Both the position numbers and the translations under genes were made by a program. Under the pieces are notes generated by a model. That model saw only the letters and a list, made by a program, of their open reading frames with translations, was not told where the DNA came from and made no database searches. Of a stretch of DNA of 64,000 nucleotides, positions 1 to 64,000 are shown in pieces (the first letter of the stretch is position 1; the number at the start of each line of letters is the position of its first letter). Source of the stretch: Bacilli bacterium (lineage in GTDB: Bacteria > Bacillota_I > Bacilli_A > RF39 > UBA660); the NCBI GenBank assembly GCA_017544165.1, contig JAFYER010000012.1:131538-195537 (forward strand), written 5' to 3'.

Positions 1-681
1 AGCTCTATTTATAGCAAGCACACGATGAGGTTTGATTTCTTTAACTGGTTCGTGAAAATCATAATACATCTCATAAACTTTCTTTTCATCACTTGCATCT
101 TTTTTTAATTTACATACAATTTGTCCATTTTTATAAAGATAACTTCTTATCCACTTACGATAATAAGCATTATCACTAATATATTCGGCAATAATATATG
201 AAGCGCCTTGAATAGCATCTTCCTTTGTTTTTACTTTATCATTAATAAAATTTTGACATAACAAATCCATACTGCCATTTGTAGGAAAAGACATAATCAT
301 TTTAGCAAGTGGTTCAAGACCATTATTGATAGCATCAGTTGCTTTAGTTTTTTTCTTTTCTTTATATGGGCGATAAAGATCTTCGACTTCAACAAGTTTA
401 GTACATGTCATAATTTTTTCTTTAAGTTCATCAGTCATTAAACCTTTTTCATCAATAAGCCTAATTACATCCTCTTTCCTTTTCAAAAGATTTAATTCAT
501 ATTCATATACTTCGCTTATTTTACGAATTTGGGTTTCATCTAGAGCACCCGTTACTTCCTTTCGATATCTTGCTATAAAAGGAATTGTATTTCCCTCTTG
601 CAAAAGATTTAAAGTAGCAATTACTTTTTTTTGTTCTACATTTAATTCATTACTTATTTCACTAATAATATGTTCGTTCAT
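1..681 (-). CDS. tex: RNA-binding transcriptional accessory protein Tex, N-terminal part (gene continues beyond window start)
   Basis: Minus-strand translation from ATG at 681 gives MNEHIISEISNELNVEQKKVIATLNLLQEGNTIPFIARYRKE..., which is the characteristic Tex/YqgF N-terminus. The ORF runs off the window edge. Confidence 0.7.
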   Translation of the reverse strand, partial: MNEHIISEISNELNVEQKKVIATLNLLQEGNTIPFIARYRKEVTGALDETQIRKISEVYEYELNLLKRKEDVIRLIDEKGLMTDELKEKIMTCTKLVEVEDLYRPYKEKKKTKATDAINNGLEPLAKMIMSFPTNGSMDLLCQNFINDKVKTKEDAIQGASYIIAEYISDNAYYRKWIRSYLYKNGQIVCKLKKDASDEKKVYEMYYDFHEPVKEIKPHRVLAINRA

Positions 682-766
682 TATTTACTCCTAACTGCAA
701 TAAATAATATACCACGCAAATAAAAAAAACGTAATTCTTAATTTCAAATTTTACGTTTTAATTATA

Positions 767-1339
767 TTATTTTTCTTTTACTTCTTTTACTTCAATTATT
801 TGTTTCTTATCTTCTTTTTTATCTATTTTCTCATTTCCTACAAGCAAACTGCTTACAATACTCATAACCCCAAAAACAGTCATCAATATCCCTATAAATT
901 GTAAGATAATATCTGGCAAAATAAACTTACCTAAAATGCATAATATACCTAATACAATACATATGCCATACATTATCATCGGTTTACTCATTTTATGCCC
1001 TGATACTTTATAAAAAGAAAGAGCATTAATAAAGCCATTGATACTTGCAAGAACAATATAAATACCAACAATAAATGATATCATTTCTTTAAGAAAACTT
1101 GCTCTAAAAATTAAAACACCACCAATAACAAGCAAAATAATAGCAAAGATTAAATCAAACGAACTACAAAACTCCCTATTTTTATAATAACTAATAATTC
1201 TAACTGCCCCGAATAAAACAAAGATAGTTCCAATAGCTATTGACAATAATTTTGTAATACTATCTGCCCATGCAACTAAACATATACCAAATATTGTTAT
1301 AAATAATGATCCTATAATGTCACTAATCTGATTTTTCAT
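767..1339 (-). CDS. polytopic small membrane protein (HdeD/DUF308-like)
   Basis: 190-aa ORF composed almost entirely of hydrophobic helices with a Lys/Glu-rich C-terminal tail. The family assignment rests on composition and topology only. Confidence 0.45.
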   Translation of the reverse strand: MKNQISDIIGSLFITIFGICLVAWADSITKLLSIAIGTIFVLFGAVRIISYYKNREFCSSFDLIFAIILLVIGGVLIFRASFLKEMISFIVGIYIVLASINGFINALSFYKVSGHKMSKPMIMYGICIVLGILCILGKFILPDIILQFIGILMTVFGVMSIVSSLLVGNEKIDKKEDKKQIIEVKEVKEK

Positions 1340-1349
1340 AAAATACCTC

Positions 1350-1799
1350 CTACAAAGAAAATTCTAAAGTAACTTCGCCATTACCAAGGATTGATTTTAA
1401 ATACGATGCATTCGTGCTCTCAATTTTACCAATTTTAGTGTAACTATAATCGTTTTTTCCGTAAAAAACTACTATTTTATTACCTTGATACAAAAAAACA
1501 TCACCAGCCCTAGCCGTAATTGTTTCATCATTCATAGGTAAACTATATTCGAGTGTGGCCACCTTTTCAAAACCACCATTATCAACTGCTACAACTTTCA
1601 GATTACCATTTTTCAATTTTTCATAAAACGCTTCAGCAGAAGGATTATTATATAGTTTAATTTTAAGTGTCGCAGCATTAACAATAAGCTTTACATATTT
1701 ATCAGAATAATCCTCTTTTGGTTTTAAAATAAAGATTATAACCCCTATTAATAAAAGTACTATTAAACAAATAATAATGATTACTTTTTTATTTTTCAT
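1350..1799 (-). CDS. membrane-anchored cyclophilin-like-fold domain protein
   Basis: N-terminal TM helix followed by a domain containing LYNNPSAEAFYEKL...GGFEK...AGDV..Y..GN.IVVFYG motifs, typical of the cyclophilin-like (non-PPIase) family found in Clostridia. Confidence 0.45.
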   Translation of the reverse strand: MKNKKVIIIICLIVLLLIGVIIFILKPKEDYSDKYVKLIVNAATLKIKLYNNPSAEAFYEKLKNGNLKVVAVDNGGFEKVATLEYSLPMNDETITARAGDVFLYQGNKIVVFYGKNDYSYTKIGKIESTNASYLKSILGNGEVTLEFSL

Positions 1800-1850
1800 A
1801 AACTCTCCATCCTAATTATAATACTACTATTGTTTTAGTTATTAAGCAAA

Positions 1851-2171
1851 TTATTTCACATCTTCAAGGTAGATCATTTTATCAAATGCACCACGTTTTA
1901 GTCTTTTTTGTTCACAAACATTAATAATATCTTCGAATGTTTTTCCTTGTAATTTGCCTAAAGCTATTATAACCTCTAAAAGGTCAGCTAGTTCTTCAAT
2001 TCTAGAATCATCAGTTTCCAAAACTTCATTACATTCCTCTAAAAGCTTCTTTTCTAGTTCATTTTTATATTCCTCTTTTGATAATATCCTAGTAATTGGT
2101 TCTTCACCATTTTGCTTAATAATATTTGGTATATTATCTCTAACAAGCTTTCCATAAGACATTTTTATCAC
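1851..2171 (-). CDS. MazG-like nucleotide pyrophosphohydrolase (house-cleaning NTPase)
   Basis: 106 aa with the KLVRDNIPNII motif and an EE..E..E helical core typical of the small MazG/YpjD family. Confidence 0.6.
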   Translation of the reverse strand: MIKMSYGKLVRDNIPNIIKQNGEEPITRILSKEEYKNELEKKLLEECNEVLETDDSRIEELADLLEVIIALGKLQGKTFEDIINVCEQKRLKRGAFDKMIYLEDVK

Positions 2172-2229
2172 CTATTTTAATTATACCACAATATAAAAAC
2201 GAACACATCACATGTTCGTTAATAACTTG

Positions 2230-2313
2230 TGGTGCAGGTAAAGGGACTCGAACCCCCACGGATGATCCATTAGATCCTAAGTCTAACGCGTCTACCAATT
2301 CCGCCATACCTGC
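2230..2313 (-). tRNA. tRNA-Leu (anticodon UAG)
   Basis: Reverse complement reads GCAGGTATGGCGGAATTGGTAGACGCGTTAGACTTAGGATCTAATGGATCATCCGTGGGGGTTCGAGTCCCTTTACCTGCACCA. It has a cloverleaf with a long variable arm, anticodon loop CTTAGGA, and an encoded CCA end. Confidence 0.85.
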
Positions 2314-2322
2314 ATATTATAG

Positions 2323-2399
2323 TGGTGGGCCTCATAGGACTCGAACCTATGACCATTCGGTTATGAGCCGAGTGCTCTAACCAACTGAGCTAGAGGCCC
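2323..2399 (-). tRNA. tRNA with CAU anticodon, most likely tRNA-Ile2 (lysidine) rather than elongator Met
   Basis: Reverse complement reads GGGCCTCTAGCTCAGTTGGTTAGAGCACTCGGCTCATAACCGAATGGTCATAGGTTCGAGTCCTATGAGGCCCACCA. The anticodon stem-loop CGGCTCATAACCG matches B. subtilis tRNA-Ile2(CAU). Confidence 0.8.
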
Positions 2400-2480
2400 G
2401 TTATACAAAGATAACAAAGATATTATATTATAATAAAAGATAAAAATCAATAAACTTTTAAAAAATAGGACTATTTAGCC

Positions 2481-2900
2481 CTATTTTCCTTGTAACATGT
2501 TTAGTAAATCAATTTTAAACTTTTCTTTCGAAGCATTCTCTTTAGAAATCATAATGCCTTTATAAGTAGTAAGCTCACTTCTATGACCTTCAAGTAAGAT
2601 ATCTTCTGGTGTCAAAGTTTCAAGCATAACAACTTCTTCTTTTTTATGAACTGTATAAATTAACTTGATTTCACCATGAATTTGAGCAAATATCTTATCA
2701 CTAGGTAATTTAAGTTCGTACTTTTCAGTACCGTTTTTCTTGTTACTTTCAACAAGTTCTCCTAGAAACTTACCACTTCTTAATGATGGATAGTATTCAA
2801 AATTTAATTTTTTAAATGCTATCATATTATACTTCTTAAGAGCTCTTTCTAGCTTTCTAAATTCGTTTTCATTGACGTAATCCAAAACATACCCCTTCAT
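2481..2900 (-). CDS. hypothetical protein (C-terminal region weakly RelE/ParE-toxin-like)
   Basis: 139-aa ORF. The C-terminal segment IKLIYTVHKKEEVVMLETL...GHRSELTTYKG resembles the RelE/ParE '..iiY..d...v.il..GHRkd.Y' ending. No small antitoxin partner is evident. Confidence 0.45.
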   Translation of the reverse strand: MKGYVLDYVNENEFRKLERALKKYNMIAFKKLNFEYYPSLRSGKFLGELVESNKKNGTEKYELKLPSDKIFAQIHGEIKLIYTVHKKEEVVMLETLTPEDILLEGHRSELTTYKGIMISKENASKEKFKIDLLNMLQGK

Positions 2901-3053
2901 AATCTCTACCCCCTATGACAAGATAATTATATCATATCTTGATGTGTATGTCAATTTGGTGTCTATCTATATTATCTCACCATGTGCTTAAAATATACCA
3001 TATTTTGAGTTTTTTGTCAAGTATATATGTAAAGATATTAAAAAAGTATGGAC

Positions 3054-3731
3054 TTAATCCATATTTTGTAGTATCTTTCTAACTCTTCCTGGGCCAATTA
3101 ATTCTGGTTGAATGCTTTTTTTATCTTCGATTTCAACAGGTTTATAACTATATTTCAAGCCTAAAGAAGCCATTAATCTCGTATAAAATTTCATTGCTCC
3201 TGGATAATTGCTAAAGCTTACCATCTTGGCAAAAGAATCCATTGTTGGTAAAAGTTCAGATTCCATGAATAAAAGTGTTTGCTCTTTATTTTCGTTGTAG
3301 GCATCAAGTAATTTATTAGCAAGTCTTAGACCATTAACATCATATTCTCCCAAGAATTCTATTCCACTTTGAATACTGATTGCAAACTCTCTAAACTCCT
3401 TGAAAGCATTTAAATAAGAACTGATTTGCTCTTTTCTATCTTCGCCATATTCGATTGAAAGAATCTTACAAATTGTTGATACAACATACCAGTAAGATGA
3501 ATCAGGTTTTGGGTCATATCCTTTTCTAACTCTAAATGATACAGCGTCATCCATTTGATTATTTCCTCTTACTTTATCGAAGTCATATGAACTGCAACTT
3601 TCATCAAAAGCCATTGGTCGATGATGATGTTTGCATCTAAAACCCCGATGAGTTGAGTCACTATAGCTATATATATCATATTCTTTACATGTTAAACAAT
3701 GATCTTTAAATTCTTTTCGATAATCGCGCAT
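3054..3731 (-). CDS. hypothetical protein with Cys/His-rich (putative metal-binding) N-terminus
   Basis: 225-aa ORF. The N-terminal 50 aa contain C..C...C.HHH...C. No recognisable catalytic motif. It lies immediately upstream of the 139-aa ORF. Confidence 0.5.
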   Translation of the reverse strand: MRDYRKEFKDHCLTCKEYDIYSYSDSTHRGFRCKHHHRPMAFDESCSSYDFDKVRGNNQMDDAVSFRVRKGYDPKPDSSYWYVVSTICKILSIEYGEDRKEQISSYLNAFKEFREFAISIQSGIEFLGEYDVNGLRLANKLLDAYNENKEQTLLFMESELLPTMDSFAKMVSFSNYPGAMKFYTRLMASLGLKYSYKPVEIEDKKSIQPELIGPGRVRKILQNMD

Positions 3732-3779
3732 AAAAACCTCCTTAAATGCTCAAATATTATATCGCAAACATAGAAAAAG

Positions 3780-4031
3780 TCAAACTTTAAGTTTGACTAT
3801 CGTTTGACCTATATTCCAATTATCAAGTTTAAACTCTAGGACATTTTTATTATTTTTTAATACCTCATGCGTCTTCTTTGTTAAAATGCCAGTACTTTTG
3901 CCATGAACAATAACCACTACCTCGTTATGCATTTTGACGTTATCATTAATAAACTCAATTATTAGTGCCTCCACCATAGCCTCAATTTCGCCATGTAAGT
4001 CTAAGTGAGGTGTCTTACTGGTTACTAGCAC
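3780..4031 (-). CDS. stand-alone Smr-domain protein
   Basis: 83 aa with the LDLHG motif and HGKSTG core of the Smr (MutS2 C-terminal-like) nuclease domain. It overlaps the upstream kinase gene by 17 nt. Confidence 0.65.
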   Translation of the reverse strand: MLVTSKTPHLDLHGEIEAMVEALIIEFINDNVKMHNEVVVIVHGKSTGILTKKTHEVLKNNKNVLEFKLDNWNIGQTIVKLKV

Positions 4032-5025
4032 TTTGATTGCTTTCTGGTGTCGACTCAGCAGTTGGAGCTGGTACAGGTGTTGGTGCAGCAGCCGGTGTTT
4101 CCGCTGGAGATACTACTTGATCCGGATATTTTTGCTTGAAATAAGTCATTATTTCACTCATTTCCGGTACAGCTTCTCTAGTACCAATTTTTCCACACGT
4201 TAGACCTGCAGCAATATTAGCAAAGGTTACCATTTTTTCAATATCATAATTTTGAGTTATGGCATATATAAATGCTGCTCTAAAAATATCGCCAGAACCA
4301 GTTGTATCTTTAACATCTAACTTTAAACCTGGCATAACTTTAATTTGGTTATTATTAATATATAATGCGCCTTGATCTTCAAGAGTAATTATTATTTCTT
4401 TACGAACTAATTTATTAAGCATCGTTGAATAAACAGTTACAAGTGATCCCGGATTATTAAAATCAATTTTTGTACCACTTAACCACTCTGCAAACTCTTT
4501 CGAAGCAATAATATATTTACAATATTTACATAATTCAAGAACTTCTTTATCGCATCTTTTCGCACCAATGACACTTGGCCTTTCTGGGAAACGATTTAGT
4601 AAAGAAAGAGTTGCTCCATAATCGTATCCATCAGTATAAATTATATCAGGTTCAAACTGAACTTCGCTTTTCTTTAAAAGAAGCTTTTCTTTGCTTATAT
4701 TATTTACTACTTTTTCTTTGGTTTCCGGATCAATAGTTATGAAAGATATTGATGTCCTTTTTTCATAAGCTGTTTCAACATATTCTGTATGAACCCCTTC
4801 TTCTTCGAGTTCTTTTTTAATAATTGTTCCGTAAGAATCATCGCCAACTACTGAAGCCAAATAAGAATCAAGTTTATACTTTCCTAAAGTATACGCAACA
4901 TTGCAAGCACTACCGCTGCCACATTCGATGAAATCATCATAATAAAATTCTCCATTTACGTTAACCTTCCCGTTTTTTTGTGCAATAATATTTATTTTAC
5001 TTTCTCCGATTACTAGTGCCTTCAT
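4015..5025 (-). CDS. PfkB-family carbohydrate/nucleoside kinase with Pro/Ala/Thr-rich C-terminal tail
   Basis: Ribokinase-like fold signatures are present: GGS.N N-terminal region and the DTTGAGD-like GSGDIFRAAFIYA anion-hole motif. A low-complexity tail PAETPAAAPTPVPAPTAEST follows. Confidence 0.75.
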   Translation of the reverse strand: MKALVIGESKINIIAQKNGKVNVNGEFYYDDFIECGSGSACNVAYTLGKYKLDSYLASVVGDDSYGTIIKKELEEEGVHTEYVETAYEKRTSISFITIDPETKEKVVNNISKEKLLLKKSEVQFEPDIIYTDGYDYGATLSLLNRFPERPSVIGAKRCDKEVLELCKYCKYIIASKEFAEWLSGTKIDFNNPGSLVTVYSTMLNKLVRKEIIITLEDQGALYINNNQIKVMPGLKLDVKDTTGSGDIFRAAFIYAITQNYDIEKMVTFANIAAGLTCGKIGTREAVPEMSEIMTYFKQKYPDQVVSPAETPAAAPTPVPAPTAESTPESNQSASNQ

Positions 5026-5106
5026 TTTACCGACCCTTTCTATTTTACATAATTATTATACAATAAAAGATAGATATTTTAAAGTAATAAATGTATAATA
5101 TTATTT

Positions 5107-5361
5107 ATGGGTGATATAAAAATGAGAGAAATTAAAGAAAATACGACATATAGGCATTTTAAAGGAAATGTCTACAGAGTACTGTATATCGGATATGATG
5201 CTGAGCATGATAAAGATGGAGAAATGGAAAAACTTGTCATTTATCAATCTAATCATGATGGTAAAATTCTTGTAAGAAGTTATGATAATTTTATATCAAA
5301 AGTTGATAAAGAAAAATATCCAAATGCAGATCAAGAATATCGTTTCGAAGAAGTAAATTAA
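5107..5361 (+). CDS. DUF1653 domain protein
   Basis: 84 aa, YRHFKGNVYRV...YQS...W.R pattern typical of DUF1653. Confidence 0.5.
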   Translation: MGDIKMREIKENTTYRHFKGNVYRVLYIGYDAEHDKDGEMEKLVIYQSNHDGKILVRSYDNFISKVDKEKYPNADQEYRFEEVN

Positions 5362-6014
5362 TTTTTACTTTTTTTTATGATAAATATTTTACTTTTATTA
5401 TAAAATCCATAAAAAATATCTTTTAATTCGACATTTTGATTATCGAGCATATTTAAAAGCCATCTTTCATTTTTATGTAAATATTTCAAAGTTTCTTTTT
5501 CTATTCTTCCATCTAAAACAAGTGGCATTGGATAACTGCCTTTTAATTTAAATGGTTTATACTTAAATACTGATAACTTACCATTTGTCTCTAAAAAAGC
5601 ATATTCTACTTCACTTATATCCCTAACATCTTTTTGACGAAGGGATAAAAGTAAATCATCAAGATTATATCTTTGCTTAACCATTTCGTGGTAATTAATA
5701 TGGCCATTTGCAATAATAAGTGAAGGTTTACCTTCAAGGATAATTCTTAACTTCCTATCTTTCGTCGAAATAAAAGCTAAGAATATCTCTAAAATAACAA
5801 GCAATAAAATGGGAACAATTGTCAAATATATTGGGTCAAAGAGATTTTCTATCGAAATAGCGACAAGTTCTGCAATTAATATAGAAACAATTAAATCAAT
5901 TATACCTAACTGACCTATTTCTCTTTTTCCCATCATTCGATAAGAAATTGTAATAAAAAAATAAAAAAAGATAGTTCGGAAAACAACTGTAAATAATCTC
6001 ATTATAATCACCAA
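5358..6014 (-). CDS. DUF421 (YetF/YdfS-like) membrane protein
   Basis: N-terminal TM helices, then the conserved GKREIGQL...D...I...A...I motif and a C-terminal YetF-like soluble domain. Confidence 0.65.
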   Translation of the reverse strand: MVIIMRLFTVVFRTIFFYFFITISYRMMGKREIGQLGIIDLIVSILIAELVAISIENLFDPIYLTIVPILLLVILEIFLAFISTKDRKLRIILEGKPSLIIANGHINYHEMVKQRYNLDDLLLSLRQKDVRDISEVEYAFLETNGKLSVFKYKPFKLKGSYPMPLVLDGRIEKETLKYLHKNERWLLNMLDNQNVELKDIFYGFYNKSKIFIIKKSKN

Positions 6015-6067
6015 TATAATTATGCATCAAAACATATTTTTTTAATCATTTCATATTATTTATTAAG

Positions 6068-6428
6068 GTGATTAATATAAAAAATTTATTTAAAAAATTT
6101 GGTATTTTTATCTTAATTGAGGTTCTTCTAGTCCTTGTTATGAGTTTTTTTAATTTAATCGGTGTTAATTCATCATTTACCAAAATATTAATCTTTATTT
6201 CTAACATTGTTATTTTCTTTGTCTTTGGTTTTAAATCAGGCAAAAAATCAAATAGAAAAGGATTAAATGAAGGATTAATAAATGGATTTATCTTAATAGG
6301 CATACTTTTTCTAATATCCCTAATTTTTTATGCTAAATCATTTTCTTTGGGAACTATTTTTTACTATTTAACGCTGATGACTACCTCGATTATTTCTGCA
6401 ATAATTGGCAAAAATAAAAAAGTAGAAA

Positions 6429-6442
<14 letters not shown>
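6068..6442 (+). CDS. small polytopic membrane protein (TIGR04086-like)
   Basis: 124-aa ORF with 4 predicted TM helices. The antisense 85-aa ORF 6046..6303 is considered spurious. Confidence 0.45.
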
Positions 6443-7905
<1,463 letters not shown>

Positions 7906-7945
7906 TTAATCTATTTTATTCTTATAATTGAAAGGAAGTTAAAAT

Positions 7946-8452
7946 ATGCCTGAATATGTCCCAACTAGCGGTACTCACTATGTTATGCATAATCCTAATG
8001 CCATCAGAAATTTTTATCGTTCAGTAAGATACTCTCATTTTTTAAACTTAACACCTCAAAGAGCATTAGAAATTGACGCACTTGTTGACAAATGGCGCCA
8101 TTTTTTTGAAATGGATATTAATAGCGTTGGTCAAAAAATGACTTTTGCCGCTGAAAGGCTTACAACTAGTGCAAAGCAATTTAAATTATTTACTGGCGAT
8201 GAGGCTTTATACTTTTATATTAAAATGGTAGATCCCGATTTTCTTTTTTTAGAGGCCTATGAAAGTGCTAATACTCGTGAGCAGTTTGTTGCTCTTTGCA
8301 AAAGAAATTTTGGCATAGTTGATTCTATTTTTACCCATCTTGAAAAAGAAATAAATTCCCGGTTTAAAATATATAAAGATGAAGATTTATGGTCAAGAAA
8401 TCGCATTGACAAAAGGATAGAACAATACATAAATATAAATTCAGCTAGATAA
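7946..8452 (+). CDS. hypothetical protein
   Basis: 168-aa ORF with RBS AAAGGAAG and balanced composition, divergent from tgt. The antisense ORF 8257..8523 is considered spurious. Confidence 0.5.
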   Translation: MPEYVPTSGTHYVMHNPNAIRNFYRSVRYSHFLNLTPQRALEIDALVDKWRHFFEMDINSVGQKMTFAAERLTTSAKQFKLFTGDEALYFYIKMVDPDFLFLEAYESANTREQFVALCKRNFGIVDSIFTHLEKEINSRFKIYKDEDLWSRNRIDKRIEQYININSAR

Positions 8453-9475
8453 TTATTTGATAAGCATGGCATCACCAAAAGAAAAGAAACGATATTCATT
8501 TTCGATAGCGTGTTTATAAGCATTTAAGATATTTTCTCTAGAACTAAATGCACTTACTAGCATTAATAAAGTGCTTTTTGGCAAATGAAAATTAGTTATT
8601 AAACCATCGATTGCCTTAAATTCATAACCAGGATAAATAAAAATGTTTGTACTTTCATTACATTCGACAAATTTATTATATTTTGTCATTATTGCCTCGA
8701 GAGTTCTAGTTGAAGTAGTGCCAACAGCGTATATTTTACGCTGATTTTTTTTTGCTAAATTTAACTTTTCCGCAACTTCCTTAGTCATTGAAAAGCTTTC
8801 ATAATGCATTTTATGTTTAGTAATATCCTCTTCTTGAACTGGTCTAAAAGTTCCAAGACCGACATGTAATGTAACATAAAGTATTTCTACACCCAATTGC
8901 TCGATTTCTTTTAATAATTCTTTTGTAAAATGCAATCCTGCTGTCGGAGCAGCTGCACTTCCTAAATATTTAGCATAAACTGTTTGATATCTACTTTGAT
9001 CTTTTAATTTTTCATGAATATAAGGCGGTAATGGCATTAATCCAAGTCTTTCAATTATTTCAATAAAAATACCTTGATATTTAAATTCAACTCTAACTAT
9101 GCCTTCCTCTAGTTTTTCTATAACTTCACATGAAAGGTCATCACTAAAAACTATTTTAGTGCCAACATTTAATCTTTTAAAGGGCCTTGAAAGGCATTCC
9201 CAAATATCGCCTTCGATATTTTTAAGAAGTAATAATTCAATATTAGCTTTAGTATCTTCTTTTTTACCAAGTATTCTAGCAGGTAATACCTTTGTATCAT
9301 TTAAAACTAGAACGTCACCCTTTTTTAAATAGGTTGTTATATTTTTAAAAATATCATCTTTTAATTCACCACTTTTTTTGTCCATCACTAATAAACGCGA
9401 ATCACTACGATTCTTGATTGGAGTTTGGGCAATTAGTTTTTCTGGTAAATCATAATTAAAGTCATCGATATTCAT
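8453..9475 (-). CDS. queA: S-adenosylmethionine:tRNA ribosyltransferase-isomerase
   Basis: [19 protein letters not shown]...SRLL matches the QueA N-terminus throughout. The ATG at 9475 is preceded by GGTGA. The 5' extension to the GTG at 9487 has no RBS. Confidence 0.9.
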
Positions 9476-9576
9476 TTTTTTCACCACGTAGTTAATTATA
9501 ATGAAAATAATGCTTTTTGTCTATTAATTTATTGCTTTATTCTTTGCAAATATTTACTATTTAAGATATAATTAGT

Positions 9577-11856
9577 ATGGTGAATAAAAATATGGCAAAA
9601 CGTAAAAAAAGCAAAGAAAGCTCAAGTAGCTTTTCATATAGTATAGAACTTACAGGAATTATTCTCCTTTTAATTGGAATAATTGGTATGGGTTTTGGAC
9701 CCATTGGTAAATTTGTTAAAGAATTTGCTATCTTTTTAGCGGGCGAATTTTATTTTATTGTTTTAATTTTTTTAATGATTCTCGGTATTCACATGTTATT
9801 TAAAAGAAAAATGCCCAAATTCTTTTCCCCCAAACTCATTGGTATTTATTTGATAATTATAGTAGTGCTAACCCTTGCTCATTTAAACTTTTTAAAACAA
9901 ACAAGCGACTTTAAAGAAATGATGAGTATAACTTACGAAAATTATATGGAAAGAATTGGAACAATATCCTCCTCTGGGAAATTATTTGCAAGTGGTGATA
10001 ACTCAATTGTAATTGGTGGCGGAATTATTGGTGCTTTATCAGTTGGCGCCTTAGGAGCTGCTTTTGGTCTAAAAGGAACAATTGTTGTAATCGTAGCTAT
10101 TACCCTATTTGCGATAGTTTTAGTATTTAATGTTACAATCGCCGATGTATTTAAAAAGATTTTAAATGTTATCAAGAAAAACAAAGAAGCTATAGAAAAT
10201 GATATACATAAAGAATATATAATTGAAGGTGATGAACTTGTTGGAGTAAAAGAAGATAATCAAGGTAAAAAAGAAATTGAGCCTACAGAAAATAAAGATA
10301 ATAAAATTGTAATTACGAGTATTGATGAATTAAAAAATATGAATACCGATTCTAAACCTTTTGAAAAAGAATCGTTAGATGTTGAAATCAAAGAAGAAGA
10401 TGTCGATACATCAAATTATCGCTTGCCTAAATTCGACTTATTAACTCCAACTTCTAAGAAAAAAACTTCCGGCGAAGAAGCTTATATAAACACTAATAAG
10501 CAAATGTTAGAACGCGTATTAAATGATTTTGAAATTAAAGGTAAAGTTGTGGAAATACATATTGGGCCTGCTGTTACAGAATATGAATTAACTGTTTCAA
10601 ATGGTACTAAGGTTAGTAGAATTGTAAGTCTTAATAAAGAAATTGCTTTGGCAATGGCTGCTAAAGATGTTAGAATTCAAGCCCCTATTCCTGGTAAAAG
10701 CACAATAGGTATTGAAATACCAAATAAAGAAATTGCCAGTGTAGGTTTTAGAGAAGTTCTTGAAGAAACAGCAGATCAAAAAAGTGAGAATAAAATTCTT
10801 GTTGCTTTAGGTAAAAACATTATGGGTAAACCAATTCTTACAGATATTGCCAAAATGCCCCATTTATTAGTAGCAGGTTCCACTGGTTCTGGTAAATCAG
10901 TTTGTATAAATACTATTATTTGTTCAATATTGATGCGATACAAACCAAATGAAGTTAAACTTGTTCTTGTTGATCCTAAAAAAGTTGAACTCTCAAACTA
11001 TAATGGAACGCCTCACCTACTTTGTCCCGTCGTAACTGATCCTAAAAAAGCTAACGCAACACTTCAAAAAATAGTTGTTGAAATGGAAAAACGTTATGAA
11101 ACATTTTCAGAAAAAGAAGTAAAAAATATAGCAGGTTACAATGAATGGATAGATAAAGAAAATAAAAAACATTTAGATAATAAAATGGCTAAAATGCCAT
11201 ATATTGTAGTAATAATTGATGAGCTTGCTGACCTTATGTTAGTAGCTTCCAAAGAGGTTCAAGACTCAATTATGAGAATTACCCAAATGGCTCGTGCTGC
11301 GGGTATTCATTTAATCGTAGCAACCCAAAGACCATCAACTGATATTATTACTGGCGTTATTAAAAACAATATTCCTTCACGTATTGCCTTTGCTGTTTCT
11401 TCCTCTATTGACTCTAGAACGATTCTTGATTCATCCGGAGCCGAAAAATTACTTGGTAAAGGTGATATGTTATTTGCCCCTATGGGTGAAAATGTTCCAA
11501 CTAGAATTCAAGGATGTTTTATCTCCGATAGTGAAATTAGTAAATTAATTGAATATTGTAAAACTCAAGCGGTTGTTAAATATAATGAAGAATTTTCTAA
11601 TGATGAAATCCATACATCATCTTCAGGTTCAAGTAATAGTGATGGTGGCGATGATGATCCGATGTATGATGAAATTGTTGAATTTGCAATTCAAACTGGC
11701 AAAATTAGTGCTTCCCTAATCCAACGAAGGTTTAGGTTCGGCTATAACAGAGCTGCTAGAATGGTTGATTTACTCGAAGCAAGAGGAATAATTGGACCAC
11801 AAAATGGTTCAAAACCACGTGAAGTTCTTGTTAAAATGGAAAACAGCGAAGAATAA
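9577..11856 (+). CDS. ftsK: DNA translocase FtsK/SpoIIIE
   Basis: N-terminal TM helices, Walker A GSTGSGKS, Walker B VVIIDELAD, and the C-terminal gamma (KOPS-binding wHTH) domain RRFRFGYNRAARMVDLLEARGIIG. The start may instead be the second ATG at 9592. Confidence 0.9.
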   Translation: MVNKNMAKRKKSKESSSSFSYSIELTGIILLLIGIIGMGFGPIGKFVKEFAIFLAGEFYFIVLIFLMILGIHMLFKRKMPKFFSPKLIGIYLIIIVVLTLAHLNFLKQTSDFKEMMSITYENYMERIGTISSSGKLFASGDNSIVIGGGIIGALSVGALGAAFGLKGTIVVIVAITLFAIVLVFNVTIADVFKKILNVIKKNKEAIENDIHKEYIIEGDELVGVKEDNQGKKEIEPTENKDNKIVITSIDELKNMNTDSKPFEKESLDVEIKEEDVDTSNYRLPKFDLLTPTSKKKTSGEEAYINTNKQMLERVLNDFEIKGKVVEIHIGPAVTEYELTVSNGTKVSRIVSLNKEIALAMAAKDVRIQAPIPGKSTIGIEIPNKEIASVGFREVLEETADQKSENKILVALGKNIMGKPILTDIAKMPHLLVAGSTGSGKSVCINTIICSILMRYKPNEVKLVLVDPKKVELSNYNGTPHLLCPVVTDPKKANATLQKIVVEMEKRYETFSEKEVKNIAGYNEWIDKENKKHLDNKMAKMPYIVVIIDELADLMLVASKEVQDSIMRITQMARAAGIHLIVATQRPSTDIITGVIKNNIPSRIAFAVSSSIDSRTILDSSGAEKLLGKGDMLFAPMGENVPTRIQGCFISDSEISKLIEYCKTQAVVKYNEEFSNDEIHTSSSGSSNSDGGDDDPMYDEIVEFAIQTGKISASLIQRRFRFGYNRAARMVDLLEARGIIGPQNGSKPREVLVKMENSEE

Positions 11857-11900
11857 TTTACATCAATACAAAGATTTGCTAAAATAAGGATGGTGATATT

Positions 11901-12434
11901 ATGGCAAAGCAAGATAATAAATATTTTCCTTATAAGAATCACTTATACATGATTATTGGTATAGTTGTTATACTTTTAATCGGATGGTATATCGCTTCTT
12001 GGTTAAACATTAAAAATGAGGAAAAATTATCTGCAAGTTATTTAGTTAAAACTAATACAATTACTTATAGTATTGATGATTTAAAAGAAATAAGTAGTAT
12101 TTTTCAAGAATCACCTAGCGAGTATTTTGTATATATAAGTTATACCGGTGAAGAATCAGTTTATAAATTAGAAAAAAGATTAAAAAAAGTAATTGATGAT
12201 TATAATTTAAAAGATGAGTTTTATTATTTAGATATAACATCACTTAAAGATGATGAAAACACTTTAAATAAATTAAACAAAGAATTTGATACTGACAAGA
12301 TAATTAATTATCCTTGTATACTATATTTCAAAGATGGACAAATCAAAGATATAATAGTTGATAAAAATAATGTATTTGATTATAATAAGTTTGTTAATCT
12401 TTTAAAAGATAATACATATGAGAAAGCCATTTAA
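11901..12434 (+). CDS. membrane-anchored thioredoxin-fold-like protein lacking CxxC
   Basis: N-terminal TM helix and RBS AAGGATGGTGA. The domain YFVYISYTGEES...YYLDITS...NYPCILYFKDGQIKDII resembles a Trx fold without redox cysteines. Confidence 0.45.
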   Translation: MAKQDNKYFPYKNHLYMIIGIVVILLIGWYIASWLNIKNEEKLSASYLVKTNTITYSIDDLKEISSIFQESPSEYFVYISYTGEESVYKLEKRLKKVIDDYNLKDEFYYLDITSLKDDENTLNKLNKEFDTDKIINYPCILYFKDGQIKDIIVDKNNVFDYNKFVNLLKDNTYEKAI

Positions 12435-12456
12435 TGGCTTTTTAAATGGAGGAATC

Positions 12457-12969
12457 ATGATAAATATTGTTTTATATGAACCAGAAATACCTCAAAATAC
12501 TGGAAATATTATGAGGACATGTATTGCAACCGGTTCTACTCTACATCTTATAAAACCTCTTGGTTTTAAGCTCGATGAAAATAGTGTAAGAAGATCTGGC
12601 GTCAATTATATCGATAAATGTAAGTATTTCGTTTATGAAAACATCGATGATTTTTATAGTAAAAATAATGGAACATTTTATTATTTTACAAGGTATGGTC
12701 ACAAACCGCATACATCATTTGATTATTCAAATAGTAATGAAAACTTATACTTTATTTTTGGTAAAGAATCAACAGGTATTCCACCCCATCTTTTAAAGCC
12801 GCATTTAGACCACTGTATGCGCATTCCTATGACAGCTGATGTCAGAGCGTTAAATCTTTCTAATTGCGTTGCAATTGTCACTTATGAAGTTTTAAGACAG
12901 CAAAATTATCCAAATCTTCTTTTTGATGAACCGCATAAAAGTAAAAATTATATCGAAGATGCCAAATAA
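12457..12969 (+). CDS. trmL: tRNA (cytidine/uridine-2'-O)-methyltransferase TrmL (SpoU/TrmH family)
   Basis: MINIVLYEPEIPQNTGNIMRTC motif at the start. The start was moved from 12418 to the ATG at 12457, which is preceded by GGAGG. Confidence 0.8.
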   Translation: MINIVLYEPEIPQNTGNIMRTCIATGSTLHLIKPLGFKLDENSVRRSGVNYIDKCKYFVYENIDDFYSKNNGTFYYFTRYGHKPHTSFDYSNSNENLYFIFGKESTGIPPHLLKPHLDHCMRIPMTADVRALNLSNCVAIVTYEVLRQQNYPNLLFDEPHKSKNYIEDAK

Positions 12970-13003
12970 AAACTATTCATTTTATATCGTGAATAGTCTT
13001 TTT
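12970..13003. terminator. bidirectional rho-independent terminator between convergent trmL and frr
   Basis: 8-bp stem ACTATTCA/TGAATAGT with a 10-nt loop, flanked by T-runs on both strands. Confidence 0.5.
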
Positions 13004-13006
13004 ATT

Positions 13007-13534
13007 TTATACTTCCATCAATTCTGATTCTTTTTTCTTTATCTCTTCATCAATAAGTTTATTATATTTATCAACCGTTTCTTGAAGATCATCAAGATAA
13101 AGTTTTTCTTCGTCTTCAGGGTATTGTGCCTTAGTTATTTCTTCTTTAGCCTCAGTTCTAATGTTACGAAGTGCTATTTTGCCTTCCTCCCCAATATTTC
13201 TAGCTAGTTTAACGTATTCCTTACGGCGATCCTCCGTTAACTCAGGTATTGTTAAAATAACCATTTCCCCATTATTCGTAGGATTAATTCCAATATTAGC
13301 TTCTTGAATGGCTTTTTCAATATCCTTAACACATGACTTATCAAATGGTTTAATTAAAAGTTGTCTTGCTTCAGGTGCTGTAATATTAGCTAAACTTTGT
13401 ATAGGAGTAAGCGTACCATAATATTCAACCATAACACCATTAACAAGGGCAGGATTAGCTCTTCCTGCTCTAATAGTAGTAAGTCTTGATATAACATTTT
13501 CTAAAGCTTTTTGCATTTTATTTTCAGTATCCAT
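13007..13534 (-). CDS. frr: ribosome recycling factor
   Basis: 175 aa, TIRAGRANPALV...YYG..TP..Q..............KPFD...IEKAI; ends ELMEV like B. subtilis Frr. Confidence 0.9.
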   Translation of the reverse strand: MDTENKMQKALENVISRLTTIRAGRANPALVNGVMVEYYGTLTPIQSLANITAPEARQLLIKPFDKSCVKDIEKAIQEANIGINPTNNGEMVILTIPELTEDRRKEYVKLARNIGEEGKIALRNIRTEAKEEITKAQYPEDEEKLYLDDLQETVDKYNKLIDEEIKKKESELMEV

Positions 13535-13544
13535 ATAAACCTCC

Positions 13545-14276
13545 TTAAGATAAAATTATAACTTCATTATAATCTTTTTGATCATTTTTGACAACAATAG
13601 ATATTGAAAGTCTTCCCGACCTATCAACAAATATAGCATAGTCATCAATTGCCTCAATCGAAGCATCGGCATCTAACTCTTCATCAGTAAGCAAATTTTG
13701 ATCAGTAATATGATTAGTAATCTTATTTATAACATCTTCTTTTGTTAAATTAAACTTAGCTAATAGTTCATCTTCCGTATATCTATTGCCTGTTTCTTTA
13801 TCAAAAACATAGGTATCACTATCTAAATATGATATTAAATCCTCTCTATCAAAATGATAGTAATTTACGACTAATGAAATATAATTATCATATAAATAAT
13901 ACTCATATGTTTTGTATGTTGCTTTGACAACATTATCAAAATCAGCTTCCTCAAGTTCTTCATCAATAACAAGAGCATCTTTATATTCTTTGGCTTCATC
14001 ATTTAACTGTTTTTGAATGCTTTCATAATTTTTAAAATTAAATATTACATCCTTATATTCAATATCTAAATCATGAGCAATTGTTTCACTATTTTCAAAA
14101 TAAATATAATCTTTATTTTTGTCAATTCTAATATCTTTAGCCTTTTTACTAGTTTTATTTGCTACTTTCGTAGTATTTTCTTTAGGAAAACTTTTTTGCA
14201 TTAAGAAAAAGCCACCAACGATAATTATTAAAACAATAATAGCAAATACAATAAATTTCCAACCATTTTTCTCCAT
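13545..14276 (-). CDS. hypothetical membrane-anchored protein
   Basis: 243 aa with an N-terminal TM helix and an acidic extracellular domain. No family assigned. Confidence 0.5.
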   Translation of the reverse strand: MEKNGWKFIVFAIIVLIIIVGGFFLMQKSFPKENTTKVANKTSKKAKDIRIDKNKDYIYFENSETIAHDLDIEYKDVIFNFKNYESIQKQLNDEAKEYKDALVIDEELEEADFDNVVKATYKTYEYYLYDNYISLVVNYYHFDREDLISYLDSDTYVFDKETGNRYTEDELLAKFNLTKEDVINKITNHITDQNLLTDEELDADASIEAIDDYAIFVDRSGRLSISIVVKNDQKDYNEVIILS

Positions 14277-14277
14277 A

Positions 14278-14886
14278 TTACATCTCCATATATTCTTTTA
14301 AAACTTCATTCAATACTTCTTTTTGAAGTCCTATTTGATATTCACTCCAATATTTTTCAGCATTCATATTACCACTTATAAATGCATTTGAATCATCGAA
14401 ATGAATTACAATGCCATTTTTCTTAACATAAAGCGTTGGCCCATAAATATTAACTGTTCCATCATCTAAATGAGTAACATAATCGCTTAAATATTCAGCA
14501 ATACTTTGATATGTACCATTTTTCTTTTCACGATCATCTGTAATATCATAATAATATATTTCCTCGACATTATTATTCTTAGCTACCTCATTTAAAATAT
14601 TGGCATAATAACCAACATAGTCATTATTTTTTATGCCAAATAAAATAATAACATTATCTTGTTTAATATATGTTAAAGCCTCTTGATTATTAATATATGT
14701 ATAAACATTTTCTTTATCTATTATCGCTTTATGCTCATTAGCAAATTTCTCATTATCGTTAATATCTTTTTTTGAAAAATCAATTGTACTCACATAAATA
14801 AATCCCATTATAAATAAAATAAAAAGGATTAAAGATATAATCATTTGTTTTTGACTTTTAAAAATCCAAACTGGCTTATTATTCAT
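14278..14886 (-). CDS. membrane-anchored thioredoxin-fold-like protein lacking CxxC (paralogue-like of 11901..12434)
   Basis: 202 aa with an N-terminal TM helix. The segments VIILFGIKNNDY...YYYDIT...GPTLYVKKNGIVIHF have Trx-like topology without redox Cys. Confidence 0.45.
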   Translation of the reverse strand: MNNKPVWIFKSQKQMIISLILFILFIMGFIYVSTIDFSKKDINDNEKFANEHKAIIDKENVYTYINNQEALTYIKQDNVIILFGIKNNDYVGYYANILNEVAKNNNVEEIYYYDITDDREKKNGTYQSIAEYLSDYVTHLDDGTVNIYGPTLYVKKNGIVIHFDDSNAFISGNMNAEKYWSEYQIGLQKEVLNEVLKEYMEM

Positions 14887-14981
14887 TTCTTTTCACCATA
14901 TAAATAATACCATAAAAAGTCATTAAATAAAATAATGCCTTGTTTTTTTGTGTAAATAAAAAGAATACATTACTTGTATTC

Positions 14982-15878
14982 TTAGTAATCTTCTAAAAAA
15001 TTAATAGCTTTAGTGGCCGCTATAGCTCCATCACTTGTGGCAGTTGTAAGTTGACGAAGTGTTTTTACTCGGCAGTCTCCTGCAACGAAAATCCCTTCTT
15101 CATTAGTTAAACAATCTTCACTTTGAATGTAGTTATCTTCACTAAGCGTCAACTTATCTTTTACAAGTTCAGTTTGAGCATCTAAACCAATTGATAAGAA
15201 TAATCCTTCGATTTCTAAAGATTTATCTTCTCCATCCATTTGATAGTTAATTCCTGTAAGATGTTCATTACCAATTAATTTAGTAACAACACTTTTGTAA
15301 AGAATTTCAATATTATCAGTCTCTTCGATTTTCTTAATTAAAGTACTATCGCTACGCATTTTATCTTTGCGAACAATCAAATATACTTTATTACATATTT
15401 TTGATAAATAAATGGCATTAACAGCGGCACTATTGCCACCACCTACGACAGCGACATCTTTATTCTTAAAAAAGGCTCCATCACAAGATGTACAAAATGA
15501 GATACCATTGCCGATAAGATTTGTTTCATTTTCAAGGCCTAGTAAACGATATTTAGCTCCGGTTGCTATTATTAAGACTTTACCTTCATAACTAGTATAA
15601 TCAGTTGTAACTTTTTTAACTTTACCAGTAGTAATTTTTAAAACCTCTTCGTATTCGATTTGAACGCCTAAATCTTCAGCTTGTTTTTCAAAAATACTAG
15701 CAAGCTCTACGCCTGATATTTCGGGAGCACCTGGATAATTTTCAACAAGTGGCGAAGATGCAATTTGGCCACCAATAGCATTTTTTTCTAAAACTAAGGT
15801 CTTTAAGCCGGCTCTTACACAGTAGATGCCTGCAGTAATACCTGCAGGCCCTCCACCGATAATTATTACATCATACAT
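14982..15878 (-). CDS. trxB: thioredoxin-disulfide reductase-like flavoprotein
   Basis: FAD site IIGGGPAG, redox-active CTSCDG (compare CATCDG in TrxB), NADPH site GGGNSA with a VRKDKMR (HRRD-like) motif, and C-terminal GIFVAGDC. Confidence 0.8.
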   Translation of the reverse strand: MYDVIIIGGGPAGITAGIYCVRAGLKTLVLEKNAIGGQIASSPLVENYPGAPEISGVELASIFEKQAEDLGVQIEYEEVLKITTGKVKKVTTDYTSYEGKVLIIATGAKYRLLGLENETNLIGNGISFCTSCDGAFFKNKDVAVVGGGNSAAVNAIYLSKICNKVYLIVRKDKMRSDSTLIKKIEETDNIEILYKSVVTKLIGNEHLTGINYQMDGEDKSLEIEGLFLSIGLDAQTELVKDKLTLSEDNYIQSEDCLTNEEGIFVAGDCRVKTLRQLTTATSDGAIAATKAINFLEDY

Positions 15879-15881
15879 ATT

Positions 15882-18278
15882 TTATTTTTTATCCTCGATG
15901 TATTTTTTGATATTAGAAAGGTTAGCAATAAGTGTAGCTTCACCTTTTTTTACCTCGACAAGTGTAGGAGCTTGACTCACACCTAAATATTTAGTAAGTT
16001 CAACTTCTTCTTCAGCGTCAATAAATTTATATTTAATTTTAGCCTTATCTAGTAACTTTTTTGCAGTTGAGCAATTTGGACAAGTTTTGGTTCCAAATAG
16101 ATAAATGCCGTTTTTAACTTTTTCTTTTTTATCTTGGCAACCACATTCACAAGTTTCATCGCAGTTGCAATTATCTTCGCAACCACATTCACAGTCTTTT
16201 GAGCATTTTGAATGTTCAATATCATATGTCTTACGCATTTTAAATTCTTTAGCCTTACCATCATTCCAGTTTTTAACAGGACGATAATATCCTGTAATAC
16301 GGCTGTATACTTCTGTTTCATCGCCACAAGTTGGGCAAGTATATACTTCGCCAGAAATATAACCATGTTTACGACATACAGAATATGTTGGACTCATTGT
16401 ATAATATGGAAGTTTATAATTTTCAGCAATCTTTCTAACTAAATTAGCAGCAGCTTTCCAGTCAGATAATCTTTCACCCATGAAGGCATGAAATACTGTT
16501 CCTGAAGTATAAAGTGTTTGAAGTTCATCTTGAATATCAAGAGCTGTAAAGATGTCTTCCGTATAACCTACTGGTAAATGAGAACTATTTGTATAATATG
16601 GAGTTTCATCATCAGAAGCCGTAATAATATCAGGGTACATTTCTTTATCTTTCTTGGCAAAACGATAAGTTGTTGATTCAGCTGGGGTCGCCTCAAGGTT
16701 ATATAAATCACCATATTCTTCTTGATAATCAGATAATTTATCTCTCATGAAGTTAAGTACTTCTTTAGTAAACTTAACTGCTTTTTCATTTGTTAAATCT
16801 TCGCCTACCCATTTAGCGTTTAAGCATGCTTCATTCATACCTACTAAACCGATTGTTGAAAAATGGTTAGCAAATGTTCCTAAATATCTTTTAGTATATG
16901 GATATAGTCCTTCATCTAATAGTTTAGTAATAACATTTCTCTTAATTTTTAAACTTCTTGCTGCTAAATTCATTAAGTTTTCTAATCTTTCATAGAATTC
17001 TTGTTCATTAGCGGAAAGATAAGCTATTCTCGGCATATTAATTGTAACTACACCAACAGAACCTGTTGATTCACCACTTCCGAAGAAACCTCCACTTTTC
17101 TTACGTAGTTCGCGAAGATCTAGACGAAGGCGACAGCACATACTTCTTACATCAGATGGCTCCATATCACTATTAATATAATTTGAGAAATATGGAGTTC
17201 CGTATTTAGCAGTCATTTCAAATAATAATTTATTATTTTCGGTTTCAGACCAATCAAAATTCTTAGTAATTGAATATGTTGGAATTGGGTATTGGAAACC
17301 ACGTCCATTAGCATCGCCTTCGATCATAAGTTCAATGAATGCCTTATTGACCATATCCATTTCTTTTTGACAGTCTTTATATTTAAAATCTACTTCCTTG
17401 CCCCCAATAATACAATTTAATTCTGCAAGGTCATTAGGTACTGTCCAATCAAGGGTAATATTAGTAAATGGTGCTTGAGTTCCCCATCTTGATGGAGTAT
17501 TAACGCCATATACAAATGATTGAATAGATTGCTTAACTTCTTTATATGATAAATTATCAATCTTAACAAATGGAGCTAAATATGTATCAAATGATGAAAA
17601 TGCTTGAGCACCAGCCCATTCATTTTGCATAATACCTAAGAAGTTTACCATTTGATTACATAATGTTGTTAAGTGTTTCGCAGGACTACTAGTAATCTTG
17701 CCGGGAACACCTCCAAGGCCTTCCTTAATAAGTTGTTTTAAACTCCAACCAGCACAATATCCTGTAAGCATTGATAAGTCATGAATATGAAAATCACAAT
17801 TACGATGAGCTTTAGCTATTTCTTCATCATATACTTCAGTAAGCCAGTAGTTAGCAGTAATTGCTCCGGAGTTACTTAAAATAAGACCACCAACAGAATA
17901 TGTTACAGTTGAGTTTTCTTTAACCCGCCAGTCGGTTACATTAATATAGCTGTTAACAACTTGTTTATAGTCAAGGATTGTTGATGACATAGCTCTTTGT
18001 TTTTCATGCAATTTACGATACAAAATATACGCCTTAGCAACATTTGTGTACCCAGCTTCCGATAAAACTACTTCTACACTATCTTGAATTGTTTCAACAT
18101 CAACAATATTATTTTTTACTTTATCAGCAAAATCTGCGGTAACTTTTAAAGCTAAGAAATCTAACACATTTTCATCGTAATTAACTTTTTCAGCCTCAAA
18201 AGCCTTCTCTATAGCCTCCTTTATCTTAATAATTTCAAATGGAACAATCTTTCCATCTCTCTTTCTAACTTTATACAT
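15882..18278 (-). CDS. nrdD: anaerobic ribonucleoside-triphosphate reductase (class III) with C-terminal Cys-rich segment and fused glutaredoxin/NrdH-like domain
   Basis: ATP-cone N-terminus; NrdD core with HDLSMLTGYC and MCCRLRLD; Zn-ribbon CPTC; and the glycyl-radical motif SRITGYY. This is followed by KCSKDCECGCEDNCNCDETCECGCQD and a CPNC redoxin domain, IYLFGTKTCPNCSTAKKLL... Confidence 0.9.
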   Translation of the reverse strand: MYKVRKRDGKIVPFEIIKIKEAIEKAFEAEKVNYDENVLDFLALKVTADFADKVKNNIVDVETIQDSVEVVLSEAGYTNVAKAYILYRKLHEKQRAMSSTILDYKQVVNSYINVTDWRVKENSTVTYSVGGLILSNSGAITANYWLTEVYDEEIAKAHRNCDFHIHDLSMLTGYCAGWSLKQLIKEGLGGVPGKITSSPAKHLTTLCNQMVNFLGIMQNEWAGAQAFSSFDTYLAPFVKIDNLSYKEVKQSIQSFVYGVNTPSRWGTQAPFTNITLDWTVPNDLAELNCIIGGKEVDFKYKDCQKEMDMVNKAFIELMIEGDANGRGFQYPIPTYSITKNFDWSETENNKLLFEMTAKYGTPYFSNYINSDMEPSDVRSMCCRLRLDLRELRKKSGGFFGSGESTGSVGVVTINMPRIAYLSANEQEFYERLENLMNLAARSLKIKRNVITKLLDEGLYPYTKRYLGTFANHFSTIGLVGMNEACLNAKWVGEDLTNEKAVKFTKEVLNFMRDKLSDYQEEYGDLYNLEATPAESTTYRFAKKDKEMYPDIITASDDETPYYTNSSHLPVGYTEDIFTALDIQDELQTLYTSGTVFHAFMGERLSDWKAAANLVRKIAENYKLPYYTMSPTYSVCRKHGYISGEVYTCPTCGDETEVYSRITGYYRPVKNWNDGKAKEFKMRKTYDIEHSKCSKDCECGCEDNCNCDETCECGCQDKKEKVKNGIYLFGTKTCPNCSTAKKLLDKAKIKYKFIDAEEEVELTKYLGVSQAPTLVEVKKGEATLIANLSNIKKYIEDKK

Positions 18279-18299
18279 AAAACATTTCCTCCTTCTTTT

Positions 18300-18986
18300 C
18301 TATAAGTTCCGAACAATTACGTTTGGAAACTTTTCTCCCACTATTTTTTGTATATTGATTAGTTCTTCTTTACTAAATGATTCTAAAGTTTTATCTACAA
18401 CATACTCGCTTTGCTCAAAGTTTTGTAAAAAATACTTTTCACTATCCCCCAGATATTTGCATATTTCTAATATTTTATCTATATCATGAATATTTTTTAT
18501 GATTGTCGTCCTAAATTCATGATTAATAGATGCTTTTTTAAGCAATTTAATACTTTCCTTAATATTATCTATCTTAACTTTCGTCTTGATAACACTTTCA
18601 TAATCCTCAAAGGTTGTTTTAATATCCATTGCTATATAATCAATTAGGTTTTCTTCGATTAATTCCTTTAACATATTATAATTTGCACCATTAGTATCAA
18701 GTTTAACAAGATAACCTAATTCTTTAATTTTTGTAATAAAATCTTTTAGATCTTTTTGAATAGTTGGCTCCCCGCCAGTAATTACTACACCATCTAAAAC
18801 TGTTTTTCTTTTACTTAAGTAATTTAGTATTTCATCCTCAGTAATTTCTTCATTACCTTTCAAAGGAATAAGCTCTGAATTCTGACAAAAACTACATTTA
18901 AAATTACATCCTTGCGTAAATATAATACATGCTGTTTTTGATGGATAATCCAAAAGCGTTAATTTTTGAAGTCCTGCTATTTTCAT
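18300..18986 (-). CDS. nrdG: anaerobic ribonucleotide reductase activating protein (radical SAM)
   Basis: CNFKCSFCQN, a CxxxCxxC radical-SAM cluster motif, plus a GGEP SAM site. It lies between the two nrdD-type genes. Confidence 0.85.
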   Translation of the reverse strand: MKIAGLQKLTLLDYPSKTACIIFTQGCNFKCSFCQNSELIPLKGNEEITEDEILNYLSKRKTVLDGVVITGGEPTIQKDLKDFITKIKELGYLVKLDTNGANYNMLKELIEENLIDYIAMDIKTTFEDYESVIKTKVKIDNIKESIKLLKKASINHEFRTTIIKNIHDIDKILEICKYLGDSEKYFLQNFEQSEYVVDKTLESFSKEELINIQKIVGEKFPNVIVRNL

Positions 18987-20938
18987 TTTGTACCAACCTT
19001 CATCTTAGCAAAACCAATATCAACATCAATTAGTGATTTTATTAAATCTACTACTTGCTTATTATTAGCTTTCTTAGGAATATCTATAGTCAGTAAACAT
19101 CCACCTTTGAAATAAGATTGAACTTTACTTAATTTTTCCTTATTATCAATAAATTTACTGCTTTCAATTAGATCATAGACATTTTTATCAGTAATATTTT
19201 TGCTTACTCCATATATTGATTTATCAATACCGATAAGATACCTTCTTGATTGCAAATCACTTGGTTCAAAAACATTAAAGTTTATTTTTGCCTCTTCACT
19301 AAAATCAGTACATTTTTTATTAAAATAATCAAGTATTTTAATCATGAAGTCATATTGTTTTGTTTCATCTTTTTCTAATGCTATAACGCATTCTTTTAAG
19401 CCTATAAGGCCAATACTTAGATTGCCTGTTTTAATAATTTTCCGTATTTTTTGGCCGCTTTCAAGTCTCTCATCGCCAAGGATATTGCCATTAAATAGTG
19501 ATGCATAGTTTTCTTTACTTTTATTACCAATTGTTTCAAATGATAATAGTAATTCACTTTTAACTAAATCAAGTTGACTATCAAGCTCTTTATAAAACTC
19601 TTTTAAGTCTTTATTGATATATTTTAAGCCAATTCTTGCAAGGTTAATCGAGGTGCTTGCTACGACCATCCTGCCAGTTGCTTTATTTTCAGTATCATTA
19701 ATGTTTTCAAAAATACGCATGCCATTACTAAAGTATTCTGCTTCATAAGTATCATGGTTATATGAATTATCGACAAATGATAAAGAAATATTTTTTTGAT
19801 TAATGATTAGACTCGCAATTTTTGTTAAATAATGTTCATCACCATCAGACTTAACTTTAAACACAACATGAATATTATTTAAGTAGTTATTATCAGTTAA
19901 AAATGATATTAAGCTGCATCTTATAGTATTACATGCCTTTGATTCATCATTTCCTACGCTAATTGTATATGTGCAGCTTTCTTTAACATTTGTTTTTAAC
20001 ATTCCAAATACTCGACCAATAATATCGTTAATTAAGCCACTCATTTGCTTATCAACATCTTTTATAAGGGTTTTAAAAACATTTTCAATAACCGGATTAG
20101 TAATAAATTGTTTAAAGACATCGATTGAAATGTTTATATCCTCTATTTTATAAATAACTTCTTGAATCTTTTTATATGGAACAAATTCCAAAAGCCCACA
20201 CAAACGCAAATATTTTTTTAAATACTTATCAAGTTGTTTTTGATAGCAAGATATAATAAACTTTTTCAAAATAGAATCTAAAGAATTAATACCTATTTCG
20301 TTACTTACTTCACTTTGTGCATTAATAATATTACTGATAAATTCATCTAAGTATTCATCGTTTTCATCAATAGCAAGTTTAAGATTAACATGTGACAAAT
20401 ATCCTAAAGAAAAAGAGTTTAAATCGTGAATAAAAATATTGCCTTCTTCGAGAGCTCTTACATATTTACTATCTAAAACATATGCTTTAGCATATTCCGA
20501 AGAAATAATCTTACCAAATTTATTTAAAAGTTCTTTCGGAGTTAAACTTGAATCTTTACTATTGCTTTCTCCTTCAACTCTTTCAACTACCTTGACAAAT
20601 TTGTGTTGTTGTTTTTCATTAAAAACTTTTCTCGAAGCAGCTCTTTTTTGACGATAATCTTGAAAAGTTAAAAAAACTCTTTCAAACCCAGCATCCTTTA
20701 AAGTACTTTCTATGATGTCTTGAATATCTTCAACATTAATAGTTTTTCGGTCTTTATAATTAGTATTAATATACTTTAATACTTTTTCAAAAACACTATA
20801 AACTTGTTTCTCATCAGCTTCACCATATACGGCGTCAAACGCCTTTTTAACGGCTATTGCGATTTTGGAAGCGTTGAAATCAACTCTTTGTCCGCTGCGT
20901 TTAACTACAACTAGATTCTCTAATACTTCGTTCCACAT
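18983..20938 (-). CDS. NrdD-like paralogue with ATP-cone but lacking the C-terminal glycyl-radical/Zn-ribbon domain
   Basis: ATP-cone VVKRSGQRVDFNASKIAIAVKKAF; GNIFIHDLNSFSLGY aligns with HIHDLSMLTGYC of NrdD; RMVVASTSINLARIG aligns with VGVVTINMPRIA. The protein ends ...FAKMKVGTK with no RxxGY motif and no CxxC ribbon. Confidence 0.7.
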   Translation of the reverse strand: MWNEVLENLVVVKRSGQRVDFNASKIAIAVKKAFDAVYGEADEKQVYSVFEKVLKYINTNYKDRKTINVEDIQDIIESTLKDAGFERVFLTFQDYRQKRAASRKVFNEKQQHKFVKVVERVEGESNSKDSSLTPKELLNKFGKIISSEYAKAYVLDSKYVRALEEGNIFIHDLNSFSLGYLSHVNLKLAIDENDEYLDEFISNIINAQSEVSNEIGINSLDSILKKFIISCYQKQLDKYLKKYLRLCGLLEFVPYKKIQEVIYKIEDINISIDVFKQFITNPVIENVFKTLIKDVDKQMSGLINDIIGRVFGMLKTNVKESCTYTISVGNDESKACNTIRCSLISFLTDNNYLNNIHVVFKVKSDGDEHYLTKIASLIINQKNISLSFVDNSYNHDTYEAEYFSNGMRIFENINDTENKATGRMVVASTSINLARIGLKYINKDLKEFYKELDSQLDLVKSELLLSFETIGNKSKENYASLFNGNILGDERLESGQKIRKIIKTGNLSIGLIGLKECVIALEKDETKQYDFMIKILDYFNKKCTDFSEEAKINFNVFEPSDLQSRRYLIGIDKSIYGVSKNITDKNVYDLIESSKFIDNKEKLSKVQSYFKGGCLLTIDIPKKANNKQVVDLIKSLIDVDIGFAKMKVGTK

Positions 20939-20967
20939 AACATTACCTCTGCCATTTCCCCTAGGCT

Positions 20968-20983
20968 ATGATAATCTTATCAT
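20968..20983. promoter_or_regulatory. 16-bp palindrome ATGATAATCTTATCAT (Fur/PerR-box-like) in the 5' leader of the nrdD-like/nrdG/nrdD operon
   Basis: 7-2-7 inverted repeat ATGATAA-TC-TTATCAT, 30-45 nt upstream of the start codon at 20938. It resembles the TGATAAT-N-ATTATCA Fur-family consensus. Confidence 0.25.
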
Positions 20984-21150
20984 TTTAAAGATTACTTATC
21001 AATGTTTTTTTAATTAATTTTTTATTTTTTACACTTTTTTGTAAATTTTAAAAAAATAATTTTTTATATAAAAAAACATTTAGCTGTTCTAAGCCAAATA
21101 TTCATTTTTTTATTTTTTCGTTCATTGACAATTAATAGACATTAGTAACT

Positions 21151-21181
21151 AAATAAATAAAAAACCATTCCAATTGGAATG
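21151..21181 (-). terminator. rho-independent terminator downstream of tsf
   Basis: Palindrome CATTCCAATTGGAATG (21166..21181), followed on the minus strand by GTTTTTTATTTATTT. Confidence 0.5.
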
Positions 21182-21190
21182 ATTTAATTA

Positions 21191-22069
21191 TTAATTACCA
21201 TTAACTTGATTCATTACTTCTTCAGCAAAGTTATCGTTTCTTTTTTGCATACCTTCGCCTACTTCGTAGCGAACCATTGACTTAATTTCTCCACCATTGT
21301 TAGTTACGTATTTATTTACAGAAATATCTCCATCTTTGATAAATGGTTGTTCAGCAAGGCATATTTCCTTGTAGTATTTCTTAATACGTCCCTCGACCAT
21401 TTTTTCAGCAATATCAGCTGGTTTGCCTTCGTTGATAGCAAGTTCTTTTTGAACTTGTCTTTCAGCATCAAGTACATCAGCAGGTACATCACTTTCAAAA
21501 ACATATAATGGTTTCATAGCAGCTGATTGCATAGCTACATCTTTAGCAACTTCGTCATTAGCACCTTTAATAACTGTTAATACAGCAATTTTGCCACCCA
21601 TATGAATATAGTTACCAAAATGTTCGTCATCAGCTTTAGTTACTTTTTCAAATCTTCTTAGAGATAATTTTTCACCAATTTTAGCAGTTTTAGCAATAAT
21701 TAAATCTGCTATAGTCCCTTCCTCACAAGCAAGAGCATTTGCTTCCTCTAAAGAAGTTGCATCACTTTTTAAAATAGTATTACCGATTGTATCAATCATT
21801 TCTCTAAATTCTTCATTTTTAGAAACGAAATCAGTTTCACTATTTACCTCAATAATTACAGCATTATTGCCATCAACATAGATATTTGCTAAACCTTCAG
21901 CAGCAATTCTGCTTTCTTTTTTAGCAGATTTAGCAATGCCTTTTTCACGAAGCCAATTGATTGCTTCGTCCATATCGCCATTACATTCGCTTAAAGCTTT
22001 TTTACAATCCATCATGCCTGCGCCAGTTGCTTCTCTTAAATCTTTAACTAGACTTGCAGTTATTTCCAT
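21191..22069 (-). CDS. tsf: elongation factor Ts
   Basis: MEITASLVKDLREATGAGMMDCKKAL, the UBA-like N-terminus of EF-Ts, plus dimerisation core. Confidence 0.9.
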   Translation of the reverse strand: MEITASLVKDLREATGAGMMDCKKALSECNGDMDEAINWLREKGIAKSAKKESRIAAEGLANIYVDGNNAVIIEVNSETDFVSKNEEFREMIDTIGNTILKSDATSLEEANALACEEGTIADLIIAKTAKIGEKLSLRRFEKVTKADDEHFGNYIHMGGKIAVLTVIKGANDEVAKDVAMQSAAMKPLYVFESDVPADVLDAERQVQKELAINEGKPADIAEKMVEGRIKKYYKEICLAEQPFIKDGDISVNKYVTNNGGEIKSMVRYEVGEGMQKRNDNFAEEVMNQVNGN

Positions 22070-22077
22070 AAAAACAC

Positions 22078-22185
22078 CTACTTTAATGCCGCAATAAGGT
22101 CATCTTTTTTCATTGCTGAATAACCTTTAATGCCTTTTTCTTTAGCTAATGCTTTTAATTCTACTAATGTCTTTGAAGATAAGTC
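22078..22185. repeat. ~105-bp dispersed repeat (copy 1) encoding the shared Rho_N-like C-terminal module of S2
   Basis: Roughly 85-90% nucleotide identity with 52291..52398 by manual alignment. Confidence 0.7.
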
Positions 22186-23052
22186 TTCTTTTGCTTCTAC
22201 AGTTTCTTCAGTTTCATCGTCATCATCAACAACATCTTCAACGGTATAAACATCACTTGCTTTTTCAGCTTTTACTTCAGCAGTAACAGGTTCTTCTTTA
22301 ATTAGCTCTTCCATTGTTTCTTTGCCTTTAGTTTTACCTTTATCTTCTTCAGAAACATAGTCAACCATTTCAAGGCCTGTTGCTTCACATATAGCATTTG
22401 CTAATACGCCAAGTAAAACTTTGATACTTCTTACAGCATCATCATTACCAGGAATGACAAAATCAACATCATCTGGATCACCATTAGTGTCTACTACGCC
22501 AAATACTGGAATATGTAATTTTCTAGCTTCTTTTATAGCGTTGATTTCCTTTTTAGGATCAACAATAATTAATGCTTGTGGAAGTTTAACCATTTCTCTA
22601 ATACCACAAAGTAAACGATTAAGTTTTTCATATTCTTTCTTAATACCAATTACTTCTTTCTTAGGTAGAACTTCAAATGTACCATTAGCTTCCATAGCTT
22701 CTATTTCTTCTAATCTTTTAATTCTTCTTCTAATTGTTCTAAAATTAGTAAGAGTACCACCTAACCATCTTTCAGTTACATAATAAGAATTACTACGCAT
22801 AGCTTCTTCTACTGCAACTTCTCCTGATTGTTTTTTAGTTCCAACAAATAAGAACTTTCCTCCATTAGTAGCGATTGTCTTAATTTCTTCATAAGCAACC
22901 TCTAATAATGCTTGTGTTTTTTCAAGGTCAATGATATAAATATCATCTCTTGAATTAAAGATGTATTCCTTCATCTTAGGATTCCATCTCTTTGTTTGAT
23001 GTCCAAAATGAACACCAGCTTCTAATAAGTAGTTCATTGATACTACTGGCAT
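22078..23052 (-). CDS. rpsB: 30S ribosomal protein S2 with acidic linker and C-terminal Rho_N/SAP-like module
   Basis: S2 core [19 protein letters not shown]... followed by an acidic linker and ...[36 protein letters not shown]. This module recurs at the L20 C-terminus. Confidence 0.9.
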
Positions 23053-23206
23053 GAAATATCCCTCCTTCGTTATTACACCTCAATGCCTCATCCCAATTTT
23101 TCACCCTCTTCGGGCACTCGAAATAACCAGTCAGCATTGATGCTATTTGCTTTCATAAGCCATATGTATTTTATCAAAATTTGTCTTAATCTACAAGCAT
23201 TTTTTA

Positions 23207-23518
23207 TTATATACGACTTCCGTTTAATTCAATATATTCTTGATCAATGTATGGTAAAGCAATTTCACCATATACGCGATAAAGAGCATCAAAAAAAATG
23301 TGCTTAATATTTGTCTCAGCATATTTATGTTTATGTTCTGTCATAAACTCCATTGAGCATAAACTTTGCAATACCATCTCTAAGCAAGTAAGAAATTGTT
23401 CTTCTTCACCATCTCTTGCAAAATCATAAAAACTTAGAGTTTCTACGCAATGATTTACCACACTTATATCAAACCCATATTCTTCTGCTAAACTAGCATA
23501 AATTTCTTGTCTGTCCAT
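23207..23518 (-). CDS. hypothetical small protein
   Basis: 103-aa ORF between queH and rpsB. No motif recognised. Confidence 0.45.
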   Translation of the reverse strand: MDRQEIYASLAEEYGFDISVVNHCVETLSFYDFARDGEEEQFLTCLEMVLQSLCSMEFMTEHKHKYAETNIKHIFFDALYRVYGEIALPYIDQEYIELNGSRI

Positions 23519-23521
23519 TTT

Positions 23522-24142
23522 TTACACCTCTTCCTTTATAATTGCATTATCTTTACTATAATGACAGCCACAATAATTTTGACGGTATAAACTATATTCT
23601 TTCGATAGTTCAATCGATTTTTTATATCCGTCCTCTTTTTTAAAATCACTATATAAAAATTCAACACCAACATTTTTAGAAACTATTTCACCAATTTCGT
23701 TGATTATTTGAGAATTTTTATATGGACTTACCGTAAGCGTCGTACCAAAAAAGTCATACCCCTTTTCTTTGGCAATATTTGCGGTTTTCTTTAGACGTAG
23801 TTCGTAACATTTATGGCATCTTTTACCACCCTCTGGTTCTTTTTCAAGGCCTTCAGTCATTCTTTCAAAAGATGCATTATCATAATCGCAGTCCATAAAA
23901 TCAAGTTTATTAATTGGTTTAAATGCTTTAATAAACCTTATTTGTTCTTGTTTTCTTTTTTCATATTCTTCCTGTGGTTCAATATTGGGATTGTAATATA
24001 GCACTGTTATATCAAAATACTTTGTAAGTCTTGTGATACACTCAGTTGAACATGGTCCGCAGCAAGAATGAAGTAGTATCTTAGGCGCACTTTTAAGTGA
24101 GCTAATGATATCATTCATCTTCAGGTTGTAATTTGTCTTCAC
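23522..24142 (-). CDS. queH: epoxyqueuosine reductase QueH (DUF208)
   Basis: ILLHSCCGPCST Cys motif plus downstream C...C pairs (CHKC, CGCH) typical of QueH. RBS AAGGAAGAGGA precedes the ATG at 24142. Confidence 0.75.
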   Translation of the reverse strand: MKTNYNLKMNDIISSLKSAPKILLHSCCGPCSTECITRLTKYFDITVLYYNPNIEPQEEYEKRKQEQIRFIKAFKPINKLDFMDCDYDNASFERMTEGLEKEPEGGKRCHKCYELRLKKTANIAKEKGYDFFGTTLTVSPYKNSQIINEIGEIVSKNVGVEFLYSDFKKEDGYKKSIELSKEYSLYRQNYCGCHYSKDNAIIKEEV

Positions 24143-24863
24143 TAGTATCCTCTTCCTTTGGAGCTTCTTCCTTAGTTTTAAAGATATAGTTTTTACTACT
24201 ACTATCTAAATAAAGAATTCCCCCACTGCCAACGGTTGCATAAATTGTTTGATATTTATTTAGTTTTTCAATATTGACAATGTTTATATAAACTTTATTG
24301 CCATCATTCATTCGCAGAATAAAGCGTTCACTATCAATTATCGTATCATTATAACGATCAGGGCTATACTCAATTTCACTAATCATCATAATTACATTAT
24401 TATCAATCTTGCTAAAGCCTTTGACAAACGCCTCTATTATATCACTTGGGACATAATTTACAAGAGTCGGATAACCGAGATATTTTTTATCATCCTCAAT
24501 TTTTGCACCATTTGATAAAACTAGCTTGTCATCACGCAAATCATAATAAATGATTTTATTTTCCTTGACTGTTATAGTTACTTTGCCAAAAATATTAGCC
24601 TTTATCTTACAATCATTAATTAGGGGTATATTCTTTTTTAATTTTTTTCTTAATGCATGTGAATTAATCTTAAATAGTGGTGTTGTTTCATCAATATTGA
24701 TTACATCAATTATTTGTTTTTCTGTAACTAATTTATTATCTTTTACTACAATGTTTTTAATTGGCATTTTCAAAATGTAATACACTATCATGGCAATAAG
24801 ATATAAAACTAAAAAGAATAATATAAATCCCCGAATGCGTAGTTTTTTACGTGTTTTTTTCAT
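24111..24863 (-). CDS. ftsQ: cell division protein FtsQ/DivIB
   Basis: Basic N-terminus, single TM helix, then a POTRA-like domain. It sits directly downstream of murG-murB. Confidence 0.7.
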   Translation of the reverse strand: MKKTRKKLRIRGFILFFLVLYLIAMIVYYILKMPIKNIVVKDNKLVTEKQIIDVINIDETTPLFKINSHALRKKLKKNIPLINDCKIKANIFGKVTITVKENKIIYYDLRDDKLVLSNGAKIEDDKKYLGYPTLVNYVPSDIIEAFVKGFSKIDNNVIMMISEIEYSPDRYNDTIIDSERFILRMNDGNKVYINIVNIEKLNKYQTIYATVGSGGILYLDSSSKNYIFKTKEEAPKEEDTSEDKLQPEDE

Positions 24864-25738
24864 AACTTATCCCATTTGATGATACTTGGTTCAACGACTA
24901 AATCAATCTGATAAGCATCTTTTACTTCTTTTTTAACATGATTAATTAAATCAACGAAATCTTTGAAAGAGGCATTATCATTATTGATAATAAAGTTAGC
25001 GTGTTTATCACTTACTTTTGCTCCACCAATTGTATAACCTTTTAATTTTAAGTCATCAATCATCTTACCCGCTGAGGCATTTTCAGGATTACGAAAAACA
25101 CTTCCAACGTTATGGTAATTAAGCGGCTGAGTTTCCATCCTTTTGGCATTATTTTGGATTATTTCTTCATAAGCTGCATTAACATCACCTTTAGATAGAG
25201 TAAATACAACATTTAATACAATATATTTATCTTTAAGGGATGTATATCTATAACCATAAGAAATATCTTTTCGATCAATAACAAAAATTTCACCATTTTT
25301 GTCCATTACCTCGACTGATTTGACAAACTCCATTATTTCATGGCCATAACATCCTGCATTTCCAACTACGCTTCCGCCAACATTTCCTGGAATCATCGAA
25401 GCAAATCCAAGTGAAACAAAACCATTATTTAAAGTAGTCTTTGAAAGAAATGCTAGGGAAACACCACTGCCAACCGTTACTTCATTTTCGCAAAAGACAA
25501 TATCTTTGAAATAATCTAATTTAATGATTATACCATTAAAATCACTATCATCTAATATGACATTAGTTCCATTACCTAAAACTAAATATTTCATGTTATT
25601 TTCGTGAATATATTCAAGTAAATTTTGTAGTTCTCCGATATTACGAGGTTTAACCAGATATTTAGCATGTCCTCCGATTTTTAAAGAAGTGTAATTTTTT
25701 AAATCGACATCATTTAATACTTCACCGACATTATTCAT
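24860..25738 (-). CDS. murB: UDP-N-acetylenolpyruvoylglucosamine reductase
   Basis: FAD-binding LKIGGHAKYLV and a MurB C-terminal domain. It overlaps murG and ftsQ by 4 nt. Confidence 0.85.
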   Translation of the reverse strand: MNNVGEVLNDVDLKNYTSLKIGGHAKYLVKPRNIGELQNLLEYIHENNMKYLVLGNGTNVILDDSDFNGIIIKLDYFKDIVFCENEVTVGSGVSLAFLSKTTLNNGFVSLGFASMIPGNVGGSVVGNAGCYGHEIMEFVKSVEVMDKNGEIFVIDRKDISYGYRYTSLKDKYIVLNVVFTLSKGDVNAAYEEIIQNNAKRMETQPLNYHNVGSVFRNPENASAGKMIDDLKLKGYTIGGAKVSDKHANFIINNDNASFKDFVDLINHVKKEVKDAYQIDLVVEPSIIKWDKL

Positions 25739-26829
25739 TTTAATAACTCCTTTATTTGTTCATATATAATTGTACTAGCATTTTTCATATCAAGTTTTTT
25801 CAAATTTTCCTTCATTTTTTGATATTCATCATTGCCACTTAGTAGATCTTTGATACTTTGATACATCTTTTGCGCATCTAAATCTTTTTCTTCACACATG
25901 ATACTTACTTTCTTTGTCTTTAAATCAAGAGCATTATAATATTGATGATTATTAGCAACATATGGTGATGGTATTAAAATGCTAGGAACCTCAAGAGCAA
26001 GTATTTCCGAAATAGTACCAGCTCCGGCTCTTGAAATGATCAAATCAACATCACTCAATAGTCCAGACATGTTATTTAAAAATGGTAAAACCTTAACACT
26101 TTTTGCAAACTCTTTATCTTTAGTAAATTCCTCATAGTAACTCTCACCAGTTATGTATAAGACTTCAAATATATCATTATCATTAACTAAGCTTAAAAAC
26201 TTAGTAGCAAAATCATTTATAGTTGCACTTCCCAAAGATCCTGATACAAACAAAAGGAGCTTTTTATTTTTACTAAATCCTAAACTTTCTTTGGGTATCT
26301 TTTTCGTTGTTAAAGCATTTTCTCCACAAGGATTACCTGTATAAATTACTTTTTTAGCATTTTTAAAATATTTATTACTATTTTCATAAGAAGTACAAAC
26401 TAAGTCGACATTTTTAGTAAATAGTTTATTTGTCTTACCCGGAATACTATTTTGCTCGTGAACTGCTACGGGAATACCCAATTTTTTAGCAGCGGTAATA
26501 ACTGGCATTGTAACATATCCACCTACACCAATTACAATATCTGGTTTAAAATCCTTCATTATTTTTATACATCTATTAACTGCTTTTTTAATAAGAAAAA
26601 TATTTTTTATATCACGAAAAAACATGGTTTTACTAAAACCATATATTTCAATTGCTTCATATTTAATACCCATGCTCGGAATAATATCTTTTTCCATGCG
26701 GTTATGAGTACCTATATATAAAACATTTAAATCTTTTTCTTTTTCTTTAAATTTATTAATAATGGCTACAGCAGGATAAATATGACCCCCAGTACCACCA
26801 GCACTGATTATAATATTCATTATTATCAC
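25735..26829 (-). CDS. murG: UDP-GlcNAc:undecaprenyl-PP-MurNAc-pentapeptide GlcNAc transferase
   Basis: IISAGGTGGHIYPAVAI N-terminal G-loop and GT28 C-terminal domain. Confidence 0.85.
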   Translation of the reverse strand: MIIMNIIISAGGTGGHIYPAVAIINKFKEKEKDLNVLYIGTHNRMEKDIIPSMGIKYEAIEIYGFSKTMFFRDIKNIFLIKKAVNRCIKIMKDFKPDIVIGVGGYVTMPVITAAKKLGIPVAVHEQNSIPGKTNKLFTKNVDLVCTSYENSNKYFKNAKKVIYTGNPCGENALTTKKIPKESLGFSKNKKLLLFVSGSLGSATINDFATKFLSLVNDNDIFEVLYITGESYYEEFTKDKEFAKSVKVLPFLNNMSGLLSDVDLIISRAGAGTISEILALEVPSILIPSPYVANNHQYYNALDLKTKKVSIMCEEKDLDAQKMYQSIKDLLSGNDEYQKMKENLKKLDMKNASTIIYEQIKELLK

Positions 26830-26891
26830 CTATAAATATTATACAAAATACCATGTATATTTACAATTAACTTACCTATTTTATTGACATT

Positions 26892-27950
26892 TTATGTGGT
26901 TAAATCCGCAATATACCAATAACCATCAACTTCGATTAGATATAGTGTTAAATTTGTTTGATATTCTTTTAAATCATCATTAACATAAAATGAATAACTA
27001 TATTTAATATCAACTGAGTAAAGATCATTTTGATACTTTTGCATATTTTCAAAAGCAAAATCCGAAAATTCGGTTGGAGTATGAGCTGCTAACCATATAT
27101 TTGTATTTGCAACCGTTCTTAAAAAATTATAGGCATTCGAGTTTTGAACAACTGCTCCTGAAATGCTGCCAAATGTAGCTTCATTGACAACATACTTTGT
27201 ATAGTTTTTACACCAATCTATCAGAAAATCTTTATGTTCTTCAAGAAGTTTTTCATCGCTTGGATACGTTAAAGAATAAACATTGCCCTCTTTTTGAAAA
27301 CTGCTTTTTTCATAATTAATAACACTATTTTTATAAACATCTGTTATTTCATACATAACAAGTGGTGAAAAATCGACATATGGCAAATCATTATTTAGTT
27401 TTTCTAGATAATAGTTTTCATCAGTTACATCATCTTTTGATAATTCAATACCATTAATTGTAATTATTTCATCTGGTAAAGCGATTATTTTGATGTCTTC
27501 TTTATTAAAGAAATAATCAATATGATCAACTCCCCATTTAACTGTATTAAACATATCTTTTTTTGACGATGATTTTAATTTGACGACAGCAATTTCTTTA
27601 TCATTATCTAGTATGGAGTATACTGGCGTTTTATCCTTGTATTCTCCCCTTTTCTTTTCATATGAAATCTTTGCTTTCTTTAAATCATCTTTCATTATGT
27701 TTTGAGAAGAATCTTTTGTATTATATTTTCCTTCAATTTCAATATATTCTAATAATTTTTCAGTTTTCCCTTTTTGAAATAACTTGCTTACTTTTTCAGC
27801 TTCATATTCCGGTCTACTTTTTTCGTAAAAAACTAGGAATGTCCATAGTAATGCCCATATAAATATAATAATTATAAAAGATATAATTAAAAAAATCCGA
27901 TAATGTTTCCAAAACTTTTTATTTTCTTTTGGTTCCCGTTTCTTTTTCAT
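26892..27950 (-). CDS. hypothetical membrane-anchored protein
   Basis: 352 aa with an N-terminal TM helix. No family assigned. Confidence 0.5.
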   Translation of the reverse strand: MKKKREPKENKKFWKHYRIFLIISFIIIIFIWALLWTFLVFYEKSRPEYEAEKVSKLFQKGKTEKLLEYIEIEGKYNTKDSSQNIMKDDLKKAKISYEKKRGEYKDKTPVYSILDNDKEIAVVKLKSSSKKDMFNTVKWGVDHIDYFFNKEDIKIIALPDEIITINGIELSKDDVTDENYYLEKLNNDLPYVDFSPLVMYEITDVYKNSVINYEKSSFQKEGNVYSLTYPSDEKLLEEHKDFLIDWCKNYTKYVVNEATFGSISGAVVQNSNAYNFLRTVANTNIWLAAHTPTEFSDFAFENMQKYQNDLYSVDIKYSYSFYVNDDLKEYQTNLTLYLIEVDGYWYIADLTT

Positions 27951-27952
27951 TT

Positions 27953-28930
27953 TTACCTCACGATAATACTTGTAGGCATTTCTCTTGCGCCAACTAAAGA
28001 AGAACTATTATTAATGTATTTGCCTTTATAGTATAAAAGACTTGATGATCCACCATCGAGATTAGCAGCATTAATAGCCTTATATTCCAAGAAAACATTC
28101 ATGACATCTTCATATGAAGCACCTAAGCTGTTTGCCTGTCTTCCATCAATTACAAGTAAAAGGACAGCCCCATCTTCCCTTTGACCGATTGCTGTTCTTG
28201 GGTTTAAACCACCACCGGTTCCATTTATTTTCGCAGGTTTACCATTGACAATTAAAATTGGTCCGAAAGAAAGCGCATCTCTTACGCCTCGATTAATTGC
28301 TTGACCTCCTGTCATGTTGCCAACAACAAGTTTATTATCATAATCAAAGCCAATTAATTCATAACTGCGATTTTCAGAGCCATACACTATTTTCCCATTT
28401 GAAATAACAATGCCAATTGGTGTTCCTCCATTACCCATTCCACCAGCATCTTCAAAACCACCACCATTGGTAGCAAGTACAGCATTATAACTTTTAGCCA
28501 TATCTTCAACTGTTTTGCCGGAATAACTAGGACCATACGGGCCACTTACACCAATTGTAACTCTTGATGGATCATGAACTATAGCCATTATTCCCTTAAA
28601 AGTTGAGCCTTTAATATTAATTAGTTCTATTTCATCTAAATTATCTTTAGTACTATCTATTTCTATTAAATCAGAATTGGTTACATCTTTCATAGCTTCA
28701 ACAGAATTATTTTTTTGAATTTCTTTTATTTTACTTTTAGATATAAATAATGTGGCCATAAATTTACCAGCGCTAGACTCCATAGCCGAATTTACAAATA
28801 AATTACGGGCAGTCTTCGAAGGGCCAAATTCTAGCACTAAAATTATACCTGTTAAAAAGATTAAGATAAGAAGAATTACTGATAAAAAATATATGACTAT
28901 TTTCTTTCCTAAGCCTATTTTCTTTTTCAT
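27953..28930 (-). CDS. phosphodiester glycosidase family protein (DUF2233/NAGPA-like)
   Basis: N-terminal TM helix, LATNGGGF...GG.P.G...S.G......G.......NGTGGG...PRTAIG..DG....LV.DGRQ and DGGSSS motifs. Confidence 0.65.
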   Translation of the reverse strand: MKKKIGLGKKIVIYFLSVILLILIFLTGIILVLEFGPSKTARNLFVNSAMESSAGKFMATLFISKSKIKEIQKNNSVEAMKDVTNSDLIEIDSTKDNLDEIELINIKGSTFKGIMAIVHDPSRVTIGVSGPYGPSYSGKTVEDMAKSYNAVLATNGGGFEDAGGMGNGGTPIGIVISNGKIVYGSENRSYELIGFDYDNKLVVGNMTGGQAINRGVRDALSFGPILIVNGKPAKINGTGGGLNPRTAIGQREDGAVLLLVIDGRQANSLGASYEDVMNVFLEYKAINAANLDGGSSSLLYYKGKYINNSSSLVGAREMPTSIIVR

Positions 28931-29045
28931 AATTACTTATACCTCGCATAAATAAGTATAACAATTAATTGCCTTTTTTAAAAGAGATTACCCCAATTTA
29001 ACATTGCCTTTTTACACTAAAAATCAGTGTTTTTTAACACTGACA

Positions 29046-30179
29046 TTAATTTTTTCTTGAATTATCAATTTTAATATTTTGGGAAATAAGCAAACATTTT
29101 TGATATAATTCTCGATTGTATGTTGAATCTGCCTTTTTAAAATGATTTTCTAAATCTTCGATAATACTTAGACATTCATCATTATTTTCATAACATGAAG
29201 CCATATCTCCTAAAGATTTATATATAGCATCTTTATTTTCCCTTACTTCATAATAAGCAATAATAAATATATCCTTTAATAACTGACTAATTGGCAAAGA
29301 CTTAATAACCTCTAGTGATATTATTTCACCCTCGATGTAATCAAGTAAATCATTAAATGACAAAGCTTTTGTTTTTTTATTACTAGTCTTAGGAGTTTTT
29401 GGTTTTGATGGTGTTACTTTACCTTCCTTTTTCATCATAATGCTCTGTTTTAAATTTATAATATTAGGATTATTATTAAACGGTGATTTATCAATCAATG
29501 ATAAAGCTTCATCATATCTTTTTAACTGAGCTAAAATAGATGGTATTTGAATAAAAGCATCCATATTATTGAGGTAATCCATTTTAATAGCTGTTTCTAA
29601 AGCAAGTTCATACTCACCAAGCAACTTTAATATTTTAATCAGATATAAATTTGCCTCAATATTGTCTTTAAATCTTTCATCTGTACAATATCCTTGGGCT
29701 TTACGTAGAAATTGTCTAGCACGGCCAGGATTTCTTTCCTCCTTAGCAGCTTCAATCAATCTGTCAATTTCCTTAATGTAGTCTTCAAATTCATTTGAAG
29801 TAACTTTTGCCTCTATCCCGTTAATTCTAAATAAATCTTTTTTTATTCTCTCTGCCTTTTGAATAAAGCCTGGATGTTCAGCGTATTCAGGACGCATGCA
29901 TATAGCATTTGCCTTTTCATAATTTTTATTGCCAGCATATGCTTCGACTAATTTTAATTGGATAGACATTTCATTTGTAAAATCTAGTCTTTCACCAATT
30001 GCAATTGCTTCACTATATCTTTTAAGCATACATAATATTTCCATTTTTTGATGTTGAATACTAACATCATCTCTATAATCTGGATTATTACATAATTCTA
30101 AAGCTCTTTCTAAGTTATTCTCTGAACGCTTATACTTATTAATTTTAAGTAATATTTTCTTTTTTATGCTATCTGCCAT
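29046..30179 (-). CDS. TPR-repeat protein
   Basis: 377 aa with repeated A..Y...G.Y..A helical repeats throughout. Confidence 0.5.
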   Translation of the reverse strand: MADSIKKKILLKINKYKRSENNLERALELCNNPDYRDDVSIQHQKMEILCMLKRYSEAIAIGERLDFTNEMSIQLKLVEAYAGNKNYEKANAICMRPEYAEHPGFIQKAERIKKDLFRINGIEAKVTSNEFEDYIKEIDRLIEAAKEERNPGRARQFLRKAQGYCTDERFKDNIEANLYLIKILKLLGEYELALETAIKMDYLNNMDAFIQIPSILAQLKRYDEALSLIDKSPFNNNPNIINLKQSIMMKKEGKVTPSKPKTPKTSNKKTKALSFNDLLDYIEGEIISLEVIKSLPISQLLKDIFIIAYYEVRENKDAIYKSLGDMASCYENNDECLSIIEDLENHFKKADSTYNRELYQKCLLISQNIKIDNSRKN

Positions 30180-30243
30180 TAAATCACCTTTTTCAAAAAA
30201 AAATATACCACAATATATTTTTTAAAGCAATTAAAAAAGAGCA

Positions 30244-30804
30244 TTAAGCTCTTCCTGAATATTTTCCATCTTTAGTAGATACAATTATTTTTTCACCTTG
30301 ATTAATAAAAAGTGGAACCTTCACAACATAACCTGTTTCAATAGTAGCATCTTTACTAGCGTTAGTAGCAGTATTTCCCTTGACAGCAGGTTCTGTATCA
30401 ATTATTTCATATTCAACTTTTTCAGGTAATGTTATACCAATAATCTCGCCTTCGAAGAAATCAATTTGAATGTCTAAGCCCTCTTTAATAAACTTTTTAT
30501 TATCGCCAAGCTTATCACCAGGAACTTCAATTTGTTCATATGTTTCATTATTCATAAATGTATAGGTATCGCCAGCATTATATAAATATTGAACATTTAT
30601 TTTTTCAATATGAGCTTTTGTTATTTTAATGTTAGTATTATATGTGTCTTCTGTTGTAGAACCAGTTCTTAAGTTTTTAAGTTTAATTCTAACAAAAGCA
30701 GGACCTTTTCCAGGCTTTACATGTTGAAATTCTTGGATAACACATAAATTGCCATCCATAATAATTGTCATACCATTTTTAATATCGTTAATATTAATTT
30801 GCAT
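30244..30804 (-). CDS. efp: elongation factor P
   Basis: ININDIKNGMTI...KPGKGPAFVRIKLKNLRTG, the EF-P KOW domain with the conserved Lys in KPGKG. Confidence 0.9.
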   Translation of the reverse strand: MQININDIKNGMTIIMDGNLCVIQEFQHVKPGKGPAFVRIKLKNLRTGSTTEDTYNTNIKITKAHIEKINVQYLYNAGDTYTFMNNETYEQIEVPGDKLGDNKKFIKEGLDIQIDFFEGEIIGITLPEKVEYEIIDTEPAVKGNTATNASKDATIETGYVVKVPLFINQGEKIIVSTKDGKYSGRA

Positions 30805-30814
30805 GTTTTACTCC

Positions 30815-30979
30815 TTATTTCTTTTCTTTTGCTACAACATGTTTGCGACATTTAGAACAATATCTTTTAAGTTCTAAACGATCAGTAGTATTTTTCTTAT
30901 TTTTGTTAAGTGGACGAAGTTCTTGACCACATTCACTACATTTATTTGTTACATAAACTCTATTTTCATTTTTAGCCAT
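30815..30979 (-). CDS. rpmG: 50S ribosomal protein L33
   Basis: MAKNENRVYVTNKCSECGQ...NTTDRLELKRYCSKCRKHVVAKE, the Zn-ribbon L33. The start is set at the ATG at 30979 with RBS GGAGGC. The upstream extension of the raw ORF is not used. Confidence 0.8.
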   Translation of the reverse strand: MAKNENRVYVTNKCSECGQELRPLNKNKKNTTDRLELKRYCSKCRKHVVAKEKK

Positions 30980-31022
30980 AGTATTGCCTCCTTTTTTAAT
31001 CTTTCTTATTATATCAAAAGCA

Positions 31023-32978
31023 TTACATATTTTCAAACATAAAATCAGTAATTTCCCTACTTATATAGTATGTAAGAGGATAAACAAAATCGCTTTTATT
31101 ATTAATCGTTGATGCATTAGGAGAAATAATAATCATGCTATATGTTGGATTATCATATGGATAAAAACCTACCATTGTAAGCGTAATTGTAGCAGTATCA
31201 ATTATTCCATTTTCATCAGCATCATAAAATGATTCACTTGTTCCTGTTTTACCAGCTGGAATTAAATTTTGATTCATAAATCCATAGCCAGTTCCTCCCC
31301 TTTCATTCATAACTTGATAAAATCCTTGAAAAATAATTTTATAGTGTTCATCAGTTAAACCAGTTTTAGAAACAATTTCTTTACTATTTTGCCAAATAAT
31401 ATTATTATTATTTTTAATAGATTCTACCAAATAGGGTTTCCTTCGATTCCCTTTATCTGCAAGAGTATTAATATATGTTACTAGTTCAATTGGGGTATAT
31501 GTATCATACTGACCTATAGCTAAATTTAAATATAAATCTGAAGAAATGGTATTGCCAATTAAACCAATCTTTTCATTTGGCAAATCAATACCCGTTTTAA
31601 TTCCAAGTCCATAAGAAGCAAGCATATCGCGATAGATATTAAAGTCATCTTTTGTCACCTCAAAATCCATATCATAAGTATAATTTAATCCAAGCATTTT
31701 TATCGCAAGTAAAAATTGATAATAATTTGAGCTTTGTTCTAAAGCTTTTACAGCATCAATGTATCCCAAACTTTTCCATGAACATTTAGGATTCATATTT
31801 TGAAGTTTTACACAAGAATCTAATATTATTTCATTTGGGTCAAAAATATCATTTTTTAAAGCAACTGACATGGTAGCTCCTTTGACGACTGAACCCATTG
31901 TAAATGATGATGTTAAACATCCAAGTGTAATATCACTAAATTCACCATTTTTTAAAAATCTTTTACCTGAAATAGCTCTTATTTCCCCGGTTTTTGGATT
32001 AGATAAAATAACATATGTATCACTTAAATTGTCTGTGTTTGGATATGTTTTTGATTTTTTTAGATTTTTTTCAATTATTTCTTCGATTTTTAATTGAATA
32101 CTTATATCAATAGCTAAATATAAATCATTTCCTATCTTTTCTTTTTCAAGTAATGTAAGGGAATTATCATTATTAACCAAATATTTGGCTTTAGTGCCCC
32201 TTAAAAAATGATCATACTCTTTTTCTAAATAACTTAATCCTACAATGTCATCTAAAGAATAGCCATTATTTAAATATTCTTCTTTTTCTTCTTTAGTTAT
32301 TTTACCTATTTTTCCAAATATATTTTGTAAAATGTTGCCAAACGGATAATACCTTTTAAAAGAAGATTCGATAGAAATACCTGGTATATTTTGCATAATA
32401 ATTTTATTAACCTCTTCGTCTGTTAAATCTTCTCTAATAATCATTGGGCTTTTGTCATACCCACTATTTAAAAGAGCATAAGCTTTAATAACATTTAATT
32501 CATCTATAGATATGCTATCTATCAAAGATATTATCTTATCATCAATAATTTCATCAAAGGACCTTTCTCTAGTTTTTATCTCATATTTTTCACTTTCAGA
32601 TAACATTTTCGAAGTGTTTTTAGTTTCCTTATACCAATTTATTATCTCCTTTTCACTAGGCTTATCAAAAACAAAAAGATTTGCCACCTTTTTTGCAACA
32701 TCTATTTTATCAATACCTTTCAAATTATAAAAAACAAGATTATTTGTCATTATATTATCGACAAGAGCAATCCCGTTTTTATCATAGATTCTTCCTCTTG
32801 GAGCAGTCTTTCCTTCGACAATTATATTATTTTTACTATCTATTAGGCTTTTCATATAATTATGATTTAAATGATAGAAAATAAGAATGTATGTTAATAA
32901 AATAATAAAAATAATAATTATTATTATTTTAGTTATAAACACTTTTATTTGCACATAACCACCATTATTAGTATTCAA
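31023..32978 (-). CDS. penicillin-binding protein 2-type peptidoglycan D,D-transpeptidase
   Basis: N-terminal TM helix and a PBP dimerisation domain. A transpeptidase region ends with KTGT (AGKTGTSE); the SxxK and SxN motifs are not individually located. Confidence 0.85.
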   Translation of the reverse strand: MNTNNGGYVQIKVFITKIIIIIIFIILLTYILIFYHLNHNYMKSLIDSKNNIIVEGKTAPRGRIYDKNGIALVDNIMTNNLVFYNLKGIDKIDVAKKVANLFVFDKPSEKEIINWYKETKNTSKMLSESEKYEIKTRERSFDEIIDDKIISLIDSISIDELNVIKAYALLNSGYDKSPMIIREDLTDEEVNKIIMQNIPGISIESSFKRYYPFGNILQNIFGKIGKITKEEKEEYLNNGYSLDDIVGLSYLEKEYDHFLRGTKAKYLVNNDNSLTLLEKEKIGNDLYLAIDISIQLKIEEIIEKNLKKSKTYPNTDNLSDTYVILSNPKTGEIRAISGKRFLKNGEFSDITLGCLTSSFTMGSVVKGATMSVALKNDIFDPNEIILDSCVKLQNMNPKCSWKSLGYIDAVKALEQSSNYYQFLLAIKMLGLNYTYDMDFEVTKDDFNIYRDMLASYGLGIKTGIDLPNEKIGLIGNTISSDLYLNLAIGQYDTYTPIELVTYINTLADKGNRRKPYLVESIKNNNNIIWQNSKEIVSKTGLTDEHYKIIFQGFYQVMNERGGTGYGFMNQNLIPAGKTGTSESFYDADENGIIDTATITLTMVGFYPYDNPTYSMIIISPNASTINNKSDFVYPLTYYISREITDFMFENM

Positions 32979-33016
32979 TTATTCAACATATTCATACAAT
33001 ATAACAAGGTGATAAA

Positions 33017-33277
33017 ATGTTTAATATTATAGAAAGATATATCTCAAAACTATCTAAAGAGGATATCAATAATTTTGCTAAAAGCAAAAATATAATTTTA
33101 AATGAAAATGAATTGGATTTTACATATTCCTTTATTAAAAAAAACTATAAAGATATTTTAAAAAATCCTAATCTTTTTAATATTGATTTATATAAAAATA
33201 AATATCAAAGTGATAATTTTAATAAAATAAAAAAAGTATTTGTTGAATACTTTTCTAAATATCAAAAATTTTTATAA
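33017..33277 (+). CDS. hypothetical small protein
   Basis: 86-aa plus-strand ORF with RBS AAGGTGA, between minus-strand genes. Lys/Asn-rich. Confidence 0.4.
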   Translation: MFNIIERYISKLSKEDINNFAKSKNIILNENELDFTYSFIKKNYKDILKNPNLFNIDLYKNKYQSDNFNKIKKVFVEYFSKYQKFL

Positions 33278-34158
33278 TAGTTTTGAACATCTTCCTTTAA
33301 AGTAGGATTAAACTTTTTTTCTATAATTGATTCAATCTCAAATTTGTAAGGTGGGTATTCTTCGATATAAGGTGTTTCGAGGATTTTAGGAACATCTTTT
33401 AATTTTTCGTTATATATTGCATTTATTAAATTGTCAAAACCTATTGTTCCAAAACCAATATTAGCATGACGATCTTTATGAGAACCTATTGGATTCAAAC
33501 TATCATTTACATGGATACAGCCGACCTTTTTTAAACCAATTGTACTTTCAAATAGTTCAAGATACTTATCAAAACTACTTATTTCAATGCCAGAATCATT
33601 TAAATGGCATGTATCAAGACATACACCAATCTTATTTTGATAAATAATATTATCAATAATTGTTTTTAATTCATCAATATTACTTCCTAATTCAGTTCCT
33701 TTACCAGCCATTGTTTCTAGTAAAATAGTTACATTAGTATTTTCATCAATTACTTCATTTAAGGCTTCGATGATGTTATTAATTCCTTCTTCTTTAGTAT
33801 GGGATACAGCACTTCCTGGATGTAAAACAATATATTTAACACCTAATTCTTCACATCTTTTAATCTCTGCCTTTAAAAAATTAATACTAAATTGCCAGGC
33901 ATCTAGTTTAGCTTTATTAGCAAGATTAATTATATATGGGGCATGACATATGACATTATTAATATCCACGTCATTTTCTTCCATTAATTCCCAAGCTTTT
34001 AATGTAGTATTTTTATCAATTGCTTTTCTAACCGTATTTTGGGGTGCTCCAGTATAAAACATAAACGTATTAGCGCCATATGATAAAGTTTCTTTTACAC
34101 TACCTAGTAAACCATCATTTTTAAAACTTACATGTGAACCAATTATCATTTTAAACAT
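33262..34158 (-). CDS. nfo: deoxyribonuclease IV (endonuclease IV)
   Basis: IGSHVS...GANTFMFYTGAPQNT...HAPYIINLAN and the TIM-barrel metal ligands (H/D/E) conserved in Nfo. Confidence 0.85.
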   Translation of the reverse strand: MFKMIIGSHVSFKNDGLLGSVKETLSYGANTFMFYTGAPQNTVRKAIDKNTTLKAWELMEENDVDINNVICHAPYIINLANKAKLDAWQFSINFLKAEIKRCEELGVKYIVLHPGSAVSHTKEEGINNIIEALNEVIDENTNVTILLETMAGKGTELGSNIDELKTIIDNIIYQNKIGVCLDTCHLNDSGIEISSFDKYLELFESTIGLKKVGCIHVNDSLNPIGSHKDRHANIGFGTIGFDNLINAIYNEKLKDVPKILETPYIEEYPPYKFEIESIIEKKFNPTLKEDVQNYYKNF

Positions 34159-34302
34159 CCTTTCGGTAAAAAATATATCTTAATATATTATCTTCTTTCA
34201 TTAATTGTACTAAAATAAGGATTAAATAGCAAACAAAAAACCGACATTTTGAAATGTACACTTTAAAGTAAACATCAATTTCTATCGGTTTTTTATTCTA
34301 TT

Positions 34303-34872
34303 CTATTTTAAACAACCATTACCAGCTTTAGAACAGTAAGTCCATCCTGATATCTTATTTGATGAAGGTGTTTTTCCACAAGCTTTAATTTTAGTTTTAT
34401 TAGCTGCAGTTATAGTACCATCGGTTACAGTATTTGTTGTATCCTCAACATCAAATTTTGCAGGATCAATTCCATTTGTAAGTCCAGTACCTACTCCACC
34501 AAATGTATAAGAACCATTACTTAACCAGAATTTATACGTTAACTTTCCACTCGAATATGTAGCTAAAACTGATCCATAGTAGCCATCACCACCACTAGTA
34601 CATCCCTTTTCAAAATAATTGCTATTGCAAAGCCATTCAAGGTCAAAACAAGCAGAATCTGTTGGGCCAACTTTACCAGATAATTGTTCTGTTTGATAAG
34701 CTGTTTTTGCAGCATTAACCATTCCTACACCTTCAGTACCTAATGCACTTTTTCTTGCTTTAGTCATTAATGGGCCAACTGCAGTAACAGCGATTAACAT
34801 AACAACCGCTAAAATAACGATAACAGCTAGTAATTCAACTAGTGTAAAACCTTTCTTATTTAATTTTTTCAT
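34303..34872 (-). CDS. type IV pilin / pseudopilin (prepilin-type N-terminal cleavage-methylation domain)
   Basis: KKG|FTLVELLAVIVILAV class III signal peptide, then a 150-aa Gly/Ser/Thr-rich globular domain with 6 Cys. No pilus assembly genes lie adjacent. Confidence 0.7.
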   Translation of the reverse strand: MKKLNKKGFTLVELLAVIVILAVVMLIAVTAVGPLMTKARKSALGTEGVGMVNAAKTAYQTEQLSGKVGPTDSACFDLEWLCNSNYFEKGCTSGGDGYYGSVLATYSSGKLTYKFWLSNGSYTFGGVGTGLTNGIDPAKFDVEDTTNTVTDGTITAANKTKIKACGKTPSSNKISGWTYCSKAGNGCLK

Positions 34873-34933
34873 TTAATCTACTCTCCTTATGATTACATAT
34901 TATCACAAGAATGGTATTATTTCAATAGAATAA

Positions 34934-35155
34934 TTAGTTAATTGTGTCAACAATCGAAGAAATTAAATCAATATTATCGATTGCACTATTAATTTTATCC
35001 GAAGGCCTTTCTTTATATAATATTTTCATTTGTTTTTTAAAGATATTTATTGATTCCGGATTACGATTTAATTCTTTAATCCAGTATGAATGATCTTTTA
35101 ATTGGTTAAGAAGTTTTTCATTTTCTAAAAACTTGCTAAATGTTAGTTTATTCAT
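34934..35155 (-). CDS. YlbE-like small protein
   Basis: 73 aa. The F...NP.WY..L.R.P........K..Y pattern resembles B. subtilis YlbE, and the gene sits next to a YlbD-like gene. Confidence 0.4.
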   Translation of the reverse strand: MNKLTFSKFLENEKLLNQLKDHSYWIKELNRNPESINIFKKQMKILYKERPSDKINSAIDNIDLISSIVDTIN

Positions 35156-35500
35156 CTAATCCTCAAAAAATTTGTTAATAGGTCTTGGAGAAACAACTGA
35201 CTTAGTTATTTTTTCTACGCTGTCTTTACTGGTTAATTCTTGCACAAAATCAAGCGCTTTTTGAGCGGTAGAAATATGTTCTTTTATAGAATTAATATCA
35301 ACGTTTTTAATTAAATCATTGATCTTAAATGAATTATTATCTTTACTTCTATCTAAATATTTATCCCAAACTTCACTATTTTCTCCATATAGATCATACA
35401 TTTCATAAAACTTTTGCCATGTCATTGAACCATTTTCAACATAACTTGCAAGTTTTGGCTTACTTGATACAAATTTTCTAAAATCCTCTTTGCTTGCCAT
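35156..35500 (-). CDS. YlbD-like protein
   Basis: MASKEDFRKFVSSKPKLASYVENGSMTWQKFYEMYDLYGENSEVWDKY resembles the YlbD N-terminal signature. The start is set at 35500 (RBS AGGTGA), not the longer raw ORF that overlaps parC. Confidence 0.4.
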   Translation of the reverse strand: MASKEDFRKFVSSKPKLASYVENGSMTWQKFYEMYDLYGENSEVWDKYLDRSKDNNSFKINDLIKNVDINSIKEHISTAQKALDFVQELTSKDSVEKITKSVVSPRPINKFFED

Positions 35501-35546
35501 AATATCACCTAGTAATATATATGAAAAAAAGTAGAATAAATCTACT

Positions 35547-38042
35547 TTAAATCTTAAAATCATTAATAAAATCACTAAATGATAATTGTTCTTCACTATT
35601 TGTTTTTTCTATTTGTTCAACTTCTTTTGCTTCGCTATACTCTATAGCTTTTGGTTTCATATCATCTATTTTATTTTTGGTAATTAAACTTCCCACACTA
35701 TTAATATCTAATATAGATATGTCTGCATTTTTAATCTCTTTTATTTCGCTATCACATTTTAGTAAATTAATAGTCCTACTGTCAGATGGATAAGCGCAAG
35801 CAATAAAGCATTCTTTAGTTTTAGGTTTTTTTAGAATAAGTGCACCCTTTTTAGCTCTTGTTAGAACCTTTAGATCACTTAGTTTTACTCTTTTAGCAGT
35901 ATTATTGCTTGTTAAGACATTTAAATACTCGCTTGTTTCAGTTATTTGATTTGAACTAATTAAATAATCTTCTTTTAAATTAATTGCTTTAACGCCCGAT
36001 GCTTTTGTACCAATAGTTGGTATTTCATTACTTAAATATCTCAAATAATAGCCATTGTTTGTTACTAAAACTGTTTCACTGCCAAGCATTTCTGCTGAAA
36101 GAAGCTCATCACCTTCTTTTAACTTGATGGCACATATTGGTTTAGAGTATCTTTGAACTTCAAAATCATCAAGTAGTACACTTTTAATCATACCATTTTT
36201 AGTAGTTAAAACAATTTGTTTACCTTTTTCTAAAATTGCACTGCCAATTACTCTTTCATCTTGACTCATCATGACAATGTTGTTAACATGTTTACCTAAA
36301 TCTTTCCATTTACTTTCAAGAATTGTGTGAATTGGAATATATAGATAATTACCTAAGTTAGTAAATATTAATAACTTATTTTGGGTATTAGTGTTATAGA
36401 TATTTGTAATAAAGTCACCTGGTTTTAAAGCCATATCACCATCATTACTTGTATATGATTTAACCGATACTCTTTTTAAGTAACCTTCGTTAGTTACTAT
36501 TACTACTGTTTTTTCTTTAGGTATCATATCCATAGCATCAAGTTTAATTTCTGTTACTTCATCTCTTATTTCGGTTCTTCTTGGAGTAGCAAATTCTTTC
36601 TTTATAGCTAACAATTCATTTTTCATTTGTTTCTTTAACACTTCTTCATCACTTAGAATTTGTTTTAAAAATTCGATCATTCTTATCAAATCATTTTTCT
36701 CACCAAGAAGTTGCGTAATATCAGTATTTGATAAACGATATAGTTGCATTGTAACAATAGCGGTTGCTTGTTCCTCGGTAAAATCAAAAACCTTCATTAA
36801 ATTAGCTATTGAATCAGCCTTGTTTTTAGATGCTCTAATTGTTTTAATTACTTCATCCAGAACATCAATTGCCTTTAAAAGGCCTTCGACAATATGCATT
36901 CTAGAAAGTGCATGCTCTAAATCAAAATTAGTTCTTCTTAAAATGACATCCTTTTGATGAGCTATAAAAGCATCAAGAATAGCAAGAATACCTAATTGTT
37001 TAGGACGATGATTGACAATAGCAACCATATTAAAATTATAATTTATTTGTAAATCGGTATTTTTTAAAAGATAATTTAATATTAAATCAGCATTGGCATC
37101 TTTTTTAAGTTCAATAATAAGTTTTGCCATATGTTCACGGTCTGATTCATCACGGACATCAGTAATGCCATCAACCTTTTTATCAATTCTAATATCTTCG
37201 ATTTTCTTACGTAAACCCTCTTTTAAGACATCATAAGGTATTTCATGAATAATAATTTGTTTGCTACCTTTTTCACTAACAATCTCTGTTTTAGCTTTGA
37301 CTATTACCTTGCCTTTACCTGTTTCATAAGCTTGCATAAGGCCTAATTTGCCTTCGACAATGCCGCCAGTTGGAAAATCTGGTCCTTTGATAATATCCAT
37401 AATTGTTTCAAGACGGCAGTTTGGATTACTGATCCGGTGAACGGTTGCATCAATAACTTCCCCTAGATTATGTGGTGGAATATTTGTTGCATATCCAGCT
37501 GAAATACCTGTTGAACCATTAACTAAAAGATTTGGAAAGTTAGCCGGTAATACAGTTGGTTCTAATTCTTCATCACTATAGTTAAGCGCCATTTCTACTG
37601 CATTACGATTGATATCTTTAAGCATTACTTGGGCTATTTTTGTAAGCCTTGTTTCCGTATAACGATAGGCAGCTGGCCCATCACCATCGATTGAGCCATT
37701 ATTACCATGGATATCGATAAATACTTCCCGCATTTTCCACGGCTGTGACATATAAATCATAGCCCCATATATTGAGGAATCCCCATGAGGATGGTATTTA
37801 CCCATGACATCTCCAACCGCTTTAGCGCATTTACGATACGGTCTATCAAATGTATTGTGGTCCTCCCACATTGTATATAAAATTCTTCGTTGAACTGGTT
37901 TTAACCCATCACGAACATCAGGAAGAGCCCGATCTTGAATTATACTTTTAGCATAACGGCCAAAACGTTCACCAATGATATCTTCGAGAGTATAATCATA
38001 TATTTTTTCAATAATTGTTTTTTCTTCCTTTGCCTTTGCCAT
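35547..38042 (-). CDS. parC: DNA topoisomerase IV subunit A
   Basis: Type IIA topoisomerase A subunit with active-site Tyr region and DGLKPVQRRILY. No GyrA-box (QRRGGKG) is present in the C-terminal domain, and the locus is not at dnaA/dnaN-gyrB. Both points favour ParC over GyrA. Confidence 0.75.
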   Translation of the reverse strand: MAKAKEEKTIIEKIYDYTLEDIIGERFGRYAKSIIQDRALPDVRDGLKPVQRRILYTMWEDHNTFDRPYRKCAKAVGDVMGKYHPHGDSSIYGAMIYMSQPWKMREVFIDIHGNNGSIDGDGPAAYRYTETRLTKIAQVMLKDINRNAVEMALNYSDEELEPTVLPANFPNLLVNGSTGISAGYATNIPPHNLGEVIDATVHRISNPNCRLETIMDIIKGPDFPTGGIVEGKLGLMQAYETGKGKVIVKAKTEIVSEKGSKQIIIHEIPYDVLKEGLRKKIEDIRIDKKVDGITDVRDESDREHMAKLIIELKKDANADLILNYLLKNTDLQINYNFNMVAIVNHRPKQLGILAILDAFIAHQKDVILRRTNFDLEHALSRMHIVEGLLKAIDVLDEVIKTIRASKNKADSIANLMKVFDFTEEQATAIVTMQLYRLSNTDITQLLGEKNDLIRMIEFLKQILSDEEVLKKQMKNELLAIKKEFATPRRTEIRDEVTEIKLDAMDMIPKEKTVVIVTNEGYLKRVSVKSYTSNDGDMALKPGDFITNIYNTNTQNKLLIFTNLGNYLYIPIHTILESKWKDLGKHVNNIVMMSQDERVIGSAILEKGKQIVLTTKNGMIKSVLLDDFEVQRYSKPICAIKLKEGDELLSAEMLGSETVLVTNNGYYLRYLSNEIPTIGTKASGVKAINLKEDYLISSNQITETSEYLNVLTSNNTAKRVKLSDLKVLTRAKKGALILKKPKTKECFIACAYPSDSRTINLLKCDSEIKEIKNADISILDINSVGSLITKNKIDDMKPKAIEYSEAKEVEQIEKTNSEEQLSFSDFINDFKI

Positions 38043-38044
38043 GA

Positions 38045-39946
38045 TTATTCCTTTCTAAAAGAGTCCTCTAAGGTGAAATCGACATTTTCATTGATCCATT
38101 CTTTTCTTGGTTCAACTTTATCACCCATTAAAACTGACACCCTTTTTTCAGCTAAAGCAGCATCAGTAATACTTACTTTAATTAAACTTCTTGTTTCTGG
38201 ACACATTGTAGTTTCGTAAAGCTCATCTGAGTTCATTTCTCCTAAACCTTTAAAACGTTGAACCTTATATGTTCCTTTAATAGTTTTCTTTTTTTCTTCT
38301 AATTCTTCATCAGTAGCCACATATTCTTTATATTTACCAAAATCTAAGGCATATAAAGGAGGATTTGCTATATAAAGCATTCCGTTTTCAATAAGGGGTC
38401 TCATGAAACGATAGAAAAACGTAAGTAAAAGAGTTTGAATATGAGCTCCATCATCATCGGCATCAGTCATAATAATGATTTTACCATAATTGCTATCTTT
38501 TGGATCAAATTCATTTCCAATACCTGCGCCAATTGCATAAATAAGGGTATTTAACTCTTCATTTGCATGAATATCATTACTTGAGGCTTTTTCACAATTT
38601 AAAACTTTTCCTCTTAAAGGAAGAATTGCTTGTGTTTCTCTATTTCTTCCCGTTTTAGCACTACCACCGGCTGAATCTCCCTCGACTAAGAATAGTTCAT
38701 TTTTTTCGTTATTTTTACCAGTAGCCTTGGCAAGTTTTCCACTTAATACTTTTTCTTTCTTTTCTTTACCTTTACCACTTCGAACTAGTTCACGAGCCTT
38801 TCGTGCCGCATCTCTTGCTTCCATCGATTTAGTTGCTTTATCAATAATATTTAAAGCAACTTCTCTATTTTCCTCGAGAAAGAACTTCATTTGTTCATAT
38901 GTAATACTTTCCGTAATGCTTCTAGCTTCAGGCGTACCAAGTTTAGCTTTAGTTTGGCCTTCGAATTGCAAAAGAGCTTCCGGTATTTTTAAACTAATAA
39001 CTGCAGATAAACCTTCCCGAACATCAGAGCCATCAAAAAGTGTCCCTTTTCCTATATTATTATTCTTAGCATAATCATTAAATGCTTTGGTAAGACCTGT
39101 TTTAAATCCAACTTCATGCGAACCACCATCAGGAGTTTTAACATTGTTTACAAATGATAAAATATTCTCATTATAAGTATCCGTATATTGAAGGGCAACA
39201 CTTACCTCAATACCATTTTTTACATTATTAAAACTTATGATATTACAAAGGGGATTTTTATCCTCGTTAATATATTCGATAAAACTATTTAAACCATTTT
39301 CATAAAAATACTTTTCTGTTTTATCTTCTTCTTCATCAACTACCTCAATAGTAAGACCAGAGATTAAAAAAGCACTTTCTTGCATTCTTTCACAAATTGT
39401 CGTATATGAAAAACTTGCTCCTTTAAAAACTTCATAATCAGGCATAAATGTTACAGTAGTTCCTGTTTTTTTACTTTCGCCGACCTGTTTTAAAGGAATA
39501 TCAACCTTACCACCATCTTCGAAACGAATATTTGATATTTTACCATCACGGTAAATAACAACATCCATATACTTACTTAGTGCATTAACAACAGAGGCAC
39601 CAACACCATGAAGACCTCCAGAAACTTTATAACCAGATTCGGTAAATTTTCCTCCTGCATGCAAAATAGTGTAAATAACTTCAGGAGTTGATTTACCACT
39701 TTCATGCATTCCTATAGGAACACCACGGCCATTATCACTTATTGTAATACTGCCATTTTTATTTAATACTACTTTAATATAGTCACCATAGCCATTTATT
39801 ACTTCATCTATTGCATTATCGACAATTTCCCATACGAGATGATGTAATCCTCTTTTATCAGTAGAGCCTATATACATACCAGGTCTTTTGCGTACTGCTT
39901 CTAGTCCTTCAAGTATTTTAATTGATGTTTCATCGTAAACTGCCAT
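38045..39946 (-). CDS. parE: DNA topoisomerase IV subunit B
   Basis: GHKL ATPase motifs (N-terminal ATPase region), a TOPRIM domain with EGDSAGG, and PLRGK. It sits immediately upstream of parC. Confidence 0.75.
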   Translation of the reverse strand: MAVYDETSIKILEGLEAVRKRPGMYIGSTDKRGLHHLVWEIVDNAIDEVINGYGDYIKVVLNKNGSITISDNGRGVPIGMHESGKSTPEVIYTILHAGGKFTESGYKVSGGLHGVGASVVNALSKYMDVVIYRDGKISNIRFEDGGKVDIPLKQVGESKKTGTTVTFMPDYEVFKGASFSYTTICERMQESAFLISGLTIEVVDEEEDKTEKYFYENGLNSFIEYINEDKNPLCNIISFNNVKNGIEVSVALQYTDTYNENILSFVNNVKTPDGGSHEVGFKTGLTKAFNDYAKNNNIGKGTLFDGSDVREGLSAVISLKIPEALLQFEGQTKAKLGTPEARSITESITYEQMKFFLEENREVALNIIDKATKSMEARDAARKARELVRSGKGKEKKEKVLSGKLAKATGKNNEKNELFLVEGDSAGGSAKTGRNRETQAILPLRGKVLNCEKASSNDIHANEELNTLIYAIGAGIGNEFDPKDSNYGKIIIMTDADDDGAHIQTLLLTFFYRFMRPLIENGMLYIANPPLYALDFGKYKEYVATDEELEEKKKTIKGTYKVQRFKGLGEMNSDELYETTMCPETRSLIKVSITDAALAEKRVSVLMGDKVEPRKEWINENVDFTLEDSFRKE

Positions 39947-40004
39947 ACAATCACCTTAACTTATTATAATTAAAAAAGAAGATTTTTGCAATCTTCTTGA
40001 CATA

Positions 40005-40760
40005 TTACTTTAACCTTGGTAACTCAATTTCCACAGTTTCATCAAACATTATAGGATCTTTCTTAGGAGCATATACTGAACTAAATACTTCATTAACGAC
40101 CTCTGTTTTTTTAACTTCCGTTGGTTTTACCTCTTCAACGTTTTCTACTGTAGGCATAGAAATAGGTGGTTCAATAGTTTCATTTAAAACTGGTTTTACC
40201 ATTTTATTTTCTAATTCATTTAAATCTTTATCGATGTTCTCTGTTATTTCTTCATATTTAGCCTGAGCAGCTTTATAACCTTCTTCTTCCTCAGGTAATT
40301 GAATTATATCAGGTATAGCTGGTTGTTCTACTTTTACTTCGGGCTCTACTGTTTTTTCAATAACCGGTTCTACTTTTTTAACCTCAGGAGTATTTATAAT
40401 AGGTTCTTCATTAATAACCGGCGCTACTACCTCTTCTTTAATAGGTTCAATCATAGGTTGTTCTGGTATTACTGGTTTTATTTCTTCCTTAACAGCCTCG
40501 TTAGTAACAGGTACATTTTCTTGAGTAACTACCGGTTCAACTTTAGGAGTTTCAACTGAAGTTGGCATTGAAACTTCACTAAATGCATTATTCTCAACTG
40601 TATCTAGCTTCTTAGTTTCTTCTAGTCTTTCTTTATCTTTTTTTCCTAACATATAAACAACAAAAAAGGTGATTAGTAAAACAATTATTACTATTCCTAA
40701 GTATAAAGGAAAATTAGGATTTGAATATAGATTTTGAATAAAATCCTTCACTAGAAACAC
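40005..40760 (-). CDS. membrane-anchored Pro/Glu/Val-rich repetitive protein
   Basis: N-terminal TM helix, then degenerate (E/K)P(V/I)xxx repeats, e.g. EVKKVEPVIEKTVEPEVKVEQP. Confidence 0.5.
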   Translation of the reverse strand: MFLVKDFIQNLYSNPNFPLYLGIVIIVLLITFFVVYMLGKKDKERLEETKKLDTVENNAFSEVSMPTSVETPKVEPVVTQENVPVTNEAVKEEIKPVIPEQPMIEPIKEEVVAPVINEEPIINTPEVKKVEPVIEKTVEPEVKVEQPAIPDIIQLPEEEEGYKAAQAKYEEITENIDKDLNELENKMVKPVLNETIEPPISMPTVENVEEVKPTEVKKTEVVNEVFSSVYAPKKDPIMFDETVEIELPRLK

Positions 40761-40807
40761 CTCTTTATTCTAAGTTTAATTTTAACATTAAAAATTATAA
40801 AATGCAA

Positions 40808-41650
40808 TTAGATTAGCATTATTTTTGCTCGATAATACGTTTCTTCCTTTTCATAAATTGCTATTTCCTTATTGTTCTTAATTAATATTACATATTTACT
40901 ATCACATTTTATTGTTATTTTATTCCCATTTTTTACTTTATTATATTCCTCTTCGCCAAGTTCGTAGACTGGGAAGTCTAAAACATCTCGAGCATTTAGT
41001 ATTTTATAGTTTCCTTTTTCAATATCCTTTATAGTGAAACTATCATTTATTGAAAAATTACCTTGTTTTGTTCTTTCTAAATCACTCATTGTACCAATTA
41101 TATTTAAATTATCACATATTTTTTGAATTAAACTGCGAATATAAGTACCTTTACTGACAGTTGTTTTGAATTTAATATATTCAGCATCAAAATCTAATAA
41201 TTCCATACTATATATTTCAATTTCATTTTCTGGCAAAACTATATTTTTGTTTTCTCGTGCGTATTCATATAATTTCTTACCATTTATTTTCTTAGCCGAA
41301 TATTTAGGAATTATTTGCTTTTGTTTTCCCAAAAGATCATTAAATACAATTTCTATATTCTCTGTTGATATTTTAGGAATATCTCTTGATTCTATAATTG
41401 TTCCTGTAATATCTAAAGTGTCAGTTTTAATACCAAGTTTAATCATAGCTACATATTCCTTTTTTAAAGAAGATAACATATCAACTAACTTTGTATATTT
41501 ACCCATACACATAACAAGTACCCCAGTAGCTATTGGATCAAGAGTACCGGTATGGCCAATTTTTTTCATACCAAAAATATGGTTAAGTTCATTAACCATA
41601 TCTCTACTTGTTTTATCTTTCGTTTTATTTAAGAGTAATATTCCCTCCAT
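40808..41650 (-). CDS. truB: tRNA pseudouridine(55) synthase
   Basis: LLLNKTKDKTSRDMVNELNHIFGMKKIGHTGTLDPIATGVL, containing the catalytic Asp motif GTLDP. Confidence 0.85.
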   Translation of the reverse strand: MEGILLLNKTKDKTSRDMVNELNHIFGMKKIGHTGTLDPIATGVLVMCMGKYTKLVDMLSSLKKEYVAMIKLGIKTDTLDITGTIIESRDIPKISTENIEIVFNDLLGKQKQIIPKYSAKKINGKKLYEYARENKNIVLPENEIEIYSMELLDFDAEYIKFKTTVSKGTYIRSLIQKICDNLNIIGTMSDLERTKQGNFSINDSFTIKDIEKGNYKILNARDVLDFPVYELGEEEYNKVKNGNKITIKCDSKYVILIKNNKEIAIYEKEETYYRAKIMLI

Positions 41651-42269
41651 CTGAAATATCCCTTTCTTCTTTTCTTACTAATTTAATAAAACGAATAACT
41701 CTATTATCTAAATCAGATGAATCTTTAATTTCATAACCCATATTGCGTAATGCTGACCAAATGTCACCATCCTTAGCATAAGTATGAACCTCAAGTCTTT
41801 CAACACTTGGAAACATTTTACATGCTAAATGTTCATAATACTCGAGTATTTTGGAATAAATACCATATCTTAAACGAATGCTTGACTCCGGATCATCCTC
41901 TAATTTATCGCCGTTTTTAATAATTATATCTGTAATAAATGGTTTAAATTCACCAGTTTCAGGTTCTTGATTTATTACCATTGTCGTGTGAGCAATTAGA
42001 TATTTATTATCGTTTTCTAAAGTGATTATTCTTGATGTAAAATCATCATAAGCAAGTTCCAAACTTTTAAGCGCATTTTCATAATTTATATCAAGTTTTT
42101 TTAAAACTTCAGTTGCCCGTCCTCTTCTTGGACCGGAAATTAGTCTATTTAATGCTACGCTTCTAAGTGGGCTTATTGCCCTTCCATGCACTTTTTCACT
42201 CTCTTCATAGTAATCTTCGGCTAACCTACAATAATCCTTTGCGTTAGCACTACTATATTTTAATTGCAT
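41625..42269 (-). CDS. hypothetical protein (occupies the rbfA-truB interval)
   Basis: 214-aa ORF overlapping the truB start by 26 nt. No recognisable family. Confidence 0.45.
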   Translation of the reverse strand: MQLKYSSANAKDYCRLAEDYYEESEKVHGRAISPLRSVALNRLISGPRRGRATEVLKKLDINYENALKSLELAYDDFTSRIITLENDNKYLIAHTTMVINQEPETGEFKPFITDIIIKNGDKLEDDPESSIRLRYGIYSKILEYYEHLACKMFPSVERLEVHTYAKDGDIWSALRNMGYEIKDSSDLDNRVIRFIKLVRKEERDISDGGNITLK

Positions 42270-42287
42270 ATTTCCCCCTATAAAAAA

Positions 42288-42626
42288 CTATTTATGTAAA
42301 TTTTCAATAACTTTTTCAATTCTATTGGCATACTCAATTGATGTATCATATTCAAATCTTAAAAGTGGTGTATTACGAATTTCCATCATATTTGCAAGTT
42401 TGCCTCTTATGAATGAGGATGCTTCATTTACTTCTTTTTCAATTTCTTTTTGTGATAAATCACTAAATGAAGTAAAATACACTTTACAAAAACTTAAATC
42501 ATGAGCAAGTTTACATCCTGTAATCGTAATTGTTTTTAAAAGCTCATCTGATGTTTCTCTTTGAATTATCATCGGAATATATTTTTCGATATCCCTTTCA
42601 ATTCTTTTTACATTGTAATTAGCCAC
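42288..42626 (-). CDS. rbfA: ribosome-binding factor A
   Basis: RIERDIEKYIPMIIQRE..D..L..ITIT.CKL..DLSFCKVYF is the RbfA KH-like fold signature. The gene directly follows infB. Confidence 0.8.
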   Translation of the reverse strand: MANYNVKRIERDIEKYIPMIIQRETSDELLKTITITGCKLAHDLSFCKVYFTSFSDLSQKEIEKEVNEASSFIRGKLANMMEIRNTPLLRFEYDTSIEYANRIEKVIENLHK

Positions 42627-44727
42627 GTTTTACCTCTTGTAATTCATAGATTTGAACAATATCATTTTCTTTAAAGTCATCATATTTTTCTAAAGTAAGA
42701 CCACATTCAAATCCCTTTTTAACTTCTTTAACACTGTCTTTTCCCCTTTGAAGAGCAGCAATATTTGTATCGCACATTACAGTTCCATCACGAATAACTC
42801 TTGCTTTAGCATTCGCTTTAACTAAACCATCTTTAACATAACATCCGGCGATATTACCAATTTTAGAAAATCTAAATAATTGTCTTATTTCAAGTTCACC
42901 TAAAATCTTTTCTTCATATTCCGGATCAAGCATACCTTTTAAAGCAAGTTCCATATCCTCGACTAATTTATAAATAATTGTGTATAGACGAATTTCAATA
43001 TCATATTCTTTCGCCATTTCTTTGGCACCAGGTGAAGCAATAACATTAAATCCTAATACTATCGCTTTTGAGGCACTAGCTAAAACAATATCGCTTTCAC
43101 TAATAGGTCCAATACCACTGCGGATTACTTTAACGTGGACATCCTCAACTTTAATCTTTTCAAGAGCACTTTTAACAGCCTCTTCGGAGCCACGTACGTC
43201 AGCTTTTAAGACAACATCAATTTCTTTTTGGCCACTACTAACTCTTTCAAATAAATCATCTAAAGAAAGCGTTTCTTTTTTATAACTATTTTTAGCAGCT
43301 TGTTCTTTTCTTTTGGCAGCTACTTCTTTAACTTCCTCAAGGGTTTCAAATGCCATAAATTTGTCGCCTGCTTTAGGATTGTCATTAAGTCCAGTAATCT
43401 CAACAGGGGTCGATGGTCCAGCCTCAACAATTGATTCACCTAAATCATTTTTCATTGTTCTAATCTTACCATAAGTTGTTCCTACCGCTACCGGATCACC
43501 AATTCGAAGTGTACCATTTTGGATTAAGAATGAGGCAACCCCACCAACATTTTTATCAAGTCTTTCTTCGATAACAGCTCCTAGAGCATAACGATTTGGA
43601 TTAGCTCTTAAATTACTTACTTCACTAATAGCAAGAAGTGTTTCTAACAAATTATCAACGCCTTCGCCAGTTTTAGCAGAAATGTTGATAAATGGCACAT
43701 CTCCTCCCCAACTTTCAGGCGTAATATTAAGTTCAGCCATTTCCGTATAAATACGGTCTATATTAGCATCGGGTTTATCGATTTTATTAACCGCTACAAC
43801 GATAGGTACTTTGGCTGATAGTGCATGATCTATTGCTTCCTTTGTCTGAGGCATTACTCCGTCATCAGCGGCTACAATAATGATAACAATATCCGTTACA
43901 CTTGCACCCCTAGCACGCATTTGCGTAAAGGCAGCATGACCTGGAGTATCTATAAATGTAAGTTTTTGACCATTATATTCAATTTGATAAGCACCAATTG
44001 CTTGAGTTATACCACCAAATTCGGAATCGACAATTCTTGATTTACGAATATAATCTAAAAGAGTTGTTTTTCCATGATCAACATGGCCCATTATCGTAAT
44101 TATTGGTGGACGTGGTAATAAATCTTCCTCTTTATCAACTATTTCATAATTTTCAAAATTCGATACATCTTGGCTTTCTTCTCTTTTTAATACCTTGCCA
44201 AAATCAAGAGCAACTATCTCAGCATTTTCAAAATCAATTGATTGGTTGATATTAAGCATTAAACCTAAGCTAATTAATTTCTTTAGAATATCATTATTTT
44301 GAACATCTAAAGCACTAGCAAGTTCAGATACTGTCATATTATCATGATATAGAACAATATTTTCATCAGTGCTATTACCCATCAATTTTGATTTATGCTT
44401 GTACATCTCTTTTTTTAGATTTTTGAAATCTTTAGATTCTTTGACACTATCTTTCTTTTTTAACTTTTGTTTACTAGTTGAATTTGAAGTAGTCTTATCA
44501 ATATTTTCGCTTTCTAAAACAGCTTCGACTACTTCATCGATAGCATCTTCTTCCTCATAAGTTGTCTCTTTATCAGTGCTTATAAGATTTAAAGTATTAT
44601 CAAGAATAATGATATCATCATCACTTAAAACTGTTTCACTATCAGCTTTAATACCCATTTCTTGGCATTGCTTTAAAACTGCTGCTACTGACAAACCAAC
44701 ATCTTTGGCATAATCTTTTACGTTCAT
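42619..44727 (-). CDS. infB: translation initiation factor IF-2
   Basis: GTPase domain GHVDHGKTTLLD, DTPGH and NKID motifs, plus C-terminal beta-barrel domains. Confidence 0.9.
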   Translation of the reverse strand: MNVKDYAKDVGLSVAAVLKQCQEMGIKADSETVLSDDDIIILDNTLNLISTDKETTYEEEDAIDEVVEAVLESENIDKTTSNSTSKQKLKKKDSVKESKDFKNLKKEMYKHKSKLMGNSTDENIVLYHDNMTVSELASALDVQNNDILKKLISLGLMLNINQSIDFENAEIVALDFGKVLKREESQDVSNFENYEIVDKEEDLLPRPPIITIMGHVDHGKTTLLDYIRKSRIVDSEFGGITQAIGAYQIEYNGQKLTFIDTPGHAAFTQMRARGASVTDIVIIIVAADDGVMPQTKEAIDHALSAKVPIVVAVNKIDKPDANIDRIYTEMAELNITPESWGGDVPFINISAKTGEGVDNLLETLLAISEVSNLRANPNRYALGAVIEERLDKNVGGVASFLIQNGTLRIGDPVAVGTTYGKIRTMKNDLGESIVEAGPSTPVEITGLNDNPKAGDKFMAFETLEEVKEVAAKRKEQAAKNSYKKETLSLDDLFERVSSGQKEIDVVLKADVRGSEEAVKSALEKIKVEDVHVKVIRSGIGPISESDIVLASASKAIVLGFNVIASPGAKEMAKEYDIEIRLYTIIYKLVEDMELALKGMLDPEYEEKILGELEIRQLFRFSKIGNIAGCYVKDGLVKANAKARVIRDGTVMCDTNIAALQRGKDSVKEVKKGFECGLTLEKYDDFKENDIVQIYELQEVKRG

Positions 44728-44756
44728 TTTTCATCCACCTTTCTTATTTTTCTTAA

Positions 44757-45296
44757 TTATTTTTTTATTCTTGTCAACAATTGTTCCTTTTTTTCTTCAT
44801 TTAAGTTTGTAAATAAACTTTCAAAAATAACTTCTTCGATATCTCTTCCTTCATATTTTTGAATTTCTATTTCTGAAGCCATTGATATTTCTTTAGAAAC
44901 ATCGGCATTATAATCACCATAATATATTACTTTTTTAATTCCTGCGTTGATTAGAGAATTCATACAATCTTTGCACGGAAATGTCGTTACATATATAGTG
45001 GCACCTTTTGTGGAAACACCATGTAAAGCTGCAAAAGCGATTGCATTTTGTTCAGCATGTGAAGCAGGACAAATCTCTAAAAACTTGCCAGAAGCAAAAT
45101 CAGGTTTTGCTCTTCTTACACAGCCACCTTTTTCCTCACAATGAGGAACACCTCTAGCAGGGCCATTATAACTAAAAGAAATGGGATTATCATCTTGAAT
45201 AATAACAGCGCCAACTTTTCTAGAAAGACATGTCGATCTGCTTGAAGCAAGCATTGCCATTGCCATATAATATTCTTCACGATTTGGTCTACTCAC
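44757..45296 (-). CDS. dCMP/cytidine deaminase-family protein (ComEB-like)
   Basis: Zn-deaminase motifs HAEQNAI and PCKDC. It is located between ylxR and infB, where L7Ae-like ylxQ usually sits. Confidence 0.7.
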   Translation of the reverse strand: MSRPNREEYYMAMAMLASSRSTCLSRKVGAVIIQDDNPISFSYNGPARGVPHCEEKGGCVRRAKPDFASGKFLEICPASHAEQNAIAFAALHGVSTKGATIYVTTFPCKDCMNSLINAGIKKVIYYGDYNADVSKEISMASEIEIQKYEGRDIEEVIFESLFTNLNEEKKEQLLTRIKK

Positions 45297-45549
45297 TTGC
45301 TACCTCCTTTAAAAGTTCCTCATAAACTATATCGGGAACTTTTACTTCTAAAAAGTTATCTAAAATTTTTGTTTTTTGAGCTTTTAAGATAACATCTTTA
45401 TCTTTTTTGACATAAGCGCCTTTACCATTAGCTTTACCACTTTTATCAAAAATAACATTACCTTCCGGAGTTCTTACGACTCTAAGTAATAATCTTTTTT
45501 CACATTTTTCTTTAGTAATTACGCAAGTTCTTAATGGAACTTTTTTCAT
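45289..45549 (-). CDS. YlxR/RnpM-family RNA-binding protein (DUF448)
   Basis: PLRTCVITKEK...LLRVV.....V..D..GK..GRGAY, the YlxR signature, immediately downstream of nusA. Confidence 0.75.
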   Translation of the reverse strand: MKKVPLRTCVITKEKCEKRLLLRVVRTPEGNVIFDKSGKANGKGAYVKKDKDVILKAQKTKILDNFLEVKVPDIVYEELLKEVASE

Positions 45550-46661
45550 TATTTATTACCTTCTTCATTAATTTGGCTTAATGATTTAATCTCAATATGA
45601 TAATGAGTAAGTCTTGAGGCAAGTTTAATATTGCTTCCCTTTTTACCAATAGCAAGTGATAGATTATCATCTGTTACAATTGCTAAGGCTTGCTTATTTT
45701 CAGTGTCTGTAATATTGACAATTACATCTTTCGCAGGAGCTAGAGCATTTTTAATAAATTCTTCATCATTTTCTGAATAAAGTACTAAATCTACTCTTTC
45801 ATTACCTAGTTCTTTTAAAATGCCTGCAATTCTAGAACCTCTTTCCCCAATACAAGCTCCGATTGGATCAACTTTTTCATTATTTGAATAAACCGCAACC
45901 TTACATCTAATACCTGGTTCTCTCACTACTTGATAAATTTCTATTGTTCCATTGATAATTTCAGGAATTTCTTGTTCAAATAATCTTTTGACAAAACCAT
46001 AATTCTTTCTAGAAAGCATAATAACAGGTCCTTTTGTACTGCTTTCAACTTTCGTAATATAAACTTTAATACTTGAACCCATTTTAATTTCTTCGTCAGG
46101 AATGATTTCAGTCTTAGGAAGAATTCCTCTTGTTCTACCTAAATCGATATAATAGTTTCTAGCATCTTCCATAGCTACCATTCCAACCATGATTTCGAAT
46201 TCTTTACCATTAAATTCTTCGATAATACTATTTTTTTCAGCTTCTCTAATTTTTTGCGTCAAAACTTGTTTAGCAGTACCCGCAGCTACTCTTCCAAAAT
46301 CTTTCGGAGTTACTTCAACTTGAATAGTATCGCCTACTTTGGCATCAGCTTTAATCTTAACAGCATCTTTCAAAAGAATTTGCGCATCGATGTTGATTTC
46401 TGGTGGAATATTTACAATATTTCCTTCTTCATCCTCAGTTTGTGTTCCTTCATCAATCTTATCGACAACTACTAGATATGAATAAACTTTAATCTCACCA
46501 GTTTCACGATTAATATCGACTAAGACATTAGTCTTGGAATCAAAATTTTTCTTATAAGCTGTTGTTAAAGCTAAAGTTAATCCTTCATAAATAATATCTT
46601 CGCTGATATTTTTCTCATCTACTATTGTTTTTACTGCATTAATAAGTGCTTTACTGTCCAT
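45549..46661 (-). CDS. nusA: transcription termination/antitermination factor NusA
   Basis: N-terminal RNAP-binding domain, S1 domain, and two KH domains with a GxxG motif (GKKGSN). Confidence 0.9.
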   Translation of the reverse strand: MDSKALINAVKTIVDEKNISEDIIYEGLTLALTTAYKKNFDSKTNVLVDINRETGEIKVYSYLVVVDKIDEGTQTEDEEGNIVNIPPEINIDAQILLKDAVKIKADAKVGDTIQVEVTPKDFGRVAAGTAKQVLTQKIREAEKNSIIEEFNGKEFEIMVGMVAMEDARNYYIDLGRTRGILPKTEIIPDEEIKMGSSIKVYITKVESSTKGPVIMLSRKNYGFVKRLFEQEIPEIINGTIEIYQVVREPGIRCKVAVYSNNEKVDPIGACIGERGSRIAGILKELGNERVDLVLYSENDEEFIKNALAPAKDVIVNITDTENKQALAIVTDDNLSLAIGKKGSNIKLASRLTHYHIEIKSLSQINEEGNK

Positions 46662-46665
46662 ATTC

Positions 46666-46911
46666 TTAACCTCTTTCCTTACTAGATATATCTAATATAT
46701 AACTATCACTTGTAAAATTTTCTTTATCGACTATTGGATTTACGATATGTGTAGCCTCGACAATCTCATCTAAATCGATACCACCTACTTTATCTAAGAT
46801 AATATTTAAAAAATTATATTTTCCTTTTTTTACATATTCAATACTATCTACAAATATTTCCATATCTGCGAGTTTTTCATTAATTTTTTCTTTAAGATGA
46901 TCAAAATTCAT
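46666..46911 (-). CDS. rimP: ribosome maturation factor RimP, N-terminal domain only (81 aa)
   Basis: The ...FLNIILDKVGGIDLDEI...YILDISSKERG* pattern aligns with the RimP N-domain, which ends ...YxLEVSSPG in B. subtilis. A stop follows immediately, 4 nt before nusA. Confidence 0.55.
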   Translation of the reverse strand: MNFDHLKEKINEKLADMEIFVDSIEYVKKGKYNFLNIILDKVGGIDLDEIVEATHIVNPIVDKENFTSDSYILDISSKERG

Positions 46912-47007
46912 TAAATCACTCCTTTTTTATAAATAAAAGTGGGATTTTTGTCCCACTTAAAATGTCATGCCTATTATAACATAATGAATTACTAGAGTAA
47001 AGAAAAA

Positions 47008-47517
47008 TTACTTAATAAAGCCATTTTGAACGACTTTTGTCTCATTTATCATTAAAAAGGCATTAGGTTCAGTATTTTTAATAATGTTTATAAGTTTCTT
47101 TAAGCTTTTTTTGTTAAGCTCAATAATTAACATTTCTTTTTTAATTTCATCATAATCATTATTAAGTGATACAATTGAAATACCATATCCATTTTGACGA
47201 ATTGCATTAATTAATGTTTCATTGTTCTTTTTAGTTATTACTTGTACGCACATAAGGCCACTTATAAAATGTTTAGATATAACAATACCTAGTAAAGTTC
47301 CGGTCGCAAAACCTGCAGAATATGCAAGTGGTATCCAAAAGGATTCAATATCAGTGTTTAGAGCCTGTCTTGCAACCATAAACCATATTAATACCTCGAA
47401 AAAAGCAATTATGGTGGCAAAAATTGTTTTACCCTTAACTGATAAAATAGTTCTTACGGTTCCTAAAGATACGTCAATTAACCTTGCACAAAATATTCCT
47501 ATACATAGCTTAAGCAT
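47008..47517 (-). CDS. UPF0316/DUF2179-family membrane protein
   Basis: 169 aa with an N-terminal membrane domain (DVSLGTVRTIL.VKG) and a C-terminal DUF2179-like soluble domain. Confidence 0.55.
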   Translation of the reverse strand: MLKLCIGIFCARLIDVSLGTVRTILSVKGKTIFATIIAFFEVLIWFMVARQALNTDIESFWIPLAYSAGFATGTLLGIVISKHFISGLMCVQVITKKNNETLINAIRQNGYGISIVSLNNDYDEIKKEMLIIELNKKSLKKLINIIKNTEPNAFLMINETKVVQNGFIK

Positions 47518-47551
47518 TTAAAACACATCCTTTTTCCATGTTTAATTATAC

Positions 47552-48331
47552 TCATTTAATAAGTTTACGCAACTTACTCAAAGCATTTTTCTCAATCCTT
47601 GACACCTGAGCTTGGGAAATATTTAATTTCCCCGCTATTTCTGATTGAGTCTTACCTATCACAAATCTTTCCATCAAAATATTTCTTTCTCTTATTGATA
47701 TTTTATTAAATGCTCGATGAAGAGAAATCATCATATCTTTATCAGTATTTAATTCTTTTTTATCTGCAATTTGATCCTCGAGATATATTGTGTCCCCTCC
47801 ATCATTAAAGATTGGTTCTGAAACACTCATTGGTTCTTTAAGGGAATCTAAAGCATAACCTACTTCATATTCACTGATTTTTAAGAAGCTTGCTATTTCG
47901 CTAGGACTAGGTTCTCTTCCATGCATATTGATATAGTCCTCTTTAAATTTTAAGATTTGATAAGCTATATCTTTAGTACTTCTTGAAACCCTAATTGGTG
48001 TATTATTATCTCTTAAATATTTTTTGATTTCCCCGACAATAAGGGGAACTCCATAAGTAGAAAGCTTTAAATTATAGGAAATATCAAAATTATCAATTGC
48101 CTTTATAAGGCCTACAACCCCTACTTGGAATAAATCATCTAAGTTGACATTTCTTTTATTAAACCTTTTTAAGATAGATAAAACTAACTTTAAATTACCA
48201 TTAACCAATTTTTCTTTAGCATCTTTATCTCCCTGCTGCATCTTTTTAAATAATTCAATGTTTTGTTTATGCGTAAGCGATTTAATTTCGCTCGTATTAA
48301 GTCCTGTTATATCAACCTTATAATTGCTCAT
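47552..48331 (-). CDS. sigG: RNA polymerase sporulation sigma factor SigG
   Basis: Near-collinear with B. subtilis SigG: KLVNGNLKLVLSILKRFN...DDLFQVGVVGLIKAIDNFD...PIRVSRS..DIAY...SQAQVSRIEK. Confidence 0.85.
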   Translation of the reverse strand: MSNYKVDITGLNTSEIKSLTHKQNIELFKKMQQGDKDAKEKLVNGNLKLVLSILKRFNKRNVNLDDLFQVGVVGLIKAIDNFDISYNLKLSTYGVPLIVGEIKKYLRDNNTPIRVSRSTKDIAYQILKFKEDYINMHGREPSPSEIASFLKISEYEVGYALDSLKEPMSVSEPIFNDGGDTIYLEDQIADKKELNTDKDMMISLHRAFNKISIRERNILMERFVIGKTQSEIAGKLNISQAQVSRIEKNALSKLRKLIK

Positions 48332-48381
48332 AAAAAAATCCTTTCGCTCTTATAGTGAATCAAAAAGGATTTTTCTATTCA

Positions 48382-49062
48382 TTAACCTATTAAAGATTGA
48401 ATATTATTTATTACTTTCTTTTCAATTCTCGATATATATGACTGGCTTATTCCAAGCATCTTAGCTACTTCTTTTTGCGTATATTCCTTAGTATTATAAA
48501 GACCATATCTAAGTGTCATAATTTCTTTATCACGAGAATTAAGATTATTAATTTCCCTATTTAAAAACTCTTTATTTAAGGCATTTTCAAATGTTTTAGG
48601 TACAATATCATCATCCGTTCCTAAGACATCCTCCAGGTGTAGTTCATTTCCTTCGGCATCAAAATTTAGTGATTCCTCAAGGCTTACTTCCGTTTTTTGT
48701 CTTTTATTTTTCCGAATAAACATTAATATTTCATTAGAAATACACCTACTTGCGTATGTTGCAAGTTTAATATTTTTAGATATCTTATAGGTATTAATAC
48801 CCTTGATTAATCCAATTGAACCAATTGATACCAAATCCTCGATGTCGTATCCTGAGGATTCATACTTTTTGGCTAAGAACACAACTAATCTTAGATTATG
48901 TTCAATCAAAATATTTTTAGCCTGCTCATCACCAGATTTGGCTTTAATTAAATATGATAATTCCTCTTCTTTACTAAGAGGAGGTGGAAGTTTATCAGTA
49001 GCCCCGACAAAAAAGACTTCCCGATACTTTTTAAATAGCTTTTCTAATAGTTTTTTAAACAT
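48382..49062 (-). CDS. sigE: RNA polymerase sporulation sigma factor SigE (pro-sigma-E)
   Basis: A pro-sequence is followed by ALPPPLSKEEE...ILIEHNLRLVVFLAKKYE...KLATYASRCISNEILMFIR...GISQSYISRIEKK, which closely parallels B. subtilis SigE. Confidence 0.85.
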   Translation of the reverse strand: MFKKLLEKLFKKYREVFFVGATDKLPPPLSKEEELSYLIKAKSGDEQAKNILIEHNLRLVVFLAKKYESSGYDIEDLVSIGSIGLIKGINTYKISKNIKLATYASRCISNEILMFIRKNKRQKTEVSLEESLNFDAEGNELHLEDVLGTDDDIVPKTFENALNKEFLNREINNLNSRDKEIMTLRYGLYNTKEYTQKEVAKMLGISQSYISRIEKKVINNIQSLIG

Positions 49063-49846
49063 AATTATCCTCCATTAACTTTTTATTTAATAAGCAGTCT
49101 ATTCCATCCTGAAAATGATAATCGCTTACCCCAATTAAATAGTTATATATCTTTTTTTGATTAATAATTATAAAACTTGGTTTATAGCATTTCATTAAAC
49201 TGCTTCCTGATACCGTATGACAAGGAACATAAACCGGCGATCTAATTTTTTCGATTTCAGACATTTTCTTGTTACTTACAATAATAATTGCTTTTTTAGT
49301 TATGGGATCAATAAGATTATTACCATTATCTAAAAGTGATAAACATTTAATGCATTTTTGATTAAAATAGATTTCGATTACATAATATAAGCTATATGTA
49401 TTTTTTAATTTTTTAGAACTCTTATAGTAAATAAAAAGAATTATCGGTGAAAGAATCATTAAAACTATAATATTGGGATTAGTACCCTTAAAAAAGAATA
49501 GTAAACCTTGATGATCAAGTGATGTTTGCAAGTCTATAAAATATAGGAAGCCCGCTAAAACAAAGCTACACATATACAAATATAATAAATTATTTAAAGT
49601 ATACCTTATACTGACATAACCAAAGGAAATTAAACACATAATAATGCTCGTTATAATTTTAAATAAAAATAAAATAATTGAATTAATATTTAAAAAAAGC
49701 AAAAAAATAGAAATAGCTCCAAATAATGATGCAAAAATGTGATATTTAAACTTTCTATTTCTTTTTAAAGTAACACTTACAGTGAGCATCAATAATAAAT
49801 CATAGAAAAAATTCATAAAAAAAATTAGGTCCAAATATATAATCAT
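49055..49846 (-). CDS. spoIIGA: sigma-E processing aspartic peptidase SpoIIGA
   Basis: Polytopic N-terminal membrane domain plus a C-terminal domain with SLLDNGNNLIDPITK (compare the DSGN catalytic motif). It holds the canonical position upstream of sigE. Confidence 0.75.
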   Translation of the reverse strand: MIIYLDLIFFMNFFYDLLLMLTVSVTLKRNRKFKYHIFASLFGAISIFLLFLNINSIILFLFKIITSIIMCLISFGYVSIRYTLNNLLYLYMCSFVLAGFLYFIDLQTSLDHQGLLFFFKGTNPNIIVLMILSPIILFIYYKSSKKLKNTYSLYYVIEIYFNQKCIKCLSLLDNGNNLIDPITKKAIIIVSNKKMSEIEKIRSPVYVPCHTVSGSSLMKCYKPSFIIINQKKIYNYLIGVSDYHFQDGIDCLLNKKLMEDNYV

Positions 49847-49897
49847 ATTATCACCTAATTTAATCTACTATATTATTTATAAAATAAATGTCATTTT

Positions 49898-50950
49898 TTA
49901 GTCGTTGTTACGTAAAAATGGTGGAATTTCATAATCAGTATCTAGAATCTCTGGTGTCTTTCTTTTTGGTATTTCATCGCCAAATAGAGCATCATCACCA
50001 ACTTGATCATCAAAACCAGTAGCTATTACTGTAACAATAACTTCATCTTGAAGGTTTTCATTTTTGATAGCACCGAAGATAATATTAACATCGCTATTAG
50101 CAGCCTCTCTTACAGTTTCAACAGCATCTTCGATTTCAAATAATGTTAAGTTATTACCACCTGTTACATTGACAATAGCATTCTTAGCTCCATCGATTGT
50201 CTCTTCAAGTAAAGAATTTGATACAGCTTGTCTTGCCGCCTCGATTGAACGGTTTTCTCCAGCAGCACAACCAATACCAATAATGGCAGTACCACTTTTT
50301 TCCATAACAGTTTTAACATCCGCAAAGTCAAGGTTAATTACTCCCGTTACAGCAATCAAATCAGAGATTGATTGAACACCACGGTGTAATACATTATCAA
50401 CTTCTTTAAACGCTTCATCAAATGAAGTAGTTTTATCAATAATATCTCTCAAACGATCATTTGGAATAACAATAAGTGTGTCAACATGCTTACGTAGTTC
50501 CTCAAGACCAATAAGAGCATTTTCCATTCTTCTTTTACCTTCGAACTTAAATGGTTTTGTTACAATACCTACAGTCAAGGCACCAAGTTCTTGAGCTATT
50601 TCTGCAATAATTGGAGCAGCTCCAGTTCCTGTGCCACCGCCAAGTCCACAAGCAACAAAGACCATATCAGCGCCAGTAAGAACTTCTTCGAGTTCAGCTT
50701 TGCTTTCTAGGGCAGCAGCTCTTCCAACTTCCGGATTAGCTCCAGCTCCACGTCCACCTGTAATATTTTTACCAATTTGAATCTTATTCTTGGCAAGTGA
50801 AGCATTTAATACTTGTAAATCAGTATTAACTACATAAAACTCGACACTTTGAACACCTTCGGTTATCATGCGGTTTACGGCATTACATCCGCCACCACCT
50901 ACGCCAACCACTTTAATCTTAGCGATTTGATCCATCAATAAATCTGACAT
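49898..50950 (-). CDS. ftsZ: cell division GTPase FtsZ
   Basis: [13 protein letters not shown], the tubulin signature GGGTGTG, and a C-terminal ...IPPFLR peptide. Confidence 0.9.
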
Positions 50951-50959
50951 ACATCCTCC

Positions 50960-52213
50960 TTAATTATCAAAAAAGTAACCATAGATTTTACCAAGTAATG
51001 AATTTTCGGAAATATTGACTCTTTTATGATTACCGCCAAATTCTTCTTGTTCATCTAAAGAAAATATTGAAAATTCTACATTTCGTAATTTCAACCGGCT
51101 ATTATAGTATTTAATCATACCTAATGCCACAGAGTACTTATTATCGCGAGCACCAATCTCTTCGACTATTCCAACTCTTCCCATTGTACCAAAAAAGTTA
51201 TCGATTAAGCCATCGAAATGATTGAGTTCACTTATTCCTCCTGAGAATATTATATAACTAATTTCTTTCTTTGTTAAGAGGTTAATTTGCTTTTTAATTA
51301 ACCCTAGTAATTCATTTAACCTAGATATTACTACGGCACTGATATCATATTGGCTAATTTTAACATCGCCACCATTGATATTTTTAACCATAATACTCTC
51401 ATTTGGTTGAGCTAAATGAATATCTGCTACAGCTAGTTTTTCCTTTAAATAACTGGCATCTTTGTTAGAAATTTTAAAAACATAAGCTAAATCATTATCA
51501 ATGATACCAGAACCCATATCAATAACTTCACAAGCGGTTAAAATACCTTTATTAAAGATTGAAACAGTAGTATTACTTTGACCGATATTAACTACAGCCC
51601 CAACCTTTTCTTTATCTGGTGTCTTTTTAAATTCATAAAAATCAGCAAGTGGTTCGATACAAATATCGACAACTTTAACACCAATCTTATCTAAAACTTT
51701 AATTATTCCTTCACTATTTTTCTTAGGAATTACCACCGCAACATCATTAACAGTTAAGTTATTAGCAATCAAATTAATTGGTGTTTTAACAACTTCATCT
51801 TCATTAATAATAAATTTTGTTGGTAATATTGTTACTAATTCCTTATTTGGTTCTATTTTATTATAAATACTTGCTTGCATAGCTTTAACTAAATCTGCAT
51901 GAGTAATAACTTTATCAGCACTTTTAATAGTAACAGAGCCGCTTGATATAAAACAATCTACATTAAAGGCAGGTATATTTACTAGTACTTTTTTAACTGG
52001 TAAGCCAAGAAGATTCTCAGTTTTAGTAAAGGCTTCCTTTAAAGCAAATTCCGCACTTTCAGGATTTACAATAAAGCCTTTTCTTATTCCTTCGGAAGGA
52101 ACATCAACGCATGACAAAACATTCAACTTATCTTTTTGAATTTCTCCAACAATTAACTTAATTGAATTTGAACCGATATCCAAACTGGCAATAATCTTGC
52201 GCATATCCCTCAC
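50960..52213 (-). CDS. ftsA: cell division protein FtsA
   Basis: Actin-fold ATPase with IASLDIGSNSIKLIVGE and a C-terminal amphipathic tail. It lies upstream of ftsZ. Confidence 0.85.
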   Translation of the reverse strand: MRDMRKIIASLDIGSNSIKLIVGEIQKDKLNVLSCVDVPSEGIRKGFIVNPESAEFALKEAFTKTENLLGLPVKKVLVNIPAFNVDCFISSGSVTIKSADKVITHADLVKAMQASIYNKIEPNKELVTILPTKFIINEDEVVKTPINLIANNLTVNDVAVVIPKKNSEGIIKVLDKIGVKVVDICIEPLADFYEFKKTPDKEKVGAVVNIGQSNTTVSIFNKGILTACEVIDMGSGIIDNDLAYVFKISNKDASYLKEKLAVADIHLAQPNESIMVKNINGGDVKISQYDISAVVISRLNELLGLIKKQINLLTKKEISYIIFSGGISELNHFDGLIDNFFGTMGRVGIVEEIGARDNKYSVALGMIKYYNSRLKLRNVEFSIFSLDEQEEFGGNHKRVNISENSLLGKIYGYFFDN

Positions 52214-52261
52214 CTATTTTATATAGCATCATTATATCGAAATATTTTTCTTTTAGCAAGT

Positions 52262-52295
52262 TTGAAGCAAACAAAAATAGAGATTTCTCTCTATT
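52262..52295 (-). terminator. rho-independent terminator of the infC-rpmI-rplT operon
   Basis: 8-bp stem AATAGAGA/TCTCTATT with loop TTTC overlapping the rplT stop codon, followed on the minus strand by TTTGTTTG. Confidence 0.55.
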
Positions 52296-52398
52296 TAAGT
52301 GCTTTTAATAATTCATCTTTTTTCATTGATGAATAACCTTTAATTTCTTTTTCTTTAGCTAAAGCCTTTAATTCAGCAAGTGTTTTAGAAGATAAGTC
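52291..52398. repeat. ~105-bp dispersed repeat (copy 2) encoding the shared Rho_N-like C-terminal module of L20
   Basis: Roughly 85-90% nucleotide identity with 22078..22185. The encoded peptides differ at 6 of 35 positions. Confidence 0.7.
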
Positions 52399-52833
52399 TT
52401 CTTTTACTGCTTCTTTTTTGGTTTCTTTAACCTCTGCTTTCTTTTCAGCTTTTTCTTCTTTAGCAGGAGCTACTTTGCCATTTAAAGCATCTTTAGCAGT
52501 TTTAACTAATGCTGCAAAAGCTTTTTCATCATCAATAGCTAGTTCTGAAAGCATTTTACGATTGATTTCAATATTAGCTTTAGCAAGACCATTAATGAAT
52601 TTTGAATAACTGATATCATTCATACGACATGCAGCGTTAATTCGTGTAATCCATAATTTACGGAAATTTCTTTTGTTTTGTTTACGATCACGATAAGCGT
52701 ATGCACCACTATGGAAAAGTTGTTCTTGTGCAGTCTTATACAATCTATGTTTGCTACCAAAATATCCTTTAGCAGCTTTTAATACTTTTCTTCTTCTGTT
52801 TTTAGAAACAGTTCCACCTTTAACTCTTGTCAT
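52291..52833 (-). CDS. rplT: 50S ribosomal protein L20 with Lys/Glu-rich linker and C-terminal Rho_N/SAP-like module
   Basis: L20 core (ARVKGG..RRK..LK.AKGY.G...R.....Q...) followed by a KE-rich linker and ...[36 protein letters not shown]. Confidence 0.9.
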
Positions 52834-52847
52834 TTTTTAAACCACCC

Positions 52848-53042
52848 TTATATTACACTTGAAAGGTTTTTAGACATACCTTTCGCTAAAACGCCCTTAT
52901 TTCTTCTTTGTCTAACGGCTTTAGCTGTATCCTTTCCTGTTTTGTGATTACCATTACCCTTCTTAAAAGTAACAGTACCATTTTTCTTTTTGCTTAACAC
53001 TTTGCTACTAGCTTTATGTGTTTTTTGTTTACATTTTCCCAT
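52848..53042 (-). CDS. rpmI: 50S ribosomal protein L35
   Basis: 64-aa highly basic protein starting M.K.KQKTHKAS.K, located between infC and rplT. Confidence 0.7.
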   Translation of the reverse strand: MGKCKQKTHKASSKVLSKKKNGTVTFKKGNGNHKTGKDTAKAVRQRRNKGVLAKGMSKNLSSVI

Positions 53043-53048
53043 TTTTTA

Positions 53049-53582
53049 TTACTTCCTTTCTATTTTCTTTGGCGCCAACATCATCCAAACTTGACGGCCT
53101 TCAATTTGAGGTTTAGTTTCAATATCAGCAAGATCAGAAAGAGCATCAGCAAAGCGCAAAAGCACATCACTTCCAAGCTCAGGGTGAGCAATTTGTCTTC
53201 CTTTAAAACGAATAAATGCTTTAATCTTATGACCCTTCTTCAAATACTCAGCAGCATTCTTACGACGAGTTTCAAAATCACCGACATCAATTGTAACTGA
53301 TAAACGGTATTCTTTGATCTCTTTGCTATTTTCTCTTTGTTTCTTTTGAGCTTCTTTTAGTTTCTTTTGCTTTTCATAACGAAATTTATTATAATCCATT
53401 ACCTTAGCTACAGCCGGAACTGCATTTCCACTCATCAAAACTAAATCAAGTCCAGCATAATTTGCAAGTGTTAAAGCATCACTCAATTTTTTAATGCCTA
53501 ATTTCTCACCATTAGGTCCTATTACCATTAATTCCTCACATTTAATTTGATTATTAATTGGTAAATCCTCAATCTTTGCTAT
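53049..53582 (-). CDS. infC: translation initiation factor IF-3 (probable non-AUG ATA start)
   Basis: The ORF from the internal ATG (53528) begins MVIGPNGEKLGIK. The upstream in-frame sequence (AKIEDLPINNQIKCEEL) aligns with the IF-3 N-terminus. The ATA at 53582 has GGAGG 7 nt upstream, consistent with the usual AUU/AUA autoregulatory start of infC. Confidence 0.75.
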   Translation of the reverse strand: MAKIEDLPINNQIKCEELMVIGPNGEKLGIKKLSDALTLANYAGLDLVLMSGNAVPAVAKVMDYNKFRYEKQKKLKEAQKKQRENSKEIKEYRLSVTIDVGDFETRRKNAAEYLKKGHKIKAFIRFKGRQIAHPELGSDVLLRFADALSDLADIETKPQIEGRQVWMMLAPKKIERK

Positions 53583-53740
53583 ATATCTTCGCCTCCATAC
53601 AATTTAAAAGATGGATATTACTATCCACCTTAAAAGTCTATAAAATATCTTTATGGCCTTTTACCTATCGACTAACATCAATCAGGTGGATATAAATCGC
53701 TTTCCTTTAAATAACATCAATATCTTATAATAATTATATG
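53583..53740 (-). promoter_or_regulatory. infC-rpmI-rplT leader with candidate long-range pairing (L20-leader-like)
   Basis: Complementary 8-mers TATCCACC (53619..53626) and GGTGGATA (53693..53700) sit in the untranslated leader. L20-mediated feedback leaders are typical of Firmicutes. Confidence 0.3.
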
Positions 53741-53743
53741 TCA

Positions 53744-53769
53744 TTGTCAATAACTATTTATCTTCTTTT
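53744..53769. repeat. 26-bp perfect direct repeat TTGTCAATAACTATTTATCTTCTTTT (copy A; duplicate of the recA 3' end)
   Basis: Identical to 54249..54274, 505 bp away. Lies 13 nt downstream of the KilA-N gene. Confidence 0.85.
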
Positions 53770-53781
53770 ATTTTTTAATCT

Positions 53782-54204
53782 TTAAAACTCCTTAATCAAG
53801 TAAATTTTAAACAAATTATCAATCCAAGATGCAAATTCCAAAGCAATATCAGAATGTGCAAAAGTGCCATCACTATATCTTCCTTTGCTAGAACGAATTC
53901 CCAATGAATTTACCCTTTTAATCCATTGATTAGGGGTCATAGTAAATGATTTCTTAGGAGCCTCAATTATAATTTGGCGGAATTCCGCCGAATTAAAATT
54001 ATCATTACTTAGTTCCTCCCATAATCCTAAAAACTCTATCGTATCATAATTACTTAACCACTTTTTTATTGCATCTGATGGTTCTTTAGGATTTTTATAT
54101 TTTGCTAAATCAGTTAACGAAATATAATCTTCATTATTAATTCTCATAACTCTAACATCATTATCATTAACATTCATAACTGTCATAATACCATTCATAA
54201 TCAT
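53782..54204 (-). CDS. KilA-N domain protein (phage/plasmid-associated DNA-binding domain)
   Basis: 140 aa with RBS AAAGGA. The ISLTDLAKY...W......EFLG.WE.......GTFAHSDIALEFASWID pattern is typical of KilA-N/APSES-type domains. Confidence 0.6.
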   Translation of the reverse strand: MIMNGIMTVMNVNDNDVRVMRINNEDYISLTDLAKYKNPKEPSDAIKKWLSNYDTIEFLGLWEELSNDNFNSAEFRQIIIEAPKKSFTMTPNQWIKRVNSLGIRSSKGRYSDGTFAHSDIALEFASWIDNLFKIYLIKEF

Positions 54205-54248
54205 TCCTTTCTAAATAAGGAGATGATTGTAATAACCACCTCCTTATC

Positions 54249-54274
54249 TTGTCAATAACTATTTATCTTCTTTT
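54249..54274. repeat. 26-bp perfect direct repeat TTGTCAATAACTATTTATCTTCTTTT (copy B; native recA 3' end)
   Basis: Covers the recA stop codon (54259..54261) and the last four codons (K E D K). Confidence 0.85.
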
Positions 54275-55320
54275 TTAGTCTTTTCTTTTAATGGTTCCTC
54301 TACCTTATATTCAATAGGTTTAAAACCATAATGTTCACGAATTTTGTTTTCTATTTCAATAGCTAATTTCCTATCTTGTTTTAAAAGGGTTCTAACATTG
54401 TCTCTTCCTTGGCCAATCTTTTCACCTTGATAAGAATACCATGCACCACTTTTTTCAATAATAGCAAGATCAGATGCTAAATCAACAATTTCACCCTCTC
54501 TTGAGACACCTTCCCCATATAAAATATCTACCGAAGCAGTTTTAAATGGCGGTGCTACTTTATTCTTAACAACTTTAATATTTGTCTTATTTCCATATAC
54601 TTGATCGCCGCTTTTAAGTTGTTCACCTTTTCTAACATCAAGTCTAATACTTGAATAAAACTTTAAAGCTCTTCCACCAGGTGTAGTTTCAGGATTACCA
54701 AACATGATTCCAACTTTTTCTCTCAACTGATTAATAAAAATAGCTGTAGTTTTAGTTTTATTCATACTTCCAGATAATTTTCTAAGAGCTTGACTCATTA
54801 GTCTTGCTTGAAGTCCAACATGCGAATCTCCCATTTCTCCATCAATCTCTGCTTGAGGAACAAGGGCCGCTACTGAATCTATTACAACTAAATCGACAGC
54901 TTCGCTTTTGACAAGCGCATCACATATTTCTAGTGCTTGCTCGCCCGTATCTGGTTGAGATAATAAAAGCTCGTTAATATTTACTCCTAAATTTTTAGCA
55001 TAGACAGGATCAAGAGCGTGTTCGGCATCAATAAAGGCAGCTCTTCCGCCATTTTTTTGTACTTCCGCAATAGCCTGAAGAGCAATCGTTGTTTTACCAC
55101 TACTTTCAGGTCCAAATATTTCTATTATTCTTCCTTTTGGATAACCGCCAACCCCAAGAGCGATATCTAGAGCAAGTGAACCACTACTAGTTGTTTCAAC
55201 TTCGATGTGTTCTTCATTGCCTAGTCGCATAATAGCACCTTCCCCAAATTGTTTTTCAATGTCGGCTAAAACTTGGGCAAGTGCTTTATCTTTATCCTTT
55301 GTTTCTTTTGTAATTTTCAT
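54259..55320 (-). CDS. recA: recombinase RecA
   Basis: Walker [11 protein letters not shown]1/L2 loops, and a KE-rich C-terminal tail. The start is set at the ATG at 55320 (RBS AAAGGAGAA), not the longer raw ORF. Confidence 0.9.
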
Positions 55321-55439
55321 TATGTTCTCCTTTAATATAACTCTGACATTTTTATTGTATCTTATCATTTTATAAAAGTCAACAAAAATATGCAAATATT
55401 TGTTCGCTATTAATATTGCAAAAAAAACCGAGATTTTTC

Positions 55440-56330
55440 TCAGTTTCGATGATTAACTGTAATTAATTCAAAATCTTCGGTTAATTGTTTAATTCTTTCA
55501 ATTATTCTTCTTGCTTTAACAATATCTAAACTATCTTTTGAATTTCCTAAATGTTTTTCGAGTTCTTCGATAGTAAGATTACTTGTAAAAAAGGTAGTCA
55601 TATGATTATTCATTCTTGTCTGTAAGATAGTTGCAAGTACTTCATCTCTTCCCCATTCACTTACCTTTTCAGCACCGATATCATCAATAAGAAGGATTTC
55701 GACATTTGCTAAATATGAAACTTTACTATCAACTAAATTAAAATTATCTTTTAGATTTCGAAGTAGTTCAGGAAAATAAACTATTTCAAAAATAGCATTT
55801 TTCTTTTCTTTGAGTTCATTTAAAAGAGCTGCTAGTAAAAATGTTTTACCTCCACCAAAGCTGCCATGAAGGTATAAACCCTTATTTACCTTTGTAACAT
55901 CATAGTTATCAAAAAAGCTTTTTAACCATTTAATTAATTTAACTCTCTTTTTATCAGTTACGTCTATATCTTTCATCCTAGCATTTAAAAGAGCTGTATC
56001 ACTTTCTTTATTCTTAATATCTGATTCATATTGTTTTAATTTTTTACATGGCACATAATCAAATACCACTTTGCTTTCATTTTTACTTGGATAGTAAACA
56101 TATCCTTTCATCATATTTGGGCATTTACCAATACCAGGACAATTCTTACAATTATCTAGTTCATTTATTGTGTCCTCTAAAGAAGTTAAATTTCTTTTAG
56201 CTTCATCCTCAGTTAACCTTAAAGCTTTAACTAATTTAGAAATTTTAGGATCAAGTTTTTTTAAAGCATAGTTTTTATCAGTAGAACTCTTAACATTATT
56301 TTTTAACATCTTAGCAACTTTTACTTCCAT
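55440..56330 (-). CDS. dnaI: primosomal helicase-loader DnaI (DnaC-like AAA+)
   Basis: N-terminal Zn-binding region [12 protein letters not shown], then AAA+ Walker A GSFGGGKT and Walker B LLIDDIG. Confidence 0.8.
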
Positions 56331-57601
56331 TACTTAAACTCCTTTAATAATTCCTCTAACTCTTTTGCTTCTTCTTCACTAGATTCACTTTTTTCTATTT
56401 TTTCATTAAACCAGCTAGGCTCAATGGCTGCACTCTTTTCTTTAGTCAAAGCTTTCTTCAAAGTTTTTTTATGTTCTTTTTCAGCAAATAACATTGCTTC
56501 TTCCGCTGTTTTTAAATCAGCTCTTTTCCATTGGGATGCAATAGTTTCAACATAATTTGTTGTTAATTTATTGTTATTTTTTCTTAAACAATAATCAAGT
56601 AACACATTGACAACTGCAGGGGTAAGCTCTAAATCAAATAATAGCGATTCAACCAACTTCAAGTCTTTAGCGGTCGGTGATGCTCCTTTATTCTTCTTTT
56701 TTAAATAATCATATGGAGAAATATTTTCAAACATTGCTATTATTTGGGCTCTTTTTGAAGTATCACCCGAAGCCTTTTTTAAATACTCTGGTTGCGTACG
56801 ATATACAATTGTCGGAAGACTATTATTAGAAAGTTGATAATTTTTTTGAGCAGCACTTCTAAGTGCATTTTTATCAATTAAACCAAATTCATTTAAACTT
56901 GCTCTTATAAGTTCAATCATTTTTAGAGTATCTAAATTGTAAATAAAAGATAAATTATCAATCATTTCTTTAGTCTTTTTATTAAAAGCCTTTTGGGATA
57001 AAACATCTTTAGGAATACTTTCTACAATTAAATCATAATCAATTTTACTAGTCAGTTTATAAGAACCGGTAACCTTTTCTTTTATATTCTCTATTTCTTT
57101 AAAGCTTTCTGATTTATAAACATCATCCATATTTCTAGTTATTTCAATAAAGCCTGTTAAATCATACTTTTTCTTTTGATAAGCTTTAATGATTTTTTCA
57201 TATTCTTCACTTCCAACATTGTTATATAAAACAGTACTAAAAATAGGATTATTTAAAAATTCATCAGGATTTAATGGTGAGTATAATTCATAAATATATA
57301 TTAATACATTTTCTTCTTTGACAAATGATTTCAATAAACCGGTTGCCTCTAAGGATTCTCTTGCTTCTTTTAAACTTTTAGAACTACATTTTAAAACACT
57401 TAATAAATGATGGTGTAATAAAAAATCACTTTCCTCACAATTATTATTTAAATCTTGCCATAAAATTAAATATAAAGATACTGCTAAAGGGCCTATAATT
57501 GGACTATAAAAAGTAAGTAAATGTTGACGATCAATATCGCTTAAAATAGTTTTGTTAATTACTTTATAGCGATCAGCTGGTAAAATTGAATAACTACTCA
57601 T
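56330..57601 (-). CDS. dnaB: replication initiation and membrane attachment protein DnaB (Firmicute DnaB/DnaD-like)
   Basis: 423 aa with a DnaB_2/DnaD-like N-terminus (SILPADRY...LLTFYSPIIGPLAVSLYLIL). It is immediately upstream of and overlaps dnaI. Confidence 0.7.
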   Translation of the reverse strand: MSSYSILPADRYKVINKTILSDIDRQHLLTFYSPIIGPLAVSLYLILWQDLNNNCEESDFLLHHHLLSVLKCSSKSLKEARESLEATGLLKSFVKEENVLIYIYELYSPLNPDEFLNNPIFSTVLYNNVGSEEYEKIIKAYQKKKYDLTGFIEITRNMDDVYKSESFKEIENIKEKVTGSYKLTSKIDYDLIVESIPKDVLSQKAFNKKTKEMIDNLSFIYNLDTLKMIELIRASLNEFGLIDKNALRSAAQKNYQLSNNSLPTIVYRTQPEYLKKASGDTSKRAQIIAMFENISPYDYLKKKNKGASPTAKDLKLVESLLFDLELTPAVVNVLLDYCLRKNNNKLTTNYVETIASQWKRADLKTAEEAMLFAEKEHKKTLKKALTKEKSAAIEPSWFNEKIEKSESSEEEAKELEELLKEFK

Positions 57602-57674
57602 AATCCATATTCCTTTCTTAAATATATATTATAAAATTATCATATCATAATTGTAAACAATAAAATTAATATCT

Positions 57675-59669
57675 TTAAACGCCAAAAGAAAATAAGTAAT
57701 AAAAGAACAAAAAGGCTTTTTTGTAAATATTATATTTAACAAGTACAAAACCATCAGTAAAAAATGTTAAAAAATTATATATTATGCCAATAATAACTAA
57801 AAATACCATAGTTTTAAAAATTAACTCTTTATAATTATTACAATTATTATATAAATTCATCCATATTATGACAGAACTTATTGATAGCATAAAACCAAAA
57901 TCGCAAATGTATCTTGGCAATATACCAGCCATTTGAACGTCGGCAATTATAAGGATTATTGAAAAAATAATGGCGCATAAACTAATGTAAAACTCTTCTT
58001 TATGGCTAATATACTTTTTAAATTTGAAAATAAATAAATTAATAATTGTTAACATATTTAAAATAGCAAAACCGCCAATCATTTGCTCATAAATGGTAAT
58101 TCCAATATAATTGCTATCTATATTATAAGCGTGTATAAATGGAAACACTAAATTAACACGGGGAATTTCAAATAAAAAAGCAAATACACCTGAAGCAATT
58201 CGATCAAAATAAAAACCTCTTTTTGTCATATCATTGCTTGTTAAATTAAAATTAACTCCGAAATTAAAAACAGAATGATATCTAACATAATTATAATACA
58301 TTAAAAGGCCCGCTGATATTATCATTGGAATGGCTATTGCTAGTATATTTTTAACTTTAAAAGCCTCTTTGTTTTTTAAATATTTCCAAAAAATAGGTAT
58401 GCCTAGAAAAGCTGCTAAAAATATCTGAGGACGACATCCAGGCACTAAAGCAAGAGCAATACTACCTATCAATAAATCCTTAGTACAAATCTTTTTATCA
58501 TCTCTTGCAGCTTTTAACCAAAATCCTAAACCAAGCATAGCAAATGCAGCTCCAAAGGTTATTGGAATTCCATAAAAGAATCCTTTCCTAATTACCATTG
58601 AAATGCCAGACAAAACTGCTACTGATATAGCACAAACAAAATAATGCTTAAATTTTGCTTTGGGATAAAATCGATTAAATAATTGATATGTTACAAAAAA
58701 GCCTGCTATAACATAGAAAATGCAAGACATAGTAACAGCAAGCGAATTATTTAAATCATGATGAGTGATTAAATAAAACGGAAGATGCATAAATAAACAA
58801 GGTACAATTCCAAAATAAGAATAATATTTGCCATTATAAAATGAATAATCTAGGTAATAATCCTCATTTACTTTTAACTGTCTATCTCTAACAGATACAT
58901 CATAAGGATTTTTTAAAGCTAATAACTTATCAGAAACTTCCAAATCAAGAGTAATCTTTCCCTTAGCAAGAGTTCTTGCCAATACCTGATATTGATAAAA
59001 ATGAGTTATGTGATCAAAATCATATTTATCTTTACCATAATTTGAAAAATTAACAAAAAAATAAATTCCCAAAGAGATTATACCGATACATATTACAATA
59101 AAGGAAAGATATTCTTTATAATTTTTTTCAAATGGTTTAAGTATTTTTATATATGTACATATAAAAGAAATAATAAAAACCATACAAACTCTTATATAAT
59201 TTATTATAATTGGAACTTTAGCATTTAAGGATATGCTTTTAATGTTAGCATCATTAGTTGAACGAATTTTTATCTTAAGGCTATCTAATTTTCCCATTGG
59301 ATGAAGAGAAATATATTTTGTTTGTTTAATGCTATCCACTATTATAACATTACCTGCATCATAAAACTCATCATTGCCCTCATCTTTAAGCATTATCAAT
59401 AACTCGCTTGGGTCTTTCGAAGTACCATTGATATAAATGTTATATACATCTTTTTTAATATCATTTATTTCAATGATTTCCGATTCTTGTATATTAATTT
59501 CAACGTTATTACTAAAATAATAATTTTTATTTATCTCCTTATTAATATCAAATTTTATTGTTTTTGGATAAAATAGTGATTTATAATGCTTAATATTAAA
59601 AACAGTAAATTCTAAACCTACGGCAATTAAAATACTGATTATTATTATCTTTATAATATTTTTATTCAT
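57675..59669 (-). CDS. polytopic integral membrane protein, GT-C-fold glycosyltransferase-like (or polysaccharide polymerase-like)
   Basis: N-terminal TM helix, a ~150-aa extracytoplasmic domain, and then ≥12 TM helices. The first extracytoplasmic loop carries the acidic motif GKDKYDFDH. The start is set at the ATG at 59669. Confidence 0.45.
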   Translation of the reverse strand: MNKNIIKIIIISILIAVGLEFTVFNIKHYKSLFYPKTIKFDINKEINKNYYFSNNVEINIQESEIIEINDIKKDVYNIYINGTSKDPSELLIMLKDEGNDEFYDAGNVIIVDSIKQTKYISLHPMGKLDSLKIKIRSTNDANIKSISLNAKVPIIINYIRVCMVFIISFICTYIKILKPFEKNYKEYLSFIVICIGIISLGIYFFVNFSNYGKDKYDFDHITHFYQYQVLARTLAKGKITLDLEVSDKLLALKNPYDVSVRDRQLKVNEDYYLDYSFYNGKYYSYFGIVPCLFMHLPFYLITHHDLNNSLAVTMSCIFYVIAGFFVTYQLFNRFYPKAKFKHYFVCAISVAVLSGISMVIRKGFFYGIPITFGAAFAMLGLGFWLKAARDDKKICTKDLLIGSIALALVPGCRPQIFLAAFLGIPIFWKYLKNKEAFKVKNILAIAIPMIISAGLLMYYNYVRYHSVFNFGVNFNLTSNDMTKRGFYFDRIASGVFAFLFEIPRVNLVFPFIHAYNIDSNYIGITIYEQMIGGFAILNMLTIINLFIFKFKKYISHKEEFYISLCAIIFSIILIIADVQMAGILPRYICDFGFMLSISSVIIWMNLYNNCNNYKELIFKTMVFLVIIGIIYNFLTFFTDGFVLVKYNIYKKAFLFFYYLFSFGV

Positions 59670-60612
59670 ATTTTGTTTCTCTCTTAATTTTTTTATTAAT
59701 AAAATAGATGAATGGTTTAGCAAGAATTATCGATAATTTCCTATTTTTGCTTCTTCTTTTTTGACGCATATAATAACTTTGTAAAGAATCGTTTCGATAA
59801 CTTAGCAGCTTATTTGAGTCATCACTATCTTTTAAAATGGGACTAGTATAATTTTTCTCACCAAAAACAAGTGTTAAAACATATTTCCAACTTAACCCAT
59901 GATACTTTAAAATGTTTGCACGTAATTCATTGTAAGAACACCGACATGTTTCTCCCCCACCAATGTTAATAATCTTATTGTTTAATTTATTAAATTTATC
60001 TATACATGCACAAAAAGCATATCCAGCATCCTCCTTAGTAATTACTTCAATTTGCTCATTACCCTTGATATTATAAATAAATGGATCTTTACGAAGGTCT
60101 CCTAAAACTAAAGGAACTCTTATTATTATATAATTCTTAACTTTTTTACTTATAATCTTTTCACTAGCAATTTTTGCATTATCAAAATAACGATTATCTC
60201 CTATTCTAAGTTTTTCATGAATATCTGTTATATCTTTACTATATACACTTGTCGAAGAAGCATATATTAATAAACATTTCGGATTATAATAATTAATTGC
60301 TCGAACAATATTTTCTGTGCTTGAATAATCAATTAAATTTACTAACGCTTTTTTATACTCTGCTAAAGGCGGTAAACATGTAGCAAGATGAATCACTATG
60401 TTAGCCTCTTTTATAAGTGGCTCGAGTAAATTGCGATCTAAAACATCGCCATAAATAATATTAATCCGATGACGATAGCGATGTAATCTTTTATAAACAT
60501 TCTTGGTTTTTAAATCTAAAGCAGTAATTTCATATTTACCTTCAGATAATAAGTATTTAATCAAAGATAAGCCAACACTTCCAGCTGCTCCTGTTACTAA
60601 AACTTTTTTCAT
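59662..60612 (-). CDS. NAD-dependent epimerase/dehydratase (SDR, nucleotide-sugar modifying)
   Basis: Rossmann motif VLVTGAAGSVG, the extended-SDR family YxxxK catalytic motif, and a sugar-nucleotide epimerase-like C-terminal region. Confidence 0.7.
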   Translation of the reverse strand: MKKVLVTGAAGSVGLSLIKYLLSEGKYEITALDLKTKNVYKRLHRYRHRINIIYGDVLDRNLLEPLIKEANIVIHLATCLPPLAEYKKALVNLIDYSSTENIVRAINYYNPKCLLIYASSTSVYSKDITDIHEKLRIGDNRYFDNAKIASEKIISKKVKNYIIIRVPLVLGDLRKDPFIYNIKGNEQIEVITKEDAGYAFCACIDKFNKLNNKIINIGGGETCRCSYNELRANILKYHGLSWKYVLTLVFGEKNYTSPILKDSDDSNKLLSYRNDSLQSYYMRQKRRSKNRKLSIILAKPFIYFINKKIKRETKYE

Positions 60613-60651
60613 ATCAATACCTCATATAACAAAATTTTATCACAAAAAAAG

Positions 60652-61278
60652 CTAACATTCTACAACGTTAGCTTCAAAAACTGCTCTATATGCTTTAAAA
60701 TCATTTTGATATTGATAAACATCTTCTAGCCATTTAAATGTTATTTTTGCTTTCCAATAATCGGTTTTAGTAATATTCTTATCAGCTGTTATACTATTTT
60801 TATAAACATTGGAACCATTTTTAATAGGAACCTTTATCACACCAGTTTTAGTAGTAATATCCATGTTAGATATGATACTTTCGTAATTAATTCCATCTTC
60901 AGATTTTATAATGTTTAACACAAGTTCAGGAACTCCTTCTTTTGAATAATGAAACACTTGCTCATCTGGTAAAGTAATTTTAGTTTCATAACAATAAGTT
61001 GCACTTTTATTTGTTGTATCAAGTACAATATTAAAAGTTGCTTCACCAGACACATCATGGCCTTCATAAATTGCAAAATTATTAGAATCAGCTATAAAAC
61101 TTGCATCAGCTTTCTCAAATTTTAATGTATCTACCCCTTTGGAGGTTACATCAATTTGAAATGTGCCATCATATAATTCCCTAGTCGAAAAATAAGCGTA
61201 TGTTCCAACCACAAATAAAAGTGATGCAAATAAAATAGATAATAGTGTCCATATTATTGCTTTATTCTTTCTTGACAT
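60652..61278 (-). CDS. secreted protein with SipW-cognate (TasA/camelysin-type) signal peptide
   Basis: Strong RBS AAGGAGGT. The signal MSRKNKAIIWTLLSILFASLLFVVGTYAYFSTRELYDGTF matches the GGGTFAYFSD signature of the TasA/CalY class. The ~180-aa mature domain has Cys at mid-sequence and at the C-terminus (...ANVVEC). Confidence 0.6.
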   Translation of the reverse strand: MSRKNKAIIWTLLSILFASLLFVVGTYAYFSTRELYDGTFQIDVTSKGVDTLKFEKADASFIADSNNFAIYEGHDVSGEATFNIVLDTTNKSATYCYETKITLPDEQVFHYSKEGVPELVLNIIKSEDGINYESIISNMDITTKTGVIKVPIKNGSNVYKNSITADKNITKTDYWKAKITFKWLEDVYQYQNDFKAYRAVFEANVVEC

Positions 61279-61308
61279 AATACCTCCTTTTTTTTATTTA
61301 TCAATTGT

Positions 61309-63111
61309 CTAACTAATTGTATATGGATTATTCCATGTACCTCTTCCACCTGTTAATGCTGTATCAGCTTTAAGATACAAGACGGGGCGGACCCCAATGT
61401 CAACATTAATATCATCATCACTAATAACGTATTCTTGGCCCAAAGTTCCACCAGATCTCGTTGTAAATACTTCATACGAACTACCAGAATATGGACTAAT
61501 TGTCCATTGATAAGCCCCATATGATCCAGGAGCCGTTGAAGTAATATTTTGAAACAATAACCAATCATTTAACGCACAATCCGTCTTATAACTACCAGTA
61601 CCCCATCCACTCATTTGATATTCTAAACATGTACTTCGATTATAGGTGCTTCCACCATTAGTGGCATAACCATAATCACTTGGATACATTAATCCTATCT
61701 TCCCATACCAATAAACTGCTCTATTTTCTAATAATGACGTATGAGTATATACGGAACCAGAATTACTTATATTTCTTTCTTTATTATATAATGCTGCCGG
61801 ACTTCCTTCAGTCGCTGTTGAATAACTGCTTGTTCCATATAAATTCCAATTTACTGAAGCGACTTTTTCTAATGCACTAGTTCCTATTTTCTTTGGAACT
61901 GTACCTGATGTGTTAGTATAGCTACTTGTCGTAGCACTACTTGGTTTATACACGGTTGTTGTTGAATTTGATTCATTCAAATAATCATATCCAAAGGAAT
62001 AAAACTGTATATTATTTAATCTTGCTTGACCTTGCAAAACACTATAATCACCATGTAAATTTGTATAATTCGCATCATAAGCACTATATAAATAATAAGG
62101 ACCATTTAGCATTAAACTTAGTTGACTATCACTCCATTCATTAGAACCATATGGAGTAATTGAAGAGCCAACTCCCGTTTGCTTATAATCCCATAAAAAA
62201 TTGCCTAAAGAAGCGTTTCTTATAATTTTGACCAAATTGCCTGTAGAGGTGTTATTACATTCGTTAAAATAACCATATGTTCCTGTACAATATGTCATAT
62301 CAGGCATTACACCAATTATCCGCCAAAGTTCTCCATTAAACTGAATATAATTATCAGGATTTTTACCGGCATATCTTAATTCGCCTTCATGATCTGATGT
62401 TAATATCCATGGACTACTTGATACCGCATCAGTTCCACTTCTTGGAGCATTATTTGCAATATAATCAGTTAATAACATTGTATGAGGAGCAGATGAGCAT
62501 GAAACATTTTCAATAGATACTTTGCTTTTATATGAAGCATTATACATTGTTTGATTTAAATCTAGATTATAAAATGACTGAGTAACTGTGTATACTTGGG
62601 TATTTAAAGAACCATGTGAAGAAATTGATCTAGTAGCAATCGTATTACCACTTGTTAACGAATCGATGTTAGTTTCCGCAAAAACAGTGGTGGAATTTTC
62701 ATCGGCGATTGATAAAGTATTTTCTTTTAAACTACCTCGTCCAGTTGTAGGCACATATGTATCTGAATCTGCAAGTTTAGTCCAAACAAAACTGAATGTA
62801 CATGTTATTTCCTCAAGGGGCGTTCCACCGATAAGAGAAACTTCAATTGTCTCATTTGCTGATATAGGCACTGTATTATTAGCTTGAGAAGGAAGCATAT
62901 CAGCATCAGTAACATCTAAAATTAAATCACCACTTGGAACAGCAGTAAAAATAGGAATCATCGATTCATCAATATTAGCGGAAACGTTTATATTACCATT
63001 ACCAACAATGTTTCCACTAAAAAAAGCATATGTAAAGGAAATAACAATTACAATAAGTACTAATAGAGATATAACAATAAAAATAGTATTTTGTTTTCTA
63101 GTGTTAATCAC
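61309..63111 (-). CDS. large secreted S/T/N/Y/G-rich protein with SipW-cognate signal peptide (GTG start)
   Basis: MINTRKQNTIFIVISLLVLIVIVISFTYAFFSGNIVGNGN. The 600-aa sequence is dominated by Ser/Thr/Asn/Tyr/Gly with many N-x-S/T sites. The GTG start has GGTGGAG upstream. Confidence 0.55.
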   Translation of the reverse strand: MINTRKQNTIFIVISLLVLIVIVISFTYAFFSGNIVGNGNINVSANIDESMIPIFTAVPSGDLILDVTDADMLPSQANNTVPISANETIEVSLIGGTPLEEITCTFSFVWTKLADSDTYVPTTGRGSLKENTLSIADENSTTVFAETNIDSLTSGNTIATRSISSHGSLNTQVYTVTQSFYNLDLNQTMYNASYKSKVSIENVSCSSAPHTMLLTDYIANNAPRSGTDAVSSSPWILTSDHEGELRYAGKNPDNYIQFNGELWRIIGVMPDMTYCTGTYGYFNECNNTSTGNLVKIIRNASLGNFLWDYKQTGVGSSITPYGSNEWSDSQLSLMLNGPYYLYSAYDANYTNLHGDYSVLQGQARLNNIQFYSFGYDYLNESNSTTTVYKPSSATTSSYTNTSGTVPKKIGTSALEKVASVNWNLYGTSSYSTATEGSPAALYNKERNISNSGSVYTHTSLLENRAVYWYGKIGLMYPSDYGYATNGGSTYNRSTCLEYQMSGWGTGSYKTDCALNDWLLFQNITSTAPGSYGAYQWTISPYSGSSYEVFTTRSGGTLGQEYVISDDDINVDIGVRPVLYLKADTALTGGRGTWNNPYTIS

Positions 63112-63180
63112 TTTAACTCCACCCTAATATAATAATAACACATTCCTACTAAAACTTTCAATTATTATTTTACCATGCAT

Positions 63181-63210
63181 AAAAAAAGCGACCATAAAAG
63201 GTCGGTTTTT
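63181..63210 (-). terminator. candidate rho-independent terminator after the first TasA-like gene
   Basis: GC-rich 5-bp stem CGACC/GGTCG with a 6-nt loop, followed on the minus strand by TTTTTTTA. Confidence 0.4.
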
Positions 63211-63222
63211 ATTTAAAGATAA

Positions 63223-63852
63223 CTAACATTGAACTTCGTCAACGAAGAATTTAATTTTCCAAGTCTTTCCAGAATTATCATTTTGACTTACATTGAAGTT
63301 ATAAAACTTTGTTTCAATTGTGTACTCTTTAGTTGTTCCACCAGTAGTATGATTATCTGTAATACTATCAGAACCAACTAATTGTGCTGATGTTTCACTA
63401 CTATTAACGATTTGAGTTTCAGCCTTAAAGTTAGCGTTACCAGTAGCAGTTACCTTATATGTAAATTCATTTCCTGTAATACCTGTAGTCTTAGTATATT
63501 CTTCAGTGCCAGTATCCCATTGATATTTAATTTTATAAGTACATGTCAAGCTTTCGGTTGTACCAGCAGTAAATGTTACATTAAAATGACCACTATCATA
63601 TGCAGATGTTGCTGCAAGATTTCCAGCTGAAGTACCATTTGCTTGAACCATATTAGCAGCTGTAACATTCATTTTTATTTCAGCTCCAGTGGAAATAAAT
63701 GAACTACTTGAAGAAGCAGTTGTAGCTGTTAAATTAGCAACATTATTTACATTAGCACTATTTGCGAAATATGCAAATGTAGCTCCTACTACGGCAACTA
63801 ATAAAGTAGCAATAGCAATTACAGTTAATAATAATGTATTCCTCTTTTCCAT
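63223..63852 (-). CDS. secreted TasA/camelysin-like protein with SipW-cognate signal peptide
   Basis: RBS AAAGGAGA 8 nt upstream of the ATG at 63852. MEKRNTLLLTVIAIATLLVAVVGATFAYFANS. The mature domain is a paralogue of 60652..61278, with an internal Cys (LTCTYK) and a C-terminal Cys (FVDEVQC). Confidence 0.6.
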   Translation of the reverse strand: MEKRNTLLLTVIAIATLLVAVVGATFAYFANSANVNNVANLTATTASSSSSFISTGAEIKMNVTAANMVQANGTSAGNLAATSAYDSGHFNVTFTAGTTESLTCTYKIKYQWDTGTEEYTKTTGITGNEFTYKVTATGNANFKAETQIVNSSETSAQLVGSDSITDNHTTGGTTKEYTIETKFYNFNVSQNDNSGKTWKIKFFVDEVQC

Positions 63853-63876
63853 TATTGTTATCTCCTTTCTATTATA

Positions 63877-63937
63877 AATATTAACATATTTAATAACCAT
63901 TAATCAAGTGTTTTTCATAAATAATTAACATATTTAA
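63877..63937. repeat. two direct copies of ATTAACATATTTAA (63880..63893 and 63924..63937) upstream of the TasA-like gene
   Basis: Exact 14-mers 44 bp apart, each preceded by ATAAAT(A), i.e. a ~20-bp imperfect direct repeat. They lie in the promoter/5' UTR region of 63223..63852. Confidence 0.5.
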
Positions 63938-64000
63938 CACCTTATATTACCTGTTACAATGTGAGCTGATAAACTCTTACCAGAAAAATCAGTTTGCACC

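Follow-up and report, generated by a model that had tools for sequence, protein, structure and literature searches.

The segment at 57675-63111 of the window (the whole 64-kb stretch of DNA that was analyzed) carries genes encoded exclusively on the minus strand (Table 1). The first-pass annotation had combined three of them, encoding a 600-aa secreted protein (p600), an epimerase (SDR) and a membrane protein of ~660 aa, into one glycosylation module. All three ORFs are real and lie on one strand, and the 8-nt overlap between the SDR gene stop and the membrane gene start is borne out, provided that the latter gene is taken from the ATG at 59669. On the other hand, the SDR gene does not lie immediately downstream of the p600 gene, as had been stated, since the p208 gene, a fifth gene of the fibre type, and a terminator-like hairpin are located between them. 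This hairpin (12-bp stem, dG -13.8 kcal/mol, z -4.7; 0/200 shuffles fold equally well) would, as a terminator-like element, set the fibre genes apart from the SDR-GT-C gene pair.

Table 1. Genes, putative regulatory sites and protein regions of the locus, in window coordinates
Feature	Position	Strand	Remarks
664-aa polytopic membrane protein gene	57675..59669	-	ATG start; large GT-C-fold family without a Pfam model
SDR gene ("epimerase"), 316 aa	59662..60612	-	atypical extended SDR, NAD(P)-dependent oxidoreductase
p208 gene, 208 aa	60652..61278	-	SipW-type signal motif GTYAYFS; paralog of the p600 N-domain
p600 gene, 600 aa	61309..63111	-	GTG start; signal/anchor helix, pilin-like domain, DUF6273-like domain
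p209 gene	63223..63852	-	paralog with SipW-type signal; ORF runs to 63900 as "p225"
Terminator-like hairpin with U-run	60648..60675	-	over p208 stop codon; SDR start 36 nt further downstream
Terminator-like hairpin 3' of p209	63189..63204	-	precedes the promoter-like site
Promoter-like site	63161..63132	-	between p209 hairpin and p600, upstream of p600
CBM-like beta-sandwich ectodomain	59220..59564	-	about residues 36-150, between TM1 and TM2; AF2 model, Foldseek
Conserved motif of first large outer loop	58800..58910	-	residues 254-290; family alignment
KDKYDFDH	59010..59033	-	residues 213-220, start of same outer loop; not conserved in family

Fibre-type proteins

The extreme composition ascribed to p600 was confirmed: S (12.3%), T (11.0%), N (8.7%), Y (7.3%) and G (8.2%) constitute 47.5% of this protein, whereas the same residues reach 27.4% in a set of eight housekeeping proteins from the window. 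Its "many" N-x-S/T sequons are indeed there (17), but shuffles that preserve composition give 11.7 +/- 2.9, so that the excess amounts to no more than about 1.8 SD. The AF2 model (pLDDT 83.9) predicts a protein that is folded throughout, with no disordered Ser/Thr-rich linker, and that is comprised of a pilin-like beta-sandwich (residues about 40-210) and a DUF6273-like domain (about 211-600). The top PDB match in the Foldseek search is T. ramosa IgA peptidase (9qa6), whose N-terminal domain is DUF6273; the BFVD matches are DUF6273 phage proteins, and the weak fold matches of the whole model to donor-strand pilins are ascribed to the N-domain. Homologs of p600 carry PF19789 and are present as many scattered paralogs per genome. 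Based on these models, p600 probably acts at the surface as a binding or adhesin subunit.

The five fibre-type paralogs of the cluster have in common with the TasA/SipW fibre system of Bacillus a signal peptide with a SipW-type end, xT[YF]A[YF]Fx. They differ from that system by the presence of two conserved Cys residues, one of them C-terminal in the alignment (e.g., the last residue of p208), by the DUF6273-like domain added in p600, and by the lack of any Peptidase_M73/TasA Pfam match among them; TasA is also not among the top fold matches of p600. The p209 protein (16% Thr, C-terminal Cys) is annotated with the same length of 209 aa in L081/L082. The signal-peptide model TIGR04088 scores 19.0 bits for p208 (cutoff 19) and 15.9 bits, under the cutoff, for p225/p209. 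Thus, the description of p600 as SipW-cognate is retained only for its xTYAYFx motif, as p600 has no TIGR04088 match and a motif scan revealed no SipW-like peptidase among the ORFs of the 64 kb.

The 664-aa membrane protein and its family

The AF2 model of the 664-aa protein (pLDDT 89.4, pTM 0.89) contains an N-terminal TM helix, a beta-sandwich ectodomain and about 13-15 TM helices, in agreement with the previously proposed N-terminal extracytoplasmic domain and at least 12 TM helices. In the Foldseek search, PDB matches over the whole protein are limited to ArnT (5f15, E 1.2e-3, TMt 0.44; also 5ezm) and EmbA/EmbB, all of them marginal (identity 9-11%, TM-score 0.34-0.44, E about 1e-3). A transporter-like model, named at the outset as an outcome against the GT-C likeness, did not emerge from this search, where the best-ranked transporter appears at rank 46 (prob 0.3). 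At the sequence level, the 664-aa protein has no match in Pfam and none in a profile search of PDB sequences, none of the 46 family members matches a Pfam GT-C family, and the suggested kinship with YfhO was not upheld by hhalign, which found no relation to the family. The NCBIfam model of the putative glycosyltransferase LA_3751/LA_3752 matches the 664-aa protein weakly (1.3e-4) and 15 of 46 family members (best 4.3e-10), while Pfam DUF6541 is matched by 5/46 and the WsfD model by 1/46 (8e-4, far under cutoff). The protein has more than 800 homologs, none of which is named, and the family comprises 6276 representatives at 50% clustering. Overall, the 664-aa protein is very probably a member of a large unnamed family of GT-C-fold glycosyltransferases that use lipid-linked sugars to decorate cell-surface polymers; this family is uncharacterised and has no Pfam model.

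Invariant acidic and basic residues of the family map to the first large outer loop with the consensus NPYD-x3-R-...-D-x-[SA]-[FY]-x-x-K-[YF]-Y-x-YFG-[IV]-x-P. Judging by their conservation (N254 45/46, P255 46/46, Y256 46/46, D257 44/46, R261 45/46, D274 46/46), D257, R261 and D274 are candidate catalytic or phosphate-binding residues. The acidic D-x-D-like motif KDKYDFDH, highlighted in the first-pass annotation, is present in the same loop (59033..59010; local pLDDT 69), but it is not conserved among the 46 family members: D is found at 217 in 8/46 and at 219 in 6/46, and is outside the five commonest residues in the column of D214. It is therefore not supported as a catalytic motif, the conserved element being NPYD-x3-R...D. 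Two further invariant residues, D96 and N149, belong to the ectodomain (beta strands within residues 38-148), which matches CBM6/CBM29/CBM35 in the Foldseek search (prob about 1.0, TMt 0.4-0.5). This modeled beta-sandwich resembles a CBM, which does not by itself establish glycan binding.

Gene neighborhoods of the family were analyzed in 78 related loci from other species. A GT2 gene is adjacent in 23/138 cases vs. 8/451 among genes at least 5 genes off (odds ratio 11, p=1e-9), and the 133 immediate neighbors include 24 Glycos_transf_2, 3 YfhO and 2 PMT_2 proteins; PF01370 is not among their 25 commonest families. The C-terminal TM hairpin typical of GtrB/CsbB-type enzymes is present in 36/39 neighboring GT2 proteins, and GtrA (PF04138) is encoded in 5 of the loci, e.g., in the order gtrB-GT-C-gtrA in Ventrimonas faecis (L034) or GT-C-gtrB-gtrA (L036). 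Thus, the GT-C family is linked to GtrB and GtrA at the family level, and 59% of its loci have no GT2 gene nearby. This linkage across Firmicutes and the ArnT/EmbA/B fold matches sustain the GT-C likeness proposed earlier. One locus (L020) belongs to a cluster of the wall-polysaccharide type that has MnaA-, TagA- and UbiA-like genes, as read off their N-terminal sequences rather than from a family search, and more GT2/GT4 genes. Of ~25 "Bacilli" loci, 5 (L001, L003, L007, L016, L020) encode fibre-type or DUF6273-like secreted proteins no more than 10 kb away from the GT-C gene, which may be a slight excess over chance. For the membrane gene, the findings largely correspond to an outcome that the original proposal had counted against itself, namely conservation of the gene pair elsewhere only in polysaccharide contexts that are unrelated. 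Neither gtrB nor gtrA was found in the 64-kb window, so that the donor pathway of this organism is not visible there.

The SDR gene and its neighborhoods

The designation of the SDR as an NAD-dependent nucleotide-sugar epimerase holds in part. It matches Pfam Epimerase (1.9e-20) and carries GAAGSVG, but it is atypical: no NCBIfam equivalog matches it at its cutoff, its nearest PDB relatives, sugar-nucleotide epimerases (1.7e-9), cover the N-terminal 125 residues only, and its catalytic Tyr is displaced (Y142-x4-K147 with F143, not the canonical YxxxK). The C-terminal tail of the SDR family is conserved and basic/amphipathic.

Adjacency of the SDR and GT-C genes is found only in relatives with at least 68% identity. 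In five contexts outside the lineage of the window, no GT-C gene is adjacent to the SDR gene, which is preceded by a Zip gene in four (the fifth has an unannotated gene of 241 aa) and followed by a patatin-like lipase gene in four. This Zip-SDR-patatin unit, whole or partial, is observed in L086, L087, L092, L093, L001 and L091. In the L001 genome, the SDR is 66% and the GT-C protein 47% identical to those of the window, and the GT-C gene is flanked by rplT and ftsA, whereas L086 and L091 keep the fibre cluster without a GT-C gene at that place. Thus, the position of the GT-C gene beside the SDR and p600 genes is a recent gene order of one lineage and not a conserved protein-glycosylation module. 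Probably, the GT-C gene came to lie in this lineage between the conserved SDR gene, whose ancestral neighbors would be the Zip transporter and patatin-like lipase genes, and dnaB, and would now be co-transcribed with the SDR gene.

Proposed donor and acceptor, and alternative readings

Overall, the interpretation that we favor as reasonably probable is that the 664-aa protein is an ArnT/Emb-like "GT-C_A" transferase of a single Und-P-linked sugar to an envelope glycopolymer, its gene position being lineage-specific and the fibre locus separate. A GtrB/CsbB-type GT2 encoded outside the window would make Und-P-sugar at the cytoplasmic face, and a GtrA-type flippase would take it across the membrane. 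The outer-face NPYD...R...D loop would then provide catalysis and phosphate binding, while the N-terminal CBM-like beta-sandwich would hold the glycan acceptor (e.g., a teichoic-acid-like polymer or secondary wall polysaccharide). That the acceptor would be a glycan and not a protein is suggested by the CBM-like ectodomain and by the contexts of other loci. The fibre/adhesin locus of five proteins has promoter-like and terminator-like sites of its own, and its products would not be dedicated substrates of the GT-C enzyme.

The originally proposed module, in which the SDR and GT-C would be dedicated to extracellular O- or N-glycosylation of p600 and the remaining SipW-type fibre proteins, is quite unlikely, even though the genes are contiguous on the same strand in the lineage of the window, S/T/N/Y make up a very large share of p600 and its paralogs, and fibre-type genes are near the GT-C gene in the five loci listed above. 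Precedents are also available, as Firmicute surface proteins are O-glycosylated in their Ser/Thr-rich regions by GT-C enzymes that partner with GtrB (PMC11092751) and WsfD decorates an S-layer protein glycan (PMC2943079). However, the known O-glycosylated regions are Ser/Thr-rich disordered linkers (PMC11092751), in contrast to the predicted fold of p600 and its modest sequon excess; p600-like genes are multi-copy and scattered; and the GT-C family is common in lineages whose analyzed loci have no such fibre genes within 10 kb. Together with the loss of adjacency, the strong hairpin upstream of the SDR gene and the CBM-like ectodomain, this leaves glycosylation of the fibre proteins unsupported. 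A two-gene unit, in which a membrane-associated SDR would epimerise or reduce a lipid-linked donor for transfer by the GT-C to a target not necessarily among the fibre proteins, is unlikely as well. The gene overlaps (8 nt in the window, 20 nt in L084, 4 nt in L088) imply translational coupling, the basic SDR tail could contact the membrane, ORF13 and DprE2 act on lipid-linked sugar in this way, and an UndP-Ribf epimerase of the SDR type feeds the CBM-bearing GT-C of the GT136 system (PMC11127046). Against this reading are the higher conservation of the SDR relative to the GT-C protein, its Zip and patatin neighbors elsewhere, the absence of PF01370 from the 25 commonest neighbor families, the displaced Tyr and the lack of a GtrB-type synthase in the window. 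It is very unlikely that the membrane protein is no glycosyltransferase at all but a Wzy/WaaL-type polymerase or ligase, a transporter or an ectodomain scaffold: significant sequence matches to characterised enzymes are lacking, the fold matches are marginal and one of 46 members weakly matches Wzy_C (2e-3), yet all top full-length fold matches are GT-C_A enzymes, transporters score far lower, the family is enriched beside GtrB-type GT2 and GtrA, and its conserved polar residues, like those of GT-C enzymes, are concentrated in extracytoplasmic loops.

Among known systems, the favored ArnT/Emb-like transferase is comparable to GtrC-type enzymes and to the multi-component GT-C systems (GtlB, CsdB/D/F, GacL, YfhO with CsbB/GtrB and GtcA/GtrA) of Firmicute teichoic acids and wall polysaccharides, which are likewise recognized through their structural similarity to ArnT, AftD and STT3 (PMC8035078). 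The likeness includes the polytopic GT-C-like fold, conserved acidic residues of the outer loop, envelope-glycan contexts and the GtrB-type and, in several loci, GtrA partners, whereas the 664-aa protein differs in showing no relation to YfhO or any Pfam GT-C family at the sequence or profile level and in its additional N-terminal TM helix and ectodomain. In the branch-glucosylation system of the S-layer glycan in Paenibacillus alvei, the GT2 WsfH is proposed to charge the lipid carrier that serves as the glucose source of WsfD, whose model weakly matches the one family member (PMC2943079); no slg-type cluster or O-oligosaccharyltransferase is evident in the examined part of the window. The three-component pentofuranose system of GT136 is similar in architecture, combining an auxiliary cytoplasmic SDR epimerase gene with a GT-C enzyme whose CBM binds the glycan acceptor (PMC11127046), although the SDR analyzed here belongs elsewhere to the Zip-SDR-patatin unit. 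The best structural matches, ArnT (GT83) and EmbA/B/C (GT53), differ from the 664-aa protein in its NPYD...R...D loop motif and in the N-terminal placement of its CBM-like domain between TM1 and TM2; Emb proteins also bear CBM-like extracytoplasmic domains.

Fold and conserved loop of the membrane protein family

The useful result of this analysis is about the family of the 664-aa polytopic membrane protein (GT-C protein), and less about the window locus. This family is large, widespread, uncharacterised, unnamed and without a Pfam model: more than 800 homologs were retrieved from a 90%-clustered database (none named, none with Pfam domains), a profile search retrieved 6276 representatives after clustering at 50% identity, of which 3080 fell below 1e-30, and no published description was found in the literature. 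The family is encoded by at least 590 GTDB species genomes, with carriers including uncultured Bacilli, Lachnospiraceae, Oscillospiraceae, Acutalibacteraceae, Erysipelotrichaceae and Coriobacteriia.

A confident AlphaFold model from 46 sequences (pLDDT 89.4, pTM 0.89) starts with one N-terminal TM helix, continues with a beta-sandwich ectodomain (approximately residues 36-150) and a pair of TM helices, and leads through a large outer loop (209-287) containing short helices into about ten further TM helices. The model thus contains approximately 13-15 TM helices and a second outer loop at 465-538, in agreement with hydropathy, and the at least 12 TM helices and N-terminal extracytoplasmic domain described by the first-pass annotation are both seen in it. 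The sole full-length PDB matches detected by Foldseek were ArnT (5f15, 5ezm) and EmbA/EmbB (probability 1.00), at marginal scores (E between 1.2e-3 and 7e-3; TMt at most 0.44, and 0.42-0.44 for ArnT), while the ectodomain matched CBM6/29/35 modules from the PDB. Marginal as they are, the fold scores of the predicted structure all agree in direction, pointing to GT-C; the earlier GT-C reading is supported by fold and family context, except for the motif on which it had drawn. GT-C enzymes of Firmicute wall-polymer glycosylation have likewise been recognised via structural homology (PMC8035078).

Pfam assigned the membrane protein no family. NCBIfam NF047440 (LA_3751/LA_3752 putative glycosyltransferase) scored 20.9 bits (1.3e-4) vs. 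a curated cutoff of 200 bits and was weakly matched by 15 of the 46 members scanned singly (best 4.3e-10), so that, judged by sequence, the protein is a distant relative of NF047440 rather than a member. The WsfD model was matched by one of the 46 members (8e-4) and Pfam DUF6541 by five. Several candidate identities were rejected: YfhO (PF09586; no Pfam match in 46 members, and a probability of 0.5% by hhalign vs. five YfhO sequences); PMT_2/ArnT-like enzymes (PF13231, GT39/GT83), for which no member matched by profile at E<=1 and the likeness is in fold only; STT3/AglB/PglB oligosaccharyltransferases (no WWD, with three Trp in all, no STT3 Pfam match, and no STT3 structure in the top 50 fold matches); Wzy/WaaL-type polymerases (a weak match in only 1/46); and transporters, whose fold matches reached a probability of 0.3 at most, the top one at rank 46. 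Searching PDB sequences with a profile of the 46-sequence alignment returned spurious RGS4 matches only. Some members are longer: P0375, P0385 and P0440 (1064-1450 aa) have N-terminal extensions of 390-780 aa, in which a Pfam scan seeking a Rosetta-stone fusion to GT2 found no domains, and extensions of approximately 90-100 aa are frequent in a 750-790-aa subgroup.

The catalytic Asp of GT-C enzymes often lies at the start of the large outer loop. The stretch KDKYDFDH opens this loop in the window protein and had been noted as an acidic D-x-D-like motif, but its aspartates are not conserved across the 46 family members (position 217 is Asp in 8/46 and position 219 in 6/46, and at position 214 Asp is missing from the most frequent residues); pLDDT around the stretch is 69. 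The same loop contains a conserved signature, NPYD-x3-R-…-D-x-[SA]-[FY]-x-x-K-[YF]-Y-x-YFG-[IV]-x-P, in which N254, P255, Y256, D257, R261 and D274 are invariant or almost so (D257 in 44/46, D274 in 46/46). Other invariant residues are R413-P-Q, Y459-N, R463, R484, R490 and D590. We infer that D257 or D274, together with the arginines, are candidate catalytic and phosphate-binding residues. The family combines an unusual N-terminal CBM-like ectodomain with the defined loop motif NPYD-x3-R…D; its assignment to the GT-C glycosyltransferases offers annotators a family name and experimenters residues to mutate.

Features of the region, in window positions
Feature	Position	Strand	Description
p209 (longer ORF, p225)	63852/63900..63223	-	Secreted fibre-type protein; first in transcription order
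p600	63111..61309	-	Secreted fibre-type protein; second, after p209/p225
p208	61278..60652	-	Same fibre-type family; between p600 and SDR gene
Terminator-like hairpin and U-run	60675..60648	-	dG -13.8 kcal/mol, z -4.7; overlaps p208 stop codon
SDR ('epimerase')	60612..59662	-	After p208
GT-C membrane protein	59669..57675	-	664 aa, from ATG; after SDR gene
KDKYDFDH	59033..59010		Residues 213-220 of GT-C protein
Conserved loop signature	58910..58800		Residues 254-290 of GT-C protein
KilA-N domain gene	53782..54204	-	Between recA and infC
L20 gene	52291..52833	-	180 aa
SpoIIGA (Peptidase_U4) gene and two sigma-factor genes	47552..49846	-	Downstream of ftsZ

Family neighbourhoods and a proposed mechanism

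Neighbour genes of the family were clustered and then annotated in 78 usable loci from other species, and GT2 glycosyltransferases emerged as the sole widespread association. Pfam detected Glycos_transf_2 in 24 of 133 immediate neighbours, and an HMM of the GT2 cluster matched 23/138 adjacent genes vs. 8/451 genes at least five positions off (odds ratio 11, p 1e-9). Of 39 neighbouring GT2 proteins, 36 carry the C-terminal TM hairpin that characterises polyprenyl-phosphate sugar synthases of the GtrB/CsbB/DPM1 type, and six small neighbours in five loci belong to the GtrA family (PF04138, 3e-18 to 2e-25). The cultured Ventrimonas faecis shows the canonical arrangement, gtrB-[family]-gtrA, and another locus (L036) shows [family]-gtrB-gtrA. 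Further neighbours include YfhO, PMT_2, GT4 and MurT/GatD. PF01370 (Epimerase) falls outside the 25 commonest families of immediate neighbours.

With these GtrB-type GT2 and GtrA neighbours, the family takes the place of GtrC in three-component systems for extracytoplasmic glycosylation, and we consider it, with fair confidence, the outer-face GT-C component of GtrA/GtrB-type systems in gut Firmicutes. The CBM-like ectodomain of the model suggests a glycan as acceptor; the GT-C enzyme of the GT136 system binds unmodified polysaccharide through its CBM (PMC11127046). The leading and most likely mechanism is sugar transfer from an undecaprenyl-phosphate (Und-P) donor to a wall glycopolymer: a GtrB-type enzyme encoded elsewhere would make the Und-P-linked sugar donor, the CBM-like ectodomain would hold the wall glycopolymer acceptor, and the GT-C enzyme would move the sugar from the one to the other. 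A tblastn search of the 64-kb window with GtrB-type GT2 and GtrA sequences found neither.

Two loci deserve separate mention. An uncultured Bacilli MAG (L020:6350-19811) has its family gene inside a large envelope-glycan cluster with two GtrA genes (confirmed by Pfam), an adjacent GtrB-type GT2 (confirmed by the HMM of the GT2 cluster) and an embedded DUF6273-like protein; read from their N-terminal sequences, other genes give this cluster a wall-polysaccharide-type character, as they resemble MnaA, TagA and GT4 genes, along with another GT2, an acyltransferase and a UbiA-like prenyltransferase. A 54%-identical relative (L090:3100-4563) has, directly 3' of the family gene, a gene for a DUF6020 membrane protein (2e-41), DUF6020 being another uncharacterised polytopic family.

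The secreted fibre-type proteins

The richness of p600 in Ser, Thr, Asn, Tyr and Gly, noted previously, is borne out (47.5% vs. 27.4% in the housekeeping proteins of the window). Its many N-x-S/T sites are there as well (17 sequons), although this count is just approximately 1.8 SD over the 11.7 +/- 2.9 given by its own composition. This composition characterises the fold family and is no evidence of glycosylation. In streptococci, GtrB and a GT-C enzyme glucosylate Ser/Thr-rich disordered segments (PMC11092751); the p600 model is folded from end to end (pLDDT 83.9), with no Ser/Thr-rich disordered segment.

The full fibre cluster, seen at L082:3930-9018 (a locus carrying the genes of the window), comprises five paralogs, p373, p224, p209, p600 and p208. 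Each has a hydrophobic N-terminal segment that runs up to xT[YF]A[YF]Fx, carries a beta domain of approximately 170 aa and contains a pair of conserved Cys. The one Cys is the last residue of p224, p209 and p208, whereas its position in p600 (C205) is internal; p373, the first paralog, has CarboxypepD_reg-like repeats as well. The conservation of both Cys among the five paralogs suggests that their domain is a pilin-like module locked by a disulfide, with no detectable relation to TasA. The SipW-type motif is visibly common to all five, while TIGR04088 (threshold 19 bits) scored 19.0 for p208 and 15.9 for p225 and did not match p600. A motif scan of the window for a SipW-like peptidase gave a lone, spurious pattern match, RecA.

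In addition to the paralog domain, p600 has a C-terminal domain of approximately 390 aa. Among PDB folds, p600 best matches the IgA peptidase of Thomasclavelia ramosa (E 1.8e-5), in which the N-terminal domain is DUF6273, and its BFVD matches are DUF6273 phage proteins (probability 1.00). The protein itself is under the Pfam threshold for DUF6273 and its 53%-identity homologs carry PF19789, so that fold and homologs both assign the C-terminal part to DUF6273. Six or more p600-type paralogs occur in single MAGs. The TasA-like identity proposed for the fibre genes was undetectable by profile or fold: TasA/camelysin (Peptidase_M73) gave no Pfam match at E<=0.1, and TasA was absent from the top 50 PDB fold matches of p600, where the related folds were generic pilin-like beta-sandwiches only. 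Given the DUF6273-like domain and no detectable TasA relation, p600, as modelled, resembles a binding subunit of the fibre tip or the cell surface.

Gene order, the SDR and the question of a glycosylation module

All genes of the region lie on the minus strand. The 8-nt overlap between the SDR and membrane-protein genes was confirmed; the SDR gene is not directly downstream of p600, as had been stated, since p208 and a terminator-like hairpin, both previously missed, intervene. This hairpin overlaps the p208 stop codon; a second terminator-like hairpin lies 3' of p209, and a promoter-like site 5' of p600. The SDR and membrane-protein genes therefore look like a bicistronic unit of their own.

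Loci with the exact protein, or with its relatives of 96%, 78% and 68% identity, keep the order p208-SDR-GT-C-dnaB, which breaks up in more distant relatives. The 47% relative (L001) has two fibre-type genes, Zip, SDR, patatin, greA, dnaB, dnaI, recA, infC, rpmI, rplT, GT-C and ftsA, in this order, and in the 54% and 50% relatives other genes flank the GT-C gene. With an SDR 69% identical, L086 has the same fibre cluster followed by Zip-SDR-patatin-greA-dnaB, without a GT-C gene; L091 resembles it, without patatin. Three loci with SDRs 52-55% identical (L087, L092, L093) show SDR-patatin in unrelated contexts, the two genes overlapping by 4 nt in L087, and the gene upstream of the SDR being Zip in L092 and an unannotated 241-aa gene in L093. 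SDR-patatin is thus found in all five of L086, L087, L092, L093 and L001, with Zip in three; in whole or in part, the Zip-SDR-patatin unit turns up repeatedly among related MAGs (Bacilli and Mollicutes-like). A 679-aa gene near the SDR in L093 was checked and is not a GT-C family member. From these gene orders, the usual neighbours of the SDR are a patatin-like lipase and Zip, and relative to these two the GT-C gene has shifted position.

The 316-aa SDR had been called a nucleotide-sugar epimerase/dehydratase. It has GAAGSVG for the cofactor motif TGxxGxxG, and S119 as the candidate catalytic Ser/Thr. The canonical YxxxK Tyr is F143, with Y142-x4-K147 instead, solved sugar-nucleotide epimerases match the Rossmann half only (1.7e-9), and no NCBIfam equivalog came near its cutoff. 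The SDR is thus atypical, and the Zip/patatin unit, the displaced catalytic Tyr and the basic/amphipathic C-terminal tail conserved in its family suggest that it acts on membrane lipids rather than on nucleotide sugars.

A three-gene module glycosylating p600 and the fibre proteins outside the cell, as the first-pass annotation had envisaged, finds no support in synteny, in the terminator-like signals or in the predicted structure of its proposed substrate, and we regard it as unlikely. HMMs of the paralog N-domain and of the DUF6273-like domain, run on 80 genome loci, gave matches close to the GT-C gene: fibre-type N-domains in L001, L007 and L016, and DUF6273-like proteins in L003, L016 and L020. 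These five of approximately 25 'Bacilli' loci lend the idea weak support; both families are multi-copy in such loci, and L001 is not independent of the window. A newly assembled SDR-GT-C bicistron, in which a membrane-associated SDR would remodel an Und-P-sugar and the CBM-bearing GT-C protein would glycosylate the Ser/Thr/Tyr-rich SipW-type fibre/adhesin proteins encoded upstream, seems to us highly improbable. If true, this unit would provide the first example of a glycosylated TasA-like/DUF6273 fibre system, and a first function for a family of more than 6000 clusters without a Pfam model. A fibre-glycosylation module would be new biology, to which comparative genomics gives no support, and transfer to a wall glycopolymer is the mechanism that we favor.

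Downstream of the GT-C gene follow, in order, dnaB-like, dnaI, recA, infC, rpmI, rplT, ftsA and ftsZ. At its C-terminus the L20 protein is extended by a KE-rich segment that closes with a Rho_N/SAP-like domain, an unusual fusion for L20; PF07498 is recorded for the identical L20 gene in L081/L084 and was found at 3.1e-10 in L001. The KilA-N domain gene is missing from its place in 78%-identical relatives (L084/L085) and encodes 283 aa in L088, so that it is a small variable insertion in a housekeeping stretch. The annotations of SpoIIGA and the two sigma-factor genes after it were taken from matching genes of L081, with sigE/sigG assigned by position; because of these genes, the source organism, a low-GC (approximately 29%) uncultured member of the Bacilli, is probably an endospore former.
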